DNA of 64,000 nucleotides from an uncultured Gammaproteobacteria bacterium (GCA_963711255.1 CAVQDO010000011.1:59051-123050); one strand, 5' to 3'. Positions 1 to 64,000 are shown, counted from the stretch's first letter. The notes: a model not told the origin generated them from the letters alone. Made by a program: numbers and translations.

Positions 1-1
1 A

Positions 2-268
2 GCGGTAGACAGAAACAGCGCTACCGTTTCAGCACTGGGTAATATTGGAAGCTGGTCTACGACAGCGACTACTGTTGATTTTGCCATTGATTTGGCCGGT
101 ACAGGCCTGTTAAACGGTGATGAGCTGGCCATGCGTTGGGGATTTACCTGCGCTAACGATGTTATCGAAGGTGCCGTAAAGGTTCCGGAAGTTCCTGTTC
201 CTGCCGCAGTATGGCTATTTGGCTCAGGCTTACTTGGCCTGGCGGCTGTGGCAAGACGTAAGCGTTAA
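2..268 (+). CDS. VPLPA-CTERM (PEP-CTERM-like) sorting-domain protein, 3' part only
   Basis: My translation of frame 2: ...AMRWGFTCANDVIEGAVKVPEVPVPAAVWLFGSGLLGLAAVARRKR*. Typical VP(L/V)PA motif, TM helix and basic tail. Truncated by the window edge. Confidence 0.9.
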   Translation, partial: AVDRNSATVSALGNIGSWSTTATTVDFAIDLAGTGLLNGDELAMRWGFTCANDVIEGAVKVPEVPVPAAVWLFGSGLLGLAAVARRKR

Positions 269-293
269 TGTAAGTCAGTTTATTAACATTCGT

Positions 294-332
294 AAAAAAG
301 GCGGCTGCTGTGAAAACAGGGCCGCCTTTTTT
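294..332 (+). terminator. Rho-independent terminator, possibly bidirectional
   Basis: aaaaaaggcggc...gccgcctttttt hairpin directly after the stop codon. Confidence 0.8.
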
Positions 333-480
333 AATGGCTCTACTAAGAAATCACAGCTTAATCCCCAATTAAATTCTGGTTAAATAAGGCGATTTTCTAT
401 AGATTTGTTGGTATATGCGTTAAATGCAGCCATGATAGACTTGTTCTTTTTTTACGGGCAGAGACTACTCTGAAAATTCA

Positions 481-948
481 ATGAATGATAATACGAAAGA
501 AGAAATGAGCATTAATGATGTTGATGCGAGCTTTTCCAGTGGTATTGCAGCATTTGAAGCGAAAAACTTTAAACAGTCACTGCAGTTTCTGGGGCCGCTG
601 GCTGAAGCGGGTGATGCCGAATCGCAGCACCGCTGTGCCATCATGTATCAAAACGGCCTGGGTGTCGTCGCCAATGAAGCTAAAGCTGTTGAATATATGA
701 AAGCTGCCGCTGAGCAGGGACATCCGGTTGCACAGCATGGACTGGGTTTTATGTACATGGAAGGCGAGTGTGTGGATAAAGACGCTCAGCAGGCCGTTAA
801 ATGGTTTACCAAAGCAGGTGAGCAGGGGCTGGTTGGTTCCTTGACGACCCTGGCGATGATGTATCAGGAAGGTAAGGGCGTCGAAAAAAATCCGGAAGAA
901 GCAAAACGCCTGTACAAGCTTGCCGGTTTTGATGATATGCAGTTTTAG
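481..948 (+). CDS. Sel1-like repeat protein
   Basis: Repeated A(Q)xxLGxMYxxGxGVxxxxxxAxxWxxKAAEQG-type motifs. Confidence 0.9.
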   Translation: MNDNTKEEMSINDVDASFSSGIAAFEAKNFKQSLQFLGPLAEAGDAESQHRCAIMYQNGLGVVANEAKAVEYMKAAAEQGHPVAQHGLGFMYMEGECVDKDAQQAVKWFTKAGEQGLVGSLTTLAMMYQEGKGVEKNPEEAKRLYKLAGFDDMQF

Positions 949-1006
949 TCTTTGCCGTTTGCAGGCAACAAAGTTTATTGATTAATTATTAGAAGATACA
1001 AATATT

Positions 1007-2047
1007 ATGCGTCCAGCACATTTATTAACCGTCGTAGAAAAAGAATATATAAGTACACAAAGCGGACATCACACACCTGTGATGTTGTGGGGTGCACCGG
1101 GTGTGGGTAAATCACAGATGGTGGCGCAGGTTGCTGAAAATCAGGATACGCCATTAATTGATATTCGTTTGTCTCAGATGGAGCCCAGTGATTTGCGCGG
1201 TATTCCATTCAAAGTCGAGAATACTGTTGAGTGGGCTGTGCCCGCGATGCTGCCTGATGCAAAACGCCACGGTGACAAAAGGCATTTTGTTTCTTGATGA
1301 AATCACTTCCGCACCGCCCAGTGTTTCAGCGGCTGCCTACCAGTTAATTCTCGACAGAAAACTGGGTGAATACGAAGTGCCTGAAGGCTGGGCGATTATT
1401 GCTGCCGGAAACGGCAGGGCGATCGCGGCGTTACCTACAGTATGCCGGCACCGCTGGCTAATCGCTTTTCGCACTACGAAGTGGATATTAATCTCGACGA
1501 CTGGGTCGCCTGGGCATATGCCAATGGCATTGACGAACGTGTTATTGCTTTTTTGCGTTTCAGGCAGGATTTATTATTCGAGTTTGATGCTTCACAAAAC
1601 CCGGTTGCCTTTCCGTCACCGCGTTCGTGGGAATTCGCGCATCGCGCATTGCATAAATTTGAAGATCATCCGGAATTATTTTCCGGTGCTTTACAGGCCT
1701 GTGTCGGCAAGGCTGCGGGTATTGAGTTAGCTGCATTTATTGCCAGCCTTGATCAAATGCCTGATCTTGATGCCATCATAAATGGCGAAGAAGTTGAAAC
1801 ACCAAAAGAAATTGATTTGCAGTATGCCGTGGCAACTGCACTGGTTGGCCGTGCTATTCGTGCAAAAGAAACCGATGAGGCGATGAAGGTACACGGCAAT
1901 ATTCTGAGTTACGCCAATCGTTTCCCGCAGCGTGAAATGGGTGTGATGATGGTTTCCGACATGCACCGTGCTATTGGCCAGGATATTTTCAGTGTACCTG
2001 AGTTTGCCAACTGGGCAGATAAGATAGCTGATTTAATGTTGTATTAA
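1007..2047 (+). CDS. MoxR-family AAA+ ATPase, split by two apparent frameshifts (~1279, ~1412)
   Basis: Walker A GAPGVGKS, Walker B ILFLDEI, and AGN-RQGDRG...MPAPLANRF reconstructed across three ORFs. Removing one A from an A-run and adding one C restores a single frame. Confidence 0.88.
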
Positions 2048-2055
2048 AAGATGAA

Positions 2056-2217
2056 TTAACCGCAGATTAGGGCAGGGATACCCGTAACTAGAGTAACGCA
2101 GGAGCAGTTACCGAGACAATGTGCCTGTTCTCACGCAAGGCATAAGACGAAAAGTATTGAATTATGCTGATCAATAATTAAAATGTTTTCTCTGCGCCTC
2201 CGCGTCTCTGCGGTAAT
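2056..2217 (+). repeat. Intergenic inverted-repeat element (ACCGCAGAGACGC-type arms) with a 48-bp insert at 2067-2114
   Basis: Left arm aaccgcaga[insert]gac; right arm tctctgcgcctccgcgtctctgcggtaa. Near-identical element in reverse at 5785-5932. Confidence 0.8.
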
Positions 2218-2243
2218 TTTTTTGTTTTTAAGTTTTAAATATT

Positions 2244-3503
2244 ATGAGCGATTATCCCGACGTTGAACAAAAACTTGCTACTGCCAGAACTCGTTTGATT
2301 CTGGACAAGCCATTTCTTGGCGCGCTGGTTTTACGCCTGCCCATGGTGGCGGGTGACCCTAAATGGTGTGAAACGACATTTAGTGACGGCAAGACGTTCT
2401 ATTACAACAACGATTACATTGATGCACTGGATCAGGAGCAGACCCAGTTCGCGTTATCACATGAAGCATTGCATTGTGCGCTCTCGCACTTTCACCGTCG
2501 TGGGCACCGGATAAAACTGCGCTGGGACCTGGCCTGCGATTACGCGGTTAATCCATTGCTTATTAATGACGGATTAAAGCCCACACCGGATGCCATGCAT
2601 CTTCGTGAGTACGAAGGCATGACTGCGGAAGAAATTTATCCCTGCCTGGAAGATAATGAGAATGATGGTGAGCGTGATTTAGAAAACGAAAGTAAATCTG
2701 ACGATGCGGATAACGATGATCAGCAGTCTCGCCAGGATAATAGCGGTGGCGGTAACAAAAAAGAGAAAGAAAACGACGAACAAAGCGAAGGCCAGGGCGA
2801 GCAGGATAAAGACCAGGATGATGCTGGTCAGGGCGGCATGGCACAACAGCCTACGGGTATGACGCAGCAGGAAGAAGATGAACTAAGCCTGCAGTGGGAG
2901 CAGCGTCTTGCAGGTGCCGCGCAGCAGGCATTACAGTCCGGCAAGCTGGAAGGCGATATGGCCAGAATGGTCGACCACCTGTTGCAGCCTAAACTTCCAT
3001 GGCGCATGCTGCTGGCGCGTTACATGTCGGCAACGGCGCGTGAAGATTATAGTTATATGCGCCCGTCATCTCGCCGCGGTGACCCGGCGGTGTACCCCAG
3101 TATGCGCAGTAACGAAACCAATATTGTGGTTGCGGTTGATACTAGCGGCTCGATTGATCAGGAAGAAATTCAGGAATTTATTTCCGAAATCGATGCCATT
3201 AAAAGCCAGGTACGTGCCAGTGTTACACTACTAACCTGTGACTCAACACTGAATTATGGCTGTCCGTGGATATTTGAAGCCTGGGATGCGTTTCAGTTTG
3301 ATGTCGAGATTCGCGGTGGCGGCGGAACAAACTTCAGACCGGTTTTTGACTGGGTTGAAGAGCAGGACAGGGCGCCGGACCTGTTGGTGTATTTTACCGA
3401 TGCAGAAGGTTTATTCCCCGAAGTTGAACCAACGTTCCCGGTGACCTGGCTGGTTAAAGGTAAAGCCACAGTACCGTTTGGTGTTCGCGTTCAGTTGAAC
3501 TAG
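2244..3503 (+). CDS. DUF2201-type putative metallopeptidase plus VWA domain protein
   Basis: HEALH (HEXXH) followed by ACDYAVN, an acidic linker, MIDAS DTSGS, GGGTNF and YFTD. Confidence 0.88.
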   Translation: MSDYPDVEQKLATARTRLILDKPFLGALVLRLPMVAGDPKWCETTFSDGKTFYYNNDYIDALDQEQTQFALSHEALHCALSHFHRRGHRIKLRWDLACDYAVNPLLINDGLKPTPDAMHLREYEGMTAEEIYPCLEDNENDGERDLENESKSDDADNDDQQSRQDNSGGGNKKEKENDEQSEGQGEQDKDQDDAGQGGMAQQPTGMTQQEEDELSLQWEQRLAGAAQQALQSGKLEGDMARMVDHLLQPKLPWRMLLARYMSATAREDYSYMRPSSRRGDPAVYPSMRSNETNIVVAVDTSGSIDQEEIQEFISEIDAIKSQVRASVTLLTCDSTLNYGCPWIFEAWDAFQFDVEIRGGGGTNFRPVFDWVEEQDRAPDLLVYFTDAEGLFPEVEPTFPVTWLVKGKATVPFGVRVQLN

Positions 3504-3511
3504 AAAACTTT

Positions 3512-3717
3512 TAACCACAGAGGGCAGGACGCCTGTAGGGAAAAACGTAGGATCGTTACCGAGACATTAGAGGCACGGAGAAAAATAAATGTATTTCTTG
3601 CGTCTCTGCAGTCTAAGTCAATGGCTACGAAATAACTAATTCTGCGTGAAATTATATATGAATCCACGGACACAAACCTTGTGCTACTTCGGGCTCTATG
3701 GTCTACCGCGGTGGAAA
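3512..3717 (+). repeat. Degenerate copy of the same intergenic repeat family
   Basis: aaccacagag-ggcaggacgcc...gtaggatcgttaccgagac...gaggcacggag; right-arm remnants gcgtctctgc and ctctatggtctaccgcggtgg. Confidence 0.55.
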
Positions 3718-3727
3718 TTTTTTTAAA

Positions 3728-4853
3728 GTGGCACTTTCAGCAGAAGATAATTTACGTCTAAATGTATTGCTTAGCGCAGGAGCTTTATGCCGTGCGTATA
3801 GACGAATCTAAAATGACCGTGTTTGCATTGACGGCTAAAGGTGAAGCAACGGTACCGCTGAATGCGATTGGAAAAGACGAGGCTTATATCAAGGAAGTTA
3901 AAGCCCTGTTCAGTACGCATGTTATGGGTTCACCCGGCGGTTACCCGGTTTATTTGAAGCGCTGGACTCGAATGGGACAGGCTCGCGATGAAAGCCTGGC
4001 GCAACTGTTATTACTTGGTGAGCCGGAAGCGGTTGTTGCTGCTGTACATGCGCCCGGCTTAAGTGATGAGTTAGCTGCCCGTGCCTGGTGGGCAATGCCG
4101 ACTGCTGAGAATGCACGACGTATGCTGGAAAAACCCGCGGTAGTCGAAGGTGAAACAGGCAGGGTGCTGGCAGAGTTTCTGCTTGAGTTCCTGCCTTTTG
4201 AAGAAGAACAGAGTGACATTATTGAATCCGTTCGGCTGGTATTGCAGCCGGGATTGATTAGTCAGGATGAAAAAGAAAAGCTCTGGGCAAAGACAAAAAC
4301 GAAACGCAGTTTTTATGTTGGTTTTCTACATGCTTCTGCAGAAGACCTGCCAGTAAACGTTGATGCCAATCCTAATTACGAAAAGATAAAGCAGCAGCTT
4401 GCTTCGCACCTTGATCAGGGTGATCCCTATGCTGTTATGCTGGAAAAGGTTTTAAGTGCGAAAGGACAGGCCACGATAAAAACAATCGAAGATGCATTAA
4501 ATAAACCGGGCAACCAGGATGTGGTTGTTTCACTGCTGGCTGCGGTAGCAAATTATTTCGAGAGTATTATTCCGCAACAGTACACCGAAGATGATATTAC
4601 AGCTATATGCACAGAAGCTGAATCACTTTGCTGCACTGCCGACAGTGATATCTATAACGTTGTTTCAACTTTGAACGGCGATGCAGAGAAAGTTCAGCAG
4701 TATCTTCGTGCCATGACAGTGCTGGCCTGCCTTAGCGTGAAGCTGGTTAATCCTATCTTTGCGCGTTCAGATGCCATCGGTACGGTTATGCGTAAAAAAA
4801 TTAAACCAATAACCGATCCTGTTATTGAGCAGCTTCACATTTTGCGTGATTAG
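3728..4853 (+). CDS. dsrS: Sulfur-oxidation-associated protein DsrS, apparent frameshift at ~3773
   Basis: GSPGGYPVYLKRWTRMGQ...LLLLGEPEAVVA...LAARAWWAM matches DsrS as I recall it. GTG at 3728 gives the DsrS-type N-terminus MALSAEDNLRLNVLL in the adjacent frame. Confidence 0.82.
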
Positions 4854-4870
4854 GCATAACTTAAACTGCT

Positions 4871-5407
4871 ATGCGATTTGATAAAGTTTTAGTGAACTTG
4901 AACGTGCAGCTAAAAGCAGATGAGTTGCAGCAACATTTGCCCTGTTCAGCAAGTATTATCGGTAAAACTCTTGCCGCTATCGCCAGTGAGTATGCCCGGG
5001 ATAATAAAACCGGTTATTACCCGGCAATCGAATTTTTTAAAACACAGGATAATGTCGATCCGGATTTAATTGCTTCGGCGGAACAGGTTTCCTGGCTGGT
5101 GGCCAAACTGGCTCGGCAGACTATCCAGACAAAACTGCGGCCCATTTTTTCTTCGGTACAGTTTCAATCAATACAGACGCTGGCTTTTTCCATGCCGAAA
5201 GTACGTCCCAGCCAGGCAGGTGCGATTGCTGAACTGGAAAAACATTACACGCCGGATACGGTGAAAATTGAATTGCTGCTAACCATGATGCGTCGTGACA
5301 GTGAAGCAGATGATGAGCGTGCAGAACCTTATGCGAGGAAGATGATGTTTCGCTGGCTGGAGTCTGAGTTCGAATCGGTAGAAGTATCAAGTTCCAGGCT
5401 GATGTGA
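4871..5407 (+). CDS. Hypothetical protein, probably co-transcribed with dsrS
   Basis: 178-aa ORF starting 17 bp after dsrS; no family recognised. Confidence 0.75.
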   Translation: MRFDKVLVNLNVQLKADELQQHLPCSASIIGKTLAAIASEYARDNKTGYYPAIEFFKTQDNVDPDLIASAEQVSWLVAKLARQTIQTKLRPIFSSVQFQSIQTLAFSMPKVRPSQAGAIAELEKHYTPDTVKIELLLTMMRRDSEADDERAEPYARKMMFRWLESEFESVEVSSSRLM

Positions 5408-5416
5408 TTATTGCTT

Positions 5417-5758
5417 TTATTGTAATTTTTTATAATCGTCTTCTTTAAATCCAACTAGCAGTATTTTCCCGTTTTCCAGAACAGGGCGCTTTATCATGCT
5501 GGGGTTTTCCAGCATAAGCTGAATAGCGGAAGTTTCATCAATATTATCTTTCACTGAATCATCGAGCTTGCGCCAGGTTGTGCCACGTTTATTCAGAACA
5601 ATTTCCAGTCCGGCTTTTTTAACCCATTGTTTAAGGTTTTTTTCTGGCACACCGGCTTTTTTGTAATCATGAAATTCATATTCAAGATTATTACTGTCCA
5701 GCCACTTGCGGGCTTTCTTCATGGTGTCACAGTTTGGGATGCCGTAAATTTTTATCAT
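5417..5758 (-). CDS. yffB: ArsC/Spx-family protein (YffB-like)
   Basis: MIKIYGIPNCDTMKKARKWL...NKRGTTWRKL...PSMIKRP; next to dap genes. Start trimmed to ATG 5758 because the longer ORF runs into a repeat. Confidence 0.88.
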   Translation of the reverse strand: MIKIYGIPNCDTMKKARKWLDSNNLEYEFHDYKKAGVPEKNLKQWVKKAGLEIVLNKRGTTWRKLDDSVKDNIDETSAIQLMLENPSMIKRPVLENGKILLVGFKEDDYKKLQ

Positions 5759-5784
5759 AATTAGAAACCTTAATAACAAAAGAA

Positions 5785-5932
5785 TTACCGCAGAGACGCG
5801 GAGACGCAGAGAAAACCATGTCAATGTTGTTTATGCGTAGCATTAACAATAAATAACTCAGCGTCTCTGCGTCTCGGTAACTGCTCCTGCGTTACTCTAC
5901 TTACGGGCATCCATGCCCTAATCTGCGGTGAA
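5785..5932 (-). repeat. Intergenic inverted-repeat element with a 48-bp insert at 5874-5921
   Basis: Reverse-complement counterpart of 2056-2217; inserts are 45/48 identical. Confidence 0.8.
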
Positions 5933-5937
5933 GTCTT

Positions 5938-6762
5938 TTAATCTATATCACGTAACAGTTCGTTCAAGCCAACCTTGCCGCGTGTTTTCTCATCAACCTG
6001 CTTGACGATTACTGCACAGTACAGGCTGTATGTACCATCTTTGGATGGCAGGTTGCCGGAAACAACAACTGAGCCTGCAGGGATACGGCCATAAGTGATT
6101 TCACCGGTCATGCGGTTAAAGATCTTGGTGCTCTGACCAATGTAAACGCCCATTGAAATAACAGAGCCTTCTTCGACGATAACGCCTTCAACGACTTCTG
6201 AACGCGCACCGATGAAGCAGTTGTCTTCAATGATAGTTGGTGAAGCCTGTAGTGGCTCCAGAACACCGCCGATGCCAACACCACCGGACAGGTGTACGTT
6301 CTTGCCGATCTGCGCACATGAGCCTACAGTCGCCCAGGTATCAACCATGGTGCCGGTGTCGACATAAGCGCCGATGTTGACGTATGAAGGCATTAACACA
6401 ACACTGGGTGCAATGTAGGAACCGAATCTTGCTGTGGCCGGTGGTACAACACGTACGCCGGAGTCACGAAATTCGCGCGTATTTAAATCAGCAAACTTGG
6501 AATTAACCTTGTCGTAGTAGTTAGTGAAACCGCCTTTGATAAATTCGTTATCATTGATGCGGAAAGAAAGCAGTACGGCTTTTTTCAGCCATTCATTAAC
6601 TACCCAGTCACCGTCAACTTTTTCAGCAACCCGAGCTTCACCTGAATCTAACAGGTTGACGGCTTCGGTTACGGCGTCTGAAATATGGGTTTCAACGTTG
6701 CGCGGTGTAATATCAGCGCGACGTTCAAAAGCTTCTTCAATTATGCTTTTTAGTTCTGACAT
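5938..6762 (-). CDS. dapD: Tetrahydrodipicolinate N-succinyltransferase
   Basis: [58 protein letters not shown]. Confidence 0.97.
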
Positions 6763-6797
6763 GCTTGTGTCTCCAGATAAGGTATAAGTTAAAATTC

Positions 6798-7994
6798 TTA
6801 GTTCAATGTTTGCAGGTATTGTTTTATTCGGTTTGCAGCTGTTATGCATTCGTCCAGCGGGGCGACCAGCGCCATGCGTACGTGGTTTTTACCCGGGTTT
6901 ATGCCATTATTTTCGCGTGACAGGTAACTGCCCGGTAAAACGGTCACGTTCTGTTGTGCGTAAAGTTCCCTGGCAAAAGTTTCATCATCAACAGGAGTGT
7001 ATAGCCACAGATAAAAAGCGGCGTCGGGTAGTGTTACGTTAATATCCGGGCTTAGAATATCGATTACAGCGTTAAATTTTTTAACGTAAAGCGCTCTGTT
7101 CTCTTTAACATGATCTTCATCACTCCATGCTTCGATACTGGCTACCTGGTGAACTGGTGGCATTGCACAGCCATGATAGGTGCGGTAAAGCAAATACGAT
7201 TTAATCAATTGTGCATCACCGGCAACAAAACCGGAGCGCATACCGGGCAGGTTAGAACGTTTGGACAGGCTGTGAAAAACCATACAGTTTTTATAATCCG
7301 TGTTGCCCAGTTCAGCAGCGGTTTCCAGCAGGCCGGCAGGTGGGTTGTTTTCATCAAAATAGATTTCTGAATAGCATTCATCAGAGGCAATAATAAAATC
7401 ATACTGTTGCGCCAGTTCGATCAGCTTGCCAAGCTGCTGTTTGGAAACAACGCTGCCTGTTGGATTGCCGGGTGTGCAGACATAAATAATCTGGCAACGT
7501 TTCCAGGTGTTCTCATCAATTGAATCAAAATCGGGTAAATAATTATTTTCTTTTACCGTGTTGTAAAAATACGGCTCAGCGCCGGATAAGAAAGCTGCAC
7601 CTTCATATATCTGGTAAAACGGGTTTGGCATCAAAATCAGGGGCGACTGATTACGGTCGATAAAACACTGAGCGAATGAGAACAGGGCCTCGCGGGTGCC
7701 GGTAACCGGCAATATGTGCTGTTCCGGATCTATTGATTCACTGTCCAGTTTGAAGCGACGGCATAACCAGTCTGCAATCGCTGTTCGCAGTTTGGTGCTG
7801 CCTTTTGTCAGCGGGTAGCGCTTAATCTCATTCAGATTGTTTGTTATTGAATCCAGAACAAATTGCGGTGCATCATGTTTGGGCTCACCAATGGATAACG
7901 AGATGTGACCGTCTACGGCTGGATTGCACCCGGCTTTCAGGGCGCTGAGCTTTTCAAAAGGATAGGGCTGAAGTTTTTTCAGGTCTGGATTCAT
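6798..7994 (-). CDS. dapC: Succinyldiaminopimelate aminotransferase
   Basis: [19 protein letters not shown]-lysine motif [14 protein letters not shown]; upstream of dapD. Confidence 0.93.
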
Positions 7995-8086
7995 TGATTG
8001 ATATATATTGTTAGAAAATTTGTTGTTGCTGTATTACGCAGGGGCGGTATTATAAGCGATTTATCAATCTGCTTCAGGAGAAATCT

Positions 8087-8482
8087 TTGCTATTTGAGAA
8101 TGAAACCACTAAACCCCTTGTCAGCGCAATCGACCATTGCAGCCTGGTGGTGGCAGATACTGATAAAGCACTTAAATTTTACAGGGAAATATTAGGCTTA
8201 AGTGTTGATTCATCACGCCCTGATCTGGGCTATCCGGGTGCCTGGTTGCAGGTTGGCCTGTCGCAGATTCACCTGCTAGAAGTGCCAAACCCTGACTCTG
8301 TGACAGGCAGACCTGAGCATGGCGGTCGAGATCGGCACGTGGCTTTTCAGGTATCTGATCTGGCACGACTTATTCAGCGTCTGGAGGATGCCGGTATTGC
8401 CTACAGTAAAAGTAAATCCGGGCGGGCTGCTTTATTCTGCCGTGATTATGATGGTAATGCGGTAGAACTTGTTGAAAAGTAA
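8087..8482 (+). CDS. VOC/glyoxalase-family protein
   Basis: IDHCSLVV...FYREILG...QIHLLE...GGRDRHVAF...RDYDGNAVEL. Confidence 0.9.
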   Translation: MLFENETTKPLVSAIDHCSLVVADTDKALKFYREILGLSVDSSRPDLGYPGAWLQVGLSQIHLLEVPNPDSVTGRPEHGGRDRHVAFQVSDLARLIQRLEDAGIAYSKSKSGRAALFCRDYDGNAVELVEK

Positions 8483-8488
8483 TGTTAA

Positions 8489-9313
8489 TTAATGATCGTA
8501 TTTTCTTCTTCTAGCCATTGCGGTTAATCCGAGTAATCCAGATGTAAATAACCAGGCTGATGCGGGCAGTGGAACCGGTGGTGCAGGTTCTGTATCGAAC
8601 GCACTGTAGCTTACGTTAGCCTGTGAGAAGTTATAAAACGCGAGGCGTCCATCATTAAAACTGCCGTTGATGTTAATCTCCAGTACATCGTTAACATAGA
8701 CTTCAAGATGGTTGCTCTGAAAGATAAAGCGGAAACTGTAATCCGTATTCGCTAACCAGCCAGTGTCGCCGAGGGTATTTCCACGCGCAAGCTCTTCAAG
8801 GCCACCTGCTGGATTTTCGGCGAAGTTGACGTGTCCCCAGAACTCATCGGCAGTTGGCAGTCCGCTAACCCTGGATACGGCCAGACCTCGAAGGGCGGTT
8901 GAATCAGGCGTGTCTGATGGTGCGCCAAAGTTAAAAGCCTGGGTATTGCGCTTCCAGTCAATCAACAGGTAGTCAGCGTTGGCATTGCTGGTATCTCCCG
9001 GGTTAAAGCCGAGAGCAAAACCAATCATGTCGTCATCGCCACCACCCGAGTTGATGGTTCCTGTTATATCGGAATTAATGGCGTTGAAGTCACTGTGAAA
9101 TAGTGTCGGTTGTCCGTTCACACTTTGCAGCACGGAACTGCCATCAACGGCAACTGTCCAGACACCGGCGCCAAAGCCGGCGACAGCGGGATATGACTCG
9201 GCTGTCCAGGGCGTTAAATCGACAGGAACGGCGAGCACGCTGGCGCTGAAAAGTAAGTTTGCACATGCCGCAAATATTATTGAATGTATAAATAGTGTAA
9301 ATTTGATTAGCAT
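8489..9313 (-). CDS. VPLPA-CTERM protein with a thrombospondin C-terminal-like (lectin-type) domain
   Basis: Signal peptide; DDDMIGFALGF resembles the TSP C-terminal DDDxxGF motif; ends PVPLPASAWLFTSGLLGLTAMARRRK. Confidence 0.85.
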   Translation of the reverse strand: MLIKFTLFIHSIIFAACANLLFSASVLAVPVDLTPWTAESYPAVAGFGAGVWTVAVDGSSVLQSVNGQPTLFHSDFNAINSDITGTINSGGGDDDMIGFALGFNPGDTSNANADYLLIDWKRNTQAFNFGAPSDTPDSTALRGLAVSRVSGLPTADEFWGHVNFAENPAGGLEELARGNTLGDTGWLANTDYSFRFIFQSNHLEVYVNDVLEININGSFNDGRLAFYNFSQANVSYSAFDTEPAPPVPLPASAWLFTSGLLGLTAMARRRKYDH

Positions 9314-9560
9314 AAGGTGCTCCCTAATGTTCCAGCGAAGCGATTGATTTGCATACTATTTCTCCCTTTTAGTGAAAGATGTATGCATCCAGATTTTGCT
9401 AACGGCCCTGTATTGATAGCAGCCATGCCGAATGCATTAACTGATAACAAGCTGAATAATAAAGTATACGAATCTAAAATTAATTATCAATAATACATCG
9501 ACGTCCTTCGTGTCGCTATGCTTTGGCTGAATATTGACTGGGGCAGGCTTAAGGTGAGAT

Positions 9561-11411
9561 TTACAGCGAGATAGCTTTTTTTGGTTCGGTACAAAGCAGT
9601 TCTGTTAAATTATCACCTGGCATAGACTTATAGTAGAAATATCCCTGCATGCCGTGTACGCCTTTCTGTTTGAAATAATCAACCTGGTCCTGAAGTTCGA
9701 CGCCTTCGATGATGCACTTGATGCCGAGTTGTTCGGTCATCACCATAATGGCATTTACAATAGCCTGCGTGTCTTTATTTTCAGGGGAGAAGTCAGTGAT
9801 AAACGATTTATCAATCTTGAGTAGCCAGATCGGCAGTTTGTGTAAATAGGATAAAGAAGAGAAGCCGGTGCCAAAATCATCCAGCAGAAAATCAATATTA
9901 TTTTCATGCAGCTTTTTCATTTTCTCAATGGTGGCATCAATATTATCGAGTAATACATTTTCGGTAAACTCGAGTTTGATAAATTCATTCGGTATAGAGT
10001 AGGAATCTATAATTGAGGTAATGGAGTCGACAAAATCATTCTGGATAAACTGACGTGGACTGACGTTGATACTGATATAAGTGAAAAGGGAAGAGTCGGG
10101 TAGTGCTTCATATAAAGTTTCAGCAAAGGCACAGGCGTGCTGTGTAATCCATTTACTAAGATCAAGTATCAGGTTACTTTCTTCAGCGATAGCAATAAAT
10201 TCATCGGGAGGGATTCTTCCAAGAGTGGGGTTGTTCCAGCGTACCAGTGTTTCTGCACCGATGATTTCATCATCAGTATCAACGATAGGCTGAAACTCGA
10301 TAGTCAGTTCGTTGTTTTTGATGGCTTTACGCAAATGATCTTCTATGATCAGGCGTTTGCTGGCTTCAACATGCATCTCGGGGTTGAAAAATTCGTAACA
10401 GTTTCTACCCTGTTTTTTTGCCCGATACATTGCTGTATCCGCATGTTGCAGTACATTTTCACTATCACTGCCGTCTTCAAAGTTATCCGGATATATTGCG
10501 ATGCCGATGCTAGGTGTTATATGAAGGCTGAATTCACCAATCTCAATTGGTTTTGACAGGGTGTCGATAACACGATTAGCTACTGTCTTTGAAGTGGCAA
10601 TGGCTTCTACTTCTGTATCGCCAATATTGCTTAGAATGTAGACAAACTCATCACCGCCAATTCTGAAAACATTATCACCATGACGCGCCTGGGCTTTTAA
10701 TCTTTGCGCTACCTGGGTTAACAAAATGTCACCGATAGAATGGCCCAGTGAATCATTAACGTTTTTGAAGTTATCAAGGTCGATATACATCAATGCGCCA
10801 TAGTAGTTATAGCGCTGCGAATTTGAGATTTCTCCCGACAGCGAATAGCGAAACTCACGACGATTGGGCAGGTTGGTTAACGGGTCACGTTTGGCCTGTA
10901 ATTCATAGATGCGTTGAGCTTCCTTGTTTACCTGTATTTCACTGTTGAGTACTGCCTGGCGTTCGCAGGTGCTGTAGTGCTCAGCAAGTTTAACAATGAC
11001 CGGTACCATGGCATCTTTTAATGACTCCTGAAATTCACCGCGGTGTTTTTCAAAAATAATTGCACCATGTGTGTCAATAGCAAAGGCGAGTAATTCACCG
11101 TCATCGGGCAGTTCAGATGTATGCGTAGCAACTTCCATATTTTTGATTTGTTGCAGAATCTTTTGCACGCTAGCTGTGCTTTCAATATTGTCAGCATCCT
11201 GTGGAAATGACAGTCTTTGTTGTACTTCTGAACTATCGGGACTATCAGTATCGTAGCCATAGAAATGTATGCTTTTTAAGCCAAGTTTTTTATAGGCCGC
11301 TTCCATGAAGACCTGCATTACTTCTTGCGCATTAAGGCTGCCACCAATTGACAGTAACAATTGATTTTGCAGGGTAACTAACTTAAGCGTATTTAAGTGT
11401 GACTTGGTCAA
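9561..11411 (-). CDS. GGDEF-EAL diguanylate cyclase/phosphodiesterase
   Basis: DPLTNLPNR, DLDNFKNVND, GGDEF, ETLVRW, DDFGTGFSS, KIDKSF. Confidence 0.95.
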   Translation of the reverse strand: MTKSHLNTLKLVTLQNQLLLSIGGSLNAQEVMQVFMEAAYKKLGLKSIHFYGYDTDSPDSSEVQQRLSFPQDADNIESTASVQKILQQIKNMEVATHTSELPDDGELLAFAIDTHGAIIFEKHRGEFQESLKDAMVPVIVKLAEHYSTCERQAVLNSEIQVNKEAQRIYELQAKRDPLTNLPNRREFRYSLSGEISNSQRYNYYGALMYIDLDNFKNVNDSLGHSIGDILLTQVAQRLKAQARHGDNVFRIGGDEFVYILSNIGDTEVEAIATSKTVANRVIDTLSKPIEIGEFSLHITPSIGIAIYPDNFEDGSDSENVLQHADTAMYRAKKQGRNCYEFFNPEMHVEASKRLIIEDHLRKAIKNNELTIEFQPIVDTDDEIIGAETLVRWNNPTLGRIPPDEFIAIAEESNLILDLSKWITQHACAFAETLYEALPDSSLFTYISINVSPRQFIQNDFVDSITSIIDSYSIPNEFIKLEFTENVLLDNIDATIEKMKKLHENNIDFLLDDFGTGFSSLSYLHKLPIWLLKIDKSFITDFSPENKDTQAIVNAIMVMTEQLGIKCIIEGVELQDQVDYFKQKGVHGMQGYFYYKSMPGDNLTELLCTEPKKAISL

Positions 11412-11608
11412 AGAATTGTGCGCCTGGCTACTGATAACTAATTAACTCCGTAAATATTACCTAATTATAGATTAATCTTAATAATCCACGTTATGTCGGC
11501 ACAATTTATTGCATTATTTTTATCAATATAGGAAAAACACTGTTATTACTAAAGTCTTTTGAATAATTGCCGATAACTGGGTAGTCATACTATAGATGGA
11601 GATCTGAC

Positions 11609-11860
11609 ATGGTTACGACGATTAAAAATAATTACTCATTATCGCAAACAGCATTGTCCGGTATACAGAATGGTATGCAGGACTTGCAAAAAAATGCCAG
11701 TCAAATTGCCAGTAAATCCACTATGGAAGGTGAAAACAGTAAGCCGCTTATCGAATCGATAGTCGATATGCGGGCTAATGTCATCCAGGTGAAGGCTTCA
11801 GCAAAGGCGCTTCAGGTAAGCGATAACCTGGTCGGTACTTTGCTTGATATAAAAGTGTAA
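11609..11860 (+). CDS. Small protein resembling flagellar rod/hook N- and C-terminal helices
   Basis: TALSGIQNG...NASQIA and ESIVDM...VKASAKALQVSDNLVGTLLDIKV. Confidence 0.7.
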   Translation: MVTTIKNNYSLSQTALSGIQNGMQDLQKNASQIASKSTMEGENSKPLIESIVDMRANVIQVKASAKALQVSDNLVGTLLDIKV

Positions 11861-11890
11861 GCGATTGTTTTATATAGGATATTTGTTGAA

Positions 11891-11930
11891 ATTACTGGAG
11901 CGGGGAGCGACTGCCACCCGCTCCAGTAAT
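11891..11930. terminator. Hairpin between convergent genes
   Basis: attactggagcggg...cccgctccagtaat, a perfect 14-bp inverted repeat. Confidence 0.75.
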
Positions 11931-11950
11931 CAGTATTAATTACAGCTGAC

Positions 11951-12382
11951 TTACCTGTTTGGCTTTGCGCGCATGCTGTCACTGCGAGCCTTTACTCTTG
12001 TTTGCATCATTTCCTGATGTTTTTGCTGAATTAGACGGCGTTCTTCAGGTGTTTTGGCATTTCTCATCTGTTGTTGATGCTGCATTCTTTCCTGTTCAGT
12101 CATGAGGCCGCCTCTACCCTGCTTACTTCCAGCTGGGCGTTCACGTAAAGTCTGACCACGTGCTTCAGCTCTTGTGCGCATTAATTCATGCTGTTTTTTC
12201 TGAATTTGCTGACGTTCTTCCGCAGTTTTAGCATTCCTCATGCTTTCGCGATGCTGGAGTCTTTCCTGTTCAGTCATCAGCTGCCGACCGCTAACTTCCT
12301 GTTTTTCCTGAGCAAAAGTCGTGCCGCTGAACGCAATTATGGCTGCTGTGCAGGCGGCAAAAATAAATGGTTTGTTAATCAT
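11951..12382 (-). CDS. Exported helical protein with two internal repeats
   Basis: Signal peptide; LMTEQERxQH...MRNAKTxEERxxIQxKxxExM occurs twice. Confidence 0.8.
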   Translation of the reverse strand: MINKPFIFAACTAAIIAFSGTTFAQEKQEVSGRQLMTEQERLQHRESMRNAKTAEERQQIQKKQHELMRTRAEARGQTLRERPAGSKQGRGGLMTEQERMQHQQQMRNAKTPEERRLIQQKHQEMMQTRVKARSDSMRAKPNR

Positions 12383-12687
12383 ATCTAATACCTTAAATAT
12401 AGTGAAAATTGATGTTACTGCTACAGGTACACCACAGCATCAGACGGTAACTGTCTGTATCTGGTCATGTCCAGAACTGAAATTTACAGTATTGCCGGTA
12501 TCCGGTTGTTAACATAGATCAAAAACACGCAGATAAAGGGAGTATTGATTCTTGCTGTTATTAAACGTGTGCGGATGGAAATACCTGGAAAGGGCTGTAC
12601 TATTTTATTCGTGTTGAAAGATATTACTGTTTTTCACTACGAAAAAATCTTAAGCATACTATGCGCAGTTATAGCGGAGAGTTGTAT

Positions 12688-13065
12688 TTATTCGCCAATA
12701 TAATGGTTACGTATTTTCGCTTTTAATTTGTCAATATCTACAGTTACAAAACCATCGACGCAATCTGAAAATTTCGGGTCAACATTAAAATCACTCAATA
12801 TAACGCCATCATGTTCACAGACTTCTGTGTATTGTTTTTTACAAGCTGGGTACAGAATGTCCGAGCGTGTTCATCATGGCTTTAAATTGAACAAAATATA
12901 TTATCTAGTCATCGCCACAAATTTGCCGTTAAAGTTTTTCTTTTTCATCGTCGCTGAGATGGCAGGGTTTTATTGCAGTTACCGGTTTTTCCTCTGTGCC
13001 AAAATATAACGATATTCAGCGATTTGCGGATTATTATGCGGATACCGGTTGCATTGCTGAGTTTG
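12688..13065 (-). pseudogene. Decayed 3' fragment of a GNAT/acyltransferase (putative hemolysin) gene
   Basis: Manual translation: SLYFG...LSDDEKEKL*RQICGDD*...FVQFKAMMNTLGHSVPSL(frameshift)KQYTEVCEHDGVILSDFNVDPKFSDCVDGFVTVDIDKLKAKIRNHYIGE*. Several stops and a frameshift. Confidence 0.7.
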
Positions 13066-13112
13066 ACAGTTAATATGCATTATCTTTGTTATAAACATTC
13101 CGGAGTACTGAT

Positions 13113-14312
13113 ATGTCATTTGAATTTGCTGCCATGCCCGATGAAAAGGGTTATTTCGGTGAATACGGCGGCCAGATAATTCCGCCCGAATTAAAGCAAA
13201 TTATGGATGATATTAATGATGCCTACGACAGGGTTCGACAGACGGAAGAGTTTCAGCAGGAACTGGCCATGCTCAACGAAGACTATACCGGTCGGCCCAG
13301 CCCCATCTACTTCGCCCGTCGATTAAGCGAGCAGTGTGGTGGTGCAAAAATATTTTTTAAACGCGAAGACCTGAACCATACTGGCGCGCATAAAATTAAC
13401 CATTGCCTGGGTGAAGCGCTGCTGGCGAAATACATGGGCAAGACCAAGGTGATTGCTGAAACCGGCGCTGGTCAGCACGGTGTGGCACTGGCTACTGCCT
13501 GTGCCCTGGTTGGTATTGATTGTGAAATTCATATGGGTGAAATCGATATAGAAAAAGAACACCCCAATGTTACCAAAATGAAGATTCTTGGCTGCAAGCT
13601 GGTACCGGTTTCACGCGGAACGCGCACCCTGAAAGATGCAGTAGACAGTGCATTTGAAGAGTACCTGAAAGACCCTGTTAATTTTATATATGCTATAGGC
13701 TCAGTGGTCGGTCCTCATCCATTCCCAAAAATGGTACGCGATTTTCAAAGTGTGGTTGGCCGTGAAGCGCGTGAACAATTCCTGGCAAAACAGGGCAGAC
13801 TGCCTGATATTATTGCCGCCTGCGTTGGTGGTGGTTCAAATGCTATCGGTATATTTACAGCCTTTCTCAACGATGAGAATGTAAAACTGGTCGGTATAGA
13901 ACCGGCGGGTAAGGGGCTGGATACCAACCAGCATGCGGCAACCTTAACCCTGGGAAGTAAAGGCGCTATTCATGGATTTGAATGTTATAACCTGCAGGAT
14001 GGCGAAGGTAATCCGTTGCCCGTTTATTCAATCGCGTCAGGACTTGATTACCCGGGTGTAGGGCCCCAGCACTGTTACCTAAAAGATATTGAACGTGTTC
14101 AGTATGAAACGGCGGATGATAAGGAATGCCTTGATGCATTCATGACCCTGTCGCGGGTAGAAGGCATTATCCCTGCACTTGAAAGCGCCCATGCTGTGGC
14201 TTACGCCATGCGGGCAGCGTCAACCATGTCAAAAGACCAGAGCATACTGGTCAATCTTTCGGGTCGTGGTGATAAAGATGCAGACTTTGTTGCCGATAAA
14301 CTTAAACTGTAA
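13113..14312 (+). CDS. trpB: Tryptophan synthase beta chain, stand-alone copy
   Basis: [51 protein letters not shown]. Confidence 0.95.
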
Positions 14313-14355
14313 GTATTGCCTCCGGCTATAAGCTGGCAGGCATTATGACTAGAGT

Positions 14356-14700
14356 ATGTCCATTTCAACATCTAAATTTGATCGTGCAGTATGGCAGGTG
14401 GTTTCTGGCATATCGCCCGCTCGAGTGATGAGTTATGGAGAAGTCGCCCGTAAAGCCGGGTTCCCTCGTCATGCCAGGATGGTTAGCAAAGCCATGTGCC
14501 GCTCACCACAATCTTTGCCGTGGCACCGTGTAGTTCGTTCTGATCGCACGCTGGCGTTCGAGAAAGGAAGTGACGCTTATAAAAAACAACAGGCACTATT
14601 AGAGCATGAAGGTGTATATATTAAAAACGGGATAGTTATCCCGCTTGAATCAGACGAAAATAAAGATTTAGATGAACTGCTCTGGGGGCCGACAGAGTAA
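14356..14700 (+). CDS. Alkyltransferase-like protein (ATL/YbaZ, MGMT family)
   Basis: SYGEVA...ARMV...PWHRVV, with Trp replacing the catalytic Cys. Confidence 0.88.
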   Translation: MSISTSKFDRAVWQVVSGISPARVMSYGEVARKAGFPRHARMVSKAMCRSPQSLPWHRVVRSDRTLAFEKGSDAYKKQQALLEHEGVYIKNGIVIPLESDENKDLDELLWGPTE

Positions 14701-14725
14701 ATTCAACCTGTAGTGGAGAGAAACT

Positions 14726-14989
14726 ATGGATTTTAGCAACATAAAAAATTACAACGAATTGCTAGTACTGGATTATATACAATCAGACGTTGAGCCGCGC
14801 TATTCAGAAAAGTCAGAAGACTTTTTTCTGGATGTAGCCTGTTACGCTTTATCAAAGTTACCTTCCCGGTATATGCGGCATGACATCGATATGGCATTTT
14901 TTATGAATGAAGGTGAACGTACAGCGTTAGAGATAGAGGTTAAAACGGCTGTAGATGACGCAGTAGGACACATCCTGAAAAACCCATAA
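14726..14989 (+). CDS. ComFB-family protein
   Basis: IKNYNELLV...LDVACYALSKLPSRY...AVGHILKNP fits the ComFB pattern. Confidence 0.8.
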   Translation: MDFSNIKNYNELLVLDYIQSDVEPRYSEKSEDFFLDVACYALSKLPSRYMRHDIDMAFFMNEGERTALEIEVKTAVDDAVGHILKNP

Positions 14990-15036
14990 AAAATCAGGAT
15001 AGTGTTTGGTGTTTGATTATAAAGTTAAGCATCATA

Positions 15037-15402
15037 TTATACACTGACGTAAATCTCATTCTGAAAACGAGGCGTGCACAGGGCTAAAAAAACCAGGTCG
15101 TATTCACCCGTATTGGTTATCCGTTGTCGAACTTCCGGCGGAATGATAACGCTATCACCGGCTTTAACTATCTGTGGTTCAAGCTCACCGATTTCAACTT
15201 TTCCAATGCCCTCCAGTATGACATAGCGTTCGCTAACGCCGCGCAGGTAATGCCATTTGGTTGTTTTCCCAGGTTCTACACGCGCCCTTGCTATCGAGAG
15301 TTGCGGGTCATCGGGGCTGTTTGATAATTCTGTTATAAAGCAGCCTTCAGCAAAAAAGTATTCGCTTGAAAGGTCGCAGAATTTAATTTCCGGTTTCATC
15401 AT
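15037..15402 (-). CDS. Cupin-domain protein
   Basis: ARVEPGKTTKWHYL...ERYVILEG...GDSVIIPP...QRITNTG...FLALCTP. Confidence 0.9.
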   Translation of the reverse strand: MMKPEIKFCDLSSEYFFAEGCFITELSNSPDDPQLSIARARVEPGKTTKWHYLRGVSERYVILEGIGKVEIGELEPQIVKAGDSVIIPPEVRQRITNTGEYDLVFLALCTPRFQNEIYVSV

Positions 15403-15588
15403 AATTATCTGCCAGTTGAGCGTAATATAGCCAGTGTTGACATCGACGCAGTTGCCAATAAAAACTCGCGTAAAAAATTGCCATTATACAGTGTTAAAAA
15501 GGCATAATAGCTAGAGACAAGGTGCCTGGCTCTTTGTCAGTTACTTATTTATGATTTTCACAATAATGATTTTAGCTATGGTTAAACG

Positions 15589-15843
15589 ATGAACAGAGTT
15601 GTAAGGCAGCTGATACTTTTACTGATTTCATGTTTTGCGGTAACCGGCTGCCTGACACTGGTGAGTATGCCGGAACAGGTAACCTCATTAAACACTGACT
15701 GTAACCCTGAAGATATGAAAATACTTAATGAAGTCGTTAATCTGAATGGTGAGCAAACGTGGACAGCCAAATGTGGCGGCAGGACTTATAACTGCAGCTA
15801 TTTTCCAGAGGTTGATTCTAGCTGTTACGAAGTGAGTGAGTAA
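15589..15843 (+). CDS. Small Cys-rich putative lipoprotein
   Basis: Lipobox-like VTGC and four further Cys residues. Confidence 0.7.
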   Translation: MNRVVRQLILLLISCFAVTGCLTLVSMPEQVTSLNTDCNPEDMKILNEVVNLNGEQTWTAKCGGRTYNCSYFPEVDSSCYEVSE

Positions 15844-15884
15844 CATCAGGTGCAAATATTTCAAGCAGCATGAACTTCGCTGAC

Positions 15885-15997
15885 ATCAGGTTTCCATGGG
15901 TGAATATGTTGAATACATGAAACAGGCTGGCGTACCGGAGAACTATATTGCACTGCTTCAATATCTGTTTACCTATGTACTGGATGACAGCTATTAA
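15885..15997 (+). pseudogene. Internal fragment of an NmrA-like NAD(P)-binding protein gene
   Basis: Manual translation HQVSMGEYVEYMKQAGVPENYIALLQYLFTYVLDD resembles the YLFxxVLDG region of NmrA-like proteins; no full ORF. Boundaries approximate. Confidence 0.5.
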
Positions 15998-16031
15998 TAC
16001 TACATTACTTACTGTTCTATATTAATTCTGA

Positions 16032-16862
16032 TTAACCATTAATTGCCATTTCTCTCACCAGCATGGCATGTTTTCGCGTTTCACCCCAGCGGTAACCGCC
16101 CAGTGCGCCACTTTGTTGAATGACCCTATGACATGGAATGATGAATGCTACCGGGTTTGCGCCTATAGCAGTTCCGACTGCACGAGCGGCTTTAGGTTTG
16201 TCGATTAAGCGGGCAATTTTTCCATAGCTGGTAATTTCTCCCTGTTTGATATTGAGTAATGCCTGCCAGACATTGATCTGGAAATTTGTACCTTGTACCA
16301 GTAATGATAGCGGTGAAGACGCGGGTGGGTTGCCGTAAAACATATTGTCTATAATTGCTGATGTTTCATTTTCATCTTCAACAAGTTCAGCCTGTGGCCA
16401 TTCCAGTTTCAGGTTTTTTACCAGTGCTGATTTCGTTTCTTTTTCTATAAAAACAAGTTTGCAAATTCCTCTGCTGGTTACTGCTATAAAAGCATTGCCA
16501 TAGGGACTTGCATGGATGCCGTAACGAATCGTTAATCCAAGGCCAGCCTGTTTATACTGTGATGGAGTCACTGCTTCGATATTTATAAAATGGTCATACA
16601 GCCGCGAACTGCTGCTTAAACCAATAGCATCAGAAACCGCCAGTACAGACAGTGAGCTTTCTTTAATTAGCTGTTTCGCATTTTGCAGCGTCAGCACCTG
16701 TAAAAAACGTTTTGGGCTTACCCCCGCCCATCGGCTAAACAGACGCTGAAAATGGAACGGGCTTAAATTTACCTGCGCCGCTATGTCGTCCAGGGTTGGC
16801 TGGCTGCTTACGTTCTTACGAATGTAAGTAATGGCCTTTGCAATTTTATCGTAATCACTCAT
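16032..16862 (-). CDS. Ada-like AraC HTH plus O6-methylguanine-DNA methyltransferase
   Basis: LSPFHFQRLFSRWAGVSPKRFLQ, GTNFQINVW, ARAVGTAIGANPV, and active site PCHRV. Confidence 0.93.
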   Translation of the reverse strand: MSDYDKIAKAITYIRKNVSSQPTLDDIAAQVNLSPFHFQRLFSRWAGVSPKRFLQVLTLQNAKQLIKESSLSVLAVSDAIGLSSSSRLYDHFINIEAVTPSQYKQAGLGLTIRYGIHASPYGNAFIAVTSRGICKLVFIEKETKSALVKNLKLEWPQAELVEDENETSAIIDNMFYGNPPASSPLSLLVQGTNFQINVWQALLNIKQGEITSYGKIARLIDKPKAARAVGTAIGANPVAFIIPCHRVIQQSGALGGYRWGETRKHAMLVREMAING

Positions 16863-17077
16863 CGTGTATATCAGGTCCTGCAAATAGAGGCACCATCAAG
16901 CAGTGATGCGTTAAGCCTCATACACCTCATGCCATGTATATAGCAAGGCTTCGGCCTGAACTAATCTTAACAGCCTTAATAAAAATTTAACGAAGGAATA
17001 AGTAATTTTGGCTCATTAGAATTATGAGTCCTGGATATATAATATTCGAACCGAATCTTGCTGTATTTTCAGATAAT

Positions 17078-17115
17078 AAAAGCCAGCCCCTGCTTTAGCT
17101 AAAGCAGGGGCTGGC
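17078..17115 (-). terminator. Terminator after the BI-1/YccA gene (34-bp perfect palindrome)
   Basis: gccagcccctgctttagctaaagcaggggctggc, followed by a T-run on the minus strand. Confidence 0.75.
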
Positions 17116-17176
17116 AGACCAGAATGGTTTTGTAGTCCGTTGGATTTATTTGCTTCCTGCCTGTGAACTCCAGCCG

Positions 17177-17848
17177 CTACTCATCACCCTGCATAAAGCC
17201 AAGAAGGTGTAACAGGCTGGTGAACAGGTTAAAGATAGACACAAACAAGGTTACGGTAGCCATGATGTAATTGGTTTCACCGCCGTGAATGATGTTGCTG
17301 GTTTCATATAATATGAGTCCAGACATTAACAATACGAACATGGCTGACACTGCCAGCGACAGCACGGGCATGGCGAAGAATATTGAAGCTAAACCAGCGA
17401 GGAAAGCTACCATAATGCCCACCATCAGGAATCCGCCCATAAAGCTGAAATCTTTGCGAGTGGTGAGTGCGTAGCCCGATAATGCAAAGAAGATTGCGCC
17501 GGTACCAGCCATCGCTGTTGTTACAATCTGGCTGCCATTGGTCATCGCCAGGTAGCTGTTAAGGATTGGCCCCAGCGTGTAACCCATAAAACCCGTCAGG
17601 GCAAAAACAAAGACCAGTCCCAGGCCGCTGTCACGAAACTTTGCGGTTGCGAACAACAGGCCGAAATAACCGACGAGCGTCAGCAGCAGACCCGGGTGAG
17701 GAAGGTTTAAACTCATCGAAATACCGGCTGTCAGTGCACTGAATAGCAGTGTCATGGACAGTAGTGAGTAGGTGTTTCGAATCACCTTGTTGGTGTTTAG
17801 AACCGACTCTTGTGTGCGTGTTGCTGTGTTTAGTATTGGACTGTTCAT
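17177..17848 (-). CDS. yccA: Bax inhibitor-1/YccA-family membrane protein
   Basis: NKVIRNTYSLLSMTLLFSA, GYTLGPIL, ILYETSNIIHGGETNYIMAT. Confidence 0.92.
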   Translation of the reverse strand: MNSPILNTATRTQESVLNTNKVIRNTYSLLSMTLLFSALTAGISMSLNLPHPGLLLTLVGYFGLLFATAKFRDSGLGLVFVFALTGFMGYTLGPILNSYLAMTNGSQIVTTAMAGTGAIFFALSGYALTTRKDFSFMGGFLMVGIMVAFLAGLASIFFAMPVLSLAVSAMFVLLMSGLILYETSNIIHGGETNYIMATVTLFVSIFNLFTSLLHLLGFMQGDE

Positions 17849-17873
17849 AATGAATTAACTCCAGTTGATTTAG

Positions 17874-18260
17874 TTAGTGTGTTTCAGTTAAGGCCGTTGC
17901 AGGCTCTTCCATTTCAGTCAGGGGCTGTAGCTGGTGTCGCCTGGCCGAACGGCCGTTATCGCGTTGACGTGTTAGTCGACGTCCTACTGTTCGGCCAGCG
18001 CGGTCAACGGCACGATCGATGGCAAAGTAGAGATCCTCTTCAGTATCTTCTACGACAATATCAGGCAAATGCGGAATTATTACCTGGATGTGACAGCACT
18101 TGTCCTCACCGCCACGCGGTCCGTTAATGTCAGACAGGCGTACCTTTATGCGCTGTATATACTCGTCCCTGGTGCTCAGGGCAAAGCCAAGGCGACGTTT
18201 AACATGGCCACGAAGGGCGTTCGAAAGTGGGAAGTTGCGAGCCTGAATATCAATTTGCAT
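17874..18260 (-). CDS. HPF/RaiA-family ribosome-associated protein
   Basis: MQIDIQARNF...VRLSDINGPRGGEDKCC...DLYFAIDRA. Confidence 0.88.
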   Translation of the reverse strand: MQIDIQARNFPLSNALRGHVKRRLGFALSTRDEYIQRIKVRLSDINGPRGGEDKCCHIQVIIPHLPDIVVEDTEEDLYFAIDRAVDRAGRTVGRRLTRQRDNGRSARRHQLQPLTEMEEPATALTETH

Positions 18261-18352
18261 AAAATTATCCTCTGTAATGTATAAAAACATCGTGAGAAAT
18301 CATACTAAGTATGTTTAAGAAACAATAAAAGTCGAATATAATTGAATATATA

Positions 18353-18367
18353 TTCGAAAATTACGAA
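18353..18367. promoter_or_regulatory. Candidate LysR-type operator (TTCG-N7-CGAA)
   Basis: Dyad ttcgaaaattacgaa between divergent raiA-like and nhaR-like genes; inference only. Confidence 0.4.
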
Positions 18368-18369
18368 GT

Positions 18370-19281
18370 ATGGAAAACGCTATGGTTAACTATAAACATC
18401 TGCATTATTTCTGGGTAGTAGCAAAAGAGGGTGGCATTGCGCGCGCCAGCGAAAGGTTGCACCTGACGCCACAGACTATCAGTGGTCAGTTAAGCCTGCT
18501 GGAAGAGTACCTGGGTATAAGCCTGTTTTCACGCGTTGGGCGAAACCTGGAGATTACTGAAACGGGAAGGCTGGTTTTGAGTTATGCGGATGAAATCTTT
18601 TCGCTTGGCGGTGAACTCGAGGAGTTGGTGCATCAGTTGCCTGCCAGCCTGCCTCAGACAATAAGGATCGGTGTGGTCGATGTTGTGCCCAAGTCCATCG
18701 CGCACCGTATTCTTGAGCCTGCATTAAAAATGCCGGAACCTGTACGAATGATATGCCGGGAATCCAGTCTGGATACGCTGTTAGCAGAGCTATCAGTACA
18801 CCGCCTTGATATAGTTCTGGCAGACCGTCCAATTCCGTCAACCGTCAGTACCAGGGGGTATAGCCATAAACTGGGTGAGTGTGGAGTCAGCTTTTTTGCC
18901 ACTAAAAAACTAAAGAAGAGCTTGAAAGGCGATTTTCCTCAGTGCCTGGATGGTGCGCCACTACTGTTGCCAAGCAGCGGCAATCATCTGCGTTCGGCTA
19001 TAGATCAATGGCTAGACAAGCTTCGCATTTACCCGCGTGTCGTTGCAGAGTTTGATGATAGTGCATTAATGAAGGTTTTTGGACAGGAAAGTGCGGGCAT
19101 ATTTATAGCGCCAGCTGCCATAGAAGCAGAAGTAGAAACGCAATTCCATGCTGTGTGCATTGGCCGTGTCAATGAACTGAAAGAGCGTTTTTATGCTATT
19201 TCTGTAGAGCGCCGTATTTTGCATCCTGTAGTGACCGCTATAATGGAAACGGCGCGCGAATCGCTGTTTGCTGAAAGTTAA
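18370..19281 (+). CDS. nhaR: NhaR-like LysR transcriptional activator
   Basis: NYKHLHYFWVVAKEG...LHLTPQTISGQL, EFDDSALMKVFGQ, FYAISVERRI. Confidence 0.88.
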   Translation: MENAMVNYKHLHYFWVVAKEGGIARASERLHLTPQTISGQLSLLEEYLGISLFSRVGRNLEITETGRLVLSYADEIFSLGGELEELVHQLPASLPQTIRIGVVDVVPKSIAHRILEPALKMPEPVRMICRESSLDTLLAELSVHRLDIVLADRPIPSTVSTRGYSHKLGECGVSFFATKKLKKSLKGDFPQCLDGAPLLLPSSGNHLRSAIDQWLDKLRIYPRVVAEFDDSALMKVFGQESAGIFIAPAAIEAEVETQFHAVCIGRVNELKERFYAISVERRILHPVVTAIMETARESLFAES

Positions 19282-19455
19282 ATAATACATTTATTAGATT
19301 TAATTCGAATGAGTTTATCGATAGCTGGATGTAGCTGTCAGGTTATTATTATGATTTATGTTGTGATGAACTTGTTGCGCTTGCTGAGATAGATTAGCTG
19401 AGTCGATTAAAAAACAACGGCGAAAATTTAATATCCACCTGTTTCGGAGAACACT

Positions 19456-20484
19456 ATGAAAGCAATTGGCTATAACAAATCCTTACCAATCAGTGATGCT
19501 GAGTCCTTAATTGATATCGATATTCCTCAACCTGTAGCAACCGGGCACGACTTGCTTGTTAAGGTTAAGGCAATAGCGGTGAATCCGGTGGACTACAAAA
19601 TTCGCCAGAATGTTGCTGCCGACAATGGCTACAAAGTGATTGGCTGGGATGCTGTGGGTGAAGTGGTCGCGAGCGGAGAAGCGGTGACGCAGTTCAAGCC
19701 GGGTGACGCGGTCTATTATGCGGGTGATCTTAATCGTCAGGGCAGCAACGCCGAGTACCAGCTGGTTGATGAACGTATTGTCGGCAACAAACCCAAGAGC
19801 CTCACGGACGCTGAAGCTGCAGCTTTACCACTGACAACGATCACCGCATGGGAACTGTTATTCGAACACCTGGCCATTAAGCAACAAAGCCCTGAATCAA
19901 AAGACAGATCTAACGAGGTGATTTTAGTCATTGGTGCAGCTGGTGGTGTTGGCTCTATTTTAATTCAGATTGCCAGAGCTATTACCGGCGCTACCATTAT
20001 CGCAACTGCATCACGTGAAAGTTCGCAGGCCTGGGTGAAAAAGCTGGGCGCTGATCACGTTATCGATCATACAAAACCACTTCAGCCACAGATAGAGGAC
20101 TTAGAAATCGGTCAGGTAACACATATTGCAAGCCTGAACGGCACCGGTTCATATTTCGAGACTTATACAGAGCTGCTGGCAACTTTTGGCAAGATCGCCA
20201 TGATTGATGACCCGGGCACACCTCTGGATGTGATGAAGCTTAAGTTAAGGAGTCAGTCGCTACATATTGAGTTTATGTTTGCTCGCTCTATGTTTAATGC
20301 AAAAGATATGGACGAGCAGAGCAAACTGCTCAGTCGCGTAGCAGACCTGGTCGATCAGGGCTATATCCAGACCACCTCTGGTAAAAACCTCGGTAGCATT
20401 AATGCTGAAAACCTGAAGGCTGCGCATGCGGAATTAGAGTCTGGTAAAGCAATTGGAAAGATTGTTCTTGAAGGATTCGCTTGA
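19456..20484 (+). CDS. Zinc-binding alcohol dehydrogenase/quinone reductase-family protein
   Basis: AVNPVDYKIR, GWDAVG, AAALPLTTITAWE, GAAGGVGS, GKIVL. Confidence 0.92.
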   Translation: MKAIGYNKSLPISDAESLIDIDIPQPVATGHDLLVKVKAIAVNPVDYKIRQNVAADNGYKVIGWDAVGEVVASGEAVTQFKPGDAVYYAGDLNRQGSNAEYQLVDERIVGNKPKSLTDAEAAALPLTTITAWELLFEHLAIKQQSPESKDRSNEVILVIGAAGGVGSILIQIARAITGATIIATASRESSQAWVKKLGADHVIDHTKPLQPQIEDLEIGQVTHIASLNGTGSYFETYTELLATFGKIAMIDDPGTPLDVMKLKLRSQSLHIEFMFARSMFNAKDMDEQSKLLSRVADLVDQGYIQTTSGKNLGSINAENLKAAHAELESGKAIGKIVLEGFA

Positions 20485-20571
20485 TTGATTTCTGCTAATG
20501 CTTGAAGACAAAGTTCGCCATTCCGGAGCAGGTAATCAATTGGGTTTTTACTGGTTTGTTTAAACAATAAA

Positions 20572-20611
20572 AGGGGAAGAGGAAGTATGTAATAAGTCCT
20601 CTATCCCCTTA
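20572..20611. terminator. Hairpin between convergent genes
   Basis: aggggaagagga...tcctctatcccct. Confidence 0.5.
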
Positions 20612-20639
20612 TATTTGTTAGTTGATAAGATTTTTAAAA

Positions 20640-21050
20640 TCAATCCTCTTCAGGTACACCCTGCCAGAGCATTTCATAACCGACTTCGAAGGTTGCATCG
20701 CAAAAATCAGCTAGATGAGAAAACTGCTCTTTGAATAATTTGTCAGCGTGTGACTTTTCATGCTGTTCAAATGATTTCCAGTAGGTGACTATGACCATGT
20801 CGCCCATGTTCTGCTGTATGCGTTTGTCGGGTTTATCAGGCATAACGCTGCCTTCATCGGAGATAAAGCCGGCATTCTTGAATACCTGGCCACCGATAAA
20901 ACCGCCATGATCATCACCGTAGTTGTTTTTCACTACGTTACACATCTCGCCCAGAACCAGTTCGACATCACTAACTTTGACTCCTTCTTTCAGATCAACG
21001 ACATTAAATAACATGACACAGCCAAAGGGTATTTTGATAGGGTTAAACAT
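20640..21050 (-). CDS. Hypothetical dimeric alpha-beta-barrel protein with SOR-like Cys/His-X3-His/Glu motifs
   Basis: 136 aa with a GGAG RBS; TYWKSFEQHEKSH is ABM-like. See findings. Confidence 0.8.
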   Translation of the reverse strand: MFNPIKIPFGCVMLFNVVDLKEGVKVSDVELVLGEMCNVVKNNYGDDHGGFIGGQVFKNAGFISDEGSVMPDKPDKRIQQNMGDMVIVTYWKSFEQHEKSHADKLFKEQFSHLADFCDATFEVGYEMLWQGVPEED

Positions 21051-21377
21051 AGTTTGCTCTCCTGCAATTAATACATAAACATGTATATATGGGCACGGTT
21101 AGCGTTTTACAATACTTACTTAACACAAGTTTTATCCATACTATAGTTATGGTAGAAAAAGTAGGCATGGGCGATTGGGTGAGCAGCTCTAAAGTTTGTG
21201 GCTTTTATAAGCAGGCATTTTAAAGTGTCGATGTTACTAACGAACGTAATTGCTTATGGTTAATATGCAGTACTTCCAACCTGAAGAGACAGAGAATATT
21301 CTATTCTACTATAAGTATTATGGACTACTTCCTTATCCTGTTAATATCAAGTGATCGTAAACGAGAAATTTTAGAGT

Positions 21378-22136
21378 GTGATACTGCCAATGCCCGGAGA
21401 TAAACCAGTACTGATACTTCAGCTGCGCCCCGAAGATGTAACCGCCGATAGCGAATATAGATGTTTTCTGAAATACGGCGAGATGAAAGCTGAGAACACG
21501 TGCAGGATACGCATCGAGAAAAACGGTATTCCTGATGATATCGAACTTGACGATTACGCTGCCATCATCGTGGGTGGCAGCCCGTTCGATATTAGTACGC
21601 CCGAAAATAAAAAAACCGGCATCCAGAAAAAAATTGAAACCGATTTCATGGGTTTGCTGGACAGGGTGGTAAGCCGCGACTTCCCGTTCCTCGGTGCCTG
21701 TTCCGGTAACGGTCTGCTGGGTCTGTACCTGGGAACCCCCATCACTACAAAATACGGTGAACCTGTTGGCTGCGTCAGCCTCGATATTACTGAAGCGGGC
21801 AGGAAGGACAGGCTGCTCAAAGACTTTCCGCCACAGATCGATGTTCTGCTTGGCCACAAGGAAGCCTGCGACAGTACACCCGAAGGTGCTACCTTACTGA
21901 TGACCGGAAGCAACTGCCCGGTACAGATGTTTCGCGTCGGTGAGAACGTGTACGCTACCCAGTTTCATCCAGAAGGTGATGCTGCTGAGTTTATACTGCG
22001 CATCAATACTTACGCCGACCACGGTTATTTCGAACCGCATGAAGCGGAAGCGTTAAAAAAGCAGGTCAGCAGAAAAGCTACGCCATATGCACAGGAAATA
22101 TTGAAACGGTTTGTGAGCAGCTGTCTGAACCAGTAA
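21378..22136 (+). CDS. Class I glutamine amidotransferase (GMP synthase-like)
   Basis: IIVGGSP, FLGACSG (nucleophile Cys), YATQFHPE. Confidence 0.92.
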   Translation: MILPMPGDKPVLILQLRPEDVTADSEYRCFLKYGEMKAENTCRIRIEKNGIPDDIELDDYAAIIVGGSPFDISTPENKKTGIQKKIETDFMGLLDRVVSRDFPFLGACSGNGLLGLYLGTPITTKYGEPVGCVSLDITEAGRKDRLLKDFPPQIDVLLGHKEACDSTPEGATLLMTGSNCPVQMFRVGENVYATQFHPEGDAAEFILRINTYADHGYFEPHEAEALKKQVSRKATPYAQEILKRFVSSCLNQ

Positions 22137-22164
22137 ATGAAACAGGCTTGAACTGTTCAGCCGT

Positions 22165-22356
22165 TTATTCTTTACCCTCTGCTGGTATTATTTCTTCTGC
22201 CTTGCCAAGCTTAATCGCGTTTTGCAGAACCGTTTTGTTAAAAAATACCGTCTCTTTCGTGGTGAGGTTACGGGTTTCATATTGTTCACCACGATCAGAA
22301 ATAACTTCAATAGCCATGCCGGAAATCAACAATTTTTTACCAGTCATTTTGTCCAT
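22165..22356 (-). CDS. Small hypothetical protein
   Basis: MDKMTGKKLLISGMAIEVISD...LQNAIKLGKAEEI; protein-like composition, no family assigned. Confidence 0.6.
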   Translation of the reverse strand: MDKMTGKKLLISGMAIEVISDRGEQYETRNLTTKETVFFNKTVLQNAIKLGKAEEIIPAEGKE

Positions 22357-22441
22357 AATTGAGCTTCTATCAAATAAAAGGAAGGGCTTAAAAGAGTACA
22401 ACGATAATGTTTGCTGTTTTCCTGTTTGTGCTCAATAATAA

Positions 22442-23393
22442 TCAACTGCTGGCGGCACCAAACCAGAATGATTCATCCTTATCCAGAAACTCCTGCCATG
22501 ACATGTAATGCGAACCATCACAGGAAAATGTCAGGCTGATCATGCCGTTAAAAATATTAATTGAGGCGGAACGCAGATAAAAGGTTTCGTCAGTCAGGCG
22601 CAGTTTCTTCATTGCTTTCATAATCGAAGTAATCCGCCTGCGAGGGATCAGGGCATCATCCGGATAAGCATGCGCCGGATAAAGCAGGCAGACATCTGGG
22701 TGGCCAAGTGCATCTGCATCGAGCATGCGATAACGGAATGGATCAGCCATGAACCAGGCCGTTGCGCGGCTGCTGGAAAAATGGATTACCGCCTGAAACA
22801 TACCGCGCTCGGTAATTAGCTCTTCCATGATGGCACAGGCCACATCAATATTCTGGTCCATCGGGCTTTCGATTCGGTGCTGCATGAAAACACCGCTGCG
22901 TATCGCCGGGTCACCTTTAATCTGACGCCACTCTCCTGATTCTTCATAGAGTTCTGATGTTACCGGCAGGTCACGCAGGTCAAAATCCACACCTAGATAC
23001 CCCAGTACCTGGTCATTATGCCTCACCACTTGCAGCGCAGTGATCGAGGGACGACCAGCGCGTAAACTAAGGTAGGCTTCAGATAATAAAAACCCCCATG
23101 AAGGTACTGCTTCACGCATATATGGCCGAGTAGAACGATCACGACCATAATGCTCCTTGTAGCAGTCCTTTGGCACTTACATTATCGGTGATTTGCACAC
23201 CGTTGGTGTCCAGTACGTACATGAACAGGCCGCCAGGTACGGTAGAAAAACCATCAATCAGGACCTCGTTCAGTTTTTCGCGATCTCCAAAAATCGGCCC
23301 GCATCTGGCCGCAAGATTTTCCAGTGGTTGAGACAGGCGTTCAGCGAGCGCAATTCTTTGCCGGTGAACTGCATCTTTCCAGGTTTGATTCAT
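22442..23393 (-). CDS. PDC/Cache-like sensor-domain protein, apparent frameshift at ~23160
   Basis: YVLDTNGVQITDNV joins across the frameshift to GRDRSTRPYM...LSEAYLS...RPSITA...GYLGVDFDLRDLP. Confidence 0.75.
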
Positions 23394-23566
23394 AGTAATA
23401 TTTCACGCGTTTAATGATTGCTGCCATTAGTCCCAGGTTCTTTAACCCTGGCAATCCATTTTTCTCTGGATTCGGGCGTTGTGTTTCTGACAATGACCAG
23501 TTGGATTATTTTACTACCTTAGTATTAACCGGATATGAAAAAATTAAACCCTTTATTCTATCCAGT

Positions 23567-24589
23567 TTATAAGTTTTTCAGTGCGCCTTTTTTTAATGCT
23601 TGCTGGCTAAAGACGCCTTTATCACAAATAAAGGCGGTTACATTGTCAACCGGCGTAACATCAAACGCCGGATTGCAAACAGGCGCATTCACCGGTGCCC
23701 AGCACACATCGCCAAAACTACCACGCGCACCACGTACTTCATAGGCCCCACGTTCTTCGATGGGGATGCCATCGCCCGATTCACAGGCAAAATCGATCGT
23801 GGTGTAAGGCGCCACCGGGTAAAAAGGAATATCGTGATATTTGGCAAGTACTGAAAGTGAGTAGGTGCCAATCTTATTGGCGAAGTCACCATTGAGTGCC
23901 ACCCGGTCAGAACCAATGAAGATCTTTTGAATCTTTCCGGTTTTCATCATATGTGCTGCCATGCTGTCGGTGATAATGGAGTAGGGGATTCCTGCCTGTT
24001 CCAGTTCCCACGCAGTCAGGCGACCGCCCTGGAGTAAGGGCCGGGTCTCATCAACATAAACATGAATTTTCTTGCCCTGTTCATGAGCTTTGAAAATAAC
24101 GCCAAGTGCCGTTCCTGCACCAGCAGTAACCAGCCTTCCGGTATTACAATGCGTAAGAACACCATCACCATCCTGGATTAACTCGGCACCGTATTCTGCC
24201 ATCCTGTCGCAGAGTTCTACATCTTCTTCAAAGGCGCTTACCGCTTCTTCTTCAAAATGCTGGTGAAAGTTTTCTTTCTCCAGTTGCGCAAGCATTCGAT
24301 CTATTACCACCATTAGATTAACGGCAGTAGGGCGAGAAGCGCGCAGTGTATTTGCCATCTGCCGAACTTTTTCTCGATCATCGATGTTTTTCGAAAAGCG
24401 AGCCAGTGCAAGTCCGGCTGAAATACCTATCGCAGGTGCGCCTCTGACCTTGAGCATCTGGATAATTTCTACCATGTGATCGATATCTTTAACCAGTATG
24501 AGTTCTTCACTATGGGGTAAAAGCTGCTGGTCGAGTATATAAAGCTCACCGTCTTTAAAACGAATACCCAAAGAGTCTAAATCTCTCAT
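23567..24589 (-). CDS. mtnA: S-methyl-5-thioribose-1-phosphate isomerase
   Basis: LDQQLLP, VRGAPAIG, SRPTAVNL, THCNTG, DETRPLLQG, ANKIGTY, NPAFDVTP. Confidence 0.96.
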   Translation of the reverse strand: MRDLDSLGIRFKDGELYILDQQLLPHSEELILVKDIDHMVEIIQMLKVRGAPAIGISAGLALARFSKNIDDREKVRQMANTLRASRPTAVNLMVVIDRMLAQLEKENFHQHFEEEAVSAFEEDVELCDRMAEYGAELIQDGDGVLTHCNTGRLVTAGAGTALGVIFKAHEQGKKIHVYVDETRPLLQGGRLTAWELEQAGIPYSIITDSMAAHMMKTGKIQKIFIGSDRVALNGDFANKIGTYSLSVLAKYHDIPFYPVAPYTTIDFACESGDGIPIEERGAYEVRGARGSFGDVCWAPVNAPVCNPAFDVTPVDNVTAFICDKGVFSQQALKKGALKNL

Positions 24590-25242
24590 AGGGTTTTATC
24601 TCCAATCTTTTTTCTCATTGTATAAAGCAGATCGATAGTCTCATCATCAAGTTCTGTCACTGCGCCAAAACTTTTTGCTTTAAGTAAAATCTCACAGGCA
24701 TGTTCCAGCCTTTCCATGCCGTTATAAGCTTCGATAAGGTCCTCGCCAAAACTAATTGCACCATGACGTGCCAGAACCATGACTTTAGAGGTTTTAATAT
24801 AGGGGTGCAGTGCCGTCCCCATTTCATGGCTACCCGGTAGCTGGAAAGGAACAATGGGAAGTTTACCAACAGCCAGGATCAGTTCAGAAAAACTTGTCCC
24901 GGGTATTTCTGCTGCGTCAGGGTGAGCAATGCTGTAGGCAATTGCCGTAGGCGGGTGGGCATGAATCACGGTTTTAGCGTCCGGGCGCATCCTGTAAACC
25001 TCAAGGTGCATTATCATTTCACTGCTGGGGTTCCCCTTAAGCACCTTGCCATTAATATCGATAACCGCAATATCATCCGCTGCTAAAAGAAATTTGGGCT
25101 TACCGGAAGGCGTGATGAGTATTCTGCCATCATTGCAGCGGTAACTAATATTGCCATCACATGCCGCCAGCATGTTTTTATGATGTAGCAGGGTGGCGAT
25201 CTTTATTATCTCGTGTTTAATAAGTTGTTCAGAATTATCCAT
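24586..25242 (-). CDS. Class II aldolase/adducin-family protein
   Basis: DGNIS, ITPSG, PSSEMIMH, HAHPP, ARHG; overlaps the mtnA start. Confidence 0.9.
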   Translation of the reverse strand: MDNSEQLIKHEIIKIATLLHHKNMLAACDGNISYRCNDGRILITPSGKPKFLLAADDIAVIDINGKVLKGNPSSEMIMHLEVYRMRPDAKTVIHAHPPTAIAYSIAHPDAAEIPGTSFSELILAVGKLPIVPFQLPGSHEMGTALHPYIKTSKVMVLARHGAISFGEDLIEAYNGMERLEHACEILLKAKSFGAVTELDDETIDLLYTMRKKIGDKTL

Positions 25243-25311
25243 TGCCTGATTATACTTGAGTCGGTTTTATCATAGCGCTATGACTCAATTTATTTTTACA
25301 CGATAGTATTG

Positions 25312-26661
25312 TCAATAACGGAACGCGAACGAAAGCGCAACCCGATAACTATCGTCATCAGCTGCATCGAGTGCCAGATCAAAATTCAGTTTATCGATGA
25401 ATAATATTCCGACACCTGCACTGAAGTGCTGTACATCCCTGCCGCCAGGATAGATTAGCTTTGAAGTGGAATCAGAGCCGCTATACCTGATGTCGTGTGC
25501 TGGATCGAAAAAGTACCCGGCACGAAACGCCAGAGGATGCTGTTTGAACCGGGTGAGGTACTCGATCCCGAGGTGAAACTCGATTACGTCTTGCGCTTTG
25601 AACTCATTATTCGTCTGGATGACAGTGACATCGCCGCCGGGGTAGGCATAGGCTGCCTGAAATTCTTCAATGCGGCTATAGTTGATGCGAGTTGCATCGA
25701 TGGCAAAGGTCCAGGCTTTGTTCGGTGTGTAAGCAAATCCGATAGACACACTTTCGGGCAGAGTCAGTGAGCTTTCGCAGATCCAGTTTCCGCTTGGCGT
25801 GCCATCAGCAAGTGTGCCGATATTGGCGTCGCCAAAACAGCCATTTAGCGGGGCGCTGTCAATGGTTACAGGGGAGTTCGCCGTGGTCATGGTGTATTCA
25901 ACATTTTGCGTCAGCGTGTAGTTGAGGCCAAAGGCCATGGTTTTACTGGGCCGGTAGAGCAGCCCGAAACGCCATATCGGTTCCTGTTCGGTCTGGCTGC
26001 CGTACTGGCTGAACTGGACCCCATCGAAACTTCCTGGTTGCGGTGTTCTGTCCTGCTTTGATGTGATTAGCATGTTTGCAGTTACCAGGCTCGCCGACAG
26101 CCCGATGGCGAGTTGGTCATCAAATAGTGAGTGTGCGATAGATAATCCGTATTCGTCGAGGTCAAACATCACGTTATGTGTCTCGCTTAGCCCGCCGCTG
26201 ACTGGATCGTAAACGCTAACCGCGCGGTCGTACGGCAAAAACTCATGGATAAACAGCGCTACAACCGTTTTGCCGTCACCCAGCGGGGTCGCCAGCGCCA
26301 GCAGTACGGGATCAATCTGATTTGTTGCGTCAACGTGCAGACCCATACTGATGGATTCACCGGTAGCAAGATTATCTGCCCCCGGGTGGGAAGCTGCCTC
26401 GATATGCCGGAAGCTGCTGTCAAAACGAAACTCTGATTTTGACAGACTCGCCAGTGCAGCCGGATTAGCCATGGTGGCGCTGGCATCGTTAACCGACGCA
26501 ACTGCTGCACTGCCCATGCCAATAGTACGGGCCCCCGATGTGTTCAGGGTATAGTTGAAGCCGAACCAGGCTGGCCCGTTATCAAATGTGTAACCGGACA
26601 GGGGAAACGCCAGCAGCGTGACACCAAACGCCCAGAAGACTAGTAAACTTTTCACTGACAA
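25312..26661 (-). CDS. Outer-membrane beta-barrel transporter (FadL/OmpP1-like)
   Basis: Signal peptide; GARTIGMGSAAVASVNDASATMANPAAL; RAGYFFDP; aromatic C-terminus. Confidence 0.82.
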   Translation of the reverse strand: MSVKSLLVFWAFGVTLLAFPLSGYTFDNGPAWFGFNYTLNTSGARTIGMGSAAVASVNDASATMANPAALASLSKSEFRFDSSFRHIEAASHPGADNLATGESISMGLHVDATNQIDPVLLALATPLGDGKTVVALFIHEFLPYDRAVSVYDPVSGGLSETHNVMFDLDEYGLSIAHSLFDDQLAIGLSASLVTANMLITSKQDRTPQPGSFDGVQFSQYGSQTEQEPIWRFGLLYRPSKTMAFGLNYTLTQNVEYTMTTANSPVTIDSAPLNGCFGDANIGTLADGTPSGNWICESSLTLPESVSIGFAYTPNKAWTFAIDATRINYSRIEEFQAAYAYPGGDVTVIQTNNEFKAQDVIEFHLGIEYLTRFKQHPLAFRAGYFFDPAHDIRYSGSDSTSKLIYPGGRDVQHFSAGVGILFIDKLNFDLALDAADDDSYRVALSFAFRY

Positions 26662-27035
26662 CTCCTTTGTAACAACAGCGGAAACTTGTGTCTCGTTATA
26701 CTGGACACCTGAAAAATATTAACACTGATAAAAGTTTTGAAGTTGATGCATATCAATAGGGTGTTTCCTGGCTGAAGCTTATTATTGAATACAAATGAAT
26801 TCGACAGCTTAATTCGGCAGTCGCCGAAACAGTGCTTTGATTTTGAAATAAGCAGTCTGTCACCATAAAATCTCAGCCAATTGCCAGCATTTCATATGGA
26901 TTTGTGGATATGAAAAATCAAACAAAGAAACTCTGGCGCTCCTGGCTGGTTTATCTTTAATGTTTTCGGGTTTGCTGGGATGGGGTGTGATGGTACGTAG
27001 AAAAGCAAGTTAAGTTTCTTTACGACTAACATAAT

Positions 27036-27087
27036 CGGGTCAGGGTAAAAATAGTGTAGGAGCTTTACTGGTTTTTACTCTGACCTG
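27036..27087. repeat. GGGTCAG/CTGACC-type inverted repeat
   Basis: gggtcagggtaaaaa...tttttactctgacctg. Confidence 0.65.
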
Positions 27088-27104
27088 AACATTCACTTGT
27101 TAAT

Positions 27105-27335
27105 TTACTTGCGACTGCCTTTTACGTTGCGTGAATTAATGGTTGTCGCCATTTCTTCCGCGTGCTCGGTGACAGACTTGAGCGTTCCCGTTTTTTTACA
27201 GGTCATGATGGCATGCTTTAAGCTGCCTTTTTGAATAACGTAGAGAAACCAGTTCTCCCCCGGCATGCCTTCGGGTGCCATTGTTTTTTCAACTTTTAGT
27301 ACATGGTACTTACTGTTGATTGAGTCATCGTGCAT
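27105..27335 (-). CDS. Small hypothetical protein
   Basis: 76-aa ORF with an RBS-like aggt upstream; no family recognised. Confidence 0.65.
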   Translation of the reverse strand: MHDDSINSKYHVLKVEKTMAPEGMPGENWFLYVIQKGSLKHAIMTCKKTGTLKSVTEHAEEMATTINSRNVKGSRK

Positions 27336-28080
27336 GCTATAAATACCTGTTCATTGAACTTTTAAAAAAATAAAGTGTGAATTTTGTGGGGAACTCCATT
27401 TCGACTGCATTTAGCATTTAGAGAAAATGTCCCGGTCTGACACTTTTGAATGAGAAATGATGACGGCCAACGTACCCTGATCATATTAAAGAAAAGTATG
27501 GCCTGTGTTTATTCTTTAATGCCTCATTTAATATCAAGGCATGACCACTATAACCCTTTATGACGAAAGCATATACATGCTGAAGCAAATAAATTTGTCG
27601 ATAAGATGCCTGTTTTCTTTACGAATCATTGAGTTTTTATACATTTTTGTAATCAATTCCCCTATAAAATGTTTCATCTGTACCCGACTTGTTCCTCTCA
27701 GGCTTATGATTTTATTGATGATTTTTCGAACCATTGATAATATTCCGTGTAGATTACACCGGCCTTATTAATACTCAAATAGCAGTATGTTCTGCTGGTG
27801 ATAGCAGCTCAGTCTACACCTTAGTATTGGCTTGTTCTGATGTTGACACTACTGGCAGGTCGAACCAAATTAAGGTTGGGACTGAAACACTCGGATTAAT
27901 GCGAAGTGCGAAAGTTGAAACTAATAAGGGTATGATTATTTCTACATAACTAAAACAATCAAAAGAATAGCACTATTTTATTTTTATATGACTGCTACAA
28001 ATGTTGACCAAAAGCAGGTATTTGGCTGAATGGGGCTGTTTGCTTTTGTCTATTGACTCTTAATTGCTCAAGAAACTGAT

Positions 28081-28479
28081 ATGGATTCACAAACAACTCT
28101 CCTGTTAGCTGCCGATGTCATTCTGTTACTACATGTACTGTTTGTCGCTTTTGTTGTCATTGGTCTGCTGCTTATATTTATCGGTAAAGTTCGAGAATGG
28201 TCCTGGATCAGAAACCCATGGTTTCGGCTAATACATCTTGCGGCTATTGCAGTCGTTGTGGTTCAGTCATGGTTTGGCCTTATATGTCCGCTCACTACAA
28301 TTGAAATGGCGTTGCGTTCGCGAGCTGGTGATCATGTTTATGCAGGCACTTTCATATCTCACTGGCTGGAAAATATTTTGTACTATCAACTGGCACCATG
28401 GGTGTTTGTTGTTTGCTACATGGCATTCGCTGCTATCGTTATTGCCAGTTGGTTCTGGATTCGCCCCCGACATTTTTAA
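28081..28479 (+). CDS. DUF2784-type membrane protein
   Basis: LAADVILLLHVLF...FRLIHL...CPLTTIEMALR...FISHWL. Confidence 0.85.
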   Translation: MDSQTTLLLAADVILLLHVLFVAFVVIGLLLIFIGKVREWSWIRNPWFRLIHLAAIAVVVVQSWFGLICPLTTIEMALRSRAGDHVYAGTFISHWLENILYYQLAPWVFVVCYMAFAAIVIASWFWIRPRHF

Positions 28480-28589
28480 TTATTTATATTCATAAATAAA
28501 TAATATTAATCTAAAGCAATTATTAGCTGCCCTTTATATGGCACATGCGCTACATTAACCAATATTATAATGACGAACAGGAAATCAAT

Positions 28590-29021
28590 ATGCCGACAAA
28601 AGTTTCAGAGTACATGACCGCAAAAATCGTAACGGTAGCGCCCGATACAGGAGTACGAGAGGCATTTTTTATCATGAAAGAAAATTCAATCCGTCATTTA
28701 CCGGTAATGCAAGACAAGCAACTGGTTGGCATCATCAGTGATCGAGAGCTAAGGCGTCCAAACTGGGTTGATGAGGCGCATGATATCGCTCATATTTATT
28801 ACCTGGATGACAATATGGCCGTTAGTGATGTAATGATACGCAATGTACTGGTTTTGCATACTTATGACACGCTACGCAAAGCAGTCAAACTTCTGCTGGA
28901 ACAAAATATAGGCGCAGCGCCTGTGCTGGATAAAACTTCTGATGTTGTCGGTATGCTATCTGCGGTCGATTTATTACGTGCGCTGGATGATATGATTGAT
29001 GATAAGGCCAGTGATGATTGA
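28590..29021 (+). CDS. CBS-domain pair protein
   Basis: VSEYMT...IRHLPVM...LVGIISDRE; second CBS VSDVM...GAAPV...VGMLS. Confidence 0.9.
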   Translation: MPTKVSEYMTAKIVTVAPDTGVREAFFIMKENSIRHLPVMQDKQLVGIISDRELRRPNWVDEAHDIAHIYYLDDNMAVSDVMIRNVLVLHTYDTLRKAVKLLLEQNIGAAPVLDKTSDVVGMLSAVDLLRALDDMIDDKASDD

Positions 29022-29105
29022 TAATGAAAACAGGGGGCGTATGCCCTCTAAATTTATTTACCACCAGGTTTTATCTGGCCCTGCTTGTTCACCCCCACTT
29101 ATTCA

Positions 29106-29828
29106 TTAGTATTTTGGTTTTCTCTGTGAGTCATAATCACCGCTGAAACTGAATGGTACGGAGCGGCCTACCAGGCTTTCGATAAGTTCAAGTTCTTCGT
29201 CAGTATGATTGATCACGGGTGCAGGTATTATGCTTTTGCCGGTATCTGCTTTGGCGAGGATGTAGCGCGGGGCATCATGATATTCGGTTATCACGGTTTC
29301 CTTGCTCTGTACGTCGTTACTGGCTGCCAGGTCGGCCGTGCCGTAACAGGTGCAGATATAACTTTTTTCAGGGTCGGATTCAAGGTACATGCCAGTGCCG
29401 CGTATGCCGATGGTTGCGACAGCTGTCGATACGCCGAGTCTTTCCTGTTTTTTTCGTTTGCCGAAGACAGAGAGAAGTTTTCCGGTAACCAGTCTCAGGC
29501 CGGTAAGAATAAGATCATTGCCCTGCATCTCTACCTTGCTGTTGTTACGCATGATGAAAGCATCTTTACCAATGACAAAGACGACACGGCCATTTTTACC
29601 CGTTTCGATCACTGAGCGGGGTGTTAATTTAGTGTCGAGTGTTGCCAGTGTTTTGTCGACTTTGACTTCACCGCTGAGCCGGTAGATAGACTTGCCGGGC
29701 GGCAGCTCACGCGGTATCTGTCCCATGCCCAGTGCGGGCAGGCTAAAACCAAAAGTGCCGCTGGCAAAAAGCCCGCTGCTCAGTGCCTGTATCAGAAAAT
29801 TACGACGTTGTTTATCGAATTCGTCCAT
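29106..29828 (-). CDS. Tat-exported FecR-like domain protein
   Basis: QRRNFL twin-arginine signal; IETG, TAVATIGIRGTG. Confidence 0.8.
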   Translation of the reverse strand: MDEFDKQRRNFLIQALSSGLFASGTFGFSLPALGMGQIPRELPPGKSIYRLSGEVKVDKTLATLDTKLTPRSVIETGKNGRVVFVIGKDAFIMRNNSKVEMQGNDLILTGLRLVTGKLLSVFGKRKKQERLGVSTAVATIGIRGTGMYLESDPEKSYICTCYGTADLAASNDVQSKETVITEYHDAPRYILAKADTGKSIIPAPVINHTDEELELIESLVGRSVPFSFSGDYDSQRKPKY

Positions 29829-29941
29829 GCCTGGCCTCTAATTTGACGATTGATATGATGATTTAGCGGTTGCTAGTCTTAATCGTTTGTCACAGAATAC
29901 GCTTAAGTTAACACAAATCAATTAATTGTAGGGATACTGAG

Positions 29942-30815
29942 ATGAAAAAATATTTCAGCGTATTGTTGTTTTCTATTAGTTCGGCAACGCTCGCGGCAAC
30001 GCCGATAAAAACGGATGTGTCTGCCGGTTATACCTATGATGATAATATCACCCGTGCCGAACTGGACCGGGATATAGAAACCGATAGCATCCTTAATCTT
30101 GATGCTTCGGCGGCTTACAGGCTTCCACTCAACGATATGAGCTACTTCTCTCTAAGTGGCAGCTCTTGAAGTTAACCAGTACCTGGACTTCGACAAGTTA
30201 AGCAACACCCGGCTGGGTATTAGTGGCAGTTATTTTATACGGCCATCTTCAGGTTATACCGCGATGCGCTACTTTGCCAGGTTGTCTTATGAAGAGCGAC
30301 TGTATAAAAGTGATCAGCGTGACGGTTCTGCCATTGAGGTCGAACTCGGTCTCGGTAAGCGGTTGACAGATTTACTGGCAATGCGTCTTGGTTTTATTAA
30401 ACAGGATATCAGTGCTGATTCGGCCGTTTTCGATGCAGACAACAGCCGCTTCTACTTTGATATCGATTATAAACTTTCGGCAAGAAATCTTCTCTACCTG
30501 ACCATCGGATATGCCGACGGTGATATCGTATCAACCACGGTGCCAACAGAGGAAATTATACGGGCATCCAGCGCCATCGTTCGCGATGATGCTTTTCTTG
30601 ATCTTGCGCCGCCGAGGTTTGCCTATAAGCTGGCAGCCGAGACCACGACGCTAAGGTTGGGTGATAATTTCAGTATCGGATCGCATCAGTCGATCGACAT
30701 TTCGCTTCTCTATTACAAATCGGAATCAGATTATTATGATCAGGTTTCGCTAGGTAATATCAATATTGATTACTCGGGACTTATTTATAACCTGAACTAT
30801 TTATACCGTTTTTAA
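29942..30815 (+). CDS. Outer-membrane beta-barrel protein, apparent frameshift at ~30161
   Basis: Signal peptide, YDDNI motif, alternating beta pattern, C-terminal YRF. Two ORFs join if one base is removed. Confidence 0.75.
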
Positions 30816-30907
30816 TTTATTAACATAGCTGTCAGCTTATAACACCTGATAAATGAGCGCGTGTTTAACTAGCCTCACTTTTTGGCCCCTGTTCTGCGAA
30901 CTTAACC

Positions 30908-33295
30908 TTATCCCGTTAACCGTGTCATCGAGCCTTTTGATTTATCGTCAGGAATAATGTTTTCTATGGGCTGAGGTTTTGAAACCCAGTAACCCTGCGC
31001 ATAATTGACACCGATATCGCGTAAAATATTATAGATAGCTTCGTTTTCGACAAATTCAGCAATGGTATGCATGCCCATAACTTCAGCGACTTCATTAATA
31101 GCTTTAACCATGGCCCGGTCAATTTTGTTTTCATGCATTTGTTTAACGAAGGCACCATCAATTTTTAAGTAATCTACCGGTAGACGTTTTAAATATTCAA
31201 ATGAGCTAACGCCAGTACCAAAGTCATCAAGTGAAAATCGGCATTTATAGTTTTTCAGCGTTTCTATAAAGGTAACAGCATGGCTTAAATTATTAACGGC
31301 TGCTGTTTCAGTCACTTCGAAGCATATTCTTGAAGCATCTACTCCGTATTTATTAATTTCATCTATGACAAATTGCAGGAATTCGTCTTCATTTATAGAC
31401 TGACCTGAAAGATTTATCGCAAGCGAGAAATTCTTGTTATCTTTTTTATTAAGCAGATACATTATCGATGAATGAACAACCCAGCGATCAATAGATGACA
31501 TTAGCTGATAGCGTTCTGCTGCAGGTATAAATCGATAGGGAAGGACATACTGTCCTTCCTCGTCTTTCATACGAACAAGGACCTCATAATGTGTACAATC
31601 ATCCTTGTCAGTTGTTGATACTATTGATTGTGCAAATAATTCAAAACGGTCTTCCGAGAGGGCTCTTCTTACGGCGGACACCATGCTCATTTCATCACGG
31701 CGCCTCAGCAGTAATTCATCATTGTCCTGGTAAACATGTACACGGTTACGGCCATCTTCTTTTGCTGCATAACAGGCCATATCTGCTGACGCTAAAACCT
31801 CATCCGCGTTATTTTCATTATGTGATATTTTTGCAAGCCCAATGCTGGCGCCAATATGAAATGATTTTCCTTCCCAGTTAAAACAAAAATCATTGATTAA
31901 TTTTCTGATGTTTTCGGCTACAGTTGTTGCCTGGTCTATTGAGCAGTGTAATAGCAGTACTGCAAATTCATCACCTCCAAGCCGTGCAAATATATCTGAT
32001 TTTCTTAATGTCTGTCTTATTTCATCAGATAACTCTTTGAGTAGCTGATCACCAGCGGCATGTCCGCAGGTATCATTTACAACTTTAAATTGATCAAGAT
32101 CGAGATAACACAATGAATGAATTAGATTGTCTCGTTTTGCGTGCGCCAGCGCCTTTTTTAATTCCCGATCAAATTCTCTTCTGTTGTATAGGCCGGTAAG
32201 GTGATCATGGCTGGCCTGATAAGATAACTCTCTTTGAAGAGATCGTGCTTCACTTGCATCGTGAAGTACCATCACGGCACCAAGCAGATTTTCTTCATTG
32301 TCTGTAATCGGAGCTACAGAAATAGCAACAGGAATTTTTATATTGTCTTTTCTGACCAAAGCGCAATTATTGTCAATGTCTATGGTCTTGTTTTTTGCCA
32401 GGCAAGCGTTAATGGGGTGAGTTATTTTATTTTCATTTTCTTCTTCAGCAAGAGGTGTGATTTCAGAGATTAAATTGAATTGCGCAGATTCCATTGTGTA
32501 TCCGGTTAATGTTGCAGCAATTGGATTTATAAATATAATTTTGCCTGTAGCATCTGTTGTAATGACCCCATCACCAATAGACTGTAAAGTGACCTCGGCA
32601 AACTCTTTCGCACGTATGGATTCGTTCTCTGATATGCGCATCTGTTCCATGGCTTTATTAATAAACCTTGCCAGGTAACCAAACTCATCATTTCTTTCTT
32701 CGTTAAATTCTTCATGCTTTCCTGTGGAAATAGATTGAGCAGTATTCACCATATTTGACATGGGTAAGTTCAAAATACGCTCTAATAAAATTTTCAGAAT
32801 TACACCGAAGCCCAATAGTAGTGCTCCTAGCCCAACGAGTAATTGTTTTCGCTCAACATGAATTATTTCTTCAAAGCTGGGGAAGATGACGTGTAATTTT
32901 ATATTGCTTTGTTTGAATTCACTGCGGTCTATTTCTCTAATAATTTCATTTGTCTGGATAGACTGAAATTTGTTATCGGCATAATTGATTAGTTTACTGT
33001 TTTGCCATAATTCTATTTTTATATTTTCGTCTGTACTGATTATTTGATTGAGTTTTTCAGAAACAGTGTGTTCTGAAAGCTGCGTAGTTGTATTAACGCC
33101 ATTTATAATGTTATCTATTTTATATGCAATACTGTCAGCAGTTGTCTGCCGGCTTTCGAGGGTGTCCTGCTTTATGTGGTGTAATAATATACCGCTGAAA
33201 CTCAGGCCTATAATAACGAGGCCCCAGAAAACAATGACAGTTATTTTAGTCGATAAGCTTGAGCTGGATTCTGTTTCGATAACTTTTGTATCCAT
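30908..33295 (-). CDS. Membrane HAMP-PAS-GGDEF-EAL protein
   Basis: Two TM helices, DEFGYLA (HAMP), TLQSIGDGVITTD (PAS), GGDEF, EVLVRM, DDFGTG. Confidence 0.95.
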   Translation of the reverse strand: MDTKVIETESSSSLSTKITVIVFWGLVIIGLSFSGILLHHIKQDTLESRQTTADSIAYKIDNIINGVNTTTQLSEHTVSEKLNQIISTDENIKIELWQNSKLINYADNKFQSIQTNEIIREIDRSEFKQSNIKLHVIFPSFEEIIHVERKQLLVGLGALLLGFGVILKILLERILNLPMSNMVNTAQSISTGKHEEFNEERNDEFGYLARFINKAMEQMRISENESIRAKEFAEVTLQSIGDGVITTDATGKIIFINPIAATLTGYTMESAQFNLISEITPLAEEENENKITHPINACLAKNKTIDIDNNCALVRKDNIKIPVAISVAPITDNEENLLGAVMVLHDASEARSLQRELSYQASHDHLTGLYNRREFDRELKKALAHAKRDNLIHSLCYLDLDQFKVVNDTCGHAAGDQLLKELSDEIRQTLRKSDIFARLGGDEFAVLLLHCSIDQATTVAENIRKLINDFCFNWEGKSFHIGASIGLAKISHNENNADEVLASADMACYAAKEDGRNRVHVYQDNDELLLRRRDEMSMVSAVRRALSEDRFELFAQSIVSTTDKDDCTHYEVLVRMKDEEGQYVLPYRFIPAAERYQLMSSIDRWVVHSSIMYLLNKKDNKNFSLAINLSGQSINEDEFLQFVIDEINKYGVDASRICFEVTETAAVNNLSHAVTFIETLKNYKCRFSLDDFGTGVSSFEYLKRLPVDYLKIDGAFVKQMHENKIDRAMVKAINEVAEVMGMHTIAEFVENEAIYNILRDIGVNYAQGYWVSKPQPIENIIPDDKSKGSMTRLTG

Positions 33296-33302
33296 TGACT
33301 AT

Positions 33303-33686
33303 TTATCTCAGGCCGCCATATCGAAGTGCGAGAACCATAGGGCAGATACCACTAAAGCCAGCACCTATCAAAGCAAAACCAGTAAACCATGGAAGCCACC
33401 ACAGAAATTCAAGGCCATGAATAAACGGCAATGAGATAAACAGAGCAACGATAAAACGTAAGGCACGTTCTGCTTCAAAAGATAACTTGCTTGTTTTTGA
33501 TTTTATTTCGAGACCCGGATGCTTTGAACCAAAACGAATCTTACAGACGATGAGCGGGACGCGAAAATTTGTAACACCTTCCAAAATAAGTAAGCCTACT
33601 AGTGCGTAAATTATCTCTATGGAATTAAGGTAAAGACCGGTAACCAGCCATAACCCCATGATTATTCTAAAATGACGTTCAGACAT
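33303..33686 (-). CDS. DUF2892/YgaP-like membrane protein (tandem repeat)
   Basis: ERxxR helix twice (SERHFRII, AERALRFI) and C-terminal GFSGICP. Confidence 0.75.
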   Translation of the reverse strand: MSERHFRIIMGLWLVTGLYLNSIEIIYALVGLLILEGVTNFRVPLIVCKIRFGSKHPGLEIKSKTSKLSFEAERALRFIVALFISLPFIHGLEFLWWLPWFTGFALIGAGFSGICPMVLALRYGGLR

Positions 33687-33946
33687 ATTGTATTTGCCTA
33701 TGAAAATGCTGCTTCAGTAAAATAAATTCACGTGAATTTATATGCTCTGTATCGGTAAGTCCTTCATGTTCTTAAGGTGTTTTATGTAAAGCTATGTTTT
33801 TATTTGAAATTTATCTGCAGAATAGTAGGGGAAGTAGCTGTAGCAAACGTAGCAAAAACGGGGTCGGGTCTTGCGTTTTGCCCATATGGGAATACCAGGC
33901 AGACCTATGATAGGAGAAGAGGGCGGGATGTATGTTGTATATTAGA

Positions 33947-34030
33947 ATATTAGAAACAATTGTACCGTGAGTATTGTTGACTAAACAATACGAGGAAATA
34001 CTCTTGGGGTGCTCTCTGATCCATATTTTC
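33947..34030 (+). repeat. Direct repeat A (left of the 34107 gene) with a 49-bp insert
   Basis: atattagaaacaattg[taccgtgagtattgtt...gaggaaatactcttggggtg]ctctctgatcc; similar copy at 35553. Confidence 0.85.
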
Positions 34031-34106
34031 GGCTCTCTGGCCCATGTTTTCCGTCAATTAATAACTATAATCATATGACGATAATCAAACGTAACCCGGG
34101 TAAGTA

Positions 34107-35522
34107 ATGGTTAAGATCAGAGCAAGGTTATATATATTAGGTTTGATGGCGCTGATTGTGTGTAATGCTCAGGCGGACATATCTCCAGTAGTTATACAAA
34201 GTGTTTATAAGATGGGCGATTGGCGTCCCTTGCCCGAAGACAAGATTAAATCGGCAGCAGTTGATTCTGCATTAGCTGAAATTTCCAAAACAAAAATGTT
34301 TGCGTTTTTCACCGCTAAGCAACCTGGAATAGAAACTGGCAGTCTGCAAATTACCGTACATCTTGTTGAGGAGGCGGAAACAGCTACTGTCAGTATTTTT
34401 TTACAACAGGCTAATGGCATCTCCGTATCAAGTACGCACTCAGAGTCGTTAAAATCTCAGCTCTATGATGGAATTTATAAAAGGTTTCAGCTTGCCGGTT
34501 CAACGGCAGGTAAAAAGATTGCCACAATATTAGAATCACGAAAAATTGAACCATCAAATAAAAATATTCCAGGCGCTGATCAGAAACGTATTAATTACCT
34601 GGAAAATCAAATAATCAGTATCAATAACAAAATAATTCAACAATCAGGTAATGATTCCGTAAGGAATGAGGCGAAGCTGGAGTATATTTTAAGCGAGCTT
34701 AAGTCTATTAATAGTAACTACGAGAACTTAGCCAAAAAAGAAGACATTCATAAGCAAAATATCAAGCTTGATAAAGTCCTGGATGAAGTCGGTCAGTTAA
34801 ATACTAAAATTGACAACAAGCCTGTAGCTCAAATTAATGTGAAACAGAATTATGTTATTGAGAACGTTTTAACAGGACAAAATCAATTTGCAAAATCAGG
34901 CAAGTCTGGTCGTGATGAAGGAAAGGCCAGGCGTCTTTATGATCAGGCACAAGAATTTAAACAAAATAAAGAGTATAGAAAAGCGGAAGCTGCGCTTCAA
35001 CAGGCTTTGCCTTTGCAAGTTTCATCTGGTCTCAGTAGTTTAATATTAGATGAATTAAATTATGCCTTACCAATGTTCGAAGCGCAGAGTCTGGCGATTG
35101 ATTTAGGCGGTAATTTCCAGTCATATTCTAAAAAAGGCAAGCATACTGCTATGCTGAATAGAATTACTACGATATACAAAACCGCTTTAAAGAATAATCA
35201 GCAAAACTTCCAACGTACTCGCGCGATTCAAGCTGCGCTTGATCAACACATGACCACCAGCAGCGCAATGTCTGCGGCGATGTCTGCGCAGAGCAGAAGC
35301 AATGCTTATACTGTGCATCAATATATGAAAATGGAGTACATGATGGAAGGTAAGTACCCTAGTGAAAAAGACTTTGGTACCTTGCTAAAGCGTTATAACT
35401 TGCGCTACAAGGTTCTCTCGTATAAATCGAGCACTGATAAATACAGCGCAAAGCTTCAGGCAACAGCTGGTGACGTTATCAATCTCAGTGTTGATGCCGA
35501 CGGTGACGTTACAGTTGATTGA
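34107..35522 (+). CDS. Secreted hypothetical protein with coiled-coil and TPR-like segments
   Basis: Signal peptide (AQA), heptad region, ARRLYDQA...YRKAEAALQQAL. Confidence 0.8.
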   Translation: MVKIRARLYILGLMALIVCNAQADISPVVIQSVYKMGDWRPLPEDKIKSAAVDSALAEISKTKMFAFFTAKQPGIETGSLQITVHLVEEAETATVSIFLQQANGISVSSTHSESLKSQLYDGIYKRFQLAGSTAGKKIATILESRKIEPSNKNIPGADQKRINYLENQIISINNKIIQQSGNDSVRNEAKLEYILSELKSINSNYENLAKKEDIHKQNIKLDKVLDEVGQLNTKIDNKPVAQINVKQNYVIENVLTGQNQFAKSGKSGRDEGKARRLYDQAQEFKQNKEYRKAEAALQQALPLQVSSGLSSLILDELNYALPMFEAQSLAIDLGGNFQSYSKKGKHTAMLNRITTIYKTALKNNQQNFQRTRAIQAALDQHMTTSSAMSAAMSAQSRSNAYTVHQYMKMEYMMEGKYPSEKDFGTLLKRYNLRYKVLSYKSSTDKYSAKLQATAGDVINLSVDADGDVTVD

Positions 35523-35552
35523 GGCATGAAACTCATATAAGTTACATATAGT

Positions 35553-35636
35553 ATATTAGAAACTATTGTGCCGTCAGTATTGTTTAATTAACAATACGAG
35601 GAAATACTCTTGGGGTGCTCTATGACCCGTGTTTTT
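35553..35636 (+). repeat. Direct repeat B (right of the 34107 gene)
   Basis: atattagaaactattg[tgccgtcagtattgtt...gaggaaatactcttggggtg]ctctatgaccc. Confidence 0.85.
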
Positions 35637-35681
35637 CGTCATGCATTGACTGCTTATCCCACATCACTGTTTAAATTTAAC

Positions 35682-35733
35682 GGGGTCAGAGAGCAATAAA
35701 CGCTAATATTAGAAACAATTGCTCTCTGATACC
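35682..35733. repeat. GGGGTCAGAGAGCAAT inverted repeat (insert-free form)
   Basis: ggggtcagagagcaat...atattagaaacaattgctctctgatacc. Confidence 0.8.
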
Positions 35734-36344
35734 TATTTTTGATTACTCTTTCGCTTGCAAAAAAGAAGCGTTAAACCCGATAAAAATAACCAGGCCGTAG
35801 GTGGGATCGGTACAGTTGCCACCGTTTCTATAGAGAATGTGTACAGTTCTTCGCTAAGCAAGATATGAAAATCTACATACATCGAGTCAGTAGTCCATTC
35901 AATGGCAGTGACACTGGGATTTACTTTGAACGTACAATTGCCTGTGCCCAGACATTCGTAGCTATCTAATGTTACGTTGACAATTTCTTGAGGACTGCCA
36001 AGCCAGTCAAGATCATTCAGACTGATCCGAATCATATCGCTTGGGCCAGAGATATTCGCAAACTGTGGCCTGGTTTGTTCAGTAAAACCAATCGTGAAGC
36101 CATTATCGAAAATATCTATGGAAAAATCCCAGATCTGCCCGGCAGGATCTGTCGCCGTAGCCTGAAAATCTATGCCATTACCGATTGCACCTGATCCGAA
36201 GTTATTACTGATGTTGAATGGGGATGCCCCCCCTAGCACTGCCTCAACGTTATCGCCTATCAACGTTGCATTAACCGAGCATGGCAGGGTACCCAACAAG
36301 CATGTAATGACATACAGCTTGCTATTAAATATATTGCGTAACAT
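35733..36344 (-). CDS. VPLPA-CTERM-type exported protein
   Basis: AAGGAG RBS before ATG 36344; signal peptide; ends VPIPPTAWLFLSGLTLLFCKRK. Confidence 0.82.
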   Translation of the reverse strand: MLRNIFNSKLYVITCLLGTLPCSVNATLIGDNVEAVLGGASPFNISNNFGSGAIGNGIDFQATATDPAGQIWDFSIDIFDNGFTIGFTEQTRPQFANISGPSDMIRISLNDLDWLGSPQEIVNVTLDSYECLGTGNCTFKVNPSVTAIEWTTDSMYVDFHILLSEELYTFSIETVATVPIPPTAWLFLSGLTLLFCKRKSNQK

Positions 36345-36370
36345 TTTATATCTCCTTATATAGCCTGAAT

Positions 36371-36448
36371 AAATTAAAGGGGTCGGTGACAAATGATAAT
36401 CAATCACAAAGCTAAACACTTCTTATTTGTCACCGACCCCTTTAATTT
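36371..36448. repeat. Perfect 24-bp inverted repeat (GGGGTC/GACCCC type)
   Basis: aaattaaaggggtcggtgacaaat...atttgtcaccgacccctttaattt. Confidence 0.85.
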
Positions 36449-36809
36449 TTTAATTCTAACATTAATAACAATTGCTCTCTGACTCCTGTTTTTCCCAAAT
36501 GTTTTATGTAACTTAGAACTGCGTCACATATTGAATAAATCAGCACGTGGTACTTCCTATATACTGAATTTGTCAGGAATATTTCGCTGGTTTGTTCTGA
36601 ATACGATCTTGCGTAATATCTGTTAAATAAAGTAAAGAGGATGTGAGCATGAGTACAATGAGCAAAAAAGAGGGATTTGCATGTGATGTGTGGTATGTTC
36701 TTATTGGTTTATCTCCTCTCATTCGTTTTCACCGAAAATCTAGTTTGGTGAGTACAGCAAATTGTTCTCTGCGTATTAGTAACCATCAGTATTGATTAGG
36801 CGGCTAAAA

Positions 36810-39800
36810 ATGAAAAAAATATCTCTCTATATAGTCTTGATAGCTTTTATGTTTTCTGCGCAAGTGCATGCGGCAACATGCAAGGTGGATTATTTCGAAC
36901 TTCAAGAAGTTGAGGTTAGACAGCCAGCCAAAGGTTTGGATGATGCGGGCACAGCAGTGGTATCAGAGGTAATTACCACCCTGGTAACCTTTGGTGCTGG
37001 AAAAATTGCGAGTGCTGGGTTAAAAGGCACTGCGGCCGGAGTCAAGGTTGCTAACTCAAAAGCCTTCGTACTCAGCAAAAAACTTAGATCGAATGAAGTT
37101 TTGAATAAAGCGCTCGGTCAAGCAGTTGCTAATGCTGTAGAGGATACCGCTCTCGAAGACTGGGCTGACCCGGTTGGCTATCTAATCGGTGAGCTCGACG
37201 ACATTTTTAGAACGCCGGATGATCTCATCGTACGAATTGGTGGCCAGCGAGTTTTCAGCGGCGGCGAATATATCTTTGAGATGCCTGCCTTTGTGGAGCC
37301 ATTTGTTCCTATTGATACTAAGAGCTTTACTCAGCAGGCGAGCGTTGGATCTTTCGTTGGTTCGTTTAATCTCCAGTTGATTGAATATGACGGCTTCAGT
37401 GCTAATGATGATCTGGGTACTATTTACGGTCGCGATCAGAACATGTTAACGGACCAGCTGCCGCCTTTGAATGAAGAAGATGTTGAACTTTTTTCGTCTG
37501 CTGAAGACGATAGTCATTACCGAGTGAAGTTTAAGATAATCCCCGGGGCGGGAACACTTGATGACGTTCCAGAGAGATTGTTCTGCAACACAGACGAATG
37601 TCAGGACGCCCGTGAAGCCTTCCCTAATGACGTCTACCTGGATGGATATCCATCTGGCTCAGACCTTAAAGCGTGTCCTGATGGTTATACCGATGCGGGT
37701 GAAACCTATTTAGGCGAGGCGTCCTACGCAGGTACCGGTCCCTGGTATCGGGTTTGTGAGTTACATACCCCCAATTGTGGTCGCCCGTTCACAAGGCTTA
37801 AGGATTTAGGTGGTGTTAGCGCGCTTAATGATGGTGATGTCATTGTACTCAGGGGCAGAACAGGTCATCAGGTCAGTGAAGTTGTAAATCCAGATTTTTG
37901 TGATAATTTAACGGATACCTGTGAGCCGCGCACATTTTCTAAGTATCTTAGTAACTCTAAAAATAATGGTCAGTATCTAGGTGTTTGTAATGATTGCAAT
38001 CCTGCCATTTTGAATCTGCAAAATGCCGGTGCGTATTTTATGGATCGAGACCGTGTCGACGCACAATGGACAGTTAAAAAAATAGGTTCAAAATATGCTT
38101 TGCAGGGCAGTAATGGTAAATATCTTGCTCGATGCTTGAATTGCACCGACAACGGTTATTATGATGCCTTTGTACATGTAGTCGATCCGGATACACCGCT
38201 TGCTCAATTTACAATAGAAGAGAGCCCAACGCCTGAAGGTGATTTCATCTATACGTTAAAATCAGATGATATCGGGCTCTACCTTGATGTTTGTTTGGGA
38301 TGTCGAGACGACTATAAGCTTGGTTACGGATATTCCGGTAGTTTTAATACGCCGGATCCAAATAGTTTCTTCGCCAAATGGTCGATTGGTGTAAAACAAA
38401 AGGATTATGATACCGATGGCGACCTTGTGGTCGATATTGATGATGCCTTCCCAAATGATCCAACGGAGACCAGGGATTCTGATGGTGATGGAGTTGGCGA
38501 CAATGCAGATGCATTCCCTTTTAACCCCGGTGAAAATGCTGACTCCGATGGCGATGGCGTGCCTAATAACGCTGATGCCTGCCCAAATGATCCACTAGAT
38601 ACGATTGATTCTGACGGTGATGGCGTTTGCGATAATGAAGATGCCTTCCCCGATAATTTAAATGAAAGCGCAGATGCCGATGGCGATGGTGTTGGTAATA
38701 ACAGTGACCGTTTCCCATTAGATCCAACAGAGACCAGAGACAGGGATGCGGATGGTGTCGGTGATAATGCCGACCCATTCCCTTATGACTCAGATAACCT
38801 CAGGCATATTGAGGTCGATAATCGCAATGGCTGGGTAATAGATTATGCTGGATTCTCGGAACCGTTTAGCTCCCCGACTCCAGTTGAAGTAGTCAAGCAG
38901 GATTCACCAGTGTACTTCACTTTGACGGGGGGTGTTAGTGGCTCCACTGCTAAAGTAACTTTTACCTACGAAAACCCACTTGATGCCGAAGTGGTCATGT
39001 TCAAGATTCTTTGCTCGGAACTCAATTGCGTTGCTAATGGCATAGCCCCAGAGGACTCGTTTTATATTACTAATAGCAGTGTTATTATCGATGGTAACAA
39101 AATCACCGTTATTTTTCAGGACGGTGAAATCGGCGATGATGATGGTATAGCCAATGGTGTAATCGACAGTCTCAGTCTTTTAGCTCCGTGGGTCCCGGTA
39201 TTACTCTCTGACGGTTTACCTGTAATAGGCTACGATTTCCCCCGGGATTTAGATAATGATGGTGTTATTGATGATGCCGATGCCTACCCTTTCGACCCTG
39301 ACAACACCCGATCTATAAACTTTGATAACAGCAATGGCTGGACGCCTAAAAAGGCAGTATTTGTTCCTATTGGCAGCATCTCTGAGCCACCGCCGGCTGG
39401 CAGTGAACTGACGCGAGGACTGGTTGATATGACACTTATCTCTGCTTTTGTGGGGACGGAAGCGACATTCATCATTACCTATCCTGAGCCGCTTGATACT
39501 GGCATGGTCTGGTGGAAATACGGCCCCACTGCCGAAAATAACGAACCACATTGGTACGTCTTTGATGGTGCTGTCTTTAGCGGCAACACCGTTACACTGA
39601 CGATTAAAGACGGTGGCACTGGAGATGATGATCTAATAGAAAATGGTAGCATTATTGATCCCGGTGGACCGGGGAGTCCAATTGATCCAACTGATTCAAC
39701 TGATTCAACTGATTCGGATACTACACAAACAACAGCAAGCTCTGTCGACAGTGGCGGTTCAATCAGTATCTGGTATTGGTTTGTTCTGATGTTGACTGTG

Positions 39801-39854
39801 ATGGCAAGTCGAACACAAACAAGATTGAGAATAAAATCCTCGTTTAATGCGTAG
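36810..39854 (+). CDS. Large surface protein: fascin/beta-trefoil-like CxxC region, thrombospondin type-3 repeats, choice-of-anchor-U-like domains, GlyGly-CTERM
   Basis: Signal peptide; DSDGDGVGDNADAFP repeats; WWKYGPT...HWY...TLTIKDGGTGDDD...NGSIIDPGGP; SGGSISIWYWFVLML...R tail. Confidence 0.85.
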   Translation: MKKISLYIVLIAFMFSAQVHAATCKVDYFELQEVEVRQPAKGLDDAGTAVVSEVITTLVTFGAGKIASAGLKGTAAGVKVANSKAFVLSKKLRSNEVLNKALGQAVANAVEDTALEDWADPVGYLIGELDDIFRTPDDLIVRIGGQRVFSGGEYIFEMPAFVEPFVPIDTKSFTQQASVGSFVGSFNLQLIEYDGFSANDDLGTIYGRDQNMLTDQLPPLNEEDVELFSSAEDDSHYRVKFKIIPGAGTLDDVPERLFCNTDECQDAREAFPNDVYLDGYPSGSDLKACPDGYTDAGETYLGEASYAGTGPWYRVCELHTPNCGRPFTRLKDLGGVSALNDGDVIVLRGRTGHQVSEVVNPDFCDNLTDTCEPRTFSKYLSNSKNNGQYLGVCNDCNPAILNLQNAGAYFMDRDRVDAQWTVKKIGSKYALQGSNGKYLARCLNCTDNGYYDAFVHVVDPDTPLAQFTIEESPTPEGDFIYTLKSDDIGLYLDVCLGCRDDYKLGYGYSGSFNTPDPNSFFAKWSIGVKQKDYDTDGDLVVDIDDAFPNDPTETRDSDGDGVGDNADAFPFNPGENADSDGDGVPNNADACPNDPLDTIDSDGDGVCDNEDAFPDNLNESADADGDGVGNNSDRFPLDPTETRDRDADGVGDNADPFPYDSDNLRHIEVDNRNGWVIDYAGFSEPFSSPTPVEVVKQDSPVYFTLTGGVSGSTAKVTFTYENPLDAEVVMFKILCSELNCVANGIAPEDSFYITNSSVIIDGNKITVIFQDGEIGDDDGIANGVIDSLSLLAPWVPVLLSDGLPVIGYDFPRDLDNDGVIDDADAYPFDPDNTRSINFDNSNGWTPKKAVFVPIGSISEPPPAGSELTRGLVDMTLISAFVGTEATFIITYPEPLDTGMVWWKYGPTAENNEPHWYVFDGAVFSGNTVTLTIKDGGTGDDDLIENGSIIDPGGPGSPIDPTDSTDSTDSDTTQTTASSVDSGGSISIWYWFVLMLTVMASRTQTRLRIKSSFNA

Positions 39855-39998
39855 AGCAAAGATTGAAACAAACGAACAATCGTGAACAATCGGGGACAGA
39901 CCACGATTTATCCTGGCAGGTTGAATATTTAAGTGTCTATACAAGAATGTGTAGATTTGAGTCGACTTTCTAAGACTGGTTTAACTTATTGAAATGTA

Positions 39999-40341
39999 TG
40001 GTACCGAGGGCCGGACAAATTTGTCTGGAACAAATTTGCATAGCGAACAAAGTGAGCTACCCCAACGGGGTGAATTACAGGGAAGTAATTCATAATCTTA
40101 CCGGGAACCGGTTCGGGCTCATGTTAAGCCTGAAGCTTTAACACGAGTGAATAAGCTAATAGATAAATATGGTACCGAGGGCCGGACAAATTTGTCTGGA
40201 ACAAATTTGCATAGCGAACAAAGTGAGCTAACCCCAACGGGGTGAATTACAGGGAAGTAATTCATAATCTTACCGGGAACCGGTTCGGGCTCATGTTAAG
40301 CCTGAAGCTTTAACACGAGTGAATAAGCTAATAGATAAATA
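39999..40341 (-). repeat. Two tandem tRNA-linked repeats (171 and 172 bp), each ending in the tRNA-Leu 3' 17 nt
   Basis: Units start at 39999 and 40170 with tggtaccgagggccgga and differ by a single base. Confidence 0.93.
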
Positions 40342-40428
40342 TGGTACCGAGGGCCGGAATCGAACCGGCACTTCCGTGAGGAAACCGGATTTTGAATCCG
40401 GCGCGTCTACCAGTTCCGCCACCCCGGC
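40342..40428 (-). tRNA. tRNA-Leu (CAA)
   Basis: GCCGGGGTGGCGGAACTGGTAGACGCGCCGGATTCAAAATCCGG...GGTTCGATTCCGGCCCTCGGTACCA; 87 nt, long variable arm, encoded CCA. Confidence 0.97.
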
Positions 40429-40483
40429 ATATCATGCAGCGCGCATTGTATCGGAAATAGCGCTTTGTTAATAGTCGTTGTGA

Positions 40484-40786
40484 CTAATTTGGAAAGACTT
40501 TTTTAAACGGTTTAACGGTTACATTGGCGTAAACGCCGGCCGCTACATACGGGTCGGTATCTGCCCAGCTTTTTGCAGCTTCCAGGCTTTCGAACTCTGC
40601 CACAACCAGGCTGCCGCTGAAACCGTTTTCGCCGGGATCTTCACTGTCGACAGCAGGGTGGGGGCCAGCCAGTATCAGGCGGCCTGCTTCCTGTAATGCG
40701 CTCAGGCGTTCTAAATGTTCAGGCCTGGCGGCAAGGCGGTCCTGCAGGCTGTTTGCTACGTCTTGTGCAATGATGGCGTATAACAT
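40484..40786 (-). CDS. yciI: YciI-family protein
   Basis: [29 protein letters not shown]. Confidence 0.93.
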
Positions 40787-41448
40787 CAGGCATTGTCTCC
40801 ATTTTGATCGGCATTTTTATCTTTTACATCGTCTTCAGTAATGTGCTGTGACAGGTAGAGTGCCTGCAGAATAACAAAACCGATGGTCAGGCCCATAAGG
40901 CCGAATAGCTTGAAGTTTACCCAGGTGTCCATGCGTACATCTTCTGCTGCGCTCAGGTCGTAGTAGAAGGCAACATACAGGTTTGCCGCGCCGCTGATAA
41001 AAAAGAAGGTGACCCAGGACAGGTTAAGGGTTTTCCAGACATTTTCTGGTAATGAGATCTGGTCTTTCATCATGCGCTGGATAATGGGTTTTTCACCGAT
41101 GAACATACTGCCGAGAAAGACGAGGGCAAACAGCCAGTTTAATACCGTTGGTTTCCACTGAATAAATGCCGGGTTGCCGAGAAAGATGGTGATGCTGCCG
41201 AGTACGGTAATGAGCACCAGCGAGAAAATATGCATGCGTTCAAATTTACGCGTGTTGTACCAGTGGTAGGCAACCTGGATAAAACTCGCGATGATGGCAA
41301 CCGCGGTAGCGATAATAGTGGCATTAATAAAGTCCGGTTTGTCCGGGTTTATCAGCTGGCCGACAAAGGTGTTCTCGGTTAGAAAACTGGCCTGATAGTA
41401 GCTGACGAAAAAGAGAATAATTGGAAAGAAATCAAATAGTAACTTCAT
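40786..41448 (-). CDS. yciB: Inner-membrane protein YciB (IspZ)
   Basis: [30 protein letters not shown]. Confidence 0.93.
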
Positions 41449-41561
41449 GTTCTTAAAGTGGTTTGTTGTTATTGTTTGGGTTTGGTTATGCCGTGAGGAG
41501 GGCATTATACAGGACTTTTTTTGAGTGAGTTTTAAGATTTAGGTTTCATCTTACATGTTGT

Positions 41562-41632
41562 TGTCATTTCGAACGGGTGTGAGAAATCAATAAAACACAA
41601 CACAAGATATCTCACACCCGTTCGAGATGACA
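41562..41632. repeat. TGTCATTTCGA-type inverted repeat (REP/MITE-like)
   Basis: tgtcatttcgaacgggtgtgagaaatc...gatatctcacacccgttcgagatgaca; partial copy near 48586. Confidence 0.8.
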
Positions 41633-41817
41633 GGATAGTGTTTGATCAAAATGATGGATTAGACAGTCACTGATTAAAGGTGAGGCTTTTAATCGTGTGA
41701 CAGTGTAAAATTCGACTATTGATAGTAGCACCATTTGTATTTTGTACTTTAGGTACTGGCACGGAAGGTTTCTGCATATTTTACGTTTTTCACTTTTAAC
41801 TAATCATTGCTTTCAAG

Positions 41818-42435
41818 ATGAGCCAGTACTTCGAAATCCATCCCGACAATCCGCAGAAGCGCCTGATTAAGCAGGCGGTTGAAATCATACATAATGGCGG
41901 GGTAATTGTGTATCCGACGGATTCCAGTTATGCGCTGGGCTGCCATCTTGGTGATAAAAATGCGGTGACAAAGTTGCGCCGGATTCGGCAGATTGATGAC
42001 AAGCATAACTTAACGCTGGTTTGCCGGGATCTGTCTGAAATCTCCACCTACGCAAAAATAGAAAATTCTGATTATCGTTTGCTTAAATCTTTAACGCCCG
42101 GGCCCTATACTTTTATTCTTCCTGCTACCAGTGAAGTGCCGCGCCGGCTGATGCACCCCAAACGCCGTCACATTGGATTGCGAGTGATGGATCATCCGGT
42201 GGTTAACGAACTGCTGGAAGAGCTTGGCCAGCCCTTGATCACGTGTACCCTGGTGATGCCGGGTGAAGAGTTACCGGTGACGGATGCTGAAGATATTCGT
42301 TCTCAGCTGGAAAAACAGGTGGATTTGATTATTGACGGCGGCCATTGCGGTATTGAGCCGACAACGGTTATCCGCATGACCGGTGGCGCGCCGGAGGTTC
42401 GCCGCCAGGGCAAAGGCACGGATCATGGACTCTGA
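41818..42435 (+). CDS. yciO: YciO (Sua5/YrdC family)
   Basis: IHPDNPQKRLI, YPTDSSYALGC, PGPYTFIL. Confidence 0.93.
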   Translation: MSQYFEIHPDNPQKRLIKQAVEIIHNGGVIVYPTDSSYALGCHLGDKNAVTKLRRIRQIDDKHNLTLVCRDLSEISTYAKIENSDYRLLKSLTPGPYTFILPATSEVPRRLMHPKRRHIGLRVMDHPVVNELLEELGQPLITCTLVMPGEELPVTDAEDIRSQLEKQVDLIIDGGHCGIEPTTVIRMTGGAPEVRRQGKGTDHGL

Positions 42436-42565
42436 GAACAGGGTCTCTGAAAAGCCAGTTTAAAGTGCGCATTAATCATTCAGGATGATGTTTAGCATAG
42501 CCTCCATGCATGATGGTAATTCGTGTAAACTGCCGACAAATACTAATTACTTTTGCCTCTCTTAA

Positions 42566-43225
42566 ATGTCGTCACTTCCTGATTTTTTATACTCTCTGCT
42601 GGTTTGGGGAATCCCCGGGATATTTGCCATAACATTGCATGAAGTTTCTCATGGCTGGGTGGCGAGCCTGCTAGGGGATAATACTGCTAAAAGCCGCGGC
42701 CGACTGTCGGTTAACCCGCTGACTCATGTTGATCCTGTGGGCACTGTCGTGGTGCCGTTTCTGACGATATTTATGACCGGATATGGTTTTGGCTGGGCGA
42801 AACCGGTGCCGGTCGAACCGCGCTATTTTAAATCGCCAATGGTGGATATGGCGCTGGTAGCTGCAGCCGGGCCCATCGCTAACTTTTTTATGGCCTGCTT
42901 CTGGGCGACAATGATTGTCTTTGCCGGTGCTCTGCTCGACCCATCCAGCACCCAGTCTTTTCTGGTTGATATGGGCAGTAAGGGCATCCTGATCAATATT
43001 GTTTTACTGGTTATTAATTTACTGCCAATACCGCCACTTGATGGTGGCCGCGTGGTGGCTGGTGTGCTGCCGCCTTCATTAGCTACCCAGTTTATGAAGC
43101 TGGAACGGTTCGGTATGGTGATAATTATCGTATTAATGGTCAGCGGTATACTCGGTAAAATTTTATGGCCCACGGTACTGCATTTTGTCAAAATTATTGG
43201 CATGATGTTCGGACTGAATGGTTAA
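42566..43225 (+). CDS. Site-2 (M50) metalloprotease
   Basis: HEVSH, GWAKPVPV, AGPIAN, NLLPIPPLDGGR. Confidence 0.93.
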   Translation: MSSLPDFLYSLLVWGIPGIFAITLHEVSHGWVASLLGDNTAKSRGRLSVNPLTHVDPVGTVVVPFLTIFMTGYGFGWAKPVPVEPRYFKSPMVDMALVAAAGPIANFFMACFWATMIVFAGALLDPSSTQSFLVDMGSKGILINIVLLVINLLPIPPLDGGRVVAGVLPPSLATQFMKLERFGMVIIIVLMVSGILGKILWPTVLHFVKIIGMMFGLNG

Positions 43226-43298
43226 CCCCAACACACCATGACAATCAAATAATTACAACCAACAGTAACAATCTGCATTAACAAAAGGTAACAAAGGC

Positions 43299-44516
43299 TT
43301 GAATACAGTAGCAACGCAACATCAGCGAGTTTTATCCGGCATGCGTCCGACAGGGCGTTTGCATCTGGGGCATTACCACGGCGTGTTAAAAAACTGGGTG
43401 CAGTTACAGCATGAGTACGAGTGTTTCTTCTTTGTTGCCGACTGGCACGCGTTAACCACGCATTACGAAGATCCTTCGATTATCGAGCAAAGTGCCTGGG
43501 AAATGGTGGTGGACTGGCTGGCTGCGGGTATCAGTCCGGGTTCGGCCAAGTTATTTATGCAGTCTAAAGTGCCTGAGCACGCCGAGCTGTATACGCTACT
43601 GTCGATGATTACGCCGTTGAGCTGGCTGGAACGTGTGCCGACCTATAAAGATCAGCAGGAACAGCTAAAAGAGAAAGACCTGGCGACTTATGGTTTTCTT
43701 GGCTACCCGTTGTTACAGAGTGCCGATATCCTGGTTTACAAGGCCGGCATGGTGCCCGTGGGTGAAGACCAGGTGGCACATGTCGAGTTAACCCGTGAAG
43801 TGGCGCGGCGCTTTAATCATCTGTATGGCCGCGAGCCGGGTTTTGAGGAAAAGGCCGAGCAGGCGGCGGCAAAAATGGGCAAGAAAAATGCCCGCATGTT
43901 CTTCCAGTATCGAAAGGAATACCAGGAAAAGGGCGATACCGAGGCATTAAATGTAGCCCACGCTTTACTCGACTCGCAGCAGAATATTTCTATCGGCGAC
44001 AAAGAGCGCCTGTTTGGTTACCTGGAAGGCTCCGGCAAGATCATCCTGCCAGAACCGCAGGCACTGCTGACACCGGCGTCAAAAATGCCCGGGCTGGATG
44101 GGCAGAAAATGTCCAAGTCCTATAACAACACCATTGCACTGCGCGATGACACGGATACCGTGGCGAAAAAGCTGCGTACCATGCCGACGGATCCGGCGCG
44201 CGTCAGGCGTACTGATCCGGGTGATCCGGCGAAATGCCCGGTCTGGCAGTTCCACGAAGTTTATTCAAATGAAGATACCTGTGAATGGGTGCAGCAAGGC
44301 TGTAAGAGTGCATCAATAGGCTGTGTCGAATGCAAACAGCCAATCATTGATTCCGTACTGGCTGAACTGGCACCGATGCAGGAAAGGGCGAAAGATTACG
44401 AAGAGGATGTGGGCGCGGTGAAAGCCATCATCGAAGAGGGAAATGAGGCCGCAAGAGAGGTCGCTCGTGATACACTGGAAGACGTTCGAAAAGCGATGGG
44501 CATCGCTTACTTATAA
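43299..44516 (+). CDS. trpS: Tryptophan--tRNA ligase
   Basis: SGMRPTG, HLGH, YPLLQSADIL, KMSKS. Confidence 0.96.
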   Translation: MNTVATQHQRVLSGMRPTGRLHLGHYHGVLKNWVQLQHEYECFFFVADWHALTTHYEDPSIIEQSAWEMVVDWLAAGISPGSAKLFMQSKVPEHAELYTLLSMITPLSWLERVPTYKDQQEQLKEKDLATYGFLGYPLLQSADILVYKAGMVPVGEDQVAHVELTREVARRFNHLYGREPGFEEKAEQAAAKMGKKNARMFFQYRKEYQEKGDTEALNVAHALLDSQQNISIGDKERLFGYLEGSGKIILPEPQALLTPASKMPGLDGQKMSKSYNNTIALRDDTDTVAKKLRTMPTDPARVRRTDPGDPAKCPVWQFHEVYSNEDTCEWVQQGCKSASIGCVECKQPIIDSVLAELAPMQERAKDYEEDVGAVKAIIEEGNEAAREVARDTLEDVRKAMGIAYL

Positions 44517-44533
44517 CCGGATATTCAAATATT

Positions 44534-45541
44534 ATGGCAAACCCCGACATACAGGAAACCCAGCTGCACGAAGACCTGCAGCAACAGGAAAAAGAGCCGA
44601 ACGAAGATAAGCTGGCGGCTGCTAAAAAGCCGGCTGCTGAGCACGACCCTAACCAGGCTTCCGCACAAAGTGAAATGCCATTTGCCTTAATTCAGGGCGA
44701 ACCGTTAACCATCGTTCCGCAGGATCTGTACATTCCACCCGATGCACTGGAAGTCATCCTGGAAGCATTTGAAGGCCCGCTGGACTTGCTGCTGTACCTG
44801 ATCAAGCGGCAGAATATTGATATTCTGGACATCCCTCTGGAAGAAACTACCCGCCAGTACATGCATTACATCGATTTGATGCAAAACCTGAAAATTGAAC
44901 TGGCCTCGGAATATTTACTGATGGCTGCCATGCTGGCGGAAATAAAATCTCGCATGTTATTGCCAAGGCCGGCGGAAAGTGAAGAAGAAGATGATCCGCG
45001 TGCTGAACTGATACGTCGACTGCAGGAATATGAACGCTTTAAAACGGCGGCGCAGAATATTGATGAGATTCCACGACAGGGCCGTGATTTCTATTTAACC
45101 GATATCGAACCACCGGAAATTCAACAGGAAAGGCCGGTACCCGAAGTGGACCTTCGCGACATTCTGTTTGCCTTTAAAGATGCCATGGCACGTGCAGATA
45201 TGTATACGCACCATCATATCCAGCGCGAAGCGTTATCGGTTCGTGAACGTATGTCGAGTGTGCTGAGTTTGCTGAAGACCGACGGTTTTACCAGCTACAC
45301 CAGCCTGTTTACTATCGAAGAAGGCCGCCGCGGTGTTGTTGTTACCCTGCTGGCTATTCTTGAGCTGGTGAAAGAGCAGCTGATCGATTTAGTGCAGTCA
45401 GGTACCTTTGCACCTATTCATCTAAAGGCAGCAGGTTCTGATGGTATTGTAGCGCCGGATCGCATAATCCGAAGCAGTGCAAATGATGAGTATGACTCTA
45501 CTAATAATTCTAATAATGATGCTGGCAACGACGACAGGTAG
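44534..45541 (+). CDS. scpA: Segregation and condensation protein A
   Basis: FEGPLDLLLYLI, EYLLMAAMLAEIKSRMLLP, VVTLLAILEL. Confidence 0.95.
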   Translation: MANPDIQETQLHEDLQQQEKEPNEDKLAAAKKPAAEHDPNQASAQSEMPFALIQGEPLTIVPQDLYIPPDALEVILEAFEGPLDLLLYLIKRQNIDILDIPLEETTRQYMHYIDLMQNLKIELASEYLLMAAMLAEIKSRMLLPRPAESEEEDDPRAELIRRLQEYERFKTAAQNIDEIPRQGRDFYLTDIEPPEIQQERPVPEVDLRDILFAFKDAMARADMYTHHHIQREALSVRERMSSVLSLLKTDGFTSYTSLFTIEEGRRGVVVTLLAILELVKEQLIDLVQSGTFAPIHLKAAGSDGIVAPDRIIRSSANDEYDSTNNSNNDAGNDDR

Positions 45542-45569
45542 GCCGCAATAAGCAAGTAAAGAGCAAATT

Positions 45570-46464
45570 ATGGATACAGAAAAACTTAAAAAAATTCTCG
45601 AGGCAATTTTGCTTGCCAGCGATCGTATTTTAACGGCCAACCAGCTGGAAGTATTATTCGAGCTTGATGAGGAACGTCCGACACGTGATGAAATTCGCAA
45701 AGCACTGCATGAAATGGCAGACGATTATGAGAATCGCGGTTATGAACTAAAGCAGGTTGCCAGTGGATTTCGTTTACAGGTAAGGCAGGAATACGCTATC
45801 TGGGTAGGTCGTTTATGGGAAGAAAAGCCGGCGCGTTATACCCGTGCGCTACTGGAAACCATGGCACTGATTGCTTACCGCCAGCCAATTACACGTGGTG
45901 AAATCGAAGAAGTGCGCGGCGTCAGCGTTAGTTCAAATATTATTAAAACCCTGCTTGAACGTGACTGGATTAAAGTGCTGGGCCATAAAGACGTGCCTGG
46001 AAAACCAACACTGTATGGAACCACCAAAGAGTTCCTCGATTACTTTAACCTGAAAACACTGGACCAGCTGCCAACACTGGCCGAGATAAAAGACCTGGAC
46101 AGTATTCACCCTGAACTTGCACTGGATGAAAATCTTGATGCTGAAGATCAGAAAAATGCAGATGTTGCTGAATGATTCCGCGCGGCCCGATGATGAAATC
46201 GAAGACGTGTTAGCTGCAGCTGAACAGGATGATGCGGAAACAGAATCTGATTCTGAAATCGTGGCTGAAGAAAAGGTTGCTGAAGACGCAGTTACTGAAG
46301 AAATAGTTGCTGAAGAAACGGCAGCCAAAGAGCATGACACTGAAATCGAAGATGAGCTGGCTGAAACCACGGCTGAAGATGCCGGGATGGAAGGCGTAAT
46401 ATCTGATGAAGATGATGCCTCAGCTGATTCAGAAAAATCCGAAAAACAGGTTTTTAATGCTTAA
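45570..46464 (+). CDS. scpB: Segregation and condensation protein B; acidic tail separated by an apparent frameshift at ~46173
   Basis: LETMALIAYRQPITRGEIEEVRGV, PTLYGTTKEFLDYF. The acidic tail continues in the next frame to 46464. Confidence 0.9.
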
Positions 46465-46518
46465 GGTATTAAACCCTTACGCAGCAAAATCTGCTATCTC
46501 AATATTGAGTATTAAATC

Positions 46519-47484
46519 ATGACACAGGTGCCCGCTCAGGGTGAGCGTATTCAGAAAGCACTGGCACGAATGGGTTTTGGTTCGCGTCGTGAAATTGAGC
46601 GCCTGATCGGCGAAGAAAAAATACGTCTTAATGGCCAGCTGGCAAAAATCGGTGACCACGTAATAGTGGGTGATAAGGTTAACATCGGCAACCGCCGGGC
46701 CGTTATCAGCGGTGATGTGAATCGCATTCGTGTACTGCTTTATAACAAGCCCGAAGGCGAAATTTGCACCCGCAAAGATGAAGAAGGCCGTAAAACGGTT
46801 TTCGATAGTATCGGTACGCTAAGAGATGGTCGCTGGATCAGCGTCGGCCGGCTCGATATAAACTCCAGTGGCCTGTTACTGTTTACCAATTACGGCGAAC
46901 TGGCAAACCATTTAATGCATCCCTCCAGTGAAATTGAACGTGAGTATGCAGTCCGGGTGAACGGTGAAGTGACCAGTGACATCATCAAGAATTTACTGAA
47001 AGGTGTTGAGCTGGAAGACGGCCTGCTGAAATTTGATAAGATTGTTGATGCCGGCGGGCAGGGTGCCAACCACTGGTATCACGTCATCTTAAAAGAAGGC
47101 AAAAATCGCGAAGTGCGCAGGCTTTGGCAATCACAGGATATGCGGGTAAGCCGCTTAACCCGGGTTCGTTATGGCAACCTGGTATTACCGCGAGATTTAA
47201 AGGTCGGTAAAAAAGTCGAGCTGTCACTGGAAGAAATAAAGCAGCTGTTTGCCGATGTGAAACTCGAATGGCCTGAGTCACGTGACGAGATGACGAAGCA
47301 GCGAAGCGATAAAGCCAGAAGCCAGTCGATAAAACAGCAGCGTTTTGGTGATAAATCACAGGCAAAAAGTGGCAAAACTTCTCACTCGAATTCAGGTCAA
47401 ACACACAGGGCTGGCGCGAGAAAAGACACTCGCTCCACACAGTCAAAAAGAACTAACGCAAAGAAAGGCAGTAACCGGCATTAG
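46519..47484 (+). CDS. rluB: 23S rRNA pseudouridine synthase B
   Basis: S4 domain ERIQKALA...SRRE, GRLDINSSGLLL, EGKNREVRRL; follows scpB. Confidence 0.92.
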   Translation: MTQVPAQGERIQKALARMGFGSRREIERLIGEEKIRLNGQLAKIGDHVIVGDKVNIGNRRAVISGDVNRIRVLLYNKPEGEICTRKDEEGRKTVFDSIGTLRDGRWISVGRLDINSSGLLLFTNYGELANHLMHPSSEIEREYAVRVNGEVTSDIIKNLLKGVELEDGLLKFDKIVDAGGQGANHWYHVILKEGKNREVRRLWQSQDMRVSRLTRVRYGNLVLPRDLKVGKKVELSLEEIKQLFADVKLEWPESRDEMTKQRSDKARSQSIKQQRFGDKSQAKSGKTSHSNSGQTHRAGARKDTRSTQSKRTNAKKGSNRH

Positions 47485-47529
47485 TTCTAGCCTATGTTTT
47501 TAGCGAGGGCCATTTACATGAAACTGATA

Positions 47530-48571
47530 ATGCGTTTAAAACTTCTGTTTATTGTTATTTCGATGTGCGTAATCATTACGCCTGATGCTTTTGCCAGGTC
47601 AGAAGGTCAACTTTCTGCAGGTCATGGTTAACCCGGGTTATGAAGAGAAACCCTCATGGTTTAAAGTTTCCTTTCTTGATTTGTTTGAAGACATCGAAGA
47701 AGCCGCTGAAAATAATAAACGTGTCATGGTTTATTTCTACCAGGACGGCTGTCCTTACTGCAAGATACTGCTGCAGGATAATTTCAGTCAACTCGAAATA
47801 GCCGATAAAACGCAAAAATATTTTGATGTGGTGGCGATCAATCTCTGGGGTGACCAGGAAGTAACGGTCGGCGATAAAGTCTATAAAGAAAAAGATTTTG
47901 CCGAAGCATTAAAAGTTCAGTACACGCCAACCCTGTTGTTCTTTTCCGAAGATAAAAAAGTCGTATTCCGTGCTAATGGTTATTACCCGCCGGAAAAGTT
48001 TAGTGCGCTGCTGGACTATATTGGTGAAAAGCAGGAAAACAAAATCAGTTACCAGGCTTACATGGAAAAGCTCGATCCACAACCTGCTAGCGGACGTTTG
48101 CACGATGATATTAATAGCGTGAAATCTGCAGCTGATTTATCTCGCAATACTAATACGCAGGATAAACCGTTGCTGGTTATGTTCGAGCAAAAAAAATGCA
48201 GCAGCTGTGATGAGTTGCACCTGGATATTTTAAAACGCAAGGAGAGTATCGAGCTATTATCTGAATTTGATGTTGTGGTTCTGGATATGTGGTCTGATCA
48301 GGTTATCACTACGCCTGCTGGCGATAAATTAAAAATTCGCGACTGGGCAAAAAAACTCAACGTTAAATATGCACCCAGCCTGTTGTTTTTTGACGGGGCC
48401 GGTGAAGAAGTGTTTCGCGCTGATGCCTATTTAAAAGCTTTTCATACACAGACAGCGATGGATTATGTAGCGAACGGGGCCTACAGGACTCAGGCTAACT
48501 TCCAGCGTTTCGTTGATGCGCGTGCCGATCATCTTCGCGAGCAGGGAATAGAAGTCAACCTGATGGAATAG
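47530..48571 (+). CDS. SoxW-like tandem thioredoxin-fold periplasmic protein, apparent frameshift at ~47624
   Basis: QDGCPYC and QKKCSSC with YTPT/YAPS motifs. Signal peptide MRLKLLFIVISMCVIITPDAFA lies in the adjacent frame from 47530. Confidence 0.82.
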
Positions 48572-48732
48572 CCCGTCAATATTACTGTCATCTCGAGCAG
48601 CGGGTTTTTAATGTACTGAATGCTTTTTCGTCTTGCCATGAACACAAGGCAAAATAAACCTGAACCGAACCATAGTTATATATGTAAGAATTGATCGTTG
48701 TCACTTTCAGGCAATAAAACCAGGCGTTATAC

Positions 48733-49458
48733 GTGAATAATACCATTGCGACCATTCCTTTATTGAACCTGTTACTTGCATTTATACCTGTGCTGGTAAC
48801 CTTAGCTATTCTTTATAACTGGTCATTAAAAGCGGGCCATGCCAGTTATGCTGTATTGCGAATGCTGGTGCAGTTATTGCTGATTGGTTACTTTCTGACA
48901 TTCATATTTGAAAGTCATGATCCAGGAATTATTTTGATTATCCTGCTGATAATGGTGCTTGCTTCAAGCTGGATTGCACTGGGTACGGTTGCAAGTATGC
49001 GAATTCAGCTGTACAAAAATGCACTGGCAGCAATCGTACTTGGTGGTGGCATAACACTGCTATTAATTACCCAGCTTGTGCTGGAAGTGGATCCCTGGTA
49101 TTCACCGCAGACCATGATACCGATTGCCGGTATGATTTTTGCCAATTCCATGAACAGCGTCAGCCTGGCGGCTGAACGATTAAGTGCGGAGATGGATCGG
49201 AATGTATCCTACCTGGCTGCACGTAAAATTGCCTTGCAGTCTTCACTTATACCAGTAATCAATTCTCTTTTTGCCGTTGGCCTGGTTTCTTTGCCTGGCA
49301 TGATGACAGGGCAGATACTATCAGGCGTTTCACCATTAATTGCTGCCAGGTACCAGATAATGGTGATGTGCATGATTTTTGGTTCAGCCGGTATCGCTAC
49401 CGCAATATTCCTGGTGCTGGTAAAACCGCATTTTACAAAGACGGAAGCAGCGTTGTAA
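48733..49458 (+). CDS. UPF0014/FetB-like ABC permease
   Basis: RMLVQLLLIGY, IPIAGMIFANSMN, GLVSLPGMMTGQILSG, YQIMVM. Confidence 0.9.
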   Translation: MNNTIATIPLLNLLLAFIPVLVTLAILYNWSLKAGHASYAVLRMLVQLLLIGYFLTFIFESHDPGIILIILLIMVLASSWIALGTVASMRIQLYKNALAAIVLGGGITLLLITQLVLEVDPWYSPQTMIPIAGMIFANSMNSVSLAAERLSAEMDRNVSYLAARKIALQSSLIPVINSLFAVGLVSLPGMMTGQILSGVSPLIAARYQIMVMCMIFGSAGIATAIFLVLVKPHFTKTEAAL

Positions 49459-49481
49459 TAGACGACTAGTATTTCAAAGAG

Positions 49482-50222
49482 TTAGCCTGCCTGAGAAGAG
49501 AGTTCGTCCAGTTCGAAGATTCTACCGTGTGATGCGGCATTATTAATCGTGATGCTTTCTTCGCTCAATAAAAAGGCCGCAGCTTTGGCAACGGTATCCG
49601 GCCTGGTGAGCGTTTCCGGATTTTCACCGGGAAATGCGCGTGTTCTGAAGGCCGTGTGGACATCGCCTGGCAACAGCCCGGTGACATTGATTGAGCTGTT
49701 CTCCAGTTCATCGGCGAGTATCTGCATGAAGCTGCTCAGGCCAGCCTTGGAAACACCATAAGCTCCCCAGTAAGCCGTATTTTTATTGTCCAGGTTAAAG
49801 ACAATGCTGCTATTGCTGTCATGCTTGAGCAGTGGAATGCACGCCTGTGTCAGCATAAACGTTGCATTGAGGTTAATTTGCATGACACGGTGCCATAGCT
49901 GCTGGTCGTATTGCTGTATGGGTGAGGAGGCGCCATGCCAGCCGGCGTTATTAAACAGGGCATCGAGTTTGCCAAATTCTTTTGTGATGACGTCGTTTAA
50001 GGTTTCACAGTCTTGCGGTGTCATTTTTTCAAAATCCAGCGGGTAAATAACCGGTTCGGTATAGCCAGCATCGACAATTTCGTCATATAGCACTTCAAGC
50101 TTTGGCGTCTGTTTACCATGGATAATAACGGTTGCACCCCGTTTAGCACATTCGATGGCAGTGGCTTTACCAATACCATCACTGGCACCTGTGATTAAAA
50201 TTGTTTTATCTGTTAATTGCAT
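49482..50222 (-). CDS. yciK: YciK-family short-chain oxidoreductase
   Basis: TGASDGIG, NNAG, AYWGAYGVSK, RTRAFPGE. Confidence 0.88.
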   Translation of the reverse strand: MQLTDKTILITGASDGIGKATAIECAKRGATVIIHGKQTPKLEVLYDEIVDAGYTEPVIYPLDFEKMTPQDCETLNDVITKEFGKLDALFNNAGWHGASSPIQQYDQQLWHRVMQINLNATFMLTQACIPLLKHDSNSSIVFNLDNKNTAYWGAYGVSKAGLSSFMQILADELENSSINVTGLLPGDVHTAFRTRAFPGENPETLTRPDTVAKAAAFLLSEESITINNAASHGRIFELDELSSQAG

Positions 50223-50287
50223 AATCTGTCTGTAAGCATAAGATACGGGGTTATCAAAACCGCTATTTTACCCATTCCTGAGCTACT

Positions 50288-52260
50288 ATGCAGTATTCAA
50301 ATTTTACCTGGCGTGATGCACAGCCATTCAGTGAAACCTTCGATGATATCTATTATTCGTCAAATGCCGACGAGAGTGTTTCCGGCGAAGGTGAGTTTCT
50401 GCATGTTTTTTTTAAAAATAACGGACTGCCGCATCGCTGGCAGGAAAATCGTGACTTTGTTATTGCCGAACTTGGCCTGGGCAGTACCTTAAACTGCCTG
50501 TTAACAATACAGCAGTGGCTGGCTCACCTTGAAGAAAGTCAGCATGATAAATGCCTGCATTACATCGCTGTAGAAAAGTACCCGTTGTCGCCGCAGGCAA
50601 TTGTCGAACTTCTGTCACGTTATTCAATGCTGCAGGGCTACTGCAAGGAGCTTGTCGATAATTATCCTCCTGCTGTAGAAGGTTCACACAGCCGTCTACT
50701 GTTTAATGGTCGAGTGCATATTCATTTTAAGTTTATGGATGCGTTTGATGCATTAAAAGATGAACAGCTGAATGTTGATGCATGGTATCTCGATGGTTTT
50801 TCACCGGCAAAGAATTCTGATATGTGGTCGGCTGAGCTGTTTCAGAAAGTTGCTCAGAACAGTCATAAGGGAACCACCTGCAGCACTTATACCTCGGCAG
50901 GTTTTGTAAAACGAAATCTGCAGCAAAGCGGGTTTAGCGTGAAAAAAGTGACCGGGCATGGTAACAAGCGTGAAATGCTGACTGCAGAACTGGATCAGGA
51001 GCCTGTGGCGGATTATCGTTTTGCGGATAAGCCCTGGTACTGCTCTACCATTGAAACAACAGCAGGCATCACCGCAGGTTACTATTATCGGCGCCGGTAT
51101 TGCCGGCCTCAGCGTGGCTTATGCAATGGCGAAAAGAGGCTGCTCAGTAACTGTGATAGATCGTAACAGCGAGGTGGCTAAGCAGACATCAGCAAACCCG
51201 TGTGCCATCGTTTATCCTCGTTTATCGGTTGATAATGATGTTGATACTGAATTTTACACCGCGGCTTACTGTTATAGCCTGTATCAGCTGGCGGCATTAC
51301 AGAAAAAACAGCCGGATAAATTCTGGTTTGATGACGGCCTGTTACAGCTGATGGACAGGAAAAGGGCCGGACAGATTCTCGATAAATATACCTTTAATGA
51401 TGATTTTGTTTCGCAGCTTAATAGCTTTTACTGCTGATGATTTTATGCCGCATGAAAAACTTGTCGACGCTAACGTTTTTCTTGATTTTAAAAAAGCAGG
51501 TGTTGTGCTGCCGCCAGTATTATGTGAAGTGTTGAAGCGTGAGTGTGCTGATCATCTGACGATAAAACAGGCATCGGTGGATGCCATTAAAAACACTGAA
51601 GGCAAGTGGCATTGTTATTCTGGCAATGACCTGGTTGATGTCTCTGCGCTTCTTGTTATTGCCAATGGCGTAGACGTTAACTCACTTGGCCTGGACCTTG
51701 AGTTTCCGTTAGAAAAAGTCAGAGGGCAGGTTGCTGTTTTAAATGAAACCGGGCCAACGAAAGTTATTGCTAAAACAGTTAATGCGGGCAAGTACATAAC
51801 ACCGTCTATAGCGGGTAAGCATTATATCGGTGCAACTTACCACCGTGGGGATAGTTCTTTGCTCGCCTTAGATGCGGATAAGGTGGAATTGTTAGCTGCA
51901 GCAGAAAAAACTTTCCCGGGAGAATTTTCTGCAAATAGTTATTCAACTGCCTGGGTGGGTATACGTTCGATGTCAAAGGATCGTGTTCCAGTAGTAGGTC
52001 CTGTTCCGGATATAACTTTTTATAAGCGGGAGTACCGGGATATTTGCCACGGCAATAATAATAAAGTTTATCAACCCGCGCAGTACCTGGATGGGCTTTA
52101 TGTTTCTGCTGCACATGGTTCACGCGGTTTTAGCAGCTGTTTTTTATCGGCAGAAATTATCGCTGCACAGATTAGAGGAGAGCCATTACCGGTTAGTAAA
52201 AAGGTCGCCGATTATCTGAGTCCATCACGGTTTATTGTGAACGACCTTAAGCGAAGCTGA
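50288..52260 (+). CDS. mnmC: Bifunctional tRNA mnm5s2U34 methyltransferase/oxidoreductase, apparent frameshifts at ~51045 and ~51428
   Basis: FDDIYYS, DAWYLDGFSPAKN, KREML; IIGAGIAG; VRGQV; HGSRG...SPSRF, spread across three ORFs. Confidence 0.93.
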
Positions 52261-55200
52261 GCTTTCATCTTTATTGAAGGTAAGTACTTTTTCTAATGGT
52301 TTGGGCTGTTCTATGCCGTAACCCTGTGCGAAGTCAACTTTTATGTCCCGCAGTTTTTTAATGATCTGATCATTTTCAACATACTCAGCAATCGTTGCTA
52401 TGCCCATGTTATGGCCGACTTCATTAATAGCCGCAACCATTGCCTGGTCTATATTATTGTTAACCATGTCAGCGACAAAGCTGCCGTCTATTTTCAGGTA
52501 GTCAACAGACAGGTTCTTCAGGTACTGGAAGGATGACAGGCCGCTTCCAAAATCATCGAGTGCAAATTTAAAGCCAACGGCTTTTAAATCCTTTATAAGT
52601 TTTTTAGCCTGTTGCAGGTTTTTGATGGCAGCTGTTTCTGTTATCTCAAAACATATGGTTTTAGTATCAATTTCATACCGGTTAGCCATCGATTTAATAT
52701 CATCAACAATCGTTTTATCTGTTAACGTGTTGCCAGACAGGTTAATGGAAAAGTGTGTATTATCTCCATCGTTTTCCGAGTACTTTCGGATAAATGCAAA
52801 TGTTTCCTTAATGATTTTCCTGTCCAGTAAATGCATCAGATTATATCGTTCAGCAGCAGGAATAAAGGCGTCTGGTGTGATTAACTGGTTATCTTCGTCA
52901 AGCAGTCGTACCAGTATCTCAACGTGTCCGTTTAAATGCTTCAGGTTGTTTAAAGGCACGATTGGTTGTGCATACAGGCATAATCGATTGGTTTCAATGG
53001 CATCACGTATTCTTGTTGCCCAATAGGATTCTTCCTGGCGTCGAATTAGTTCACTATCCTGCTCTTCGTAGACATATACCCGGTTGCGACCCTGATCTTT
53101 TGCCGTGTAACAGGCGAGGTCGGCTTTCCTGATAGCATTTGCAGTGTCCTGTGAACTTTTGTTAAGTGGGTTTATGCCTATGCTGATGCCAAGTTTGTAG
53201 TCGCATTTTTCCCAGCGAAATTTCATGTTTGAAATTGTATCAATGATCTTGTTGGCGATTTTAATGGCTACTTCCTGTGAGCAGTTTTTCAGTATCAGGC
53301 CAAATTCATCACCACTAAGGCGGCTTAAAACATCGTCGCCGCGGATACATTTTTTTATCAGGGCGGTGACTTCAATCAGGCACTGGTCGCCTGCGCTGTG
53401 GCCTGCGGTATCATTGATTAGTTTGAAGCGGTCAAGGTCCATATAGAATAGTATATGGCTACGATTGCTGTTGCTGGCATCGTAAATGTGATCCGATACT
53501 TCCATGTTGAAAGCGTCACGGTTTAACAGGTCTGTTAATGGGTCATGTGCAGCCTGATGAATAATGGTTTTTTCAAGATGGCGACGCTGGGTTTCATCAT
53601 GAAACACGATAACTACGCCTTCGGCATAGCCCGAAGTGTTGAGTATTGGAGAAATAGAGCTTTCAATATCTTTTTTGTTGCCGTTTTTACTGACCAGGCT
53701 CAAAATACTTTTATTGATAGTAATGCTGTCATCAAGGCAGGACTTAACGACATCATGAATCGGTTCTCCGGTATCAAGGTCTTCAATTCTAAATACATCC
53801 TGCACAGGCTTGTTCTTGGCTTTATTCAGTGGCCAAGCAGTTAATGATTCTGCGACATGGTTCATGTACTCAATTTCACCATTAGTATTAGTGGTGATTA
53901 CAGCGTCACCAATTGAATGCAGTGTTACTTCGGCACGTTCACGTTCCGACTTGATAACATTAACCAGTTGCATATTGATGATAGCCATTTGTACACTTTG
54001 GCTGAACTGGGTTAACAGTTGTTCATCAATACTGTCGAAATCATTTTGTGCTCTGAAAACCGCGATAGCGCCGTAGGGTTTGTCGTTCAATGTTACCGGC
54101 GTAATTAATGTTGACTTGATATCAAGGTTAATCGGTAATGATTTTTTCGCGCGTGAGTCTGATAAAACGTCGTTAATTAATAATGTTTTATTATTGTTGA
54201 TCGTTCGGATGCAGGGGCCGCCATCTTCGACATCAAGAGTCAGGTGTTCCAGTTTTTCACTCTTGTTCCCGCTTGCTGATAAAAAACTGTAAGTGCGCTG
54301 GTTTTCATTAATGACAGGAAAGGCGGCAAGCTCGGTTTTTGTGATCTCCTGCGCTGCACGACAGATATTTTTAAAGAAAGCATCCTTGTTGTATCCCTCG
54401 GTGATTAAGCGGGCTATCCAGTTATCAATGAGCAGTAAACCTTGTTTGTAGCGTTCGTTGTTATTAATTTCTATCTGGTATTCCAGCTCGATGATGGCAC
54501 GTGATGTGGCAATGGTCAGAATGTTTTCCGCCAGGTTTGTGTCTGCGACAGGTGATTTGCTGGCTATGGCTATTAAACCAAGGACGTTTTCCTTTTTATC
54601 AATCAGGCTAATTCCAATATAACTCACCGCCTCAGCAAACAACTTTTCATTATCATTAGGGAAGTAGTAGGACAGGTCACTATTGTGTACCAGTCGCCCG
54701 TTTTTTATTACTTCTTCACAAGGGGTGTTTGCCAGCTGGTACTTTATATTGCTGCTGAATATGCCGTGATCGAGCATGCCCAGTATCTGGGCGCTGCGTC
54801 CCGATGGGTTAATTTTGCTGATATAGGCATATTCAACCTCCAGCGCATTACATAAGGCGTTTAACAGGTAAAGGATGCGGTCTTCATTGTTGCTTCTGTT
54901 GCCATTTTTATCAATGTCTACCAGCTGGTAGAGGGCTTTCTCGGTTTTCTTTCTTAGCAATACTTCATCATTCAGCCTGGCGTTGCTGGTTTTAAGTTCG
55001 TCTTCATTTTTTCGCAACGAAAGGAAAATATATAGAATGTAAAATATCAGGTAAATAGTGCACAGGAATAACAGGATATTAAAGATCTGCGCATTGCTAT
55101 TCTGATTCTCGCGTAAAGCGGTGACTTCTTCTTTTAACAGGATTATCTGGTTCTCGATATTCAAAGAATTGAAGTGCGATAATATTTCATCAATTTCCGG

Positions 55201-55806
55201 CAGGCGCTCGACTATCATTAAGCTGTGATTGATAAGCGCTTTTGTATCGATGTCAGGATTCTGGTTTAATGTGTCTACCAGCGGATATATTCTGTTGGCA
55301 ATATTATTTTCCGGGCTTTCGTTATATTCGAGTAACAGGGTAAGAAGCTCAGCGGTAATACGTAATTGCTTTTTAGATTGTGATTTTGGTTTTATTGAGT
55401 ATAAATCAGTGCCAACTTTGTAAATATATATCAGGGAATTACGCAGTATAGAGTGATGTGTTTTAAAGTCTTCTACCAGGATAGATTCATGTTTGATCAG
55501 GTTCTTAAGGCGATTGATGGCATCGTCACCAATTTCTTGCTGAACGATCTGACTACTGCTGAGTGATGTAATGTTTTCATCAAGTGATTGCAGCGTTTTG
55601 TTTAACGAGTCGTACTGCTGGATCTGGTTGCTTCTGAAACGTAGCAGGTCGCGATGAAGCTGAACCTGTAGATCCTGCAGTTCGTCAAAGTTTGCGAGTG
55701 TTTCATTAAGCGGCAGATCTCTGAATATAGTTTTATAAAAAAAGAAACTGATCACAGAGATCAGAAGTATAAAGCCAATCCAGTAATTGATACGTCCTTT
55801 AATCAT
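52225..55806 (-). CDS. DAHL-GAF-GAF-PAS-GGDEF-EAL signalling protein
   Basis: TM-flanked helical periplasmic domain (QYDSL, VEDFKTHHSILRNSL), NTPCEEV GAF, TLHSIGDAVITT PAS, SGDEF, EILVRL, DDFGSG. Confidence 0.9.
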   Translation of the reverse strand: MIKGRINYWIGFILLISVISFFFYKTIFRDLPLNETLANFDELQDLQVQLHRDLLRFRSNQIQQYDSLNKTLQSLDENITSLSSSQIVQQEIGDDAINRLKNLIKHESILVEDFKTHHSILRNSLIYIYKVGTDLYSIKPKSQSKKQLRITAELLTLLLEYNESPENNIANRIYPLVDTLNQNPDIDTKALINHSLMIVERLPEIDEILSHFNSLNIENQIILLKEEVTALRENQNSNAQIFNILLFLCTIYLIFYILYIFLSLRKNEDELKTSNARLNDEVLLRKKTEKALYQLVDIDKNGNRSNNEDRILYLLNALCNALEVEYAYISKINPSGRSAQILGMLDHGIFSSNIKYQLANTPCEEVIKNGRLVHNSDLSYYFPNDNEKLFAEAVSYIGISLIDKKENVLGLIAIASKSPVADTNLAENILTIATSRAIIELEYQIEINNNERYKQGLLLIDNWIARLITEGYNKDAFFKNICRAAQEITKTELAAFPVINENQRTYSFLSASGNKSEKLEHLTLDVEDGGPCIRTINNNKTLLINDVLSDSRAKKSLPINLDIKSTLITPVTLNDKPYGAIAVFRAQNDFDSIDEQLLTQFSQSVQMAIINMQLVNVIKSERERAEVTLHSIGDAVITTNTNGEIEYMNHVAESLTAWPLNKAKNKPVQDVFRIEDLDTGEPIHDVVKSCLDDSITINKSILSLVSKNGNKKDIESSISPILNTSGYAEGVVIVFHDETQRRHLEKTIIHQAAHDPLTDLLNRDAFNMEVSDHIYDASNSNRSHILFYMDLDRFKLINDTAGHSAGDQCLIEVTALIKKCIRGDDVLSRLSGDEFGLILKNCSQEVAIKIANKIIDTISNMKFRWEKCDYKLGISIGINPLNKSSQDTANAIRKADLACYTAKDQGRNRVYVYEEQDSELIRRQEESYWATRIRDAIETNRLCLYAQPIVPLNNLKHLNGHVEILVRLLDEDNQLITPDAFIPAAERYNLMHLLDRKIIKETFAFIRKYSENDGDNTHFSINLSGNTLTDKTIVDDIKSMANRYEIDTKTICFEITETAAIKNLQQAKKLIKDLKAVGFKFALDDFGSGLSSFQYLKNLSVDYLKIDGSFVADMVNNNIDQAMVAAINEVGHNMGIATIAEYVENDQIIKKLRDIKVDFAQGYGIEQPKPLEKVLTFNKDESSASLKVVHNKP

Positions 55807-56812
55807 AGTGTTGTGCGTCCAGCATTTTGCCTTTGTATTCACCGGTCAATGTCATGAGAAAGGCCTTTATTAGAATGATCTCTTCAACTTTTAATTCCCG
55901 GCTTAACTGTGTTTTGCCCATGACTGCAATTGCCTGTTCGATTGTTTCGGCGCTGCCATCATGAAAGTAGGGGGAAGTGACTGCAATGTTTCGTAAAGAT
56001 GGTACTTTAAATACGTGTTCGTCCATTGCTCGTCGGCTGACATTTATTCTACCAAGGTCAGCTTTCGTTAACTCTCCCTGTTCTGCCAGGTAATCATAAA
56101 ATACACCAAATTTCTGGTATAGATTACCACCAATGTTTATCCCCTGGTGGCATGATATGCATCCGAGTTCTTTAAATAGAGTGTAACCTTTAATTTCTTC
56201 GTTCGACAACACATCCTTTTCATAACGAAGATAGCGGTCAAAGCGAGAATTTGGTGTAATCAGTGTTTTCTCGTATTCGACAAGCGCATCAATTATATTT
56301 TGCTTTGTCAGGCCGTCCAGGTACAGTGCCGTAAAGCGGTCTCTTAATGCCGCGTCTTTCTTTAATTCTGTCACTGCTTGCTGCCAGCTGCTGTTAAACT
56401 GGTGCTGGTCTGTCATCAATGAATCTATCTGCTCATAGAGTGATCTTGCAGAGCCGTCCCAGTTTTGCCGGAAGTTAAATGCTGCGTTAAAAATACCGGG
56501 TGTGTTGATTATGTTTTTTTCCGATGATATGGATAATCCCATAGCAACGTTGTCATCACCGCCATTTTCAAGCTGGTGACAATGTGCACATGAAAGTGTA
56601 TTGTTTTCAGACAAACGAGTGTCCTTAAACAGGCTTTCACCCAGCTTAGCCCGGTCTGTATTTACTTCGATAGTTAACGGTAATGGGTATATAGCCTCCT
56701 GGCGTATATATTCGTGATTATCTTCCTGTTCAACCTCAGCTGATAATGTTGCTGATACTGTAACAAAGAAAAAACTCAGGAATAGGGTATATGTGGCTTT
56801 AATGGATAACAT
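55799..56812 (-). CDS. Diheme cytochrome c peroxidase-like (CCP/MauG family) protein
   Basis: CAHCH and CISCH heme motifs, NWDGSA, FKVPSLRNIAVTSPYFHDGS. Confidence 0.92.
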   Translation of the reverse strand: MLSIKATYTLFLSFFFVTVSATLSAEVEQEDNHEYIRQEAIYPLPLTIEVNTDRAKLGESLFKDTRLSENNTLSCAHCHQLENGGDDNVAMGLSISSEKNIINTPGIFNAAFNFRQNWDGSARSLYEQIDSLMTDQHQFNSSWQQAVTELKKDAALRDRFTALYLDGLTKQNIIDALVEYEKTLITPNSRFDRYLRYEKDVLSNEEIKGYTLFKELGCISCHQGINIGGNLYQKFGVFYDYLAEQGELTKADLGRINVSRRAMDEHVFKVPSLRNIAVTSPYFHDGSAETIEQAIAVMGKTQLSRELKVEEIILIKAFLMTLTGEYKGKMLDAQHYD

Positions 56813-56895
56813 TCTTCTATGAATCGCTGTAAAATCCCAGTTAGTGGATGTAAAAAATAACACCTTGAATTCTAGTCAATATATGGGAAAAAAAC

Positions 56896-57651
56896 ATGAT
56901 AAAGACACTAGTGAACACGCTATTTTTTGTGTTTTTAGTGACTTCTGGAATTTGTCCAGTATTTGCAGCCTGTGAGGATGCGGCAAATCCGGAAGTAAAC
57001 TGGGCAGGTTGTGATCTTTCCGGTAAAGACTTTAAAAACAAAGACTTAACTGGTGCGATATTGAGCAGAGGAAATTTTAGCAATGCGGACTTTTCGGGGG
57101 CAATTCTGGAAAATGTGGAATTTAACTTTTCCACTCTCGAGAATGCGCGCTTTGATGGTGCCAGAATGGCCAATTCACGTTTTCTTGCAGTAAAAGCAAA
57201 AGGTGCAAGCTTTAAAAATGCAGAGCTGGAACACGCCCGCTTTAGCCGTGCCATTCTTAATAACAGTAATTTTAATGGGGCCAAAGCTAATAATTCTAAT
57301 TTTTATGATGCCAGGCTGGAATCGGCCTTATTTATTGAGACCCGGCTCATGAAAGCGGATTTTGAACGCAGCCGCCTGACTGCTGCCAGCTTTGAGCAGG
57401 CAAAACTGCAGCACGCTAACTTTACGGAAGCGCGTTTGCATAGAACAAATTTTAACAAGGCCGATATGACGAAAGCTAAGCTTGACGAGTCGGATTGCAG
57501 AAATGCCGATTTCACGGAAGCCAATTTAACCAAGGCTTCATTTCGTCAGGCAGAAATTGAACAATCTGTTTTTACGGGAGCTATTTTGAGTGACACCACC
57601 TGGTCAGACTACAAACGATGCCGAGCCAGCTCAATAGGGGAGTGTCGTTGA
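56896..57651 (+). CDS. Exported pentapeptide-repeat protein
   Basis: Signal peptide; A(D/N)(L/F)xx repeats; Cys-capped ends (NWAGCD, CRASSIGEC). Confidence 0.93.
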   Translation: MIKTLVNTLFFVFLVTSGICPVFAACEDAANPEVNWAGCDLSGKDFKNKDLTGAILSRGNFSNADFSGAILENVEFNFSTLENARFDGARMANSRFLAVKAKGASFKNAELEHARFSRAILNNSNFNGAKANNSNFYDARLESALFIETRLMKADFERSRLTAASFEQAKLQHANFTEARLHRTNFNKADMTKAKLDESDCRNADFTEANLTKASFRQAEIEQSVFTGAILSDTTWSDYKRCRASSIGECR

Positions 57652-57879
57652 GCAACTATATCATTTGACCTGGGTATACTGTTTCAGTTAAGCAGTCACG
57701 AGATGATGCAAAGCAACTTCTCTGCAGCAATGGATATTTTGTTAAAGATTATTAAACTCGATTATACATGGCGAAATGGCATAGCCAGTTTATGTATGCG
57801 CGGCCTGTTTATTATGCTGGGTAAGGATAATCCGGTTGTTATCGAATACCGCCAGAAACTTATTGATCAACAATCTTAA
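57652..57879 (+). pseudogene. 3' remnant of a thioredoxin-TPR (YbbN/CnoX-like) gene
   Basis: Manual translation DLGILFQL...AAMDILLKIIKLDYTWRNGIA...LFIMLGKDNPVVIEYRQKL* fits the YbbN C-terminal TPR pattern; the 5' part is missing. Confidence 0.6.
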
Positions 57880-57884
57880 AAACC

Positions 57885-58280
57885 ATGAAACCACTGGAAT
57901 TTTTAGCCGAAATGGCGGAAACAGCTAACGATCTTGATTTTGACGCGCACATGAACCTGATTTCAAAAGATGTCAGTGTCTATGGTGTGCCTGATTTTGA
58001 AGTTATCACCTATGACGACTGGTTCAGACAGTGCAAGCATGAGTTTGAAAATAAACTGCTGAAGAAAGTCAGTTATCAAGGCTTGAGCGTGCTTGCAGAA
58101 ACCCCCGAGCGCATTATGTTCAAGTCAATAGAAACCATTGAAGGCAGTGATGGCAGCAGTAATACCAGCGGTGTAGAGTTCATTATTCAAAAAGAAGACG
58201 ATGGGCAATGGCGTGTTGGACAGGAACGCATATTGCCTGAAGACGAACTGGAAAGTGACCTGCGCCGCGGTGCGTTGTAA
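57885..58280 (+). CDS. NTF2/SnoaL-like hypothetical protein
   Basis: DFDAHMNLISK...IIQKEDDGQWRVGQER. Confidence 0.75.
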   Translation: MKPLEFLAEMAETANDLDFDAHMNLISKDVSVYGVPDFEVITYDDWFRQCKHEFENKLLKKVSYQGLSVLAETPERIMFKSIETIEGSDGSSNTSGVEFIIQKEDDGQWRVGQERILPEDELESDLRRGAL

Positions 58281-58365
58281 TAGTATTTCACACTTAATAT
58301 GTAAATTGCAAGATGCTTATGTTATAAATAACACAATTCTATAAAGGTATTAACACGGGGGCGAA

Positions 58366-59283
58366 TTGAATTTAATACGCAATGCTAGCCAGGGACATTT
58401 TTCACTGGTACGCCCCCTGTTGCTGGCCTTATTTGTTGCCATGCTCGTCGCCTGTGATAACCGGTCGACTACTGGTGAACCACTCCCCGATGTCTTGAGA
58501 ATTGGTATTTTGCCTGACGACAGTGAGCAGGCTTTACGCGAACGCCATACCCCGCTATTTGATTACCTGTCTCAGGAACTCTCGCTCACTTACAAATTTG
58601 TAATCCCGGAAAGTTATGCTGACTTGCTGGAGCGGTTTACCAGGGGGGAAATCGATCTTGCATATTTTGGTGGGCTTACTTTTGTCAAAGCTCAGCAGAT
58701 GACAGGTGCCATCCCGATTGTCATGCGCGACATCGACACACGGTTCACCAGTTACTTAATTACAAATAAAAAACATGCCGGTGAAAATCTAAACGATTTT
58801 AAAAGTAAGACCTTAAGTTTTGGCTCCAAACTTTCTACATCCGGCCATCTGATGCCGCGTCATTTTCTAACAAAAAAAATCGGTAAACCAGAAACTTTTT
58901 TCGGTCAGATACTTTATTCTGGATCACACGATGCAACGGTGAAAAACGTTAAAGATGATATCGCGGCTATTGGTGCGGTAAATGCCAATATCCTCGATAC
59001 CATGTATAAAAACGGTAAAATAACACGCAATGATATTCGCATTATCAGCGAGACCCCACCCTATCCGAACTATGTCTGGGCCGTCCCGGCGCGCATCAAT
59101 CAATCTGGCAGATTCAAGTTACGTAACGCTTTTTTATCTTTATTACCAACAAATGAAAGACACGCCGCAATATTACAAAGCGCTGGTGCAAATGGTTTTC
59201 TTCCTGCGTCAAATAGTGAATTTTCTCCTCTACTTGAAATAGTGAAAGAATCAGGTTTGCTCCAAACGAGTACTGATAATTAA
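58366..59283 (+). CDS. PhnD-like substrate-binding lipoprotein
   Basis: Lipobox LVAC, DLAYFGGLTFV, STSGHLMP, SGSHDA. Confidence 0.88.
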   Translation: MNLIRNASQGHFSLVRPLLLALFVAMLVACDNRSTTGEPLPDVLRIGILPDDSEQALRERHTPLFDYLSQELSLTYKFVIPESYADLLERFTRGEIDLAYFGGLTFVKAQQMTGAIPIVMRDIDTRFTSYLITNKKHAGENLNDFKSKTLSFGSKLSTSGHLMPRHFLTKKIGKPETFFGQILYSGSHDATVKNVKDDIAAIGAVNANILDTMYKNGKITRNDIRIISETPPYPNYVWAVPARINQSGRFKLRNAFLSLLPTNERHAAILQSAGANGFLPASNSEFSPLLEIVKESGLLQTSTDN

Positions 59284-59288
59284 AAATA

Positions 59289-61864
59289 ATGTTTAATTCA
59301 GACACGCACCAGATTGTCAAACAAGTTCAGGCGCTTGTCGCCATATTACTCTTCTCAGCACTTTTCGCACTAGCCCTGATTATATGGAACACCTACGAAG
59401 CGGAAAAAATCAGTGATATAACCAGCAACTACCATACCGCCTCTTCACAGAATATCCGTTCCATCAGAAATGCCATTCTCACTATCAAATATAACCTGAA
59501 AGTATTACCAGATAACATGTACATCGAACTTGCTCATGATCATGATGACGATACTGATGGACTGCACGATATCACCGGATCTCTATATATTGTTAAACAA
59601 AATGCAGAATCATTTCATGCCAGCCATAAGAAGTATCAGCACAAGGACTTTGATGCACTCGTTACACAGCTAAAAACACATTTAAATCCAGTAATAGAAG
59701 TAATTGACAATAATATAGTAGATCATCACCAGCGGCTTCATAACAACAAAATAAAAACAATCCTGTTAATACTGGATCAAATCGACAGACTTCATGTGTT
59801 TGCCAATCAGGAAATGCTACAACGAGAATCGAAAAATGCTCGTACACGCAGCATGACTTTGTTTACCCTGATTTCTATTGCTACATTGTTTATGTTTGTC
59901 ATCACCAGACGAACATTCACCTCTATCAGGGACATACTCGATCAGCAAAAGCATACAGAAAGAACGCTCAGACAGGAAAAAGAGCTTATACATACAACAT
60001 TATTGTCTATCGGTGATGCAGTCATAACCACAAATAAAAGCGGACTGGTCACCAACCTGAATCCGGTTGCCGAACAATTAACTGGCTGGACAAGCACCGA
60101 AGCACAGGGAAAAACAGTCAAAAAAGTCTTTCCTATCTTCAATGCCAGTACACGAGAACCTATCGAAAATCCAGTAGAAAAAGTAATACAGACAGGTGAA
60201 ACTGTCTATCTCAGCAACCACACTACACTGCGCTCGAAAGATGGGACTGAGTACCAGATTGCAGATTCAGCAGCGCCGATTGTGAACAACAATGAAATAA
60301 TGGGTATGGTGCTAGTATTTAATGATGTCACAGAGCAATACCGGTTACGTGCCTCTGTCAATGAATCAAAACGCGATATGCAGGCTGTTATGGATAACAC
60401 ACCTGCCGTTGTCTACATAAAAGACGTCAAAGGCCGCTACCGATACATCAATAAAAAATTTGAAACTCTGTTTCACGTGCATACTGACGATATCATTGAT
60501 AAAACGGACTACGATATTTTTCCTGATGAGATAGCCAATATGTTTCAGAAGAATGACAAAGAAGTCATCGCTTTAAAGCAAACCATTGTACGCGAAGATA
60601 CCGCGCCACATGATGACGGTCCACATACCTATAACTCAATAAAATATCCATTGCTGCGTGAAGATGGGACAGTTTACGCAATCTGCGGTATCTCAACTGA
60701 TATCACAAAAAGCAAGAAACAGGATGAAATTATCCGTCGCAGTCAAAAAATGGATGCCTTAGGAAAACTTGTTGGAGGAGTTGCTCACGATTATAACAAT
60801 ATGCTCGGTGTCATCCTTGGTTACGCCAACTTGCTTGATAGCATGCAAGATGATGACACCAAACAAAAAAAATATATCGATCGGATTCTTCACGCAGCCG
60901 AACGCGGTTCACAATTAACTAAACGATTATTATCTTTTTCCAGCACTAGCGCTGAAGATGCTCGCGCTCTTAACATTAATCAACTCATCACTGACATTAA
61001 AGGACTGCTGGAAAAAACCTTAACACCTAAAATTACTATAAAACTGGAATTAGATGAAGCCTTATGGTCAGTGCGGCTTGATCGTAATACCCTGGAAGAC
61101 ATCATCTTAAACTTGAGTATTAATGCGATGCATGCCATTAACGGTAATGGCACTTTAACATTACACACTGCTAATATATCTGTGGATAACTCAATCTAGA
61201 AAACACTTGCCTTTTATTGACAGAAAACGATTATGTTCTTCTGCGTGTCTCGGACACGGGTTGCGGTATGGATGACATCACTAAAGAAAAAATATTTGAC
61301 CCCTTCTTTACTACTAAAGGGGAGTTTGGTACCGGTTTAGGACTTAGCCAGGTATACGGTTATGTCCAGCAAAGTGGTGGCACTGTTACGGTTGATTCAG
61401 CGCCAGGAGAGGGCACACAATTCAACCTCTATTTCCCACGCTATACAGCAACAGAAATAACGAAAGAAGAGGCCATTACCGACAACATTAATAGCTTTAA
61501 TGGTAATGAAAACATCCTTCTGGTCGATGATGAAACAGCTCTGCTTGAATTAACATCTGAGGTTATCAGGAAACATGGTTACACGACATTTTGTGCAGCG
61601 AATGCTCATGAGGCCATGACAATTTTGAAAAACGAGCATGTCCACCTCATGTTGTCCGACATCATTATGCCCGAGATAGACGGTTACCAGCTGGCCGCCT
61701 TTGTACAGGAGAATTATCCTTCAGTAAAAATACAACTAGCCAGCGGCTTCAGTGATAATCGTCACCTTAAATTTACCAATAACACGCTACATGATAGCTT
61801 GCTAAACAAACCTTATGATATGGCTACTGTATTACAGCGTATACGAGAATTACTGGACGCTTAA
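59289..61864 (+). CDS. Hybrid PAS-PAS histidine kinase with receiver domain, apparent frameshift at ~61195
   Basis: GGVAHDYNN H-box, NLSINAMHA N-box; next frame DTGCGM, FFTTK, GTGLGL and receiver ILLVDDE...SDIIMP...KP. Confidence 0.9.
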
Positions 61865-61889
61865 CCAGGCAACTTGTACAGATTCTGCC

Positions 61890-64000
61890 TTAGCGTTCGA
61901 TGGTATATAAAATATCCGCTCCCTGGTAGGCGCCGCTTTCAACTTTTAGCTGCCATTTTTTCGCAATCTTGTAACGCAGCGTCAGAGTGTCCACTCTTTC
62001 TATTAAGCCAACACCGTAACTGACATAAATTCTGGGCGACAGGTAGCGGCCAACGACCAGCGAAGCCTGGTCACCTTTGTTGCTGCTTTCAACGCGCATA
62101 TCATCAAGACCGAAGCGGTCACCGAGTGAACGTGCAATGCTGTCACCACCGCTTAGCCCGAGTGCAAGCGCTGCTTTTGCCATCATCTCGCCATCTTCAT
62201 TTGATGCGTTTTCTATTGGTCCGCCCAGCAACAGGTAAGCCAGCGCATCAGTCTGACCCATGGTCGGGGATGAGAAGATTTCCAGCTGTGGCTGGTTAAG
62301 CGTGCCTTTGACAAGTATCCCGGCAGTGACATCGTCGACTTTACGTACCGCACGTATATTCAGCCCGGGGTTAGTTAACGGTCCGCCGGTGTAGAGTATG
62401 CGTCCATTTTCAACTTCAAGCCGCTGCCCATAGGCCCGGTAGTTACCTTCCGGGATAGTGATTTCGCCGGTGGCCCTGGTCAGTTGTCCGGGTTCATCTT
62501 CCAGCAGCAGGCTGCCGCCAAGCCTGCCTTCAAAACCGAAACCATAAAAGTGTACCCGCTCACCCAGTGTCAGACGCACTGACGTATTGATCAGCCATTT
62601 TTCTTCAACCTGCTGTTTGCCGCCAATAATAATGGTATCACTGGAAACGTGTTCCGCCCGGGTAATATCTTTTGGCTGGAGTTTGGCGTAAGGGATGTGA
62701 ACTTTGCCTTTGATATCTATCTTACGATGTTCAAGTTTGAGCTGTAAGTCGGGCGACACGGTTAAACGTGCTTCTGGAATACGTGAAGCTTCAAAATCTT
62801 TGCCACTGATGTTGATTTCTGTTGGCCAGCCAGCGCTGCGATCAAGCCGGGTTTGTCCCGAAACAACAAGTTTGCCATCACCCGATTGGGCATTGAGCAG
62901 GAAGTTGAATGTTTTTGAAGCATTACTCTGGCTGTTAAAGGTTACCTGCTCAATATTAAGTCCCAGTCCGGGAATTTTCATGCTGCCATTTACCAGGCTG
63001 GCATTGCCGCTGAGTACTGGCTGGTTGACGGTGCCGGCAGCCGCTATCCTGAATTTAAGCTCACCCTGCAGATTACTTATTTCCGGTACCAGGGCTTCAA
63101 TTATTCTCAGGTCACGTGCATTTAACTCGGCACTGGCTTTCATCGGCTGTTCTGTATCAATACCAGCCAGTGGTTTCAGTCCGGGCAGGCTAAGCTGACC
63201 AGTCAGGTGGTCGCCATTATTCATGGTAAACACAGAGGTAGCGCTCAGGCCTTTCTCATCCAGGTTCAGTTGCATTTTACCGGCGTTATATTCTCGCCGG
63301 TCTTTTTCTCCACTCAACATGGGATAACTTAGGGAGCCGGGCGGCAGTGTGATATCAACTTTTGCCAGCAGTGTGTCCAGTGACTGAATTTTAATCTCGG
63401 CATTTCCATTGGCCACACTTTCAAGTTTTAAATCCGGCGGCATCCAGCGCTCAAACAGTTTTAGCGGAAAGTTATTTACATTAACGCTGGAAAGCCAGTT
63501 TGTGTTTTCCCGTTTCAATGAAACACAGGCGCTGGCCTGCTGGCTGCTGTGCATGCATAGATTATTCAGCAGCAGTGAAGTTTCATCAATGGATAATGCC
63601 ACGGATGAATCGAGCTGCCAGTTATCGTAATACTCGCTCTGGATGTCGACTTTTTCGATACGGCCGCGCCAGCCTTTGTAATCAGCCTTGCCATCGTCGT
63701 GCCTGCGGAGTTCGACATTTGCTGTGGCTTTACCGGAAACTGCCTGCATGGTTAGTGCCTGTTTGTCGGTATTGATTTTTACTGATAAGAGTTTGCTGTC
63801 ATTTATCTTCAGTCCCTGCGCCGCAAGCTGAATATCAATTTGTTTCCAGTGTAAAAGATCAACAGCCATGTCACCTTCGATACTGCTCATCGCATAGCTC
63901 TGGTAGCTTAGCGATTTACCATTCATTGAGGCTTTAATAAGCGGGGTTTTAAACGGCCCTTTAAGCTGCCCATTCGCCTGCAACTGTCCTTTAGCCAGGG
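61890..64000 (-). CDS. tamB: Translocation and assembly module TamB, 3' part
   Basis: YRAYGQRL, GPLTNPGLNIRA, DALAYLLLG, VGRYLSPRIYVSYG, C-terminal DILYTIER. Confidence 0.92.
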   Translation of the reverse strand, partial: LAKGQLQANGQLKGPFKTPLIKASMNGKSLSYQSYAMSSIEGDMAVDLLHWKQIDIQLAAQGLKINDSKLLSVKINTDKQALTMQAVSGKATANVELRRHDDGKADYKGWRGRIEKVDIQSEYYDNWQLDSSVALSIDETSLLLNNLCMHSSQQASACVSLKRENTNWLSSVNVNNFPLKLFERWMPPDLKLESVANGNAEIKIQSLDTLLAKVDITLPPGSLSYPMLSGEKDRREYNAGKMQLNLDEKGLSATSVFTMNNGDHLTGQLSLPGLKPLAGIDTEQPMKASAELNARDLRIIEALVPEISNLQGELKFRIAAAGTVNQPVLSGNASLVNGSMKIPGLGLNIEQVTFNSQSNASKTFNFLLNAQSGDGKLVVSGQTRLDRSAGWPTEINISGKDFEASRIPEARLTVSPDLQLKLEHRKIDIKGKVHIPYAKLQPKDITRAEHVSSDTIIIGGKQQVEEKWLINTSVRLTLGERVHFYGFGFEGRLGGSLLLEDEPGQLTRATGEITIPEGNYRAYGQRLEVENGRILYTGGPLTNPGLNIRAVRKVDDVTAGILVKGTLNQPQLEIFSSPTMGQTDALAYLLLGGPIENASNEDGEMMAKAALALGLSGGDSIARSLGDRFGLDDMRVESSNKGDQASLVVGRYLSPRIYVSYGVGLIERVDTLTLRYKIAKKWQLKVESGAYQGADILYTIER

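Follow-up and report, generated by a model that had tools for sequence, protein, structure and literature searches.

A conserved, unnamed protein family of sulfur-oxidising bacteria related to the catalytic half of sulfur oxygenase reductase

Sulfur-oxidising bacteria share a conserved and currently unnamed family of small proteins which, on profile comparison, has the catalytic N-terminal half of sulfur oxygenase reductase (SOR) as its nearest described relative and which may represent an overlooked sulfur-oxidising enzyme. The member in focus here, P0001, is encoded in a 64,000-nucleotide stretch of DNA from an uncultured Gammaproteobacteria bacterium (GCA_963711255.1, CAVQDO010000011.1:59051-123050), in the following called the window. 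Good confidence is warranted for its reading frame and fold class, for the specific sequence relation between the family and the SOR N-half, for the invariance of the residues concerned and for the link with sulfur oxidisers, all taken together; the best explanation taken as a whole, with an SOR-like mechanism included, stands somewhat short of an even chance. Iron binding, persulfidation, oxygenase chemistry and the physiological role of P0001 are what we infer from the sequence. Models of sulfur oxidation pathways (Sox, rDsr, sHdr, SQR/FCC, SOR) are built from known gene families, and neither Pfam nor NCBIfam contains a model for this one.

Relation to sulfur oxygenase reductase

As a single sequence P0001 stays below the cut-offs of both available SOR models, namely Pfam SOR (PF07682; E 0.022, 14.1 bits against a cut-off of 25 bits) and NCBIfam SulOxRed (NF047630; E 0.026, 13.5 bits against a cut-off of 400 bits). 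A phmmer search of all PDB sequences gave nine matches at E <= 10, all of them SOR, with E-values from 0.26 to 0.85, and the single-sequence match to SOR is not significant. The HMMER alignments to the SOR chains 2cb2, 6qjc and 7x9w nevertheless pair ‘gemCnv’ with ‘kvCmv’, ‘GFiGgq’ with ‘GFvGfq’, ‘tyWKsfeqHEksH’ with ‘tfWKdwkdHEemH’ and ‘fEvgYEml’ with ‘wEpiYEii’, and the SOR motifs that an earlier note on this DNA had quoted are thus present in these chains. A further Pfam match to DUF6965 (E 0.0096, residues 18-46) lies below its cut-off, occurs in 3 of 20 members and was judged to be due to chance.

The signal becomes stronger when the family is used instead of the single protein. With a profile of 20 family sequences SOR entries take the first nine places in PDB (best E 0.0017), and among 20 members scanned singly against Pfam (E <= 1) nine match SOR (best E 9.5e-5), six the af470-like model and four ABM (best E 0.001). 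As a reference, seven SORs of full length were taken from genomes of the class and aligned; hhalign matched the family to this alignment with E 5.6e-5 and a probability of 66%. Divided into halves, SOR gave a clear distinction: the 87-sequence family alignment matches the N-half with E 3.4e-5 (probability 72%) and the C-half, which served as internal control, with E 0.19 (probability 0.3%). The SOR C-half has the same fold as the N-half and no active site, so that the match of one half without the other means more than a common fold. On these profile scores the likeness of the family to SOR is weak but real and specific, and the suggestion of an uncharacterised SOR-related family, already made in the earlier note, stands: the family is unannotated and closest to the SOR N-half.

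In the profile alignment residues 13-133 of the family lie on residues 8-127 of SOR (numbering of SOR alignment A3). The aligned pairs, family residue first, are N16/N11, C37/C33, G50-F51/G41-F42, T89-x-W91/T80-x-W82, H97-E98-x-x-H101/H88-E89-x-x-H92, C117/C103 and E122/E116, and with the exception of the Tyr aligned with Y125 of the family all paired SOR positions are invariant in the seven SOR sequences. Cys31 of SOR is the persulfide site. Residues C37, H97, H101 and E122 of P0001 align with SOR Cys31, His86, His90 and Glu114, respectively, and C117 aligns with Cys101, while the equivalent of Cys104 falls in an eight-residue stretch that is missing from the family, which leaves one of the two accessory pocket cysteines. 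The SOR iron is ligated by His86, His90 and a bidentate Glu114, both activities are abolished in H86A, H90A, E114A and C31A, and they are reduced about ten-fold in C101A and C104A (PMC7398979).

Seen against the SOR references (PF07682, NF047630 and the structures 2cb2, 6m35 and 6qpa), the family thus shows aligned and invariant equivalents of Cys31, His86/His90/Glu114 and Cys101, the common motif residues N, GF, TxW, HE and Y, a long insertion between strands 2 and 3, membership of the alpha+beta barrel superfamily and occurrence in sulfur oxidisers. The SOR monomer comprises about 300-320 aa in two fused ferredoxin-like halves and assembles into a hollow sphere of 24 subunits with channels. 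In contrast, P0001 has 136 aa (against about 310, hence under half the SOR length, as had been observed before), forms a single half-barrel without the C-terminal half, lacks the segment holding Cys104 and is predicted as a homodimer, the dimer being the only assembly modelled; moreover, genomes with rDsr and Sox often carry its family, and full SOR may be present in the same genome. Since P0001 departs from SOR in its scores, in length and architecture and in one pocket cysteine, it should not be annotated as SOR, and the family is best described as a single-domain relative outside the SOR family.

Extent and conservation of the family

A word-indexed search delivered 1695 homologous clusters at 90% identity; the 120 clusters listed are 78-99% identical to P0001, none of them with a precomputed Pfam domain. 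An exhaustive phmmer search of 1.84 billion representatives yielded 207 clusters at the 50% identity level, many being fragments, and in a pattern scan with one genome per species at least 549 matching stretches were confirmed. Carriers include Thiothrix, Thiofilum, Thiolinea, Cocleimonas, Leucothrix, Candidatus Thiodiazotropha, Sedimenticolaceae, Ectothiorhodospiraceae, Candidatus Ruthturnera, Granulosicoccaceae, Arenicellales, Sulfurisoma and Thermocrinis. The source databases name the members ‘hypothetical protein’, ‘ligand-binding protein SH3’ or, in one UniRef name, ‘antibiotic biosynthesis monooxygenase’. There is no visible basis for the name ‘ligand-binding protein SH3’. In the full text of the searchable literature no description of the family was found. 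Searches for fused or longer relatives (239-2000 aa and 332-2000 aa) returned only two proteins, both with unrelated Pfam domains, which are read as chimeric gene calls and not as true fusions. A match of 1620 aa (P0205) was rejected as an unrelated repeat protein.

Two types of members can be distinguished. Type A, to which P0001 belongs, has about 136 aa, whereas type B has about 150 aa and ends in a tail rich in Ala, Glu and Lys. The genome of the window contains one of each, the type-B paralogue being located on another contig and 37% identical. Between the types the median identity is about 37%, and 30 positions are conserved and identical in both; within them the median pairwise identity across the sampled genomes reaches 73% (type A) and 78% (type B), and 60-90% identity is found between carrier genomes labelled as different taxonomic families.

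Conservation was assessed in 87 genome-derived members, comprising 68 type-A sequences from named genomes and 19 type-B sequences from sampled genomes; of 20 type-B loci fetched one (L108 in genome G143) was left out as the motif-based picker gave no ORF for it. The four residues named in the earlier note (C37, H97, H101 and E122), together with C117, are invariant throughout this set (87/87; 68/68 in type A and 19/19 in type B). In a noisier and more diverse alignment of 20 rows C37 is retained in 20/20, and conservation reaches at least 90% for H97 as well as for E122. H97 is replaced in two rows and H101 in four, and part of these rows have the appearance of degraded metagenome calls.

Predicted fold and dimer

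An AlphaFold2 model of P0001 based on the family alignment (mean pLDDT 88, pTM 0.79) shows the order strand, helix, strand, long loop, strand, helix, strand, i.e. a ferredoxin-like beta-alpha-beta-beta-alpha-beta arrangement. In this model H97 and H101 are placed one turn apart on helix 94-102, E122 on the last strand (117-126) and C37 on the first helix (26-44). In PDB, Foldseek matches the model best (E 3e-6 to 1e-4) to methylmuconolactone isomerase, hydroxynitrile lyase, olivetolic acid cyclase, SnoaB and proteins of this kind. An exhaustive structural comparison, in which 59 of 48,161 PDB representatives reached Z >= 8, places generic, mostly cofactor-free ABM/DABB proteins at the head, led by RslO4 and SnoaB (Z 13.2 over about 98 aligned residues); the top ABM/DABB matches have Z 12-13 with rmsd 2.1-2.5 over about 97-104 residues. 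SOR (6qpa) follows at rank 34 with Z 10.3 and rmsd 4.4 over 129 residues, the longest alignment of all; the structural aligner laid the model on the non-catalytic C-half of SOR (residues 147-311) and not on the N-half. SOR was absent among the 50 entries listed from the top 1000 Foldseek chains as well as among the Foldseek matches listed. As ABM/DABB proteins rank first and SOR only 34th and on its C-half, structure alone does not single out SOR. A search of the ESM Atlas gave no lead to SOR, with DUF6614, DUF6974 and ABM at 0.90-0.91. The nearest ESM Atlas clusters are unnamed and probably represent the family of P0001 itself.

The predicted fold of P0001 is therefore that of a generic ABM or dimeric alpha-beta barrel. 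The earlier note had counted against its own reading an outcome in which generic ABM barrels are the best structural matches and the residues do not cluster into one site, and in the first respect (Z 12-13 for ABM, rank 34 for SOR) the comparison speaks in part against it, whereas the conservation of the residues and the link with sulfur oxidisers speak for it; what it had observed is confirmed, and its interpretation is partly supported.

Relative to the ABM/DABB references (Pfam PF03992 and its clan; SnoaB 3kg0, RslO4 7bio, ActVA-Orf6 1lq9, YgiN 1tuv) P0001 shares the fold and size class and a predicted homodimer that closes the barrel through the sheet edges. It differs by an extra loop of about 25 residues with a conserved GF-S-EGS motif, by a conserved N-terminal arm and by the lack of a significant sequence match. 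We know of no metal-free ABM enzyme with the invariant Cys/His/His/Cys/Glu set of this family. P0001 is thus a member of the ABM/DABB superfamily by its predicted fold and not a member of Pfam ABM by score.

These comparisons also bear on a plainer explanation, according to which P0001 is an ordinary cofactor-independent enzyme of the ABM type, whether monooxygenase, quinol monooxygenase or isomerase, with an organic compound as substrate, and its likeness to SOR reflects only the shared superfamily. The best fold matches (SnoaB, RslO4, OAC, MLMI, YgiN and LsrG-type proteins), the members that touch Pfam ABM (4/20, best E 0.001) or the af470-like model (6/20) and the one UniRef name ‘antibiotic biosynthesis monooxygenase’ point in this direction. 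We nevertheless regard it as very unlikely: P0001 itself has no match to Pfam ABM (PF03992) at E <= 10, more members match SOR and do so with a better E-value, the match is specific to the catalytic half, the long insertion between strands 2 and 3 is equally placed in the family and in SOR, P0001 has 136 aa compared to about 95-110 residues in the top ABM chains, and the distribution of the family tracks sulfur oxidation and not secondary metabolism. Even more remote is a role in haem binding or degradation like that of the IsdG and MhuD barrels, with a His serving as axial ligand. Invariant histidines would fit it, and IsdG, MhuD and HmoB do occur among the structural matches (Z 8.8-10.6), but they rank below plain ABMs, a sequence match to those families is lacking and the link with sulfur oxidisers would be left unexplained, so that we consider this extremely improbable.

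The formation of a homodimer by P0001 is strongly predicted. The ipSAE value of 0.84 contrasts with 0.02 for the best control, contact agreement is at least 78% and the pLDDT of the partner at least 83; the mark applied is reached by 20 of 30 solved homo-pairs and by 1 of 23 single chains. In the predicted dimer strand 51-63 of one chain is paired with strand 121-134 of its partner, and the conserved N-terminal arm (residues 1-9) likewise contributes to the interface. As ABM dimers are already among the solved structures, passing this mark may only reflect the likeness to them. The extreme conservation and the contact of the N-terminal arm with the partner suggest extensive contacts, and any assembly larger than the dimer is speculation at this stage.

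Occurrence in sulfur-oxidising bacteria

The distribution of the family was followed in 300 genomes drawn evenly over the families of the class, the genome of the window included. It was detected in 57/300, i.e. in about a fifth of the evenly sampled families of the class, while SoxB scored above or near its cut-off in 110 genomes and DsrA was found in 91/301. DsrA is present in 52 of the 57 carriers compared to 39 of 243 non-carriers, SoxB in 52 of 57 compared to 58 of 243, and at least one of the two in 56 of 57 compared to 65 of 243, and the co-occurrence with dsr and sox genes proposed for checking in the earlier note is borne out. Fisher odds ratios between the family and the markers range from 33 to 153 with genomes treated as independent; since related genomes are not, the p-values overstate the case. 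The sole carrier without either marker (G294, 91% complete) possesses a canonical full-length SOR, and all genomes with type-A-level scores (16/16) have DsrA. The family is thus almost confined to sulfur-oxidising bacteria and is favoured by selection in them. As 39 of the 91 DsrA-positive genomes are without it, it is no obligate component of that pathway. Of the 10 genomes in the sample that bear SOR, 7 have the family alongside the full SOR. In the genome of the window dsrA is located about 12 kb before the window start and soxB on another contig, and a genome-wide search of this assembly with PF07682 revealed no full SOR but only P0001 and its paralogue, both below the cut-off. A parallel look at phototrophy found pufM in only 7/300 genomes, none of which has DsrA or the family, so that this comparison says nothing about a link with oxygen.

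The gene neighbourhood is not conserved. The commonest neighbour cluster is shared by nine of the 80 type-A loci taken from named genomes; the ORF caller recovered the family gene itself in 68/80, an antisense ORF having displaced it in the others. At 21 type-B loci the commonest real-looking neighbour clusters are found in 5 to 7, several clusters being likely spurious antisense ORFs in GC-rich DNA. The neighbourhoods, not conserved in either subfamily, lend no support to operon ties with sulfur genes, and the link consists of co-occurrence only.

Two further explanations have to be weighed against this distribution. P0001 could be a metal-free sulfur-relay protein or persulfide carrier, in which C37 (together with C117) takes up sulfane sulfur and hands it on within the cytoplasmic trafficking network supplying rDsr or sHdr and the His and Glu residues act in acid/base catalysis or binding. 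Among the residues equivalent to those of SOR only C37 is invariant even in the noisy 20-sequence alignment, C117 is likewise invariant in the 87 genome-derived members, the association with DsrA is strong (52/57 carriers), the very high conservation (median 73% in type A and 78% in type B) would be in keeping with numerous interaction partners, and the structural search is headed by proteins of the ABM fold, most of which to our knowledge bind no metal. On the other hand, the H-x3-H...E pattern, which lies on the iron triad of SOR, is no less invariant than the cysteines, conserved sulfur-relay genes are absent from the surroundings of the family gene, and the fold differs from that of the sulfur carriers known to us (TusA, DsrE, rhodaneses and DsrC); on balance a pure carrier role is unlikely. 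Alternatively the Cys/His/Glu cluster could bind a metal or reactive sulfur without turnover in a sensor, chaperone or protective protein, such as a protein sensing sulfane sulfur or the redox state, or one that protects sulfur oxidisers against sulfite or sulfide stress. Such an accessory function might be expected in part of the DsrA (52/91) and SoxB (52/110) genomes only, and the stand-alone gene with its varying neighbours, the small predicted dimer and the conserved Cys and His residues agree with it. However, P0001 is without a DNA-binding or signalling domain, fusions are absent apart from the two apparently chimeric gene calls, and the extreme conservation and the retention of the family in a 1.1-Mb genome suggest a core role in its carriers, which makes this explanation decidedly unlikely. 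The reduced genome in question (G187) is 99% complete and retains a type-B copy.

Proposed mechanism and comparison with persulfide dioxygenases

The explanation that we prefer, SOR-like chemistry on a smaller scaffold, appears as the most economical mechanism for P0001, and we put it forward tentatively, as a plausible and not yet a probable one. P0001 would be a cytoplasmic stand-alone half-barrel protein that acts as a homodimer, and this dimer would rebuild the barrel that one SOR chain makes from its two halves, in this case with two active sites. H97, H101 and E122 would constitute a 2-His-1-carboxylate site for mononuclear non-heme iron, and sulfane sulfur would be bound as persulfide or polysulfide by C37, perhaps with the assistance of C117. 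Activation of O2 by the iron would then lead to oxidation of the C37-bound sulfur to sulfite or thiosulfate. Such a ‘mini-SOR’ or persulfide-dioxygenase-like enzyme would work in the cytoplasm beside the rDsr and Sox pathways.

Persulfide dioxygenases (ETHE1/PDO) are cytoplasmic enzymes with mononuclear non-heme iron bound by a 2-His-1-carboxylate motif that convert persulfide sulfur and O2 to sulfite. Their metallo-beta-lactamase fold is unrelated, and the comparison with the role proposed for P0001 is a functional analogy only. A more far-reaching version of the preferred reading considers the family as an unrecognised single-domain homodimeric sulfur (persulfide) oxygenase, a living representative of the SOR half-unit before duplication and fusion, which would provide mesophilic Sox/rDsr oxidisers, reduced-genome symbionts among them, with an O2-dependent route in the cytoplasm from sulfane sulfur to sulfite that is absent from current pathway models; this we regard as doubtful. 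If the family does comprise iron- and cysteine-dependent sulfur oxygenases, the cytoplasmic sulfur chemistry of thiotrophs, both free-living and symbiotic, would gain an enzyme, and a simple 15-kDa model for SOR chemistry and SOR evolution would be at hand. If it does not, the gene remains a good marker of sulfur oxidisers, and a name for the family is warranted.

The gene in the window

The ORF and translation quoted in the earlier note were reproduced exactly (Table 1). The reading frame starts with ATG and encodes a protein of 136 aa and about 15 kDa that contains Cys37, Cys117, His97, His101 and Glu122, and direct counting showed that these positions had been given correctly. The first 12 residues of P0001 are conserved in homologues, which supports the called start codon.

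Table 1. Features of the P0001 locus (positions counted from the first nucleotide of the window)
Feature	Position	Strand	Basis
CDS of the 136-aa SOR-like single-domain protein (P0001), including stop	20640..21050	minus	ORF list and translation
Shine-Dalgarno-like GGAGAG	21057..21062	minus	6 nt 5' of ATG; read by eye, no tool score
Terminator-like hairpin GGGGAUAGAGGA ... UCCUCUUCCCC, then UUUUAUUGUUU	20562..20608	minus	RNA fold

Among the neighbours in the window are genes for a Bax1-I family protein, an S30AE-type protein, a LysR regulator, a Zn-dehydrogenase and a class-I GATase, MtnA-like and MtnB-like genes and two ORFs without Pfam match (E <= 0.001), of which the one of 244 aa is also without NCBIfam match at E <= 1e-5. 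No sulfur-specific gene was found among these local neighbours. The intergenic gaps amount to 155 bp downstream and about 330 bp upstream of the P0001 gene, and the flanking genes are convergent and divergent, respectively. From these gaps and gene orientations, together with the Shine-Dalgarno-like sequence and the terminator-like hairpin, the gene looks monocistronic, i.e. like a single-gene transcription unit. A promoter scan near the gene gave 2 promoter-like sites compared to 3.0 expected from shuffles and thus provides no evidence for a promoter.

The consensus terminator scan found none at this locus under its rule of loops of 3-8 nt only, and the apical region of the hairpin is longer. 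Folding of 20555-20645 on the minus strand yielded -24.4 kcal/mol (z -5.4), and 0 of 200 shuffles were as stable. The hairpin begins about 30 nt past the P0001 stop and is followed by a U-run; it sits between the P0001 gene and the convergent Zn-dehydrogenase gene.

A second, type-B copy in the same genome

The genome carrying the type-A SOR-like gene (SOR, sulfur oxygenase reductase) also encodes a type-B paralogue on contig 4. Both are stand-alone genes, the two proteins are 37% identical and the paralogue retains the SOR-equivalent Cys/His/His/Cys/Glu set. Judged by their sequences, its neighbours look like an HDOD protein on one side and, on the other, an SMC/AAA-type ATPase (762-aa ORF). 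Among the 300 sampled genomes of the class scores at the type-B level are commoner (43 genomes) than those at the type-A level (16 genomes). In a single genome (G095) a type-A gene and soxB are convergent and 138 bp apart, an arrangement that is not conserved.

Coordinates of the features discussed
Feature	Location	Strand	Remark
Type-B paralogue, 149 aa	G000:C4:37853-38248 (= L005:9824-10273)	-	own genome
Type-A gene of G095	G095:C96:292-675	+	
soxB of G095	G095:C96:813-2528	-	
Open frame with canonical SOR match	L089 (G075:C3), ORF 1246-2403	+	frame runs on upstream of match
244-aa and 84-aa ORFs	window 22442-23176, 23139-23393	both -	adjacent/overlapping; between amidotransferase and MtnA-like genes
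IF-2B family (MtnA-like, methylthioribose-1-phosphate isomerase type) and class II aldolase (MtnB-like) genes	window 23567-25242	-	
274-aa ORF	window 8489-9313	-	VPLPA-CTERM sorting signal at its end (NCBIfam TIGR03370, E 4.4e-9)

Full-length sulfur oxygenase reductases

A divergent clade of full-length SORs was found in 6 of 301 sampled genomes (loci L090-L093 from G165, G173, G275 and G019, plus G215 and G057), all six of which also possess DsrA. Its members are about 31-33% identical to canonical SORs and match the Pfam SOR model with E values of about 1e-60 to 1e-64, compared with 1e-134 to 1e-141 for the canonical enzymes. In the SOR alignment the clade still has the Cys, the His-x3-His and CxxC motifs and the Glu.

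If translation began at one possible start of the canonical SOR frame at locus L089, the protein would be extended at its N-terminus by about 46 residues, which include RRKFLK and, after it, a hydrophobic stretch rich in Ala and Gly. By sequence this extension resembles a twin-arginine signal, with the start codon being uncertain in this GC-rich genome; such a signal, if real, would be unusual for a SOR.

Other genes of the window

The 244-aa and 84-aa ORFs gave no Pfam match at E <= 0.001 and the former no NCBIfam match at E <= 1e-5. The MtnA-like and MtnB-like genes share a 4-nt overlap, which suggests a methionine-salvage pair.
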